Shown piece after piece: positions 1 to 37,664 of a stretch of 37,664 nucleotides of DNA (positions within the stretch are counted from its first letter, which is position 1; every line of letters starts with the position of its first letter). This DNA comes from Candidatus Hodarchaeum mangrovi (GTDB taxonomy: Archaea > Asgardarchaeota > Heimdallarchaeia > Hodarchaeales > Hodarchaeaceae), in contig JAEOUE010000212.1 of NCBI GenBank assembly GCA_016839515.1, positions 1-37,664 of the forward strand, in the 5' to 3' direction. The notes beneath the pieces were generated by a model. The model was not told the origin of the DNA, did no database searches, and saw only the letters and a program-made list of their open reading frames with translations. Both the position numbers and the translations under genes were made by a program.

Positions 1-222
1 TAACCAATCTAGGAAAGTAACTTGATATAAATCTTCTGGTTGCGTTCCCCATCCAGTAAGGGTAGGTAACCAAATTGTCAAACCTGTTTGTGAATGGATT
101 TGATGAGCAAATTCTTTTAAATCCCATTATGAACCCCCACCTGCCCCATGAAGGAGTAATAATCCTTTTTTTGAGCCCTTAAGAAATAAAGGTTCCGCTC
201 CAACTAAATATTTTAAAGTCAT
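1..222 (-). pseudogene. N-terminal part of a carboxylesterase/monoacylglycerol-lipase-type alpha/beta hydrolase, interrupted by an in-frame TAA (runs off the window)
   Basis: Manual translation from ATG at 222: MTLKYLVGAEPLFLKGSKKGLLLLHGAGGGS*WDLKEFAHQIHSQTGLTIWLPTLTGWGTQPEDLYQVTFLDWL. The GAEP.F..G...LLLHG and P.L.G.GT.PEDL......DW motifs are typical of the Est30/MGL family. The stop is at 129-127. Absent from the ORF track. Confidence 0.7.
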
Positions 223-256
223 TAATATCACTTAATCAATTCTTATTTTTCATTAT

Positions 257-1174
257 TCATTTTAGAATTAATTCTTCAAGTATTAATTCACCCACTTTTG
301 GAAATCGATGAATTGCAGGATATATATGAAATACTGTGTCTTTGAGTGCATTTTCAAGTAGTGGTATTGATTGTGTCATTTTTTGTATTTTATTTGCCAG
401 TGGAAAAGTCATATGATCACAAGGAAATTCTTTCTGAATGAGATTTCCAGCAGGAATTTGATCTATTTCTTTTTTTGTAAATAATGCACTTTTTAATGGT
501 ACGATTCGATCAAAAGAACCAACTGCATTAATCCAAGTATGTATATGAGGGTTAAGGGGTGGTTTAGAATTTATTTTTTCAAGTAATTGACTTTTAGAAA
601 CTAGTTGAATGAATCCTAGGCCTAAATCAGGAGCAAGCGTTTCTTTTGATGCAATAAAATTTTGAATTAGACGAACAGTCTCCTCTATTTGTTTAATATC
701 GGTTAAAGCAACCCCATGATTGGGTACTGTAAGTAGAACAATTCCTTTTATCATTTTTTCAATTTTTTGGAGAGGATAAGGATGGTTTAGATGAGGTGAG
801 GAAAAGACTCTTACTATTATACCACCCATAGAATGAGCTATGATTACTAAAGGTCTATTCCTTCTTTGGTAAATGAAATGTACTGCAGTTAAAAGATCTT
901 GGTGAGCAAGAAGTTGAATATCACCTGAAACTGCATTACTTAATCCTAATGACCAACAATCAAGTTTATTTGATTGAAAAAAATGGCCTAAAGAATCTTT
1001 AAAGTTGTACCAAACACTTGCATTTGAACCAAATCCATGTAGGAATAAAATTGGATTATTTGACCCTGAATAATGAGGGGTCAAATGAAAAAGCTTGGCA
1101 AGACCCTGATCGGTTTCAATTTCATAAATAGCTCTTTTAATACTGATTATAGTTCCCTCAAAAGAATCTATCAA
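257..1174 (-). CDS. Alpha/beta hydrolase (lipase/esterase-like)
   Basis: Oxyanion motif LFLHGFGS, nucleophile elbow AHSMGG, then PNHG, D.IVP and a C-terminal His. The start is uncertain: the first ~30 aa of the track ORF (start 1267) look non-coding. TTG at 1174, or ATA/ATC at 1150/1147 after GAGGGA, are more plausible. Confidence 0.85.
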   Translation of the reverse strand: MIDSFEGTIISIKRAIYEIETDQGLAKLFHLTPHYSGSNNPILFLHGFGSNASVWYNFKDSLGHFFQSNKLDCWSLGLSNAVSGDIQLLAHQDLLTAVHFIYQRRNRPLVIIAHSMGGIIVRVFSSPHLNHPYPLQKIEKMIKGIVLLTVPNHGVALTDIKQIEETVRLIQNFIASKETLAPDLGLGFIQLVSKSQLLEKINSKPPLNPHIHTWINAVGSFDRIVPLKSALFTKKEIDQIPAGNLIQKEFPCDHMTFPLANKIQKMTQSIPLLENALKDTVFHIYPAIHRFPKVGELILEELILK

Positions 1175-1286
1175 TTGAATTATTTTAATACAAAGTACTA
1201 TTTCAATTTTCAGTTTAAGGTGAATATTACTAATGAATCGATTAAGAAGAAAACTAATTATGATCAAAAACGATTTATAATGGCAT

Positions 1287-1976
1287 TTAAGATTTACAGG
1301 ATTCTTTTTTCAAGATTAATCTTTTTAGGAAACGTAAAGGTTCAGGTAATCGATATTTTAAATTTTCAGCAATAAGTTTGGTGGCAGTTTCAATAGAAAT
1401 ATAATTTCCAATAGAAACAAAGACCCCACGAATGTTTTTCTCATGTTTCAGAAATTTAGCAATTATTTTATTCTCAAAAAACACATCAAATATTTCAACT
1501 GTATCTATTTTTTGGTATAATCTTTCTGCTGTTGTTCCAATTAAAGGTGACTTAGTTAATCCAATTGTAGATTGGTTAAGTGTCAGTCCTATGTCTGAGG
1601 CTAATCCAAAATATCTTGGATGCTGAATACCTGCTCCTGGAAAAATGATTAGGACATCATATGACATTTTAAGATTTTTAAGAGCAATTAGAATTTTGTC
1701 TTTGTATCTTAAACTTAAGCAACCAGAAATATATGGATATGCAGTATTTTCCCAATCTCCAATATAGCTTTCTAAAATAGATTTCTTTAGATTATCAAAA
1801 ATTAATAAACCTATGAGTAGTTTACCCCCTTTATCAAAAACATAAGTGAAAGCTAGATATCTATAAGACTGTTTTAAATCAAAATTTTGAATTTCAAAGG
1901 ATTTTTGAACTTGTTTATCTTTATAGAGAGTCAGATCAACACCTTTAGTCAGTAAGATCACCTCTACCCGATTCAT
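1287..1976 (-). CDS. nfi: Endonuclease V family protein, probably catalytically inactive
   Basis: Family motifs GVD, YPYISGCLSLR (PYIPG wedge), G.G..HPR.FGLAS.IG, IGLTKS, VFVSIG and YRLPEPLR are present. Several metal ligands are substituted. Confidence 0.85.
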   Translation of the reverse strand: MNRVEVILLTKGVDLTLYKDKQVQKSFEIQNFDLKQSYRYLAFTYVFDKGGKLLIGLLIFDNLKKSILESYIGDWENTAYPYISGCLSLRYKDKILIALKNLKMSYDVLIIFPGAGIQHPRYFGLASDIGLTLNQSTIGLTKSPLIGTTAERLYQKIDTVEIFDVFFENKIIAKFLKHEKNIRGVFVSIGNYISIETATKLIAENLKYRLPEPLRFLKRLILKKESCKS

Positions 1977-1984
1977 TTAAGAAA

Positions 1985-2022
1985 AATAGAAAAAGAAAAA
2001 TTGAAGCATAAGGCTTCAATTT
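1985..2022 (-). terminator. Hairpin plus U-tract downstream of the ferredoxin gene
   Basis: AAATTGAAGC-ataag-GCTTCAATTT (10-bp stem, 1998-2022), followed on the minus strand by TTCTTTTTCTATTTTTC. Confidence 0.55.
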
Positions 2023-2050
2023 ATTAGAGATTTAGAAATACGATTTAGAA

Positions 2051-2266
2051 TTACCAAGAACTGTGATCTAAGAGGGCATCATTTGGACAGACACCATCAC
2101 ATGCTGCACATTCGATGCAAGCACCAATGTTATCGGCAGTAACCTTCCCGTCAACAACTTCATAACAATCCTCGGGACAGACGTCTACACATTCGCCTGC
2201 TCCTGTACAGAGGTCAAGATCGATATCAACCCATAGATCTCCATCTTCAAAGCGTTTTTTAGCCAT
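2051..2266 (-). CDS. Dicluster ferredoxin, likely [3Fe-4S][4Fe-4S]
   Basis: CTGAGECVDVCP (CxxAxxCxxxCP) and CIECAACDGVCP. Acidic 71 aa protein with a GGAG SD upstream. Confidence 0.93.
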   Translation of the reverse strand: MAKKRFEDGDLWVDIDLDLCTGAGECVDVCPEDCYEVVDGKVTADNIGACIECAACDGVCPNDALLDHSSW

Positions 2267-2283
2267 AAATCAAATCTCCATGT

Positions 2284-2305
2284 AATTTACTGGGCCCAGT
2301 AAATT
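2284..2305. promoter_or_regulatory. Perfect 22-bp palindrome just upstream of the ferredoxin SD
   Basis: AATTTACTGGGCCCAGTAAATT is its own reverse complement. Its function is inferred. Confidence 0.5.
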
Positions 2306-2592
2306 TTTTTGGAACACCACTCTTCTGGAACCCTCTTCATTTAAATTTTTTCAATGAAAATTAAAAAAAAGAATGAAATTTCAATTATCTTTAAAAAAAA
2401 GGATTTAATTATTGGCTTTATTTAGAAGCTCTCACTTCCATAATGGATAGAATGTGTAAAAATTTAATATTTTTATGGTTTTTTCCTGATTTAATTCCAT
2501 TTGCATCCATCCTGTAAAAAGGACTACTTAACGAATCTTAGAGAAATAAATTATTAAATTATTATTTAATTTATCAAACGAGGTACTATTAA

Positions 2593-2988
2593 ATGGTTGA
2601 AATATTACGGAAAGAAGTGTCTATGAATTTTGATGAAGCTGTAAAACTTGTAGAAAAAGTTCTGAAAGCTGAAGGTTTTTCAGTATTATTGATCAAAAAT
2701 ATCGATGAGGTAATTAAAAGTAAATTGGGATTGAATTATTACCCTCGTTATACCACGATTCTTGCTTGTAGTGCGGATCTCGCAAAAATGGCATTAGATA
2801 TATCAAAGGATGTTGGAACGTTATTTCCTTGTTCATTTGTTGTTTATGAAGAGGATGGAAAAATAATTATCGCCCACATCTCAATTATGAAAGCTTCTGT
2901 TGAATTGAATATTGTTTCCTCTGAAGTAATGGCTCCGGTAATTAAAAAAACCAGTGAATATATACAAGCAGTATGGAAAAAGATATAA
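2593..2988 (+). CDS. DUF302 domain protein
   Basis: FDEAV..V...LKAEGF.V...ID....K.KLG, ILAC, G.L.PC..VVYE pattern. GAGGT SD upstream. Confidence 0.85.
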   Translation: MVEILRKEVSMNFDEAVKLVEKVLKAEGFSVLLIKNIDEVIKSKLGLNYYPRYTTILACSADLAKMALDISKDVGTLFPCSFVVYEEDGKIIIAHISIMKASVELNIVSSEVMAPVIKKTSEYIQAVWKKI

Positions 2989-3020
2989 ATTTAAATCCAA
3001 CTCTTCTTCCTTTTTATACT

Positions 3021-3560
3021 CTAATAATCAATAAACCATCGGTCATTTCGGATACGATTAAACATTTCACTATCCAAAATCATAGTTTTTAATAACTGAG
3101 GAACAGTATCACAATATTTTAAAAATTTTATACAATCTTTTATATAATTATTGATATTTATTCCTTTAATTCCAATTCCATGACAGGTTGTTGCGTTTTT
3201 TGAAGGAATTTTCATTTTTAAAGAAGGTTCAAGTGTAATTATAATTCTCTTTTCAACAATTAAAGGAAAATAAGGATAGATTCGACATCTGAGAGGTTTA
3301 TTTTCATGGATAGAACAGAAGTAGCTATTATATTGAGATTTCTCAAAAAAGAAACACCTATTCGCATCTATAGGATTTTTTTTGGCTTGATATGTTCCCA
3401 TTGGAGTCTTCATCAAATTTGGTAATATTAAGTCAGGCAATGAAGATAATTCGTCTGGTAAGAAATATGTATATCCACAGCATTCTTGACATCCCTTTAT
3501 ACAGGAAAATCTAACAAATTTTGATACCCAAGAGAAATCTAATATATAAGGGCTTTTCAA
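3021..3560 (-). CDS. YkgJ family (CxxCxxCC) putative zinc/iron-chelating protein
   Basis: FSCIKGCQECC, RCFF, CSIHENKPLRCRIYPY and CHGIG motifs. Confidence 0.85.
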   Translation of the reverse strand: MKSPYILDFSWVSKFVRFSCIKGCQECCGYTYFLPDELSSLPDLILPNLMKTPMGTYQAKKNPIDANRCFFFEKSQYNSYFCSIHENKPLRCRIYPYFPLIVEKRIIITLEPSLKMKIPSKNATTCHGIGIKGININNYIKDCIKFLKYCDTVPQLLKTMILDSEMFNRIRNDRWFIDY

Positions 3561-3706
3561 TGCTGTTTCTAAAGTAATTTTGTAATTATTCTGATTATTG
3601 GAGGAAAAAATAGTAACTTCCTTTCTGTTTTATCTACTCTTTGAAAGAGAATGGATACTAAAATATTTTAATTATTATATATGGATATTTGGATTAGGAA
3701 TTTATT

Positions 3707-4255
3707 ATGGACATAACTATTCGTGAATACCAGTCTTCTGATTGGGAAGAAGTAAAACTCTTAATAATTGAAGCTGAAAATTTTGGTCCCTCAATGGTAA
3801 AAAGTGAAAAACAAAGGATTGAATTTTATTTACAGGTACCTGTTAAAGGGATCACTTTTGTGGTTGAGAATAAAAAGAAGGTATCAGGAGGTGAGGAGGG
3901 GATGGAGGAAGTTTTACAGACATCTATTCTCGGGTATAGTATAGTAGATTATTTCGGAAAAAGTGCTTTTATTTTATCATTAGTAGTGAAAAAAGAATGG
4001 AGAGGAAAAGGAATTGGAAGAGAATTAATAAATTTCATTAAAAATTATGTTCGAGACCAACAGCAGTTTGATATTCTAAGAGGTTTTGCGGATGATCGAT
4101 ATTTTGGTGTTCATTCATTTCTTTTAAAGCAAGGTTTTAAGACTTGTGGCTATATTATCCACGATCTAGAATTAAATCAAGGTACAATCCATTATGTCAT
4201 TCATCTTAGAACAGAAAAAGATGAAAAAGAAAAAGATACGTTTATTTCAGGGTAA
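3707..4255 (+). CDS. GNAT family N-acetyltransferase
   Basis: ITIREYQ..D start, acetyl-CoA-binding motif LVVKKEWRGKGIGRELI, and FLLKQGF. Confidence 0.88.
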   Translation: MDITIREYQSSDWEEVKLLIIEAENFGPSMVKSEKQRIEFYLQVPVKGITFVVENKKKVSGGEEGMEEVLQTSILGYSIVDYFGKSAFILSLVVKKEWRGKGIGRELINFIKNYVRDQQQFDILRGFADDRYFGVHSFLLKQGFKTCGYIIHDLELNQGTIHYVIHLRTEKDEKEKDTFISG

Positions 4256-4280
4256 CTGACAAAAAATCCATTCTTTTTAA

Positions 4281-4856
4281 TTAACCAAATCGGTTAAAAT
4301 AAAGAAATTCATCCAAAGCTTTTCGTGCTGGTCTTTCTCTCTCATTTTTTTTCTGGTTTTCACTAAAATCATCAGGAATTTTTTCAGTTTTTTTCCCAAT
4401 GCCAATAAGAACCACGATTTCCATATCCTCTGGTATCCCTAGGACTTCTTTCGCCTTTTCTGGATTAAAACCTGCCATAGGATGAGCAACTAAATTATTT
4501 TCAGTTAAAAATAAAATCAAAAAAGCAGTTGCTAAGCCTGTATCAAATAGATAATATTTTCTTTCCTTTTTAGGGCCTATTTCACAATCAAGCTCAGTTT
4601 TAGTTACAACTGCAATTACTGCACTGGAATTACGGTTCCAAACCTTATTTCCCGAAGACATTGTTTCCACAATCGCTGAAAGATGGTTTGGCTCTTGAAT
4701 GATTACATAGTTCCATGGCTGTTTATTCATACAAGACGGAGCTAATTGAGCTAATCTTGCAGCTTCTTTGAAAAGAGTTTCTGGAATGGTTACTTTTTCA
4801 AAGGCTCTATAGGCTCTTCTTTTTTTGATAAGATTAGCTATATCCATTACATTCAC
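4281..4856 (-). CDS. Nitroreductase family protein
   Basis: IKKRRAYRAF, APSCMNKQPW, FDTGLA, HPMAGF and ERPARK motifs. Confidence 0.93.
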   Translation of the reverse strand: MNVMDIANLIKKRRAYRAFEKVTIPETLFKEAARLAQLAPSCMNKQPWNYVIIQEPNHLSAIVETMSSGNKVWNRNSSAVIAVVTKTELDCEIGPKKERKYYLFDTGLATAFLILFLTENNLVAHPMAGFNPEKAKEVLGIPEDMEIVVLIGIGKKTEKIPDDFSENQKKNERERPARKALDEFLYFNRFG

Positions 4857-5048
4857 CTAGGATGATACTGTTGAATTATGTTGCTTTTTTACAATTTAGT
4901 ATTAAATCTTCAGTTATAAAAAAATTATACCATATAAGTTGCCTAAGTATTAAAGGGAAAATAATTTTCCTCAGCTTTATCAGTTCTTTAAACTATAAAA
5001 ACTTTTAGATTATTTTAAGTATAAAGAAGGTTTTTCTATGTAATTAGG

Positions 5049-6407
5049 TCATTGAAATACAACTAATAAAAAGAAAATATAGAATGCCATTGAAATTAGA
5101 TGAATCATTGTTATAATAACCCCATATTTTAAAAAATCTGTAAATTTTAAGGCCATTCCATGCTTAGCTGCATTTTCCATTATATAGATACCTTTTACAC
5201 TACTAATTAGAAATAAAGAGTCTGTAATATTAACAACAGCAAGAATAGACCACCAAATGATACGGGGGTCGATTTTTTGGCTGATTAAATCAATTAATGG
5301 TCTTAATAAGAATATTAAGGGAATATTTTCTATAATACTTGTAAGAAGTCCCAAAATATAGCTAAACCCTAGGGTTCCAAAAAATGGGGAGAAATGAAAA
5401 AGATCTTCCATAGGGGTTTGTAGAAGAATAGCTATATTAGTATCTTGAATCAATCCTGAAATAATGAATACACCTGTCAAAAAAAAGATCATTGACCAAT
5501 CAATTTTCTTTAAAAATTCTTCAATGTGATTTGAAAAGAAAATTAGAACAAACATTCCACCTGTTAAACAAATTATATCCACACTCAATCCAAATGAAGT
5601 ACCAATGGATAATAAAATGGAAATAACTAAAAAAATTGCAATAGCTCTATAAAAATGTTTTCTTGAATCCACAAAACTCCAAGGATCAATTGTTTGCAAA
5701 ATACGATTAAGTTGTCTACCAAAATTATGTTGTTTTATTGAAATCTCTTTGAATATATCTCTATAGAAATAACGGGTGAAAAAAATTGTAATTCCAACCA
5801 TTAATCCCACAAACGGCAAACTTAGGATGAGAAAATCAAAATAACTCCAACCCTGTGTTAAAGAAACATATGCTGAAGTATAGGAAGCAATTGGTGTTAG
5901 CATTCCCGCAAGATTTGCCACAACTAATTCTAAGAATAATAATGGTTTAGCATCAAATTCTGCAACCTCTGCTATCAATATGGTTATAGAAGAGATGATT
6001 ACTAGGGCCAAAACATTTGTCATGACAGCTGACATGATAAATATGCTGAGAGCAAGAATTACCATTAATACATCGAAGGATCCTTGAATTGTACGGAGGA
6101 TATAAAGAATAAAAACCTCCACAATCCCTGATTTCTGTAGCATTTCCATAATCAAAGTTATTCCAATAATGGTAAGGATCAATGGTAAGTCGATCCAATT
6201 GTAGATAATTTCAAACTTATCAATCACCCCAGTTACCATTGATATAATTAAAGCAATTATAACTCCACTAAATGTGATTGCAACTTTATTGAATTTTTCA
6301 GATGCAATCAAGATTAGAACAGCTAGAAAGAGCACAGTTAAAAGAATTCCAGTCTCAAAATTAACAGATTCTTGTGAAAGAATATTGAACAACGGAATTC
6401 TCTCCAT
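5049..6407 (-). CDS. ArsB/NhaD/SLC13-type anion permease
   Basis: About 12 hydrophobic segments, SAVMTNV, ANLAGMLTPIAS, IDWSMIFFL.G.F and SIIENIP motifs. Confidence 0.85.
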   Translation of the reverse strand: MERIPLFNILSQESVNFETGILLTVLFLAVLILIASEKFNKVAITFSGVIIALIISMVTGVIDKFEIIYNWIDLPLILTIIGITLIMEMLQKSGIVEVFILYILRTIQGSFDVLMVILALSIFIMSAVMTNVLALVIISSITILIAEVAEFDAKPLLFLELVVANLAGMLTPIASYTSAYVSLTQGWSYFDFLILSLPFVGLMVGITIFFTRYFYRDIFKEISIKQHNFGRQLNRILQTIDPWSFVDSRKHFYRAIAIFLVISILLSIGTSFGLSVDIICLTGGMFVLIFFSNHIEEFLKKIDWSMIFFLTGVFIISGLIQDTNIAILLQTPMEDLFHFSPFFGTLGFSYILGLLTSIIENIPLIFLLRPLIDLISQKIDPRIIWWSILAVVNITDSLFLISSVKGIYIMENAAKHGMALKFTDFLKYGVIITMIHLISMAFYIFFLLVVFQ

Positions 6408-6524
6408 TATTGTTTAATTAATCCTTTTATTATTTAAAAAAATTATGAATCTATAAGTATTAAACAGATTTAAAAACTTAAGAAACTAATCATTAATCTT
6501 AAAGTCTGTAATAAAAACATTATT

Positions 6525-6659
6525 ATGAGCTCTAAATTTATGAAGATTCTTGATGGAAGTGAGGGGGAATTAGTGAGCTGGTTTTATACTGACAATAATC
6601 GAGAATGGGTATTAAAGAGCAAAATCCAAAAATTAGCTGAAAAAAACCCTCCTAAATGA
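6525..6659 (+). CDS. Candidate small hypothetical protein (44 aa)
   Basis: MSSKFMKILDGSEGELVSWFYTDNNREWVLKSKIQKLAEKNPPK. It fills an intergenic gap with coding-like, purine-rich composition. No family recognised. Confidence 0.35.
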   Translation: MSSKFMKILDGSEGELVSWFYTDNNREWVLKSKIQKLAEKNPPK

Positions 6660-6694
6660 ATTAGATCACACAGGAATGGCCATTGGGAATTAAT

Positions 6695-7168
6695 TCAATC
6701 AAAGGAAAGTTCATTTAATATTGCATCCAACTCTGAATCAGAGAGAAATCCTTCTTTTAAGCAAACTTCTTCTTGTTTTCTTTCAATTTTTTGAGATTGA
6801 TAATACAATTCAAGTTGCTTAGAAATACTATCACTAATTTTCTCCATAGCAGCACGAAGTTGCTTTATTGGTGTTGATGTATGAGTAATTACTATTAGAA
6901 CATAGGTTTTTGAAATGCCATATAGACAGAGATTACCATCGCTAAAAATAGTTTGACTAAATCCTAATTCCCCCAGTTTGACTGATGCCATCCCAAGATA
7001 CAAAGCTGTAGAAATTGAAGCAATACCTTCGAAGTCAGTTGTATCTTTTTCTTTGCTGATTTTAGCCAGAACTAATCCTGTTGAATCAGACACCATAATT
7101 TGTTTTAATCCGTGTACTGATTTCATAACATCCATTAACAAAGCGTTAATGCTTAGAGATATATCCAT
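6695..7168 (-). CDS. Roadblock/LC7 (MglB-like) domain protein with C-terminal extension
   Basis: Pattern of helix, GL..IMVSDSTGLVLA, IASISTAL, LGEL, then beta strands and a closing helix, matching the roadblock fold. Confidence 0.82.
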   Translation of the reverse strand: MDISLSINALLMDVMKSVHGLKQIMVSDSTGLVLAKISKEKDTTDFEGIASISTALYLGMASVKLGELGFSQTIFSDGNLCLYGISKTYVLIVITHTSTPIKQLRAAMEKISDSISKQLELYYQSQKIERKQEEVCLKEGFLSDSELDAILNELSFD

Positions 7169-7413
7169 TCTAATTCAAATTCCTTATGAGGTTCGTATTT
7201 AAGAAGATTTAGAAATAAAATCAATTTATTAATAATAAGAGAAAAAATTAACTTGAGAATTATGAGAATAAAAGAGCTTCAACAGTTCTTAGTCTTACTA
7301 GAATATGGATGTTATTCGTTCGAGAATAACAAGATTCATTTGTTTCAAAAATAAAAATGACCTACAGATTTCATCCCTGATCTTACTAATTTAATATTAG
7401 ATTTAAGTAAAAC

Positions 7414-7932
7414 TTACTTTTTTAATTCTAATTCTACTATATATTCCAAGATATCTCGGATATTGATTACTCTTAATGGGTCATTATCGATTATTGCATA
7501 CGTATAACCTCCCACTTCCATATAATGTAATGCATCTACAACAGAATCACTGGGTTTTAAAATCTCGGGTTTTTTTAACATTGCTTCTTTTATAGGGATG
7601 GCTAATTTTGGAGGAAATTCATTGCAAACTCTCTTTAAAAATGATCTTTCTGTAAATATCCCTTCTATAGAATCTCCTTCCATGATGACAACTGAACATT
7701 TTTTATTTTCAAGCATTATCTTGATAATATCTTTGACACTTCTATCGGGGGAAACTAAGAGGGCAATTGAATTTTCTTTTCCCACCTTCTCGAGCTTATC
7801 TTTTAAAATTGCTTTTTCAATCTTAGAATTTGTTACTGGTTTATGAACTTCAAAGCGTGTTAAAGAGGTTTTACAATTTTCACATAAGTCAGAACCCTTT
7901 ATATTCTCATAACCACAAGCAGGACATATCAC
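7414..7932 (-). CDS. Zinc-ribbon plus tandem CBS domain protein
   Basis: N-terminal CPACG.EN..G.D.CENC, followed by CBS motifs GIFTERSFL and INIRDIL. GAGG SD with GTG start. Confidence 0.9.
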   Translation of the reverse strand: MICPACGYENIKGSDLCENCKTSLTRFEVHKPVTNSKIEKAILKDKLEKVGKENSIALLVSPDRSVKDIIKIMLENKKCSVVIMEGDSIEGIFTERSFLKRVCNEFPPKLAIPIKEAMLKKPEILKPSDSVVDALHYMEVGGYTYAIIDNDPLRVINIRDILEYIVELELKK

Positions 7933-8133
7933 GTAAATTACTTCCTCTAAATATCTACTATATGAGTCTTTTAAATATAATCTTAGGTAAATTTGTAGTT
8001 TTTTATTTGATTTGTTGAGCTTATAATTATCTACATTATTACATTAAATTTTTATTTGAGATTTAATATTTCCCTGAAAATCTCTCTTATATGATTCATA
8101 TTACCCATTCTCTTGCTAAGAAAATAGGAATTC

Positions 8134-9168
8134 CTATGTTACTGACCAAGTTTCATCACCATTGATCAGTTCTTGTAGAGATTTTGTAACGGACTTCTTT
8201 GCTTCATCTAATTGTTGTTCCAACATTTCATTATAGGTAGGTTTCTCAATAGCACGAAATATCCCAATCGGTTCTGGGAATGTTGGATATTGCATTCTTG
8301 ATAAAAAGAAAGCAAGAGTAGATTCTCTGGCATTTTCATCATGATATAACAAGTCTGTTTCTTCAAAACCTGCTTCCTTATAATTGATAACTTTGGGAGT
8401 TAATCCATGTAGAAAAATACCTTTCTCACGGTTCTTACCAAATACCATTGGTTTACCATGCTCTAGTTCGAGAATATAGTCATCGCGCATCTCTTTATCT
8501 GTTGCATATCTGAAAGTGCCATCATTAAATATTACACAATTCTGATATATTTCAACAAAAGCTGTTCCTTTATGTTCAGCTGCACGCTGCAGAACTTTTT
8601 GCATATGCATTCCATAAGTAGCTTCTGTTCTTGCAATAAATGATGCTTCAGCCCCTAATGCCCAAGATATTGGATTAACTGGATAATCTATTGATCCTTG
8701 TGGAGAAGATTTTGTTCGAATCCCTTGTTTTGATGTCGGAGAATATTGACCTTTAGTCAAGCCATAGATTTGGTTGTTAAACAAAATTATCTTTATATCA
8801 ACATTCCTTCTAATTGCATGCATGAGATGGTTTCCTCCAATACTCAAGCCATCACCATCACCAGTAATAACCCAAACTGAAAGTTCAGGTCGACTACATT
8901 TAAGACCTGTTGCAATCGTAGGGGCTCTTCCGTGAATTGTATGCATTCCGTATGTATTTAAGTAGTAAGGAAACCTAGAACTGCACCCAATTCCACTAAT
9001 GAAAACAATATTTTCCCTAGGGATGCCTAAAGACGGAAAAATCTTTTTCATATTAGCCAATATTGCATAATTTCCACATCCAGGACACCATCGTACGTCT
9101 AAACCTGAATCAAAGTCCTTTGGAGTAAGTATTGGTAATACATCTTGTGGTTTGTCTGTATCACTCAT
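8134..9168 (-). CDS. korB: 2-oxoacid:ferredoxin oxidoreductase beta subunit
   Basis: WCPGCG, SGIGCSSR, HGRA, TPP-binding GDGDG...NN.IYGLTKGQYSPTS. Confidence 0.96.
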   Translation of the reverse strand: MSDTDKPQDVLPILTPKDFDSGLDVRWCPGCGNYAILANMKKIFPSLGIPRENIVFISGIGCSSRFPYYLNTYGMHTIHGRAPTIATGLKCSRPELSVWVITGDGDGLSIGGNHLMHAIRRNVDIKIILFNNQIYGLTKGQYSPTSKQGIRTKSSPQGSIDYPVNPISWALGAEASFIARTEATYGMHMQKVLQRAAEHKGTAFVEIYQNCVIFNDGTFRYATDKEMRDDYILELEHGKPMVFGKNREKGIFLHGLTPKVINYKEAGFEETDLLYHDENARESTLAFFLSRMQYPTFPEPIGIFRAIEKPTYNEMLEQQLDEAKKSVTKSLQELINGDETWSVT

Positions 9169-11063
9169 TATAAATCACCATTAAGAATACTATCAATTTT
9201 CTCAATAATTTCTTTTACAAGAAACGGTCTTCCCTGGGTTTTATTAAGGCCGATAGTTTCTATTGAATATTTTGCTTGAATTAAAAATTTAAGCTGCCCT
9301 CTATTCAGTTCGGGAATTAAAATCTTCTTGTAAGATTGTACAATCTCTTCTAAATTCTGTGGAAAAGGATTTATATATCTCAAATTTGTATTCGCTACAG
9401 AATATCCTTGCTGTCTCATTTTTTCCGCTGCAATTTGCACTGCACCATTAGTTGAACCCCAACTAAGTACAAGTAAATCGCCTTCTGCTGGTCCTTCTAT
9501 ATTTTGCCTTGGTATATCTTCTGCAATTTTTTCTATCTTTTCTGATCTTAACTTAACCATTAGCTCATGATTTTCAGGATCATAACTTACATTTCCTGTT
9601 TTGTCTTCTTTCTCTAAACCACCAATGCGATGTTCTAATCCTTTTATTCCTGGAATTGCCCAAGGTCGTGCTAAGTTTTCATTTCTGATATAAGGAAGAA
9701 AGTGATCAGCTATGTCAAACGATTCTTTTGTTGGGTGATCAATCTTTAGGCTAGGAATTTGGTTAATATCAGGGATTTTCCATGGATCAATATTGTTTGC
9801 CATATAACCATCAGATAACAATAATACAGGAGTCATGAATTTTGTAGCTATTCGAATAGCTTCAATTGCCATATAAAAACAGTCTCCAGATGACTGTGGT
9901 GCAAGAACTGGTAAAGGAGATTCACCATTTCTTCCATATATCCCTTGTAATAAGTCTGATTGTTCTGTTTTTGTTGGCATCCCTGTACTTGGTCCAGCAC
10001 GTTGGACATTAACGACTATAATAGGTAGTTCTGTTATTACTGCCAATCCTAAGGCTTCGCTCATAAGGGCAAAACCTGGTCCTGATGTTCCTGTTACACC
10101 AATAACCCCTCCGAAAGCTGCTCCTATTATTGAACCAATCGCAGCTATTTCATCTTCAGCTTGAAATGTTCGGATTCCATATCCATGATAGCGAACTAAA
10201 TCATGGAGAAGATCACTAGCCGGGGTTATTGGATATGCGCCATAAAAAACTTCCTTTTTTACAATCTGAGCAGCTGTTACAAAGCCTAGCGCAAGAGCTT
10301 GATTTCCAGAAATGTATCTATATAACCCTGGTTCCATTTTAGCCTTTGGTACTTGATATTGAACAGAAAAAAGTTCAGTAGTTTCTCCGTAATAGTATCC
10401 TGCTTTTAATGCTAGAGTATTTGCTTCAATGATGGCAGGTCGTTTGTTAAATTTATCTTGAATCCATTCTATTGTTGATTCTAAAGGTCTGTTATAAAGC
10501 CATGATAATAATCCTAAAGTATAGAAATTTCGTGTTAGATTGATTTGCTTATTGGTTAGGCCCTCTACTTTATGAACTGCTTCGTAATTCAATTTAGTTA
10601 TATCTAAACTAAATACCCGATATTTGTCAAGAGATTGATCTTTCAAGGGATTTAAAGAGTAACCAGCTTTAGATAAGTTTTTAGGTGTAAATGTAGACTC
10701 ATCTATAATTATAATGCCATTTGGTTTTAAATCTTTTATGTTTACTCGTAAAGCAGCTGGATTCATCGCTATTAAAGCGTCTAAATCATCACCAGGAGTA
10801 GAAATTTTAGTTGAAGAAAAATGAATCTGAAATCCAGACACACCTGCAAGCGTACCTGTAGGAGCACGAATCTCTGCAGGAAACTCTGGGAAAGTAGAGA
10901 CATCATTTCCAAAAATAACTGATGCCGAAGTAAATTTTAGGCCTGCTAACTGCATCCCATCTCCACTATCTCCAGTAAAACGAATAACAGCTTGAGGTAA
11001 TGTTTCAGTCGATTTTGAAGTGGTAGATTCACGTTCTTCATGAGTTTCTTGGATTTCTTCCAT
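9168..11063 (-). CDS. korA: 2-oxoacid:ferredoxin oxidoreductase alpha subunit (gamma-alpha fusion)
   Basis: GDSGDGMQLAG, FPAEIRAP, YPITPAS, QAEDEIAA and QRAGPSTGMPTKTEQ. Its stop overlaps the korB start by 1 nt (TAATG). Confidence 0.96.
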   Translation of the reverse strand: MEEIQETHEERESTTSKSTETLPQAVIRFTGDSGDGMQLAGLKFTSASVIFGNDVSTFPEFPAEIRAPTGTLAGVSGFQIHFSSTKISTPGDDLDALIAMNPAALRVNIKDLKPNGIIIIDESTFTPKNLSKAGYSLNPLKDQSLDKYRVFSLDITKLNYEAVHKVEGLTNKQINLTRNFYTLGLLSWLYNRPLESTIEWIQDKFNKRPAIIEANTLALKAGYYYGETTELFSVQYQVPKAKMEPGLYRYISGNQALALGFVTAAQIVKKEVFYGAYPITPASDLLHDLVRYHGYGIRTFQAEDEIAAIGSIIGAAFGGVIGVTGTSGPGFALMSEALGLAVITELPIIVVNVQRAGPSTGMPTKTEQSDLLQGIYGRNGESPLPVLAPQSSGDCFYMAIEAIRIATKFMTPVLLLSDGYMANNIDPWKIPDINQIPSLKIDHPTKESFDIADHFLPYIRNENLARPWAIPGIKGLEHRIGGLEKEDKTGNVSYDPENHELMVKLRSEKIEKIAEDIPRQNIEGPAEGDLLVLSWGSTNGAVQIAAEKMRQQGYSVANTNLRYINPFPQNLEEIVQSYKKILIPELNRGQLKFLIQAKYSIETIGLNKTQGRPFLVKEIIEKIDSILNGDL

Positions 11064-11122
11064 TAATTCACACCAAATATTCTATATATTAACAATAAAT
11101 CAGAGATTTTGTTATATATCTA

Positions 11123-11599
11123 TCAAGCTCCCTCTCTTTGATCTTGAGGTGGTTGAGATGGCGAAATCGTATATACTGATTCAGCAATATACTCAACTAG
11201 ATAAGAAATGAAATCACGTGCGGAAACAATTCCTATCAGTTTTCCTTCTTCTACAATTGCTAAGTGCTTAAATGTAGTTTTATATAACGTTAATACAATT
11301 TCAGCAATAGACTCACGGCATTCTATTGTTTTGAAATTTGTTTTCATAATTGATTTCGCAGAATCATCTTCAGTAAATTTATTTTCTCCAAAACAGCGAA
11401 GAATATCTCTTTCAGTTATTATTCCTAATAAATTTTTATCATTATCTAATATAGCCACATAACCAGTCCATTGAGACTGTAAGGCTATAATTGCATCACG
11501 AATTGTCGCATCTTCAGATATTGAATTAATTTCTCTTCGAATTAAACGTTTACAGTCTTCTTTTCTAAAAATAGAAATCAGATAATCTTCTTTCGTCAT
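11123..11599 (-). CDS. Tandem CBS domain protein
   Basis: LLGIITERDIL, FKHLAIVEEGKLIGIVSARDF. It lies 59 bp upstream of korA on the same strand. Confidence 0.92.
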   Translation of the reverse strand: MTKEDYLISIFRKEDCKRLIRREINSISEDATIRDAIIALQSQWTGYVAILDNDKNLLGIITERDILRCFGENKFTEDDSAKSIMKTNFKTIECRESIAEIVLTLYKTTFKHLAIVEEGKLIGIVSARDFISYLVEYIAESVYTISPSQPPQDQREGA

Positions 11600-12082
11600 T
11601 TTATTCCCAAGCTTAATAGTTTTCCTTTTATGCTTTAATGAGTCTCTTTATATGCTTTCAAATAGTTTATTGTTTCTATTCTTTTTTTATTGAATAAGAT
11701 TGATTTATAATTAACTATTGCTTTATCTTTGGCTAAATCTGGATGGATTTGTCAATCATATTATTAATAATGATTCATCTTCTTTTTAATTAAACAAAAT
11801 CTAGGTTTGTGACCTTGAAATAATGGATAAGAGATAAATTGGTTTCAGGGCAGTAATATGATTAGTATTATCATTTTGGAATAGTATTTTAATTCTTGAA
11901 AAGCCTTTTTTTACGAAAATTTTAGGTAAGAGATATAAAGAGCTTAAAATCTGCATAAAGCTTTGATTAGGTCTTTCTCGAGAAATTTTCATTAAGTGTT
12001 AATGACTATTCTCAAGGAAAAAGAAATGAAACCAAAATTTTTTATTTAAGTTAGAATTATATTTTTTAAGGTGGAAAATCGA

Positions 12083-13549
12083 ATGGTAACTCGGACTAAA
12101 ATTGTTTGTACCATCGGCCCTGCTTCTGAGAAAATTACGGTATTAAAAAAGCTTGTTGACGCTGGAATGGATGTTTGTCGACTTAATTTTTCTCATGGTG
12201 CTCATCCTGATCATTTGGAGAGATACGAAAGGATAAGAGCAGTTTCAGAAGATTTAGCGGTTTTAATTGATTTATGTGGACCAAAAATACGAACAGGTGA
12301 AGTAGTTGAGGGAACGATACTAGAGGCAGGACAGAAACTTCGGATTTCAAAGGTAATAGGATTAGAAGGGAATTCTGAAGTTATATCCACGAATTATCCA
12401 CCATTAATTGATGATGCCAAGGTAGGAAATCATCTTGCAATTGATGATGGTTTACTGCAACTTGTGGTTACTAAAAAAACTGAAAATGAACTTATCTGTA
12501 AAGTTGAATATGGTGGAGAGTTAAAGTCTCGGAAAGGGATAAATGCTCCAGATGTTCCACTTTCATTGTATTTTCCAACTCAGAAAGATTATGATGATAT
12601 TAGTTTTGTATGCAGAAAGTTTGAAGACCCTGCTGATTATATTGCCGCATCATTTGTTCGAAGAAAAGAAGATATTCTTGCAATTAAGGAAAAATTAACG
12701 GAATATAACTCACCAATAAAAATTATTAGCAAAATAGAAAATAGAGACGGAATAAAAAATTTTGATGAGATTTTGAAAGTTTCTGATGGGATCATGGTCG
12801 CTAGAGGTGATCTTGGAATTGAAATTCCTTCAGAACAAGTACCACTAGTTCAAAAACAATTAATCCGTAAGTGCAACTCTTTAGGTAAACCTGTCATTGT
12901 AGCGACTCAGATGTTGGATTCCATGACATATAATCCCCGTCCCACTAGAGCTGAAGTATCTGATGTCTCAAATGCTATAATTGACGGTGCTGATGCTGTC
13001 ATGCTTTCTGGTGAAACTGCTGTTGGGAAATATCCTGTTGAGACTGTTAATTTCATGGAACGAATCTTAAAAGAAATAAACATAAATCATCAACTTTTCA
13101 AAGGTCGGACAGTTGAATGGACTGGTGATGAACCTTCAGGTGCAGAGGTTCTCGGTCGTGCTGCCCACTTAATCAGTGACGCTAGTTCATTAGATATAAG
13201 TGCAATAGTGACCAGTACGCGAACAGGTTCGACTACAAATCTTATAGCTAAATGTAGACCTTCTAAGCCAATTATTGCAGGAACCCCCTATAAAAGCATT
13301 AAACGTCAATTGAATTTAATCTGGGGAGTTTATCCAATATTAGTCGATGTCACACCCTCTTATAACGAATTATTATATGAAATTGTGTTAAAAGCCCATG
13401 AACAGGAATTACTTAACCCTAAAGACACAATATTAGCAGTTGGAGGATCATTATTAGGATTTCCCTCAAAAACTAATCAAATTCAAATTTTAAAAGTTGA
13501 AGATGTTCTATTATTTGGCCAACAACTAAAACGTACCATTTTAGAATAA
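12083..13549 (+). CDS. pyk: Pyruvate kinase
   Basis: RTKIVCTIGPAS, RLNFSHG, DGIMVARGDLG, ATQMLDSM..NPRPTRAE, MLSGETA. ATG at 12083 follows an AGGTGG SD (the track start GTG 12071 lies within that SD). Confidence 0.97.
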   Translation: MVTRTKIVCTIGPASEKITVLKKLVDAGMDVCRLNFSHGAHPDHLERYERIRAVSEDLAVLIDLCGPKIRTGEVVEGTILEAGQKLRISKVIGLEGNSEVISTNYPPLIDDAKVGNHLAIDDGLLQLVVTKKTENELICKVEYGGELKSRKGINAPDVPLSLYFPTQKDYDDISFVCRKFEDPADYIAASFVRRKEDILAIKEKLTEYNSPIKIISKIENRDGIKNFDEILKVSDGIMVARGDLGIEIPSEQVPLVQKQLIRKCNSLGKPVIVATQMLDSMTYNPRPTRAEVSDVSNAIIDGADAVMLSGETAVGKYPVETVNFMERILKEININHQLFKGRTVEWTGDEPSGAEVLGRAAHLISDASSLDISAIVTSTRTGSTTNLIAKCRPSKPIIAGTPYKSIKRQLNLIWGVYPILVDVTPSYNELLYEIVLKAHEQELLNPKDTILAVGGSLLGFPSKTNQIQILKVEDVLLFGQQLKRTILE

Positions 13550-13871
13550 ATAATTCTATTTCCTGATTTTTTTTTTATTCTTGAATTGAGAATCGTAAGG
13601 ATAAATCACTTCTTATATCTTCTAAAGCATAATTCATTGATTTTAAAAGGGAAAATTTATTTCTTAAATATTCACTAGTAATTAAATTATCATAACATAT
13701 GTTGAAGTGAAGACAAAAACTAGTGATTCAGTTATATTAACTGCTGAACAATTTATTAATATTAAAATAACTAAAACTCCGTTCATAAGACTAGATCACC
13801 TTATTCAGGTATCAGAGGTTAGTTTTAGCTTTTTTAATTTGTTTTAAAAATCAAAATAGGTCGGAAAATAA

Positions 13872-16112
13872 ATGATAATCGCAACTATAGCAGATGGTTA
13901 TCACGAAGATTATGCTAAATCAGTGGGACGAATCGCTGAGAAGTATATTACTGATTTGGGTCTTAATATTGATGAAATTGTCGAAATAATTAATGGTGAT
14001 AAAAGATTAGGTATAATATTAAGGCCAAAGGAAGAAATCATCGAAAATAGCCGATCTAAATCTAAGTTTCCACATACAGAAAGAAGACACCCAAAAGACA
14101 AAAATGAAGTAATCCTTCATCTTAATGGATTTTTAAGAGCACATTTGAATATTGGTATCGGACAAAAGGTTAGAATTGACAAATTAACATGTCCAGAAGC
14201 AGAGAAAGTTATTATTTCTCCTTCTTCAGTTGAGGATAAACCAAAAATCTACATTGATTTCTTAATGAATCGTCCTGTAGTTCGGGGCCAGATATTAGAG
14301 CTTCAAAATAAATTGGGTTATGATTTACGAGTGGGAATCCTCTCAACTACCCCACCTGGTATTGTATTCATTGGTGAGAATACTGATGTTCGAATCACCC
14401 ATGAACCAGCAAGAGAACTAATCGAAGATTCGGATATAATCACTTGGGATGATATCGGGGGTACAAAGGAAGCATTAGCTCGATTGAGAACTTTAGTTGA
14501 GTATCCTTTACGTTATCCTGAAGTTTTTCAGATGTTGGACATAGATACACCTCATGGAATCCTTCTCACAGGTCCTCCTGGAATAGGAAAAACCTACCTT
14601 AGTAAAGCGATTGCGTGTGAATCAGGGGTAACAAGATTTTTTGTTATGGCTCCTGAGTACGTAAAGGGGTGGTGGAATACAGAACAAGAAATTGAAAAGT
14701 ATTTCAAACATATTAAGAACTATGAACCAGCTGTTTTAATTATTGATCAAATAGAAGTACTTGCTCCTTATCCTGGATCAAATATTTCTGATTTAGAGAA
14801 AAGGTTAACAGATCAGCTAATAAAGAGCTTTGATAAGCATATTACTAATAGTAAAATTATTGTTATCGGTACAACACAAAATGCAAGCAATTTAAATCCT
14901 TCGCTACGGGTTTATGGTCGATTTGATGTTGAATTAAATCTACAAGTCCCTAATGCTACTGATAGATACGAAATTTTATCAATTCAAACGAGAGGGATTC
15001 CTTTAAGAGACGTTTCTCTTCATGAAATTGCTGAAACGACTGGAGGATTCACTCCCGCTGATTTAGAATTATTAGTTAAAGAAGCAGGAATGAGAGCCCT
15101 CGAACGTGAGAACCTTCTCAACCTTGATTTTGAAACCCAAATAGATGATTTAGTAAGAACAAGTTATCCCAAAATTGAGATTTCTCAAGATGATTTCTTA
15201 ATCGCGCTTTCCTCTATTAAACCATCTGCGAGTCGTGAAATCACATTTCAAATTCCTGATGTGAGATGGGACGATATTGGGGGGCTTGAGGAGGTCAAAC
15301 AATCTCTAAAGGAAATGATTGAATGGCCTATTAAATATCCAGAAATTTTTACGCAGATGGGGATTCGTTCTCCAAGAGGTGTGTTATTATATGGCCCCCC
15401 AGGTACTGGGAAAACTCTTCTGGCTAAAGCTTTAGCTAATGAAATTCAAGCTAATTTTATCGTTGTAAAAGGGCCTGAGCTTCTATCAAAATGGTTTTCT
15501 GAAAGTGCTAGACTAATTCGTGACCTTTTCAAGCGAGCTAGGCAACTGGCACCTTGTATAGTGTTTTTTGATGAAATTGATGCCATAGCTACCCATCGGG
15601 GAGGAAGTTTCCCAAGTGAAGGATCCCGAGAGAGGGATAGAATCATAAATCAATTACTTGCTTCACTTGATGGAGTTGAAAAATTAAATGGAGTCTTTGT
15701 TGTAAGTGCAACAAATCGACCAGATACAATAGATCCAGCCCTTCTTCGTCCTGGAAGGCTGGATCGTTTAATATATGTCCCTGTTCCTGATGATATTGGT
15801 CGTTTAAAAATCTTAGAAGTCCATACTCGACGAATGAATCTCGAAAAAAATGTAGATCTTAATGCCTTAGCGTTTAAGACCGAAAATTACACAGGTGCAG
15901 ATATAGAGAATCTTTGTCGTGAGGCAGCTTTTGCAGCACTTCGAAAAAACCCATCCATTCGTTCTGTATCTATGATGGATTTTGAAGAAGCTTTAGACAT
16001 CTGTAGACCAAGTGTTAACCGTGATGTTATTGATTATTATCGAGTACAGGAAGAATTGATGAAGAAAAAACGAACAATAGAATATTCTTATTTTAAGGAG
16101 GAGTTTGGGTAA
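13872..16112 (+). CDS. Cdc48/p97-family type II AAA+ ATPase, paralogue A (degenerate D1)
   Basis: N-domain, then D1 (GPPGIGKT; Walker B LIIDQ), then D2 (GPPGTGKT; VFFDEID; ATNRPD; LLRPGRLD). Confidence 0.95.
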   Translation: MIIATIADGYHEDYAKSVGRIAEKYITDLGLNIDEIVEIINGDKRLGIILRPKEEIIENSRSKSKFPHTERRHPKDKNEVILHLNGFLRAHLNIGIGQKVRIDKLTCPEAEKVIISPSSVEDKPKIYIDFLMNRPVVRGQILELQNKLGYDLRVGILSTTPPGIVFIGENTDVRITHEPARELIEDSDIITWDDIGGTKEALARLRTLVEYPLRYPEVFQMLDIDTPHGILLTGPPGIGKTYLSKAIACESGVTRFFVMAPEYVKGWWNTEQEIEKYFKHIKNYEPAVLIIDQIEVLAPYPGSNISDLEKRLTDQLIKSFDKHITNSKIIVIGTTQNASNLNPSLRVYGRFDVELNLQVPNATDRYEILSIQTRGIPLRDVSLHEIAETTGGFTPADLELLVKEAGMRALERENLLNLDFETQIDDLVRTSYPKIEISQDDFLIALSSIKPSASREITFQIPDVRWDDIGGLEEVKQSLKEMIEWPIKYPEIFTQMGIRSPRGVLLYGPPGTGKTLLAKALANEIQANFIVVKGPELLSKWFSESARLIRDLFKRARQLAPCIVFFDEIDAIATHRGGSFPSEGSRERDRIINQLLASLDGVEKLNGVFVVSATNRPDTIDPALLRPGRLDRLIYVPVPDDIGRLKILEVHTRRMNLEKNVDLNALAFKTENYTGADIENLCREAAFAALRKNPSIRSVSMMDFEEALDICRPSVNRDVIDYYRVQEELMKKKRTIEYSYFKEEFG

Positions 16113-18464
16113 ATGGTTGTTTGTGAGTTATATGAACCTCTGAAAAGTGATTACGGGAAACGAATTATCAAACTTCCCAATGAAGTATTCAAATTATTAG
16201 GAATAGAAGAATTCGATATCGTGGAAGTAATTTCTGGATCTAAAAGGATTGGGGTTCATGCTCTTATTGATCATACACTAGTAAAAACGTCAAAAGAATT
16301 TCTGAATGGAATATCTCAGCCTGTACCGAAGAAAGATGACAAATCCCAAGAAAAAGACTTACCTACACCAAAGGGATTACCATTTCAAGGTTATGAGATA
16401 GATAGAAGTGACCTATATCCAGCTCGTTTAGATGGTGAAGTAAGATTATCACTAAACCTTGGTTTAAATGACCTAATTGAGGTCGATACGATTCTTACAC
16501 CTATTAAAGCAAAAAGGGTCTATTTTAGTGTGCTAGGAAGAGCTCCAAATGAATTGACAGACGAAGAGAAAGAACTTTTATTTAAAGAATTAAGTAAACA
16601 GAAAAAAATTGGTCCATTATCTCCTGGCCTTGTACTTGGTATTCAAATTGCATTTAAAGAGGAAAAAGTCTTAATTCAAGCTACCGAGCCAGATGGAATT
16701 GTCTCAGTTACATCAAAGACTGAATATGAATTACTTGACACTTTTCTCTCTTCAAGATCAATGAAAACTGAAAAAATTAGTTATGAAAATATTGGAGGTC
16801 ATGAAGAAGTTATTTTTCGCATTCGTAAGCTTGTAGAGATTCCAATTAAAAAACCCGAGGTATTTTCATCAATAAATCTTGTTCCTCCTTCAGGGATACT
16901 TCTCACTGGACCTACAGGGGTTGGAAAGACTTTATTGCTTAAAGCAGTTGCTAATGAGTCTAGAGCTAAAATCATTGAGCCTCCATCAAATTTATTTGCT
17001 GGTGTAGGACCTACAGAAAAGAATATAAGAGATTTATTCAAAAATGTCAAAATTGAGTCACAAAAAAATCCTATACTTTTAATATTAGATAACATTCATT
17101 CTATGATTCCTGCTCCTTATATTAATATCCCTGAATATGTCCGTCGCTTTAATGTTCAATTTGCATTAGGTTTGGATTCGTTAAAGGGTTCACGCGTTAT
17201 TGTTTTGGCAGCATGTCATAGTGCGGATGAAGTGGATCCAATCATGCGAAGACCAGGACGATTTGATCTTGAAGTAGAATTAACAGTCCCAACAATAAGA
17301 GAGCGATTTATTATTTTATCGATTCATCTTCGACATGTACCGTTAGACAAAAAAGTGACTTCTGAAGTTCTAGAAAGATTTGCTAATAGAATGGTGGGTT
17401 ACGTTGGAGCTGATATAGCATCCTTCGTAAAGGAAGCTTGTTTACATGCTGTAAGTAGGAATACATCTCTGTTCAGTGAATGGTCAACAATTCCTCCTTT
17501 CCTCCTACGTCTGATTAAAGTGAATATAGGAGATTTGGAAGAAGCATTTAAAGTAGTAGAACCATCAGCACTTCGTTCTATCCATTCAAAAATAGATATT
17601 CCTAATGTTAAATGGGAAGATGTTGGTGGATTAACCGAAATTAAAAAAATACTCCAAGAACAGATTACATTGCAATTTAGGAATCCTGAAATATTACAAG
17701 AAATGGGTATAAAACCTTCTCATGGGCTTTTATTTTATGGCCCACCTGGTAATGGAAAAACACTGCTGGCAAAAGCTATTGCAACTGAATTACAAGCAAA
17801 TTTTATTTCTGTGAAAGGTCCAGAGTTATTAAGCGTTTGGTTTGGGGAATCAGCTAAAATAATTCGTGAATTATTTAATCAGGCACAAAAGCTTTCCCCT
17901 TGTATTATCTTTTTTGATGAAATAGATGCTATGGTTCCTAGAAGAGGAGTTGATAGTACTGAAGGTGGAAGAGAAATTGATGCAACTGTAAATCAATTAT
18001 TGACATTATTAGATGGCATGGAAAATACACAGGGTATATTCGTAATGGGGGCTACAAATCGTCCCAATGCACTCGATCCTGCACTTCTCCGACCTGGGAG
18101 ACTTGATCGCTTAATCCTCGTTCCATCTCCAGACGAAATTAGTCGAGAAGAAATATTAAAAGTTCATACTAGAAATATTCCTATTAAAGCTGATAAAGTT
18201 AAACTATTACAAGAAATGGCAAACTTAACGGAGAATTATAGTGGAGCTGATCTAGAAAACCTTTGTCGCGAAGCTGTGCTTACTTGTTTAAGAGAAGATT
18301 TTAATCAAAGAGAAGTTCAATATATCCATTTTGAAACTGCACTTAAAAAAGTTAGTCCTAGTGTAGATCCTGAATTACAACAATTCTATAAGAATTTTGC
18401 TACTGAAATAAATATTCAAAGAAATTTATTGTCGTCTATTCGAAAAGAATTAACTTATCAGTAG
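16113..18464 (+). CDS. Cdc48/p97-family type II AAA+ ATPase, paralogue B (degenerate D1)
   Basis: N-domain, then D1 (GPTGVGKT; Walker B LILDN), then D2 (GPPGNGKT; IFFDEID; ATNRPN; LLRPGRLD). ATG comes immediately after the TAA of paralogue A, with a GGAGG SD inside the 3' end of A. Confidence 0.95.
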
Positions 18465-18487
18465 AGTGAAGGTAAAAAGAAGGGTAA

Positions 18488-19153
18488 TTAAAGGGTTTTT
18501 ACCCATTTATAGACAGGTTCACAGAGCAATTTGATTCGTTCTTTTTCTTCTGTCATTGGCCCAGAGGTCCATGATGAATCAGGTTCAAACCAAAAGTCAA
18601 TTAAATTGCCAACGCGATCTTCTTTAGAAGCAAATTTAATAATTACAGGCATATTAGTCTCAGTATGCCATGGTTCTTTAATATGAAGGATGTTGGCAAT
18701 GGCTGTTTTACTATCTCCTACAAGAACATAAGCTAATACAAAAGGAAGTTTTTTCAATGCACTCTTAGCAGCAAATCCGCACACAGTCCAAGCATGCAAT
18801 TTCCCTTTTTTAGGCATTTCAACCCAAGTAGTTTTTTCTAAATTACAATCAAGATTCCAACAATTTACTCTTGGAGGAAAAGTTATGTCACCACAGATAG
18901 GACATTTAGTACCAAGTAATTTTCCTTCTAAAAGTCCAATAGCATATGGACTTAAAGTGCCTAATCTGAATGTATAGAGCATATCATAGTAAATCTGTTG
19001 TTCCATCCATTGTGCTCCTCCCGCTTTTCCTGTTCTAATGTTTTGCCAAACCCAACCTTTTTCAGGAATCTCTTTTTGAATATTTTTCCATGCATTCCAT
19101 TGAAATTCTTTATTGAATGGAGTAGGATGTAAATCACCTGATGTTTTTTTCAT
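18488..19153 (-). CDS. DUF35-type Zn-ribbon/OB-fold protein (thiolase partner)
   Basis: GKLLGTKCPICG.ITFPPRVNC, then GKLHAWT and PFVLAYV. The ATG at 19153 follows a GGAGG SD, 1 nt past the thiolase stop, so it is preferred over the track start at 19216. Confidence 0.9.
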   Translation of the reverse strand: MKKTSGDLHPTPFNKEFQWNAWKNIQKEIPEKGWVWQNIRTGKAGGAQWMEQQIYYDMLYTFRLGTLSPYAIGLLEGKLLGTKCPICGDITFPPRVNCWNLDCNLEKTTWVEMPKKGKLHAWTVCGFAAKSALKKLPFVLAYVLVGDSKTAIANILHIKEPWHTETNMPVIIKFASKEDRVGNLIDFWFEPDSSWTSGPMTEEKERIKLLCEPVYKWVKTL

Positions 19154-19154
19154 C

Positions 19155-20426
19155 TTAAACCCTCCTAAAAACGAAGTTACTAATACTTGTACCAGTCCCC
19201 GCATGACTATTGACAAGTCCTATTTCTGCATCCACTACCTCATTTTCAGTTGATTTGTGTTCTCTTGGAATAAAACCAGCAAGTTGATAATAACATTCAA
19301 TAGCAGACATTAAACCTGTTGCTCCAACAGGGTGACCATATCCTATTAAACCACCACCTGGATTTGTGGGTATTTTACCCTCCATCATTGGCATATTATT
19401 ACGCAGAAACTCTTTTGGAGTCATACTCTGACACCATCCTAATGCATTATAAATCTGAACTTCAGAGGTTGAGAAAGCATCATGTACTTCCGCGACATCA
19501 ATGTGTTTATATGAATCTTTCCAAGGGATACCTGCCATATCGAAAGCAATTTCAGCAGAGCGCCTACAAGCACCAAATTCTCCCAATCCTGGATATCCCT
19601 CTCCATAACGTTGAGTCCATCCGGGAAAATTATATCGATCTCCTGCGCGTATAGTACATGAAGATAATCCTGCTCCTACTATTTCAACTGTGTGGTCTGG
19701 AGCATAACGATTGGCAAATTTTTCATTGCATACTAGAATTACTGCTGCACCTTCTGACATAAAACAACAATCAAGTTTTTTTAGAGGATAAGCAATGAGG
19801 CGTGAATTCATTATATCATCAATGGTCATTTTTCGACCAACTTGTCGAAAATGCTGAGTTTTTTCACCAGTAGCCATAGCATTATTTTTATTTTTAGCAG
19901 CAACCTTGGCAAAGTCTTCTTCAGTTAATTTATGGTCTTCCATAAATACTCTTGCTAAACCTGCATAATAATTGGTATAATTAGCTCCAAGCATTGCCTC
20001 ATATCGTGTATCTGAGGCGATAGCAATAAGTTCAGATCCCTTAGACTGAGAGACACTAGCCATTAATTCATATCCAATAACAGGAACTACATCAGCTAAT
20101 CCTGCTCGAACCAAGGCATAAGCAGCATATAAAGCTGATCCACCTGTATTTCCACCATTGTCAATACGAAAATGGGGAACTCCAACAAGTCCCAAGTGAT
20201 CATGTAAAATCCAATAGGCTGTTAATTGATGGCTAAAATGAACTGAAAAATGTGAATAGACGACCATTCCATGATCTCGTACATCTCTGAGGTGAAATTC
20301 ATAGTTTGTATCTTTGTATAGTTGACGGATACAGTTTGCTGTCATTTCCTCAATCTGTAAATTAAGAGGATAATCAAATGGAGTTGTTGTTCCTCCAGCA
20401 ATGAATACTTTTTGCTGTTCTGGCAT
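19155..20426 (-). CDS. Thiolase-superfamily protein (SCP2-thiolase-like) lacking the catalytic cysteines
   Basis: VAAKNKNNA, PLKKLDCC..SEGAAVIL, AEVHDAFS..E, NPGGGLIGYGHPVGATG. The usual NACAS motif reads NGGNT. Confidence 0.9.
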   Translation of the reverse strand: MPEQQKVFIAGGTTTPFDYPLNLQIEEMTANCIRQLYKDTNYEFHLRDVRDHGMVVYSHFSVHFSHQLTAYWILHDHLGLVGVPHFRIDNGGNTGGSALYAAYALVRAGLADVVPVIGYELMASVSQSKGSELIAIASDTRYEAMLGANYTNYYAGLARVFMEDHKLTEEDFAKVAAKNKNNAMATGEKTQHFRQVGRKMTIDDIMNSRLIAYPLKKLDCCFMSEGAAVILVCNEKFANRYAPDHTVEIVGAGLSSCTIRAGDRYNFPGWTQRYGEGYPGLGEFGACRRSAEIAFDMAGIPWKDSYKHIDVAEVHDAFSTSEVQIYNALGWCQSMTPKEFLRNNMPMMEGKIPTNPGGGLIGYGHPVGATGLMSAIECYYQLAGFIPREHKSTENEVVDAEIGLVNSHAGTGTSISNFVFRRV

Positions 20427-20746
20427 ATTAATTCCCAATTGATTTTTTTTATCTTAATTACTTGTGTATCTATAACAATTATAGATTTAGGGGTAAAAAT
20501 ACAAAATAGAACCTAGATAATCGGTCTATTCTTTATGAATAAAACCCGATATACACTTGAACATCATCTGATAATCCTTTTAAATTCACCCATAATACCA
20601 ACAAGATACTATAAATCCTCGTGTAATTTCACAAATACTTCAAATCTGTAAAATTATCTTGTACAGATCAAATCTATGCAAGAGGATTTTAGATTTCTAA
20701 AAAAGATAAAAGGCTTTTGAAAAGAATTTCTTTTCTATTACCTTAA

Positions 20747-22054
20747 TTAAGGGGTTGCCCTATTAATCAATCTTGGATATAAGCAAGCATCACGAATATG
20801 CTCTAGGGAAAGTATCGCTTGAACAAGACGTTCTAAACCTAACCCAAATCCTGAGTGTGGGACCGAGCCATATTTTCTTTGATCTGTGTACCAATAATAA
20901 GTGTTCAGATCAAGGCCTTCTCTTTTATAGCCAGCTACTAATCTTTCTAAATCATCCTCTCGTTGTGAACCACCTATGATTTCACCAACACCAGGGAGTA
21001 AAAGATCGGCAGCATTCATTATTTTTGGGTTTTCAGTATTAACTTTCATGTAGAAAGGTTTCATTCCAAGAGGAAAATGAGTTAGAAACGTTGGTTTATT
21101 AATAGTATCAACTAAAGCACGTTCTGGTCCTTCCGTAATATCATCCCCATATTCTAAAAACTCACCTGTTTCACCTTTAATATTAAATTCTCTCAAAAGC
21201 TCGATGGCTTTATGATAACTGACTCTTTCAAAAGGCTTTATTGGAACTTGAAGGTTTAAGTTAAATTTCTTAATAAGAGGATTTGGAATTAGAAATTCAT
21301 AAACATGGATGATCATATCTTCCATAAATTCAAGTAGATCATCAAATTCAAACCAAGCCATTTCGGCTTCAATATGGGTGTACTCAGTTAAATGCCTCCG
21401 TGTACGTGATTTTTCTGCACGGAAGGATGGTAAAACACAGAAAACATTCTCAAAACTGGGTAAGAGGGTTTCAAGATATAACTGACTAGATTGAGTAAGA
21501 TAGGCTTCTTGATCAAAGTATTTAAATGAAAAAAGAGTTGATCCTCCTTCAACCTGCGTTTGAACTATGGTAGGAGGAGTAACTTCTGTAAAGTTTCTTT
21601 GAAAAAAGAATTCCCGTAAACTTCGAGTTACCAAGTCTCGGACTCGGATAATATCTGAAGTTCGTTCTCCTCGTAATACTAAATGTCTTTTATCAGCCAA
21701 AACTTGAGGCCCTGAATCTGGACGAATTTCATATTCCAATTCTGGTGAAGCAATGTTGATAACTGGTCTGATTGAGGATAATTGTAGCTCAATACCATTG
21801 TAGGGAGCACGTACATCCTTTTTTATTTTTCCTGTGGCATTTACTGCTGTTTCTCTTGTCAAATTTTGAGCAAGAGTATAACCATCTTCTTCATTAAATG
21901 CTTCTAGTTTGGCTACTGCTTGAACGTAACCCGAAGAGTCTCGAATTACGAAAAATATCAATTTGCCTTGATGACGAACATGATGAAGCCACCCACGAAT
22001 GTTAACTGAATATCCTATTTTTTCTGGTAGCTTACTTATGGGTATAAAGTCCAT
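20747..22054 (-). CDS. asnS: Asparagine--tRNA ligase
   Basis: OB-fold N-terminus, LTQSSQLYLE, FRAEKSRTRRHLTEY, GEIIGGSQRE and PHSGFGLGLER. Confidence 0.95.
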   Translation of the reverse strand: MDFIPISKLPEKIGYSVNIRGWLHHVRHQGKLIFFVIRDSSGYVQAVAKLEAFNEEDGYTLAQNLTRETAVNATGKIKKDVRAPYNGIELQLSSIRPVINIASPELEYEIRPDSGPQVLADKRHLVLRGERTSDIIRVRDLVTRSLREFFFQRNFTEVTPPTIVQTQVEGGSTLFSFKYFDQEAYLTQSSQLYLETLLPSFENVFCVLPSFRAEKSRTRRHLTEYTHIEAEMAWFEFDDLLEFMEDMIIHVYEFLIPNPLIKKFNLNLQVPIKPFERVSYHKAIELLREFNIKGETGEFLEYGDDITEGPERALVDTINKPTFLTHFPLGMKPFYMKVNTENPKIMNAADLLLPGVGEIIGGSQREDDLERLVAGYKREGLDLNTYYWYTDQRKYGSVPHSGFGLGLERLVQAILSLEHIRDACLYPRLINRATP

Positions 22055-22302
22055 TTAGTTGATCCTCACCAATTTAAGGTCAAGACTAGCTCTACTTTGG
22101 ACATAATCTTAAGTTTGATTGAACTGATGATTAAATTTATAATAAAATCAATGAAGTGTTATTATTTAGAAAGTTTGTAATATTAACTATTATGAACTCA
22201 GATAAAATGGTTGGTAGGAAAACACAAATTTAACCATTTTTTCGGATAGGTTGATTAGTTGATAAAGAAAAATTCAATAGAGAGTATTTTGGTGGATTTT
22301 TA

Positions 22303-23235
22303 TTGGATACTAAAAAATTTTTAAAGGCACATTTAGATTTATTTCGTTATACGCTAGGAATTTTAAGTTCGCTTGCAGTTCTTGCAGCAGGTTTTATAGT
22401 ATATGTACTTAATGGTGCTACACCAGATTTTTTGACATTTATCTTTAATAATGGTGTAATTGAGATTTCAGGATTAATTCTTGGGTTAATTGCCACTATT
22501 CTATTGACATTTGCAATTGAATCGATAAATGACTACTTTGATGTTAATACGGATATTGCAAACAAGCGGTTTGACCGTCCTTTAGCACGTGGTGATTTAA
22601 ATCGACAATATGTCTTATTTTTTTCTAGTATTTTATTCTTGATTTCATTGTTTTTAATTGCATTTTTGGTGTTATATTATAATGTTACACCCTTTCTGTT
22701 CTTATTTACCTGCTTTTGTGTTTTTATTGGAATTGGATATAATTATATAAAAACGACAGGCTTTATTGGGAACATCTGGGTCTCGATTGGATATGTTGCG
22801 CCTCTTTTTATTGGATTTTTTTTATTAAAGCCAAATGAAGAAGTATCCTTGTATACTTGTTTAATAATCATACTCACTAGCTTTTTCTTAGCTACAGGAC
22901 GTGAAATTGTTAAGGACATTCAAGATTATGAGGGTGATCGTCAATCTAATCTTAATTCATTAGCTGTAAGAATTGGTCCTCGCAAAGCAGGAGTTATAGC
23001 AAGCTTTCTTTTTGTATTAGTCTTCCTCTGTGGATTTTTGGTCGGATTTTTTGTTTATAAAAATATTATTTTTTGGTTATTTTGGTTATGTATTATGTTA
23101 ATCCTTGGTTTGACCATTTATACAATTATGACTGAAGAACCAGCTATCGGTGGGAAAAAAACGCGTAAATATACACGATGGAGTTTATGGTGGTCATTAG
23201 CAGCGTTTTTTTTAGGAGTTATGTTTATTCCTTGA
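22303..23235 (+). CDS. UbiA-family prenyltransferase, digeranylgeranylglyceryl-phosphate synthase-like
   Basis: NDYFD..TD..N...RPL.RG and REIVKDIQDYEGD aspartate-rich motifs, with multiple TM helices. Confidence 0.88.
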   Translation: MDTKKFLKAHLDLFRYTLGILSSLAVLAAGFIVYVLNGATPDFLTFIFNNGVIEISGLILGLIATILLTFAIESINDYFDVNTDIANKRFDRPLARGDLNRQYVLFFSSILFLISLFLIAFLVLYYNVTPFLFLFTCFCVFIGIGYNYIKTTGFIGNIWVSIGYVAPLFIGFFLLKPNEEVSLYTCLIIILTSFFLATGREIVKDIQDYEGDRQSNLNSLAVRIGPRKAGVIASFLFVLVFLCGFLVGFFVYKNIIFWLFWLCIMLILGLTIYTIMTEEPAIGGKKTRKYTRWSLWWSLAAFFLGVMFIP

Positions 23236-23397
23236 AAACCTGTTCATTGTTCTATTATTTTTTAATTTTCGATTTTTACTAGAGGAGAATTATAAACAGG
23301 TTAAAATGAGAGGGATTTGTCATTTTATACATATTTCCAATTGTTTCTCTTAAAAAATTGCATTATACCCTAATGATTTATAATCATAAATGAAATC

Positions 23398-24789
23398 ATG
23401 CAATATGGAGTTATTATATTGATGGATAAAGATCAAGCAGTTAATTCTAAAATCACTATTAGGGATATATTATATCCTTTTGCAATTTTATTATTAATGC
23501 TCTCTATTTTCGATTTAAGTGCTAATCTAGCTAATTCAGGGATTTTACTTGCATTAATTCAGGGGATAATTGTTATCTCTACTGAGGATGATATTACCAT
23601 TCTTAACCTTGTATTAAACATTATTGCTCAAATTGGGGCCACAGCTATCTTCTTATTTCTTTATAGAAGTCAAAAAATAGAAGTAGAAGAGAAGAAGGCG
23701 ATTCCTGCCCCCTATTTAGCGTTAATTCCAATTCTCTTCTCAATGCTTGAAGCTATTAGTTTTGTCTTGGTAATTCTTTTAACACCTTTTGGACCTGTTA
23801 TCAGTGCTTATGAGGATATTTTACCATCTCCTACCCTTTTATATAATCCATTATATTATTTTCTCCTCTTTGGAGCATTATGTGTTGGAGCTGCAATAAG
23901 CGAAGAGTTAATCTTTCGTCGTAGTTTAATTCCGATGCTAGAAAGGAGAGGAATAGGGAGTTTTTGGGCATTACTAATTTCTAGTTTATTTTTTTCAATC
24001 ATTCATATGCCTGCTGACATTATTCAAGGTACATTAATCTGGACTTTAATGCACTTTGCAGGAACGTTTATTGGTGGTTTAGCTATGGGATATATATATC
24101 TACGTACTCGTCAAATTCGCTGGCCTATCCTTTTACATGCTTTTATCAATGGGATCGGGGGAATATCGGCCATTGCCCAAGGATTTTATGAATACTATCA
24201 AGAATTTTATTTATTGAGTATTGTTACTATTTGGAGTATAATAGCTTTAACCATTGGTTTTGCAGCATTAAGTTATTCTTTCATCCAGTTTATACAACGA
24301 CGGGTTGATCAAAATCCCCCTGAATGGATCAAAATTGTTACGGATACAGGAATTCAGTTTAATAAGTTCAAAATCTTCTTTGGAATTTCATTCATATTCC
24401 TCTTATTGGAAGCAATTTTACCGGTAGTATTAAATCAGGTTTTTGAGTTTATCGAAAGTACTATCACTGTTTCGCAAGAATACCTCCTTTTAAAAACAAT
24501 TATTATATCTCTTTATCATATAATTATAGTAATATTACTTTTCTATCTTGTTTATAGGCAGCTAAGTCCTTTAAAGGAAGCTAATTGGGTGGAAAAAAAG
24601 TATCCTGAGTACTATAGCTTGGATAAATCCATTGTTACTACTATTGAAAGGATGCAAAATTTCTGTGGGGAATGTGGAAAAAATATTATTCCTAACACCT
24701 CTTATTGTGTTTATTGTGGGACGAGACTTATTCAAGAAAATAAAGAGGACACCAAGGATGGAGATAAGATGCAGGATACTCTCTCGTAA
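23398..24789 (+). CDS. CPBP (Rce1/Abi-like) intramembrane glutamic protease with C-terminal zinc ribbon
   Basis: EELIFRR, FFSIIH and ILLHAFIN motifs, plus C-terminal FCGECG...YCVYCG. The start may be ATG 23422. Confidence 0.9.
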   Translation: MQYGVIILMDKDQAVNSKITIRDILYPFAILLLMLSIFDLSANLANSGILLALIQGIIVISTEDDITILNLVLNIIAQIGATAIFLFLYRSQKIEVEEKKAIPAPYLALIPILFSMLEAISFVLVILLTPFGPVISAYEDILPSPTLLYNPLYYFLLFGALCVGAAISEELIFRRSLIPMLERRGIGSFWALLISSLFFSIIHMPADIIQGTLIWTLMHFAGTFIGGLAMGYIYLRTRQIRWPILLHAFINGIGGISAIAQGFYEYYQEFYLLSIVTIWSIIALTIGFAALSYSFIQFIQRRVDQNPPEWIKIVTDTGIQFNKFKIFFGISFIFLLLEAILPVVLNQVFEFIESTITVSQEYLLLKTIIISLYHIIIVILLFYLVYRQLSPLKEANWVEKKYPEYYSLDKSIVTTIERMQNFCGECGKNIIPNTSYCVYCGTRLIQENKEDTKDGDKMQDTLS

Positions 24790-24808
24790 ACCAAGTTCAA
24801 AAAGGGAT

Positions 24809-25294
24809 TTATTTTTTATATCCAATTTTGCGTAAAAAATTTCTTCTTTCTTGAATTTGTTCTTGGTTCTCTATCCCTTTTGGACTGAACCCATCGATTA
24901 CTCCAAGAATCCCTCTGCCTTGGTCTGTTTGAGCAATGATCACTTGAATAGGATTGGATGTCGCACAAAAAGTCGAGACAACTTCAGAAACTGCTTGAAT
25001 TCGTTTTAGAACCCCGATTGGAAAGGATTTTTCCAAAAATATCACAAAAGAATGTCCTGCGCTTATTTTCTTAGAGATTTCTTTTGCCAATGCTTCAAGC
25101 GTTTCATCATTGCCTGTAAATCGAATTAGACATGGTCCTGATGCTTCACAAAATGCAACTCCGAATTTGATAGAAATAGATGATTCTATTAATGTTTCAT
25201 AAATATCTTCGACTGTTTTTATGAAATGAGATTGACCAAGGATCATATTGAGCCCGTCTGGAATCTTTATTTCAATTGATTTTATTTCAACCAT
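24809..25294 (-). CDS. Adenosine-specific kinase family (DUF355) protein
   Basis: N.ILGQSHFIKTVED, FG.AFCEASG.CL, GHSF, GRGILGVIDG, R..FLR.IGYK. Confidence 0.92.
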   Translation of the reverse strand: MVEIKSIEIKIPDGLNMILGQSHFIKTVEDIYETLIESSISIKFGVAFCEASGPCLIRFTGNDETLEALAKEISKKISAGHSFVIFLEKSFPIGVLKRIQAVSEVVSTFCATSNPIQVIIAQTDQGRGILGVIDGFSPKGIENQEQIQERRNFLRKIGYKK

Positions 25295-25397
25295 ATTTAA
25301 TTACCCCATTTTATCTTTATAATCAAATTTTTTGAATAGTTTTTCAACCTACTAGTTTTTTTAGCTTCTTAAGACTTATTATTAAATGGAAAGATAG

Positions 25398-26420
25398 ATG
25401 TTGAATAAGTTATTTTATTATTTTCTCCTTTTTTTTTTAATTCTAACCTTGGATTCTGGGAATCATATTATTCAACATGTTCAAATAACTCAAGAAGATA
25501 AAAATTTGGAGAGAACTAATAATAAATTTTCTTTTAGGCTCACTAAACAAGTTAAAACAGAAAAAACGTCTCCATTCTTTTTGGTAGATAACTTAATGGT
25601 AGTTCAATATTCACCTATTGTTTTACTACCTTCTTTTGAATGGTATCTAGAAAAGGGTCTTAATTTCAATGCTTCGGACTATATTCCTAAAATACTAGTT
25701 AATAATAACAATATTCTTAATGCAATGAATATTACTCATGATCATTTAAGGAAATTCGGACATTCTTGGGATGTTATCGAATTTGATGGAACAAAGAATC
25801 CTGTAAAACTTGAATATCGATTATTAAATAGTTCAGGAGAAACAATTACAAATTCTAGTCTAAAAATTTTGGTAGATATTCCTAAAGTTGAGAAATTTGA
25901 TTATTTAAGAAGTGAAATCCATTTTGGAAAGACAAAAAATCCTTATTATTATCCAGGCTTGCAACAAGGAGATTTTAAGATTATTTTTAATCCTGATGGA
26001 TTTATTGTAAAATTTATCCCAAATTCAAATGGAAAATTAGATACTTTTCAAACTTGGTTAAATAAAAGTGATTACAATACTGCGATGAATCTTCTTCTGG
26101 TAAATAATTTCTTCTTATTTAAAAAAACTTATTTTGATCAATTTAACTATAATAATGAAACAACTTATTTTATATCCATTAAAATTTGGAATAGTGATGG
26201 GTCACATTTCTTAGAAACACGAGCTTACCGAGGAAATCCTATCCCCAGTAATTTATCTCAATTATGGAAGATGCTGGATAGCTTAATTAATAATAAAGAT
26301 ATAAATTTTGAATTAAAGAGCTCAAACAACTTATTTTTTAATGAATTTGAATTTCTTATGTTTTTATTAGTAATTTTCGCGTTTTTACGAAAAAAAAGCA
26401 AGGTGACAATAGAATCTTAA
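25398..26420 (+). CDS. Hypothetical exported protein with C-terminal membrane anchor
   Basis: Hydrophobic N-terminal signal and C-terminal FEFLMFLLVIFAFLRKKSK. No family recognised. Confidence 0.7.
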   Translation: MLNKLFYYFLLFFLILTLDSGNHIIQHVQITQEDKNLERTNNKFSFRLTKQVKTEKTSPFFLVDNLMVVQYSPIVLLPSFEWYLEKGLNFNASDYIPKILVNNNNILNAMNITHDHLRKFGHSWDVIEFDGTKNPVKLEYRLLNSSGETITNSSLKILVDIPKVEKFDYLRSEIHFGKTKNPYYYPGLQQGDFKIIFNPDGFIVKFIPNSNGKLDTFQTWLNKSDYNTAMNLLLVNNFFLFKKTYFDQFNYNNETTYFISIKIWNSDGSHFLETRAYRGNPIPSNLSQLWKMLDSLINNKDINFELKSSNNLFFNEFEFLMFLLVIFAFLRKKSKVTIES

Positions 26421-26516
26421 ATTCCGAGGATATTTTATATTTCTATTTTACATCTCTTATTTACTTTTATCTAGTGAATAACAGATTGTTCCTCAAATAA
26501 AATTGGGTTTAAGTCA

Positions 26517-27848
26517 ATGAAATCGCTTCTGTCTAGTTTCAAACGAAATTATCATTCGTTTATTCCAGTCAAATATCCTGAATTTGGAAAATTATTTTAT
26601 GGTCAATTCATCTCAAATATTGGATCCCAATTTTCTTATATGGCTCTTAATTTATTAATTTTTGAACTAGTTTACAATTTAACTGAATCAACAGAATTTT
26701 CTACACTAGCTATGGCTATATTGGCAATTTCTACCGCAATCCCCATGATTATAGTTGGACCATGGGCTGGAGTTGTTATTGATAGAATAAACCGGAAATA
26801 CTCAATGGTAGGGGCAAATATCGCTCAAGCAATAGCCATAGGAGTCATTCCATTCACAAACTATTTTAATATTGAAGTTCAAATCTGGTTGATTTTTATT
26901 CTATCATTTTTAAATTCAAGCTTCGCTAGATTCTTTTTCCCTGCACGAGGAGCCTCTATACCAAAATTAATAGATGATAAAAACGATTTATTTGCTGCTA
27001 ACGCATTAAGTGCTGGTGCATATCAAGTTTCAGCTTTAATAGGACCATTTTTAGCAGGAATAATTGTGGGATTAATAGGATATGACTTACCTTTTTTTAT
27101 TGATGCCATGAGTTTTTTAATCTCTGCAATATTTATTCTAGGTATACGAACCTCTCTTTATATTGAGAAGAAGTCTCAAAATACCCCTTTTTCAGATTTA
27201 AAAGATGGAGGAAAATTTATCATTTCTTTTCCTCCTATTTTTTACTTGCTAATTGTATTTTCAATATTAATGTTTGCTGGAGGAGCTTCAATGATTTTAA
27301 TCATTCCGTATCTTCAGAGTGAGATGGGATTAGTTGAATCAGAACCTAGAGCTTTTGTATATGGATTGATGATTGCACTTTCAGCTGCTGTTGGGATGTT
27401 GTTTGCATTTTATCTTTCACGAAAAAAACATATTTCACGACCTATCCAAATGATTACATTTTCAGCTGTTCTAGCAGGAATAATGTTACTTGGATTCAGT
27501 CTTTCACCAAACATATTCATTTTGGCTATCTTCTGGATAGGTTTTGGGACTATTGAAGTTTCTATTTCAGTTCCTCTCCAAACCATAACTCAAGAAACTG
27601 TTCCTGATAATCTTCGTGGTAAAATATTCTCATTCATTAATCTATCAATCACTTTTTCTCAAATTGTCGGAATGGGGGTAGTAAGTATATTTGCTAGCTC
27701 ATTTTTAAAGCTTAGGGGCAGTCTTTTACTCAATGGAGTCATTCTTCTGTTATTTTCCTTATTAGGTTATTATGTAATGCACAAATTTCATCTTGAAGAT
27801 CTTACTGAGGTTAAGAGACTAGAATATTATAATAAGGAGGACTATTAA
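26517..27848 (+). CDS. MFS transporter (DHA3/macrolide-efflux-like)
   Basis: GQFISNIGS, motif A GVVIDRINRK, FF.PA..A.IP, Q..VPD.LRGK.FS; about 12 TM segments. Confidence 0.93.
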   Translation: MKSLLSSFKRNYHSFIPVKYPEFGKLFYGQFISNIGSQFSYMALNLLIFELVYNLTESTEFSTLAMAILAISTAIPMIIVGPWAGVVIDRINRKYSMVGANIAQAIAIGVIPFTNYFNIEVQIWLIFILSFLNSSFARFFFPARGASIPKLIDDKNDLFAANALSAGAYQVSALIGPFLAGIIVGLIGYDLPFFIDAMSFLISAIFILGIRTSLYIEKKSQNTPFSDLKDGGKFIISFPPIFYLLIVFSILMFAGGASMILIIPYLQSEMGLVESEPRAFVYGLMIALSAAVGMLFAFYLSRKKHISRPIQMITFSAVLAGIMLLGFSLSPNIFILAIFWIGFGTIEVSISVPLQTITQETVPDNLRGKIFSFINLSITFSQIVGMGVVSIFASSFLKLRGSLLLNGVILLLFSLLGYYVMHKFHLEDLTEVKRLEYYNKEDY

Positions 27849-27853
27849 GAGTT

Positions 27854-29428
27854 CTATTTTTCATTATTCACTTTTGTTTCAGATGAAACAATTATGTCAA
27901 AATACTCCTTTATTTTACCTTCTTCACTAGTACCTTCTAAAACTAGTACATATTCAAGGCATCCACGTGCTCTTTCTCTTCTTTGTGTCATTTCATCAAG
28001 ATTACTAGTAATATCCAGATGAATGACGATATCAGCTTCCCCTAAGTTTAATCCACGGCCACCAACTGGTGTGAAGATTAAAACATCGACATCTTCTTCT
28101 CGAAATCTATCTATAATTATTCTTCGTGTATCTTCAGGGGTTTGACCCGAGAGATATTGAACACCAGGAAACTTAAGTATTTTTAATATCATATTCATCT
28201 GTTCCCCCAAAGCTAAATATCGTGTGAATATTAAAATTTTAGCCCCACGAATCAAATGCTCATGGACTAGATTTATTGCTAGTTCAACCTTTGGATGAAT
28301 TAAACCTCGGGTGGTTTTTTCTTCTGGATTCTCAAATTGAGGTAATTCAACACGATGGGAAATAAGATTAGACTTTAATTCAAGAAGTGGATTAAAGATT
28401 TCCACATTCTCTTCTAATGAGATATATTTGAGATATTCACCTGGAGTAGATTCTAAAAGTAATAGTCTAGCATGAGCGAGTTTGAAGAGCATAACAAAAG
28501 CAGTGATTAACTGCTGTCGGTCTTCTTCAGTTTCAATCGAGAATTTTCCTATACGTAAAGGTAAAGAAGCATTTGAATCGCTTAAACGCTCTAAAACTCC
28601 TCCATAAGACATTTTAATTATATCAAGTCGACTTAAATTAGGATCAAGAATTTCTTGCACAATACCAATAGGTTTGGTCATCAGGGTTGAGATTTGTTGA
28701 TCAGAGCTAATATAATCTTCTCTGACAATACTACATCTTTGGGTTATGGTTTCATAAGGAGATAATTCTGGACGTTGCATTAGATGTACCTCTTCCTCCA
28801 ATGTGCTAAGAATCGCTTTTGCTCTCCCTTGATCACGTGTTCCAGTCATTGTTAAAAGAGGAATTTTATTTTTAGATTTTCTTACTTCAAAAAGTTCTTC
28901 AAAATATTTTGAAAGACGAAAACCAGTCATTGACCGTGCTATGATATCTGTTGCTTCATCAATTACAATCAACTGAGTTGAATTAAGAATATCGATATTC
29001 AACTTACTTTTAATCTGAAATCTATCATTCATCAATGTCGTTATAGGACAAAATACCACATTCGATGCGTTATACATCTTTGCTTTTTGAGCTAGGCTTA
29101 ATCCTTTTCCTCCCGTTTTTGGGTCAAATAAATAGCCTAATTTATCAACAAATCCAAAAGATTTTGCCATTTCAAGTGCTTGCCTACAACGTAATGCTGC
29201 TGCTTCTCGTGCAGATGTAAAAATAAATTTGACCTGTTCTTTTGTATTAAGATTTTTAATTGCTAGAAAAGTAAGCAAGGCAATTACCGTTTTTCCTGTA
29301 CCATATGGATAATTTAGTAAAACAGAACGATTAGATAAAACTTGCTCAAGGATCTCCTGCATGGCAGCTAACTGATAATCCCGCTTTTCAACCGTAAGGC
29401 CAGAGAGTAAATTGTGGAGATCATCCAT
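27854..29428 (-). CDS. Divergent SF2 helicase related to Hef/FANCM/Mph1, without nuclease domain
   Basis: Q motif RDYQ, motif I PYGTGKT, motif II IDEAT, HPK...IFTRY, motif V GRGLNL, motif VI QRRERARG. Confidence 0.8.
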   Translation of the reverse strand: MDDLHNLLSGLTVEKRDYQLAAMQEILEQVLSNRSVLLNYPYGTGKTVIALLTFLAIKNLNTKEQVKFIFTSAREAAALRCRQALEMAKSFGFVDKLGYLFDPKTGGKGLSLAQKAKMYNASNVVFCPITTLMNDRFQIKSKLNIDILNSTQLIVIDEATDIIARSMTGFRLSKYFEELFEVRKSKNKIPLLTMTGTRDQGRAKAILSTLEEEVHLMQRPELSPYETITQRCSIVREDYISSDQQISTLMTKPIGIVQEILDPNLSRLDIIKMSYGGVLERLSDSNASLPLRIGKFSIETEEDRQQLITAFVMLFKLAHARLLLLESTPGEYLKYISLEENVEIFNPLLELKSNLISHRVELPQFENPEEKTTRGLIHPKVELAINLVHEHLIRGAKILIFTRYLALGEQMNMILKILKFPGVQYLSGQTPEDTRRIIIDRFREEDVDVLIFTPVGGRGLNLGEADIVIHLDITSNLDEMTQRRERARGCLEYVLVLEGTSEEGKIKEYFDIIVSSETKVNNEK

Positions 29429-29514
29429 ATGATTTCATCCATCATGATAAGATGAATAAGGATATTTAAATGCTGTTCAAATTATATCATAGAGTAAATT
29501 AAGAGGGTAATTTA

Positions 29515-30018
29515 ATGCAAGAACTCATTCATACATTGAAGGAAAGGCGTTTAGGGATTTTGTATCTACTAAAAATGGTTCCTATGGAGATCTGGGATTG
29601 GGAACCAAATAAAAACATGCGAAATACAGCTGATTTAGCGAATCATCTAGCATGTTCTCCACTTACTATATGTGAATTACTTCAAGGTAATCTTAAAGAT
29701 GAAAATGATCTTATTAGTCTAGAAAAGAATAATATGCCACTTAATGCCCCTGGATTGGTTAAGAGCTATGAGAATGGGTTAAAAAGATTAATAGAGTTCT
29801 GCAATACTCACCTAGAGGATGCGAAAGAAAAATCGGTTCAATTCTTTTATCAAAACAAACCTAGTACTATTTATAAGGAAGTTCTTGAAGAAATCGGCCA
29901 TGAGTGGTTCCATTTAGGCCAGCTTTATGTTTATCTTAAACAGAATGGGATTAATCTCGAGATGGGCCATTATTATGGATATAAAGATCCTGATCCCACC
30001 ATTCCTCCTACTAAATAG
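29515..30018 (+). CDS. DinB family protein
   Basis: WDWEP...MR...DLANHL and HEWFHLGQL..YLK..G, giving the three-His metal site. Confidence 0.88.
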   Translation: MQELIHTLKERRLGILYLLKMVPMEIWDWEPNKNMRNTADLANHLACSPLTICELLQGNLKDENDLISLEKNNMPLNAPGLVKSYENGLKRLIEFCNTHLEDAKEKSVQFFYQNKPSTIYKEVLEEIGHEWFHLGQLYVYLKQNGINLEMGHYYGYKDPDPTIPPTK

Positions 30019-30392
30019 GATCATTGAATTCTATTATCCAAAAATAATCTTATGAGAGCTCAATTAAGATTGAATCTAAAGCAGTAGGCTTAAATTTTTG
30101 TAATCTACATATTTTGAAGAGTTTGAAACACAAATTCAGTTCTCTTTACTACAAATATAATTAAACAAAAGAAGAAAAAAAAAATCAACCTTGATTAAAT
30201 TTTTCAGAGTTTATTCTTAAAAAAGTGATGTATGAGTTGCTTAATGATGAAAAAGGAAAAAATAATCTGTATATGAAGTTAAATGTATTTATCAAATGGG
30301 TTTATAGACTCTTTATTTTAGTGGTAGCTTTATATAATCCGAAGAGTTGGCTAGTATAAAGCACAAACAAATTCTAAATCTCGGTGAAGAAA

Positions 30393-31313
30393 ATGTTATC
30401 AACCCCTCGTGTTAAAGAAATTCTGAGCTGGTATAGCTCTGATAATCCAGGTACCATTAGAAACCTTGCTCGAATGTTGAATTTTGGTACTTTAGCTGGA
30501 ACCGGTAAGTTTGTAATTTTACCTGTAGACCAAGGATTTGAACACGGTCCAGCCCGTAGTTTTGCTCCCAATCCTCATGGATATAATCCATTGTACCATG
30601 CAGAATTAGCCCTTGAATCAGGATGTAATGCATATGCAGCTCCTCTAGGTTTCATTGAAGCGGTTTCAAAAGAATACCCTGATCTTCCATTGATTCTCAA
30701 ATTAAATAATTCCGATTCATTAATTAGCGAAAAAGATCCTGCTCCTGCTGTGACTGGTGCGATAGAGGATGCACTTCGTTTAGGTGCTGGAGCTATAGGT
30801 TATACAATATATCCTGGGTCTTCAATGAGAAATGACATGTACGAAAAATTACAGTATCTAACTCAAGCTGCAAAGGAAGCAGGATTAGCTGTAGTAGTTT
30901 GGAGTTACCCTCGTGGAAGTGGTATTACTACTAAAGACGGAGAGACAGCTATTGATGTAGTTGCTTATGCTGCTCATATTGCTGCTCAATTAGGTGCACA
31001 TATGATTAAAGTGAAACCCCCCAGTTCTGAAATTTATCAAGAATCGGCACGTAAAGTATATGAAAAGGAAAAAATTCCAATTGCAACACTAGAAGAAAGA
31101 GTGAGACATGTTGTTCAGGCAACATTTGATGGTCGTAGAATTGTGATTTTCTCTGGGGGCCCTGCGAAAAGCACTGAAGAAATCTATTCTGAAATCCGTG
31201 AGATTCATGCTGGTGGTGGATTCGGGTCTATTATTGGTAGAAATTCATTTCAACGACCTAAAGCAGAAGCTCTCGAATTCCTAAAGGAGATTATGAATAT
31301 CTATAGAAAATAG
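30393..31313 (+). CDS. fbaB: Class I (DhnA/FbaB-type) fructose-bisphosphate aldolase
   Basis: ILPVDQGFEHGP, ILKLN, G.TIYPGS, VWSYPRG, Schiff-base Lys in IKVK, FSGG, IIGRN.FQ. ATG 30393 follows a GGTGA SD. Confidence 0.94.
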   Translation: MLSTPRVKEILSWYSSDNPGTIRNLARMLNFGTLAGTGKFVILPVDQGFEHGPARSFAPNPHGYNPLYHAELALESGCNAYAAPLGFIEAVSKEYPDLPLILKLNNSDSLISEKDPAPAVTGAIEDALRLGAGAIGYTIYPGSSMRNDMYEKLQYLTQAAKEAGLAVVVWSYPRGSGITTKDGETAIDVVAYAAHIAAQLGAHMIKVKPPSSEIYQESARKVYEKEKIPIATLEERVRHVVQATFDGRRIVIFSGGPAKSTEEIYSEIREIHAGGGFGSIIGRNSFQRPKAEALEFLKEIMNIYRK

Positions 31314-31373
31314 ATTCATACAATCTCTTTTTTTTTATTATTTTTGATTTTTAGTTTGGATTGAAAAATAACA

Positions 31374-32030
31374 ATGTTCCCTGATTTAGATATTTATTTA
31401 ATTCGACATGCTGATCCAGAAAAACCTCTTGGAACATGGACTCATCCTTTAGTACCACTTAGTAAGAATGGAATAGATCAAGCGATTCAATTAGGTCAAA
31501 TGTTAAAACATATACCTTTTAATGAAATTATTTCAAGCCCTCTACCCCGTTCGGTTCAAACTACAGAAATTTTAGTTAAATATCTTCGTAAAAAACCAAA
31601 TATAATCCAATATTCTTGGTTAAGGGAAATTGATCTAGGTGAATTTGGTGGAAAAACTAGTACTGTTTTAACTGGCGAATTTCCTGAATTAATACTAGAT
31701 TTTACAAATAAATTCCCTGGTCCATTAGTAGCAAAATTATTGATTGAATATCCAACTTTTAAGTTTCCAAGTGGCGAAAATGTCCAAGAATTTTGTGAAA
31801 GGGTTGCTGTTCCTTTTAGAAAATGGTTAATGATGAATAATTCAGGAAAAACTATAGGGATAGTTGCTCATGGTGGATCCCTAACTATTGTATTATTTAC
31901 TCTCCTCAATATTGATATAAAAAAGAATAATTTTCCTATTTTTGTTTTTAACAAGTCTTCCTATACCCATGTACGACTTTTATCAGGAAAAGCTTTTATT
32001 ATGGAATCTAATGTATTTAAACCTATATAA
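31374..32030 (+). CDS. Histidine phosphatase (phosphoglycerate mutase superfamily)
   Basis: YLIRHA, SSPL.RS.QT, LREIDLGEF, P.GE and VAHGG motifs. Confidence 0.92.
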   Translation: MFPDLDIYLIRHADPEKPLGTWTHPLVPLSKNGIDQAIQLGQMLKHIPFNEIISSPLPRSVQTTEILVKYLRKKPNIIQYSWLREIDLGEFGGKTSTVLTGEFPELILDFTNKFPGPLVAKLLIEYPTFKFPSGENVQEFCERVAVPFRKWLMMNNSGKTIGIVAHGGSLTIVLFTLLNIDIKKNNFPIFVFNKSSYTHVRLLSGKAFIMESNVFKPI

Positions 32031-32721
32031 CTAAAGCTGTAAAAATAAAGAATCCTAACCAGAAAAATCCCCGGTAAAAATCATTACGATGAAACTTAAA
32101 TTTCCGATAATGACTTCGAGGACCAAGATTGAATCCTTTATAGTATAATGATCGAGCTAGAAACTCAGATCGATAAATTACTGAGGCTAAAATTATAGCA
32201 AGAGTTTTTGGAAGCCACCGTAAGAAGAATCCTTTTATCTCCCCACGTAAATATAATGCTTCAAATGTTTCTTCTGCATCCTTTGCAATACGAGGAACTA
32301 ATGTGAGAGATAGAGAAGGGATTAATGCCCATCTGGGAGGAATATAGATTTTTTCTAGTGCTCGTGATAAATCTGCAGGATTTGTGATAGCAAAGAATAA
32401 CGAAAAAGATAAAGATCCACAAAAAAATCTTAAAACAATAATTATAGCTAATTCAAACCCTGAAAATAAATAAGTTATGATTCCCAGAAAAATAAGGAAA
32501 GGACTAACTGCTTTAAGTAAACTTAAACTACCAAATCCATTTCCAAGAAGAAAATTTTCTGTAATGATAATAATACTTAATATAAAGAGGATTTGTATAT
32601 TTCCAAATAATAAAATGAGAAATATTACAAAAACAAGAAAGAGATTTGTCATGGGGTGGAATTGTATGATATTAGGTTGATATATCACTCCATGGTAAAT
32701 TCTTCTTAAAAGAAAAGACAT
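32023..32721 (-). CDS. ecfT: ECF transporter transmembrane component T
   Basis: HP.T, T.P.DL..AL, VPRI..D.......A...RG, LA.SL..KGF. Last gene of an S-A-A'-T operon. Confidence 0.88.
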   Translation of the reverse strand: MSFLLRRIYHGVIYQPNIIQFHPMTNLFLVFVIFLILLFGNIQILFILSIIIITENFLLGNGFGSLSLLKAVSPFLIFLGIITYLFSGFELAIIIVLRFFCGSLSFSLFFAITNPADLSRALEKIYIPPRWALIPSLSLTLVPRIAKDAEETFEALYLRGEIKGFFLRWLPKTLAIILASVIYRSEFLARSLYYKGFNLGPRSHYRKFKFHRNDFYRGFFWLGFFIFTALVI

Positions 32722-33503
32722 TATTTGACCTTCATTCGAATAAAATCGTTTAGTTCATCAATTGTTGTGAAATAGAACTCTTTATGGACATTTAATGATT
32801 TTAATACTCGTACAATCTGATTTGGGAGTATCGAAGTTTCATTTTCTAAACGGTATAATACAGTTTTAGGAGATCCTTCAAGAATAATAGAACCATTTCC
32901 AATTACAAGGAGATGATCTAAATATGGTAAAATTCTAGGATCGTTGGTTGAGATAAAGACCATTTGATCTTTATTTCTAGCTTCATCGACTGCTTTAAGA
33001 AATTTCGTCCGATTTAAGCGATCTAATCCTATTGTAGGTTCATCTATAAACAAAATCCTTTTTTTAGGAAGATTAAATAATAGAGTTATTGCACATAACC
33101 GTCTTTGCCCTTCACTTAGATGATAAAGTTTTTGATCTGCAAGAGAAGCAATCTTATATTTCTCCATAATTTCATCAATTATATTTTCTTCTATCCCTGT
33201 CCGTTGGAAATCTTTACGAACTGTGGGACCAAGAAGTATTAATTTAGCGTTTTCGGGAAGATAGGCTACAAAATCTTTCAATACTGAAATTTTTTTAGTA
33301 TTTATACCATTCAAATGAATTGTCCCGTTTGTAGGCTTTAATAGTCCCAAGAGTAGTTTAATGAATGTAGTTTTACCTGATCCATTAGTTCCTATCACAC
33401 CAATAGATTGAGATCCTAAGATTGACCAATTAAGACCATCGAAAACATTATTTTGACTTCTGGGGTACTTAAAGGATACATCTTCGAGTTGTATTTTATG
33501 TAT
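32721..33503 (-). CDS. ECF transporter ATPase A' (apparent ATA start)
   Basis: GTNGSGKTT, LSEGQRR, FIDEPT. The frame stays open upstream of the track start through IHKIQLEDVSFKYP to ATA 33503, which is preceded by GAGGTGA. Confidence 0.88.
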   Translation of the reverse strand: MHKIQLEDVSFKYPRSQNNVFDGLNWSILGSQSIGVIGTNGSGKTTFIKLLLGLLKPTNGTIHLNGINTKKISVLKDFVAYLPENAKLILLGPTVRKDFQRTGIEENIIDEIMEKYKIASLADQKLYHLSEGQRRLCAITLLFNLPKKRILFIDEPTIGLDRLNRTKFLKAVDEARNKDQMVFISTNDPRILPYLDHLLVIGNGSIILEGSPKTVLYRLENETSILPNQIVRVLKSLNVHKEFYFTTIDELNDFIRMKVK

Positions 33504-33513
33504 CTAACTCACC

Positions 33514-34314
33514 TCAAAAAATATGTTCTAGATAGGATTTTGCTTCAATTAAATTCATTAGTTTTTGCTTATTTTTTGGTACAATTATCTCTGATACCTC
33601 TGGAAGGTCAATTTCTAAATTTAAATTTGGAATTTCTTTTGGTTTTCCTTTAAAGGTTATTTTTCCATCTGAAAGATAGATAACTTGATCAGCAAAGGGA
33701 AACAGATAATCTAATCTATGTTCAAAAATTAGAAGTGTTTTTCCTTTATCTGCTATACTTCTTAGAATCTCAGCAATACGTATTTCAGATGCTGGATCAA
33801 TTCTTGCCATAGGTTCATCTAATATTAGAAAATCAGGTGAATGAATTAGAGCAGTTGCGATTGCGATTTTTTGAAGTTCTCCTGAACTTAATTCAGTAAT
33901 TAATCTAAATCTAAGATGATTTATCTCCAATTGATTAAGAATATCTTCAACGTGTGATTTAATTATTTCAGGATTATAATGTAAATTTTCTAAGGGAAAT
34001 GCTATTTCATCTTCTACTACAAGTGATGTTGTAAAATCTCCAGGATATTGGGGGATATATCCTATGTATGACAACAGTTCCAATCGAGAAATTGTACTTA
34101 AATCCTTGTTCTTAATGAAAATTTTCCCTTCAACCGTCCCCTTAATAAAATTAGGTATTAAACCGATAATAGTATTGGCTAGTGTTGATTTTCCACTCCC
34201 ACTTCCTCCAGCAATTATAATAAGTTCTCCAGAACTCGCTTTAAGAGAAAAGTTATCAATGCACCATCTAGGAGAACTTGAGTATTTTACTTTAAGATTT
34301 TGAATTAGGAGCAT
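33514..34314 (-). CDS. ECF transporter ATPase A
   Basis: GGSGSGKST, EIAFPLEN, LSSGELQK, ILDEPM, FEHR. GGAGG SD upstream. Confidence 0.92.
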   Translation of the reverse strand: MLLIQNLKVKYSSSPRWCIDNFSLKASSGELIIIAGGSGSGKSTLANTIIGLIPNFIKGTVEGKIFIKNKDLSTISRLELLSYIGYIPQYPGDFTTSLVVEDEIAFPLENLHYNPEIIKSHVEDILNQLEINHLRFRLITELSSGELQKIAIATALIHSPDFLILDEPMARIDPASEIRIAEILRSIADKGKTLLIFEHRLDYLFPFADQVIYLSDGKITFKGKPKEIPNLNLEIDLPEVSEIIVPKNKQKLMNLIEAKSYLEHIF

Positions 34315-34349
34315 AAGAATCCTCCTGAATTCTTTTTATATTAAAGTTG

Positions 34350-35159
34350 TTATTTGATTAACCTTTTCACTTTCCTAGATTCTTTAATATTTTCAAGAAT
34401 GCCAAGTTCTTCTAAATAAGCTACAACTGGAACTGCAATAAATGTACCAAAAATAACTTGTGCGATATTAAAGGGCATTTCAAACAAAGCAACACTACTT
34501 GGTAATTTTATAATAATTATCTCATATAAATAATATCCTAAGATAATAATAGGACCAGCCAATAAGCATGCTAAAGCCATTCTTCCTCGTTCTCCCATTT
34601 TGATTTCAATGAACCAAATCATGCAGGATAGTAAAATAGCTATTATTAATAGTATAAAACCTGGAAGTTGATAATCAATGACTTGATCTAATAAAAAAAA
34701 GCTTCCACTAATTATTCTTGAATTGGGATCTCCTGTCAATTGTGGGGTGATTACATAGAAACTAAAGAAGATAATAAACAGAGTTACCCCTCCTAAAAGA
34801 ATTCGTCTAGCATTTCTCTGGCCAAAAGCTGTTTTATGAAATAAATAACCAGCCAAAAAGCCTTCTAATCCTTTAATAATGAAAGTTCCAGGAGCGTATA
34901 ATCCAAATCCAGTAAAAGTATCTGCTAAAGCAGAACCAAATCCTCCTGAAACTGCTCCTACAAGAGGTCCTCCTATTAATGCTGCTAAATATACAAAAGC
35001 TTCTCCAAGATTAAAATATCCACTTGAGGAGATCAATGAAACCTGAAAGAGTGAGGTTGAAAGAAAAACTAGAGCAGTAAATACTGCAATTAGTGCAATT
35101 TCTCGAAAAATATCAATTTCATGAATTTCCTTTTGATTATTAGAGCTCAATCTTACCAA
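34350..35159 (-). CDS. ECF transporter S component with internal two-helix insertion
   Basis: IALIAVFTALVF, GYFNLGE...YLAAL..GP..GA..GG.GSALAD, YAPGT.IIKG.EG, E.P.NI.Q. Confidence 0.88.
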   Translation of the reverse strand: MVRLSSNNQKEIHEIDIFREIALIAVFTALVFLSTSLFQVSLISSSGYFNLGEAFVYLAALIGGPLVGAVSGGFGSALADTFTGFGLYAPGTFIIKGLEGFLAGYLFHKTAFGQRNARRILLGGVTLFIIFFSFYVITPQLTGDPNSRIISGSFFLLDQVIDYQLPGFILLIIAILLSCMIWFIEIKMGERGRMALACLLAGPIIILGYYLYEIIIIKLPSSVALFEMPFNIAQVIFGTFIAVPVVAYLEELGILENIKESRKVKRLIK

Positions 35160-35322
35160 ACCCGCTATTATCTATTAGAGGGAAGATTTAAGTAATTTTC
35201 CTATGAAAATATGGCTAATTTACTGAATTTTTGCATATTTATTACAAATACCAAATAATATATAAAAAGAAAAAATATTATATTGTGTAAATAATATAAT
35301 TTTTGAATTAAAGTGCAATTAA

Positions 35323-36087
35323 ATGCAAATGAAAAATCAAGTTGAAGAATATCGAAAAATGGCAATAATGAATAGTTTGAGGTATCTACTTGGGAAATAT
35401 CCTTCTATAAAAGCTCTACATTCTAAAATTATTTCAGAACATTGCTTAGAGCACGAGAAAGGATTCTCGTATGACCAATTTATTCGATATCTTAAAGGTC
35501 AATCAAAAATTCCGGAAGTAAATGAGAGTACCATTGCTCGATTTTTATATAATGAATATAATATGATTTTTGATCTTATTGATTCTAATATTATGCTTAA
35601 CTTAAAAACTGCTCCGATTCAAATTGATATTAGTAATTTATATTCTTCACCAGAGAATTTGAATCTTATCGCATATCATGTGATAAATCATGATCTAACA
35701 GGATCTTTTAATGTTATATTAACCCATACAGAAGCCATTCCTATGGCCATTTCCTTTTCTCAGCTCCTAGCCATCCCTTGGTACAGTGTATCTTTTCGTC
35801 GTCCATCAGTAAATGAAGATCAAATCCTTCGGTTTCCTTACCTTCTTGACCAACAGGTAGTAGAAACTGTTTATTTTCACAAGATGTCTGCTATTAAAAA
35901 CAAGAAGATTTTGATCATAAGTGATTATATTAGACGTGGAGGATTATTAGATATTTTATTCAATTTGGTTGATTATGAAGGTAATGCAACTATCGAATAT
36001 CTTATTGCTATACTTGGAATAGGAAATGAATGGAAAAAATATAGTATGGAATTAGAAGGAAATATTCGTGTTCTAAAATTAGTTTAA
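35323..36087 (+). CDS. PurR-like protein: N-terminal helical/HTH region plus degenerate type I PRTase fold; probable regulator
   Basis: FIRYLKGQSKIP resembles the archaeal HTH-PRT motif L.RY..G...P. Also FNVILT...AIP.A and a PRPP loop reading ILIISDYIRRGG. Confidence 0.7.
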   Translation: MQMKNQVEEYRKMAIMNSLRYLLGKYPSIKALHSKIISEHCLEHEKGFSYDQFIRYLKGQSKIPEVNESTIARFLYNEYNMIFDLIDSNIMLNLKTAPIQIDISNLYSSPENLNLIAYHVINHDLTGSFNVILTHTEAIPMAISFSQLLAIPWYSVSFRRPSVNEDQILRFPYLLDQQVVETVYFHKMSAIKNKKILIISDYIRRGGLLDILFNLVDYEGNATIEYLIAILGIGNEWKKYSMELEGNIRVLKLV

Positions 36088-37443
36088 ATTCTTCTTTCTC
36101 CTTATATATATTAGAAATATGAAGATAGATATATAAAACACTAAAAAGGGATGTGTGGTTGAGTTTGGTTTTGTAATTTCAACAATTACCGTTGAAACAG
36201 AAAATTGTTGTTTTGTATCCAAAACAACACATGTAAAATTCCAATTACCTGCTTTATTGACTTCCTTGTACTCAATTACTTCGGAATTCCATATATTTTG
36301 TATTATTTGAGTATTATTACGGTAAATGATATAATGTGAAGGATAAGAAGATAATGCGCGCCATTTGATGTAAACAGAGTCATTAATAGTGAGTGTAGAT
36401 GAATACATCCATGGATATATAATGGGGATATCAATTATAGGAATTTCAGTTGAATTTATCGGTGAAGTCCCAAAAAGTGATTCAGCCCAGTCAGAATACC
36501 CATCTTTGTCAGTATCTGACATTAAAGGATTTGAACCTAATGTATATTCTTCTAGATTTGTTAATCCATCATCATCTGAATCATAAGTCGAATCTGGAGT
36601 AGTTGAGTCAAAATTGTATCTGTACTCATACCAATTTGGTAAATTATCAAGATCAGCATCGATTTGGTCGAATCGAAATTTTGAGGAATTTATTATGTCA
36701 AAATTGTGTTTATCAATAGGTATACGAGTTTTATCCCAGCCCAGAAGATGTAACAGAGAAAGGTCTTGATAACTCATCAAGCTGTAATTTGCACCCCCAT
36801 ACCAATCTGGAGGTATTTCTCCTTCATTTTGATGCTCTGCTCCGAAAATATGACCAATTTCATGTAATAAAATAAGCTGTTGAGAAACCCAGTTAAGAGG
36901 TTGATTGTGAGAAATTATAAGGACATTCCCCCAAATTGAATTAGCATGATTTCGTCCACCATTATATTTTTCCTGATATATTATCATCCAATCATAATAA
37001 TTACCTTCATTATTACTATCATCAATACCTGATCCAAGTTTCCAATCAAATATTCTTGTAACATTGTCTAAAGAGTTGTAGAGGGAATCTTCGGGACCTG
37101 GAGTATATTCCGTTATATTTTTTATATTAAATTTGATCATAAAGGTATTTTCAAACGGTTCTAGCCACATTTCAAATCTAGATTTGGCAATAGAATAGTC
37201 TGCAAAATATTTTCCTTCACCTATAAGATTGGAATCTATAATTATAATCACTGAGGAATTACCGTCAGGAATATATTGATTATATTGACCAAGAATCCCT
37301 TCACCCTTATTCAATCTTAAAGAATTTAATGAAGTAGTGAATTCAAGAATGAGTGCATTCGAACACCGAGTATTTGAGATTCCATTTATTGAATTAAAAA
37401 GTATTAAGCCCAGTAGCAAAATTATCTTAAGAAAAGCTCTCAT
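36079..37443 (-). CDS. Surface-anchored metzincin zinc metalloprotease with Ca-binding DxDxDG repeats
   Basis: Signal peptide, HEIGHIFGAEH, Met-turn SLMSY, repeats DADLDNLPNWYE / DSDDDGLTNLEE / DTDKDGYSDWAE, and a C-terminal TM followed by RRKK. Confidence 0.88.
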   Translation of the reverse strand: MRAFLKIILLLGLILFNSINGISNTRCSNALILEFTTSLNSLRLNKGEGILGQYNQYIPDGNSSVIIIIDSNLIGEGKYFADYSIAKSRFEMWLEPFENTFMIKFNIKNITEYTPGPEDSLYNSLDNVTRIFDWKLGSGIDDSNNEGNYYDWMIIYQEKYNGGRNHANSIWGNVLIISHNQPLNWVSQQLILLHEIGHIFGAEHQNEGEIPPDWYGGANYSLMSYQDLSLLHLLGWDKTRIPIDKHNFDIINSSKFRFDQIDADLDNLPNWYEYRYNFDSTTPDSTYDSDDDGLTNLEEYTLGSNPLMSDTDKDGYSDWAESLFGTSPINSTEIPIIDIPIIYPWMYSSTLTINDSVYIKWRALSSYPSHYIIYRNNTQIIQNIWNSEVIEYKEVNKAGNWNFTCVVLDTKQQFSVSTVIVEITKPNSTTHPFLVFYISIFIFLIYIRRKKNLN

Positions 37444-37664
37444 CTAATCTCAGATGCTTTTATTGATAAATTCTTTATTAAGCTTGAGATGTACGCACTT
37501 ATTTATTAAGGAGAAAAAAAGGGCGATATAGGTATAAAAATAAGAATTTTTGCCTTTAATAAACATTAGATGTTGTACAGTATAAAAGTGCTATATCATT
37601 ACCAAGTAGCAACCCAAATTTTCGAAAATATTCAAGAAGAAAAATGATGAAGAAAATTGTTATA

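Follow-up and report, generated by a model that had tools for sequence, protein, structure and literature searches.

Within the window, that is, the whole 37,664-nt stretch of DNA analysed here, we identify an operon of two genes, A and B, whose products are sister Cdc48/VAT paralogues; each product combines a D1 AAA domain predicted to bind but not hydrolyse ATP with a canonical D2 motor domain (Table 1). Judging from their coupling, their co-retention and their complementary family-specific motifs, we give about an even chance to A and B forming a mixed hexamer, which would be a convergent analogue of Pex1/Pex6. The pair is a local invention of a small Hodarchaeales group and not an ancestor of the eukaryotic Pex1/Pex6.

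Table 1. Features of the A/B gene pair (positions in the window)
Feature	Positions	Strand	Basis
Gene A (A type), Cdc48/VAT-family N-D1-D2 ATPase, 746 aa	13872..16112	+	ORF
A N-domain (residues 1-189), divergent Cdc48 N domain with variable insert at ~residues 55-80	13872..14438	+	PF02933, alignment
A D1 AAA domain, nucleotide-binding, predicted non-hydrolysing	14439..15236	+	motifs
A D2 AAA domain, canonical motor ring	15237..16061	+	motifs
Coupling junction: SD-like AAGGAGGAG 16096-16104, A stop TAA 16110-16112, B ATG 16113-16115	16096..16115	+	sequence
Gene B (B type), Cdc48/VAT-family N-D1-D2 ATPase, 783 aa	16113..18464	+	ORF
B N-domain (residues 1-221), Cdc48/p97-type N fold with ~40-residue insert	16113..16775	+	AlphaFold2, Foldseek
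Insert in B N domain, residues 58-97	16284..16403	+	pLDDT <50 over residues 58-97
B D1 AAA domain, nucleotide-binding, predicted non-hydrolysing, without aromatic pore loop	16776..17582	+	motifs
B D2 AAA domain, canonical motor ring	17583..18410	+	motifs

A and B are the only long ORFs listed for the 13872-18464 region; they lie in the same frame and meet at ...GGG TAA/ATG GTT. The original prediction of a zero-gap abutment with the SD of B inside A is exact on both counts: the purine-rich AAGGAGGAG falls within the final codons of A, 8 nt ahead of the B ATG, and positions 16110-16115 are identical in independently assembled contigs from two other studies, one of 6360 nt (run X2, covering 14099-18500 with 7 letters different) and one of 658 nt (run X7, covering 15938-16595 with 2 letters different). 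At the orthologous junctions the spacing is 0 nt in G000, G032 and G033, 3 nt in G010, and 17 nt, out of frame, in G001 and G016, while the two genes overlap by 1 nt in G015. All seven junctions have an SD-like purine run 5' of the B ATG, at a distance of about 8-12 nt as read by eye from the printed sequences. The shared frame and stop-only separation in the four genomes with 0 or 3 nt of spacing would be compatible with at least partial read-through of the stop, yielding an A-B polypeptide of ~1530 residues with four AAA domains. We regard this as highly improbable: no orthologue lacks the stop, nor do the junction-bridging X2 and X7 contigs, B always has its own ATG after the SD-like run, the remaining three junctions have the out-of-frame spacer or the overlap, and four in-frame cases of seven lie close to the chance expectation of one in three once shared descent is considered.

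Searches of 400 Asgard genomes recovered the N-D1 region of A in seven, all belonging to a single Hodarchaeales genus, g1 (7 of its 22 genomes), and in none of the 378 genomes outside it. The N-D1 region of B was recovered in six of the 22, and the seventh A-bearing genome, G015, has B residues 1-202 directly after A, followed by a 100-N scaffold gap. The protein clusters orthologous to the pair are named Candidatus Hodarchaeales, in agreement with the Asgard host originally proposed, and synteny, which had been put forward as a check, is likewise upheld: B lies directly 3' of A in all seven A-bearing genomes with a spacer of at most 17 nt. No genome with A but not B, or B but not A, was found among those searched. 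For 10 more A/B cluster pairs the longest contigs of the two members have the same size, including the deep-branching P0145/P0161 and P0138/P0163, from which we infer co-location for these as well, over the full depth of the two families. The divergences of 12 A/B pairs correlate with r = 0.98 over 66 pairwise comparisons because of their shared descent. The pair was not found in 15 of the 22 species of the genus, including the 95-99% complete G007, G009, G011 and G014, and is dispensable within it. Co-retention and co-loss are expected of adjacent genes whatever their function.

Both proteins have the N-D1-D2 architecture of VAT and p97, with two PF00004 AAA domains and two AAA lids each (AAA_lid_3 in A), and their D1 domains align with those of VAT and p97. 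They match the TIGR01243 CDC48 model with 696.7 bits (A, residues 6-732) and 577.2 bits (B, residues 105-766), differing from canonical Cdc48 in scoring below its curated cut-off of 802.65 bits; three other genes of the host genome exceed this cut-off, so that separate canonical cdc48 genes, the presence of which had been raised as a question, do exist. The closest solved chain is VAT for both A (639 bits; p97 about 528) and B (551 bits; p97 about 487). Overall identity between A and B is 38%, and the claim that they are very different outside D2 is borne out by the values for the individual domains (N 21% and D1 36% versus D2 54%). Their D1 domains share 36-40% identity with those of the canonical Cdc48 of the host, compared with 70% between two canonical paralogues in this domain.

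The N domain of A is recognized by PF02933 CDC48_2 (31.4 bits; cut-off 22.4) and has a partial match of 22.4 bits to PF02359 that is under the cut-off of that family; its structure model, with a mean pLDDT of 47.5, is too poor for use. The N domain of B has only a partial PF02359 match at the sequence level (19 bits), and its AlphaFold2 model (mean pLDDT 69.3; ~74-86 in the folded blocks) retrieved p97 N domains in Foldseek searches (E 1e-10, probability 1.00, TM 0.36-0.47), which assigns it the p97 N fold. The insert in this domain is probably disordered, judging from the low confidence of the model, and carries an L-P-x-P-x-G-x-x-F-x-G motif (residues 83-93; 16359-16391), in which L83, P84, P86, G88, F91 and G93 are invariant in all seven aligned B N-domains; the ~30 preceding columns of the same alignment have no conservation.

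Examination of the D1 domains revealed an intact Walker A motif (G..G.GK[ST]) in both A (14571-14594) and B (16908-16931). The Walker B motif reads VLIIDQ in A (14733-14750, with GATCAA encoding DQ at 14745-14750) and LLILDN in B (17076-17093, with GATAAC encoding DN at 17088-17093), and the sensor-1 position is occupied by Q in A (14871-14885 region) and H in B (ACHSA, 17211-17225). The first SRH Arg is present in both (GRFD, 14916-14927 and 17256-17267), the second is replaced by V in A and L in B, and the DG[FLM] inter-subunit signalling (ISS) glycine is absent. The losses of the catalytic Glu, sensor-1 Asn, ISS glycine and second SRH Arg set both D1 domains apart from those of VAT and p97. 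We then counted these motifs across 25 A-type clusters, 18 B-type clusters and 14 canonical rows. The Walker A Lys is invariant (25/25 A, 18/18 B), and the Walker B position is non-Glu in 24 of the 25 A-type clusters (DQ 22, DH 1, DN 1) and in all 18 B-type clusters (DN 11, EN 4, NN 1, DD 1, DK 1); all 14 canonical rows have DE. Sensor-1 Asn is found in no A-type and three of 18 B-type clusters, the second SRH Arg is gone from every cluster of both types, and the first is retained in 24/25 A and 18/18 B. The original reading of D1, with Walker A kept and the catalytic Glu and sensor-1 Asn lost, is thus exact in its coordinates and holds family-wide, and the motifs predict that the D1 domains of A and B are unable to hydrolyse ATP. 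The A-type cluster P0138 retains DE in D1, which counts against uniform D1 inactivity. The two types also differ in the D1 pore loop, with G/D-W-W in 25/25 A (WW at 14670-14675) versus G-[VI]-G in 18/18 B (G-V-G in B itself).

The D2 domains share FFDEID, ATNRP, RPGRLDR and a WF pore loop, the latter being the one seen in p97. In A, these comprise Walker A (15393-15416), the KWF pore loop (WFSE, 15492-15503), Walker B IVFFDE (15558-15575), SATNRP (15705-15722) and GRLD (15753-15764); in B, Walker A (17739-17762), the VWF pore loop (WFGE, 17838-17849), Walker B IIFFDE (17904-17921), ATNRP (18051-18065) and GRLD (18096-18107). Walker B DE, the sensor-1 N and the first Arg are present in 43/43 clusters; all D2 motifs are retained in 25/25 A-type clusters and, save the second Arg (R 9, K 8, Q 1), in 18/18 B-type clusters, so the view of both D2 domains as canonical extends across the two families. 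The pore loop is KWF in 25/25 A versus [VM]WF in 17/18 B.

In phylogenetic trees built without eukaryotic sequences, A and B are sister groups (SH-aLRT 97 and 99 in the full-length trees) that branch within archaeal Cdc48, adjoining a canonical cdc48 paralogue of the same organisms. A D2-only LG+C20+F+G4 tree recovered the same grouping (A+B 100/98, A 98/93, B 100/99) with no long-branch warning. The reciprocal monophyly of A and B and their identity of 21-54% by domain agree with the earlier view that the duplication is not recent; the pair stems from a tandem duplication in Hodarchaeales (Heimdallarchaeia) and occurs, among the genomes sampled, in a single genus. The sister clade of A+B (100 SH-aLRT in both full-length trees; 96/87 in the D2 tree) is a type found only in f5, a neighbouring family of Heimdallarchaeia (G027, G023, G083, G084 and G081; membership at least 48% identity). 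It resembles the pair in having DN or DD at the D1 Walker B (5/5 rows) and in the loss of the second SRH Arg (V) and of the ISS glycine (IDQ) in the two aligned rows, G027 and G023, in which D2 is canonical; it differs in being a single gene lacking a tandem partner, in keeping the D1 sensor-1 Asn (same two rows) and in a long insertion within the C-terminal half of its N domain. Since this single-gene sister is also D1-degenerate, D1 inactivation appears to have preceded the A/B duplication, and would have occurred in a protein that was still homohexameric.

Translation of B immediately after A on a shared mRNA, together with the joint retention or loss of the two genes, makes a single mixed double-ring hexamer of A and B in our view the likeliest assembly. 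In such a complex D1 would be a static ring for assembly that binds ATP but does not turn it over, the sole motor, threading and unfolding substrate proteins, would be D2 through its W-F pore loops, and the two divergent N domains would select substrates or adaptors. Two co-expressed homohexamers fit the same observations equally well: A6 and B6 might be separate machines with inert D1 and active D2, dividing the labour through their N domains and C-terminal tails, with the coupling serving co-expression only, which we rate as somewhat less probable than the mixed hexamer. In the solved VAT and p97 entries among the search hits, all 6 or 12 chains have the same sequence, and these rings are homohexamers, whereas A and B form a fixed coupled gene pair. 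The f5-type relative, without a neighbouring partner, suggests that a D1-dead Cdc48 can work alone, and neither A nor B is visibly dependent on the other, since each retains the D1 P-loop, the first Arg finger and all motifs of a self-sufficient D2 motor. Their dissimilar N domains, with the B-specific invariant motif in a low-confidence loop, would also fit distinct client sets. Against separate homohexamers, paralogues of homomeric origin that are synthesized next to each other on a shared mRNA will tend to assemble together if their interfaces have not been insulated, the adjacency is tight in all seven genomes and inferred for the 10 further cluster pairs, and no genome was found with just one of the two.

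The likeness of the proposed mixed hexamer to Pex1/Pex6 is functional only, in that two divergent type-II AAA paralogues are involved, and the hetero-hexamer is demonstrated for Pex1/Pex6 but only proposed for A/B. As described in PMC9265785, Pex1/Pex6 D1 domains keep the Walker A lysine and lack the Walker B Glu, as do those of A and B, and D2, with aromatic pore loops, is the sole motor; Table 1 of that paper gives DN or DD for the Pex1 D1 Walker B, likewise seen in B-type D1. The same paper (PMC9265785) describes Pex1/Pex6 D1 as devoid of the first Arg finger and aromatic pore loop, whereas A and B keep the finger and A keeps W-W, and assigns two N domains to each protein, whereas A and B have one each. 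Another shared assembly is AFG2A/AFG2B, two Cdc48-clade paralogues whose structures were deposited jointly (8rhn, 9lgo) and which are less similar to the pair than VAT and p97 (AFG2A 479 bits to A and 455 to B; AFG2B 393 and 344).

According to one proposal, the host order Hodarchaeales is the archaeal group nearest to eukaryotes, which would fit the forerunner option of the original prediction, here taken as ancestry at the orthologue level of a hetero-oligomeric type-II AAA machine of eukaryotes such as Pex1/Pex6 or AFG2A/AFG2B. The Pex1-like DN/DD of B-type D1 (Table 1 of PMC9265785) points the same way. However, we consider such ancestry extremely unlikely: A and B are mutual sisters nested in archaeal Cdc48 beside a host paralogue, occur in one genus among the 400 Asgard genomes, and have a single N domain in place of the two described for Pex1 and Pex6 (PMC9265785). 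In the top 60 solved chains VAT ranks first, followed by p97 and then by AFG2A, Afg2, NVL, AFG2B and Rix7, with no Pex1 or Pex6 in full-length or D1-only searches with either protein. As A, B and their D1 domains are thus nearest to VAT and then p97, the forerunner idea is unsupported.

The penultimate C-terminal residue is F in 23/25 A-type and Y in 15/18 B-type clusters. The resulting C-termini, E-F-x in A and T/S-Y-x in B, do not match the HbYX pattern [LVIMGAPFYW][FY]x used by Forouzan et al. 2012 (PMC3493965), which makes docking to the proteasome uncertain. The host genome encodes three 20S proteasome subunits, and a possible outlet for an unfoldase therefore exists in the same genome.

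The two neighboring long ORFs A and B abut in the window sequence, with TAA immediately followed by ATG (a spacer of 0 nt) and both ORFs in one frame; this junction is unchanged in the contigs that bridge it in assembly runs X2 and X7 from two other studies. The SD-like AAGGAGGAG falls within the final codons of A, 8 nt upstream of the B ATG. Profile searches with TIGR01243 (CDC48) yielded nearly full-length matches in both proteins (A, 696.7 bits; B, 577.2 bits), each short of the curated cut-off of 802.65 bits, and two PF00004 and two PF17862 (lid) stretches were recovered in each. PF02933 (CDC48_2) detects the N domain of A above its cut-off, and the PF02359 signal lies under its cut-off in both. 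The structure model of the B N domain (folded parts with pLDDT of about 74-86) matches p97 N domains in a Foldseek search (E 1e-10, prob 1.00); that of the A N domain has a mean pLDDT of 47.5. Both proteins display the CDC48-type architecture, namely one N domain apiece (double-psi barrel and beta-clam) followed by two lidded AAA modules, and they share 38% identity overall, with 21% in N, 36% in D1 and 54% in D2. This bears out the original prediction of two abutting full-length N-D1-D2 ATPases that differ strongly outside D2, with the SD of the second lying inside the first. The genome that carries them (4.0 Mb, 348 contigs, 91% complete) additionally encodes three 20S proteasome subunits and three canonical Cdc48 proteins (1060, 1035 and 1004 bits against TIGR01243), such that a separate cdc48 is present in three copies above the cut-off.

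Positions of the A/B genes, their motifs and neighbors, and of related features in other genomes (window coordinates unless a coded locus, L0xx or L1xx, is named)
Feature	Position	Strand	Remarks
ORF A	13872-16112	+	746 aa, long ORF
ORF B	16113-18464	+	783 aa, long ORF
SD-like run before B	16096-16104		
In-frame A/B junctions	16110-16115; L024 6236-6244; L029, L030 ~6000		one 1530-1559-residue open frame across stop
D1 Walker B of A	14745-14750		DQ
D1 Walker B of B	17088-17093		DN
Motif closing the B insert	16359-16391		residues 83-93 of B
100-N run in genome G015	L026 3266-3365 (G015:C1)		within B gene
f5-type genes	L027 1206-3572; L028 3419-5788; also L134-L136		single gene
2-oxoacid:ferredoxin oxidoreductase pair	within 8134-11599	-	upstream of A; POR/POR_N/PFOR_II and TPP_enzyme_C
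CBS-domain protein			also upstream of A (genes at 8134-11063 (-), 11123-11599 (-), 12071-13549 (+))
Pyruvate kinase	12071-13549	+	upstream of A
Thiolase-like gene and 242-aa ORF	18488-19216; 19155-20438	-	converge on B 3' end
UbiA-family prenyltransferase	22303-23235	+	
463-aa protein	23398-24789	+	Rce1-like CAAX prenyl endopeptidase domain

Searches of 5.8 billion public proteins, in which the best 8000 candidates by shared words were scored, recovered an A-type family of 25 clusters with 44-66% N-D1 identity to A, the next matches falling to 33%, and a B-type family of 17 clusters, followed by a fall to 32-39%; a second query added three further, deep B-type clusters that the first had missed. 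Clusters of both types carry the NCBI name Candidatus Hodarchaeales. We examined motif conservation in an alignment of 25 A-type, 18 B-type and 14 canonical rows, together with 2 rows of the f5 type, a single-gene D1-degenerate Cdc48 paralogue from a neighboring Heimdallarchaeia family. The D1 P-loop is intact in A and B, and its Walker A lysine is retained in every row of all four groups. The Walker B pair is DQ in A and DN in B, and the sensor-1 asparagine is replaced by Q and H, respectively, exactly as and where the original prediction had placed these losses; the arginine pair of the SRH reads R/V in A and R/L in B. Across the A-type rows the Walker B pair is DQ in 22 and DH, DN and DE (the last in cluster P0138) in one each, and across the B-type rows DN in 11, EN in four and NN, DD and DK in one each; it is DE in 14/14 canonical rows. 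The sensor-1 asparagine, universal in the 14 canonical rows, occurs in no A-type row and in 3/18 B-type rows. Likewise, the inter-subunit-signalling motif is MDG in 14/14 canonical rows, and its glycine is gone from all 25 A-type and 17/18 B-type rows. The first SRH arginine is retained (24/25 A-type, 18/18 B-type), whereas the second, present throughout the canonical rows (14/14), is absent from every A-type (25/25) and B-type (18/18) row. Judged by these motifs, the combination of DE, sensor-1 asparagine and two SRH arginines that marks a catalytically competent D1 in all 14 canonical rows is lacking in A and B. P0138, a deep A-type cluster with P0163 as its likely partner, keeps the D1 Walker B DE yet lacks the sensor-1 asparagine and the second arginine, and may represent an intermediate or a reversion.

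The D1 pore loop takes the form [GD]-W-W in 25/25 A-type rows and G-[VI]-G in 18/18 B-type rows, with aromatic-Y-G in the canonical rows. The D2 domains of A and B possess every canonical motif along with a W-F pore loop, as had been anticipated for both; the D2 Walker B DE, sensor-1 asparagine and first arginine are present in all 43 A-type and B-type rows, and the D2 pore loop is KWF in 25/25 A-type and [VM]WF in 17/18 B-type rows. The D1 domains of A and B are 36-40% identical to the canonical D1 of the host, as against the 70% that two canonical paralogues share in D1, which fits a relaxation of catalytic constraint combined with new, family-specific constraints. The A-type and B-type are thus each under a purifying selection of their own, and the differences between them are partly complementary.

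Among 400 Asgard genomes from 85 genera, close matches to the N-D1 of A (52-59% identity) were found in seven, all belonging to the genus of the window (7/22), and none in the other 378 genomes, with the four best candidates per genome scored (best 3-4 first-look candidates in the corresponding survey for the f5 paralogue). The N-D1 of B was matched in 6/22 genomes of the genus. In the seventh, G015, A is followed immediately by residues 1-202 of B, which share 85% identity with the P0003 N domain and break off at a run of exactly 100 N. We therefore reject the reading that G015 encodes an A with a B truncated to its N domain, the cut being a 100-N scaffold gap; the single-contig G015 is a gapped scaffold, and apparent truncations in it should not be taken as biological. 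In all seven A-bearing genomes, all of one genus, B lies directly behind A on the same strand, which answers the question of synteny across Asgard genomes that the original prediction had raised. The spacing is 0 nt in the window's own genome (G000), G032 and G033, 3 nt in G010 and 17 nt in G001 and G016, with a 1-nt overlap in G015, and an SD-like purine run precedes the B start at 7/7 junctions. No genome among those surveyed has just one of the two. Furthermore, in ten A/B cluster pairs, including the deep P0145/P0161 and P0138/P0163, the longest contig is equally long for both members, which suggests that adjacency holds throughout the family. A metagenome scan for deep A-type loci with a generic P-loop pattern gave, among the matches listed, only canonical Cdc48, at no more than 48% identity in the best segment. 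A and B, each with a complete D2 and a P-loop-only D1, are co-located Cdc48 paralogues that have been kept together as a unit and are probably co-translated.

With the best candidates per genome scored, the pair was not found in 15/22 species of the genus, including genomes that are 95-99% complete, and is therefore accessory. On an AspRS tree of 19 rows, used as a species-tree proxy, the label "pair" needs three changes, at least two of them forced; this tree is without G003, for which no ORF was selected, G016, with a partial match, and G012, with none, its G032 row is a wrong ORF with a branch length of ~10, and 4/16 of its inner branches are starred. Poorly resolved as it is, it hints that an ancestral pair was lost more than once.

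Full-length trees of 46 and 56 rows recovered A and B each as monophyletic (100 and 100) and as sisters of one another (97 and 99 SH-aLRT), with the f5 paralogue as sister to A+B (100), followed by the canonical cdc48_2 clade of the host order (85 and 82). Since both trees carried a long-branch warning, we built a D2-only tree on archaeal rows, where branches are moderate, with the site-heterogeneous model LG+C20+F+G4. In this tree, which takes up for archaeal rows the D2 phylogeny envisaged in the original prediction, A and B are mutual sisters at 100/98, joined by f5 at 96/87, with no long-branch warning, which counters long-branch attraction as the source of the A+B grouping. The f5 type is a single gene with a long N-domain insert in five genomes (G027, G023, G083, G084 and G081), and its D1 Walker B pair is DN or DD in 5/5; the two rows aligned for motifs lack the second arginine and the inter-subunit-signalling glycine, like A and B, and have an intact sensor-1 asparagine. 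Most economically, one paralogue of a canonical Cdc48 would have lost D1 catalysis at a stage when it still formed a homohexamer, and would then have been tandem-duplicated in the Hodarchaeales lineage, with subsequent divergence of the copies. D1 inactivation seems to have come before any homomer-to-heteromer step. The divergences of A and B orthologues are correlated at r = 0.98 (66 comparisons among 12 pairs), a pattern that linkage of the two genes would lead one to expect.

In the archaeal Cdc48/VAT machines solved to date, a homohexamer carries full catalytic motifs in both of its rings; type-II AAA rings that combine different subunits and have an inert D1, as in Pex1/Pex6, are to our knowledge confined to eukaryotes so far. 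In searches against solved chains the best match was Thermoplasma VAT (A, 639 bits; B, 551 bits), then p97/Cdc48 (~528 and 487 bits), and thereafter AFG2A, yeast Afg2, NVL, AFG2B and Rix7. D1-only searches gave nearly the same ranking, with the D1 of A and B aligning to the D1 of VAT and p97, and no Pex1/Pex6 chain was found among the best 60 for full-length A, full-length B or either D1. This absence, the mutual sisterhood of A and B and the one-genus distribution, alongside the top ranking of VAT/p97, weigh against the pair as a forerunner of either Pex1/Pex6 or AFG2A/B, a verdict drawn from score ranking among solved structures and from distribution rather than from a joint phylogeny with eukaryotic rows. 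As for function, PMC9265785 (text and Table 1) describes Pex1/Pex6 as having a D1 that keeps the Walker A lysine and lacks Walker B, arginine fingers and aromatic pore loops, a D2 that acts as motor, and subunits that each carry two N domains (N1, N2). Set against that description, A and B are alike in having a D1 devoid of hydrolysis motifs and in D2 being, by motif counts, the sole ring with a full set; they differ in retaining the first D1 arginine (24/25 A-type, 18/18 B-type), in the W-W D1 pore loop kept by 25/25 A-type rows and in their single N domains. The functional resemblance, as read from these motifs, is real but partial, and by solved-chain ranking and the sisterhood of A and B it has no counterpart in a specific sequence relationship. 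The interpretation in the original prediction therefore survives as to a conserved, coupled pair with a dead D1 and a live D2, for which a hetero-oligomer is plausible, and goes unsupported in its forerunner claim.

Going by the known roles of AAA+ motifs, D1 would bind ATP without hydrolysing it and act as an assembly ring, and D2 would thread substrates. We see an even chance that A and B share one mixed hexamer, a reading favored by the tight coupling kept in every A/B-bearing genome, by the lack of any genome with one gene alone, by the complementary and conserved features of the two proteins, and by the tendency of homomer-derived paralogues made from one message to cross-assemble. Two separate homohexamers strike us as somewhat less likely; in their favor, each protein appears able to work by itself, the f5-type relative stands alone as one gene, and adjacency by itself accounts for the co-retention of A and B. 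Complex prediction of A 1-455 with B 1-490 using family alignments gave ipSAE values of 0.13 and 0.14 against a mark of 0.32, in a run that had no controls and is blind to the difference between a hetero- and a homo-ring; these values weigh neither way on binding. The two genes might also yield a read-through fusion, as in 4/7 genomes they share one frame and are parted only by a stop (0 or 3 nt spacer); the universal stop and the out-of-frame arrangement of A and B in three genomes make this unlikely, and the shared frame is probably chance plus shared descent. Returning to the mixed hexamer, we tentatively propose, at somewhat less than even chances, that it evolved independently in Hodarchaeales, with a D1-dead homohexameric paralogue becoming, upon tandem duplication, an obligate mixed ring on an ATP-locked D1 scaffold. 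In such a ring the D1 pore-loop aromatics would come from the A subunits only, and the N domains of A and B, the latter with an invariant motif in a flexible loop, would each bring in partners of their own.

That motif, L-P-x-P-x-G-x-x-F-x-G, closes a low-confidence insert of ~40 residues (58-97) in the B N domain, the first part of which is variable, and is invariant in 7/7 B orthologues (L023-L030); it resembles a short linear motif used in binding. The C-terminal tails are also conserved: the penultimate residue is F in 23/25 A-type and Y in 15/18 B-type rows and aromatic in 25/25 and 17/18, respectively, the lone exception appearing to be the partial cluster P0015, and the proteins of the window end in F-G (A) and Y-Q (B). 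Forouzan et al. 2012 (PMC3493965) give the HbYX pattern of archaeal proteasomal ATPases as a C-terminal [LVIMGAPFYW][FY]x; A and B have its penultimate Phe/Tyr, and in place of its small or hydrophobic third-last residue the A of the window and most A-type proteins have E, and most B-type proteins T/S. A/B may dock to the 20S proteasome.

Pex1/Pex6, AFG2A/B and Rpt1-6 arose by a homo-to-hetero transition. If A and B do form a mixed ring, they would make the first hetero-oligomeric Cdc48 from an archaeon and would replay this transition in close archaeal kin of eukaryotes; if they are separate homohexamers, they would represent ordinary paralogue specialisation. The coupled D1-dead pair offers a small, expressible system for studying how a homomeric ring ATPase becomes heteromeric, and bears on whether D1 inactivation precedes or follows that step and on the role of an ATP-bound inert ring. 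The pair is a variant within the Cdc48-family unfoldases and seemingly undescribed: we found no description of it in the literature on Asgard, Hodarchaeales or archaeal Cdc48 paralogues and heterohexamers, supplementary files aside, and no mention in the excerpted text of PMC11188069, and a Hodarchaeales SNARE study, as excerpted, merely speculates on a Cdc48-like disassembly ATPase.

Within the window neighborhood, no gene hints at a substrate of A/B. At least G010, G015 and G033 likewise have the pyruvate kinase gene ahead of A, going by the likeness of the upstream ORF N-termini; in the window, a 2-oxoacid:ferredoxin oxidoreductase pair and a CBS-domain protein are encoded upstream as well. 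The 242-aa ORF beside the thiolase-like gene has no Pfam match at E 1e-5, and the two ORFs overlap by ~60 nt as called, the true start of the downstream one probably being later than called. Judged by N-termini, a gene pair resembling this one adjoins A/B in G001 and G032. Farther downstream, a UbiA-family prenyltransferase gene is followed by that for the protein with the Rce1-like domain.
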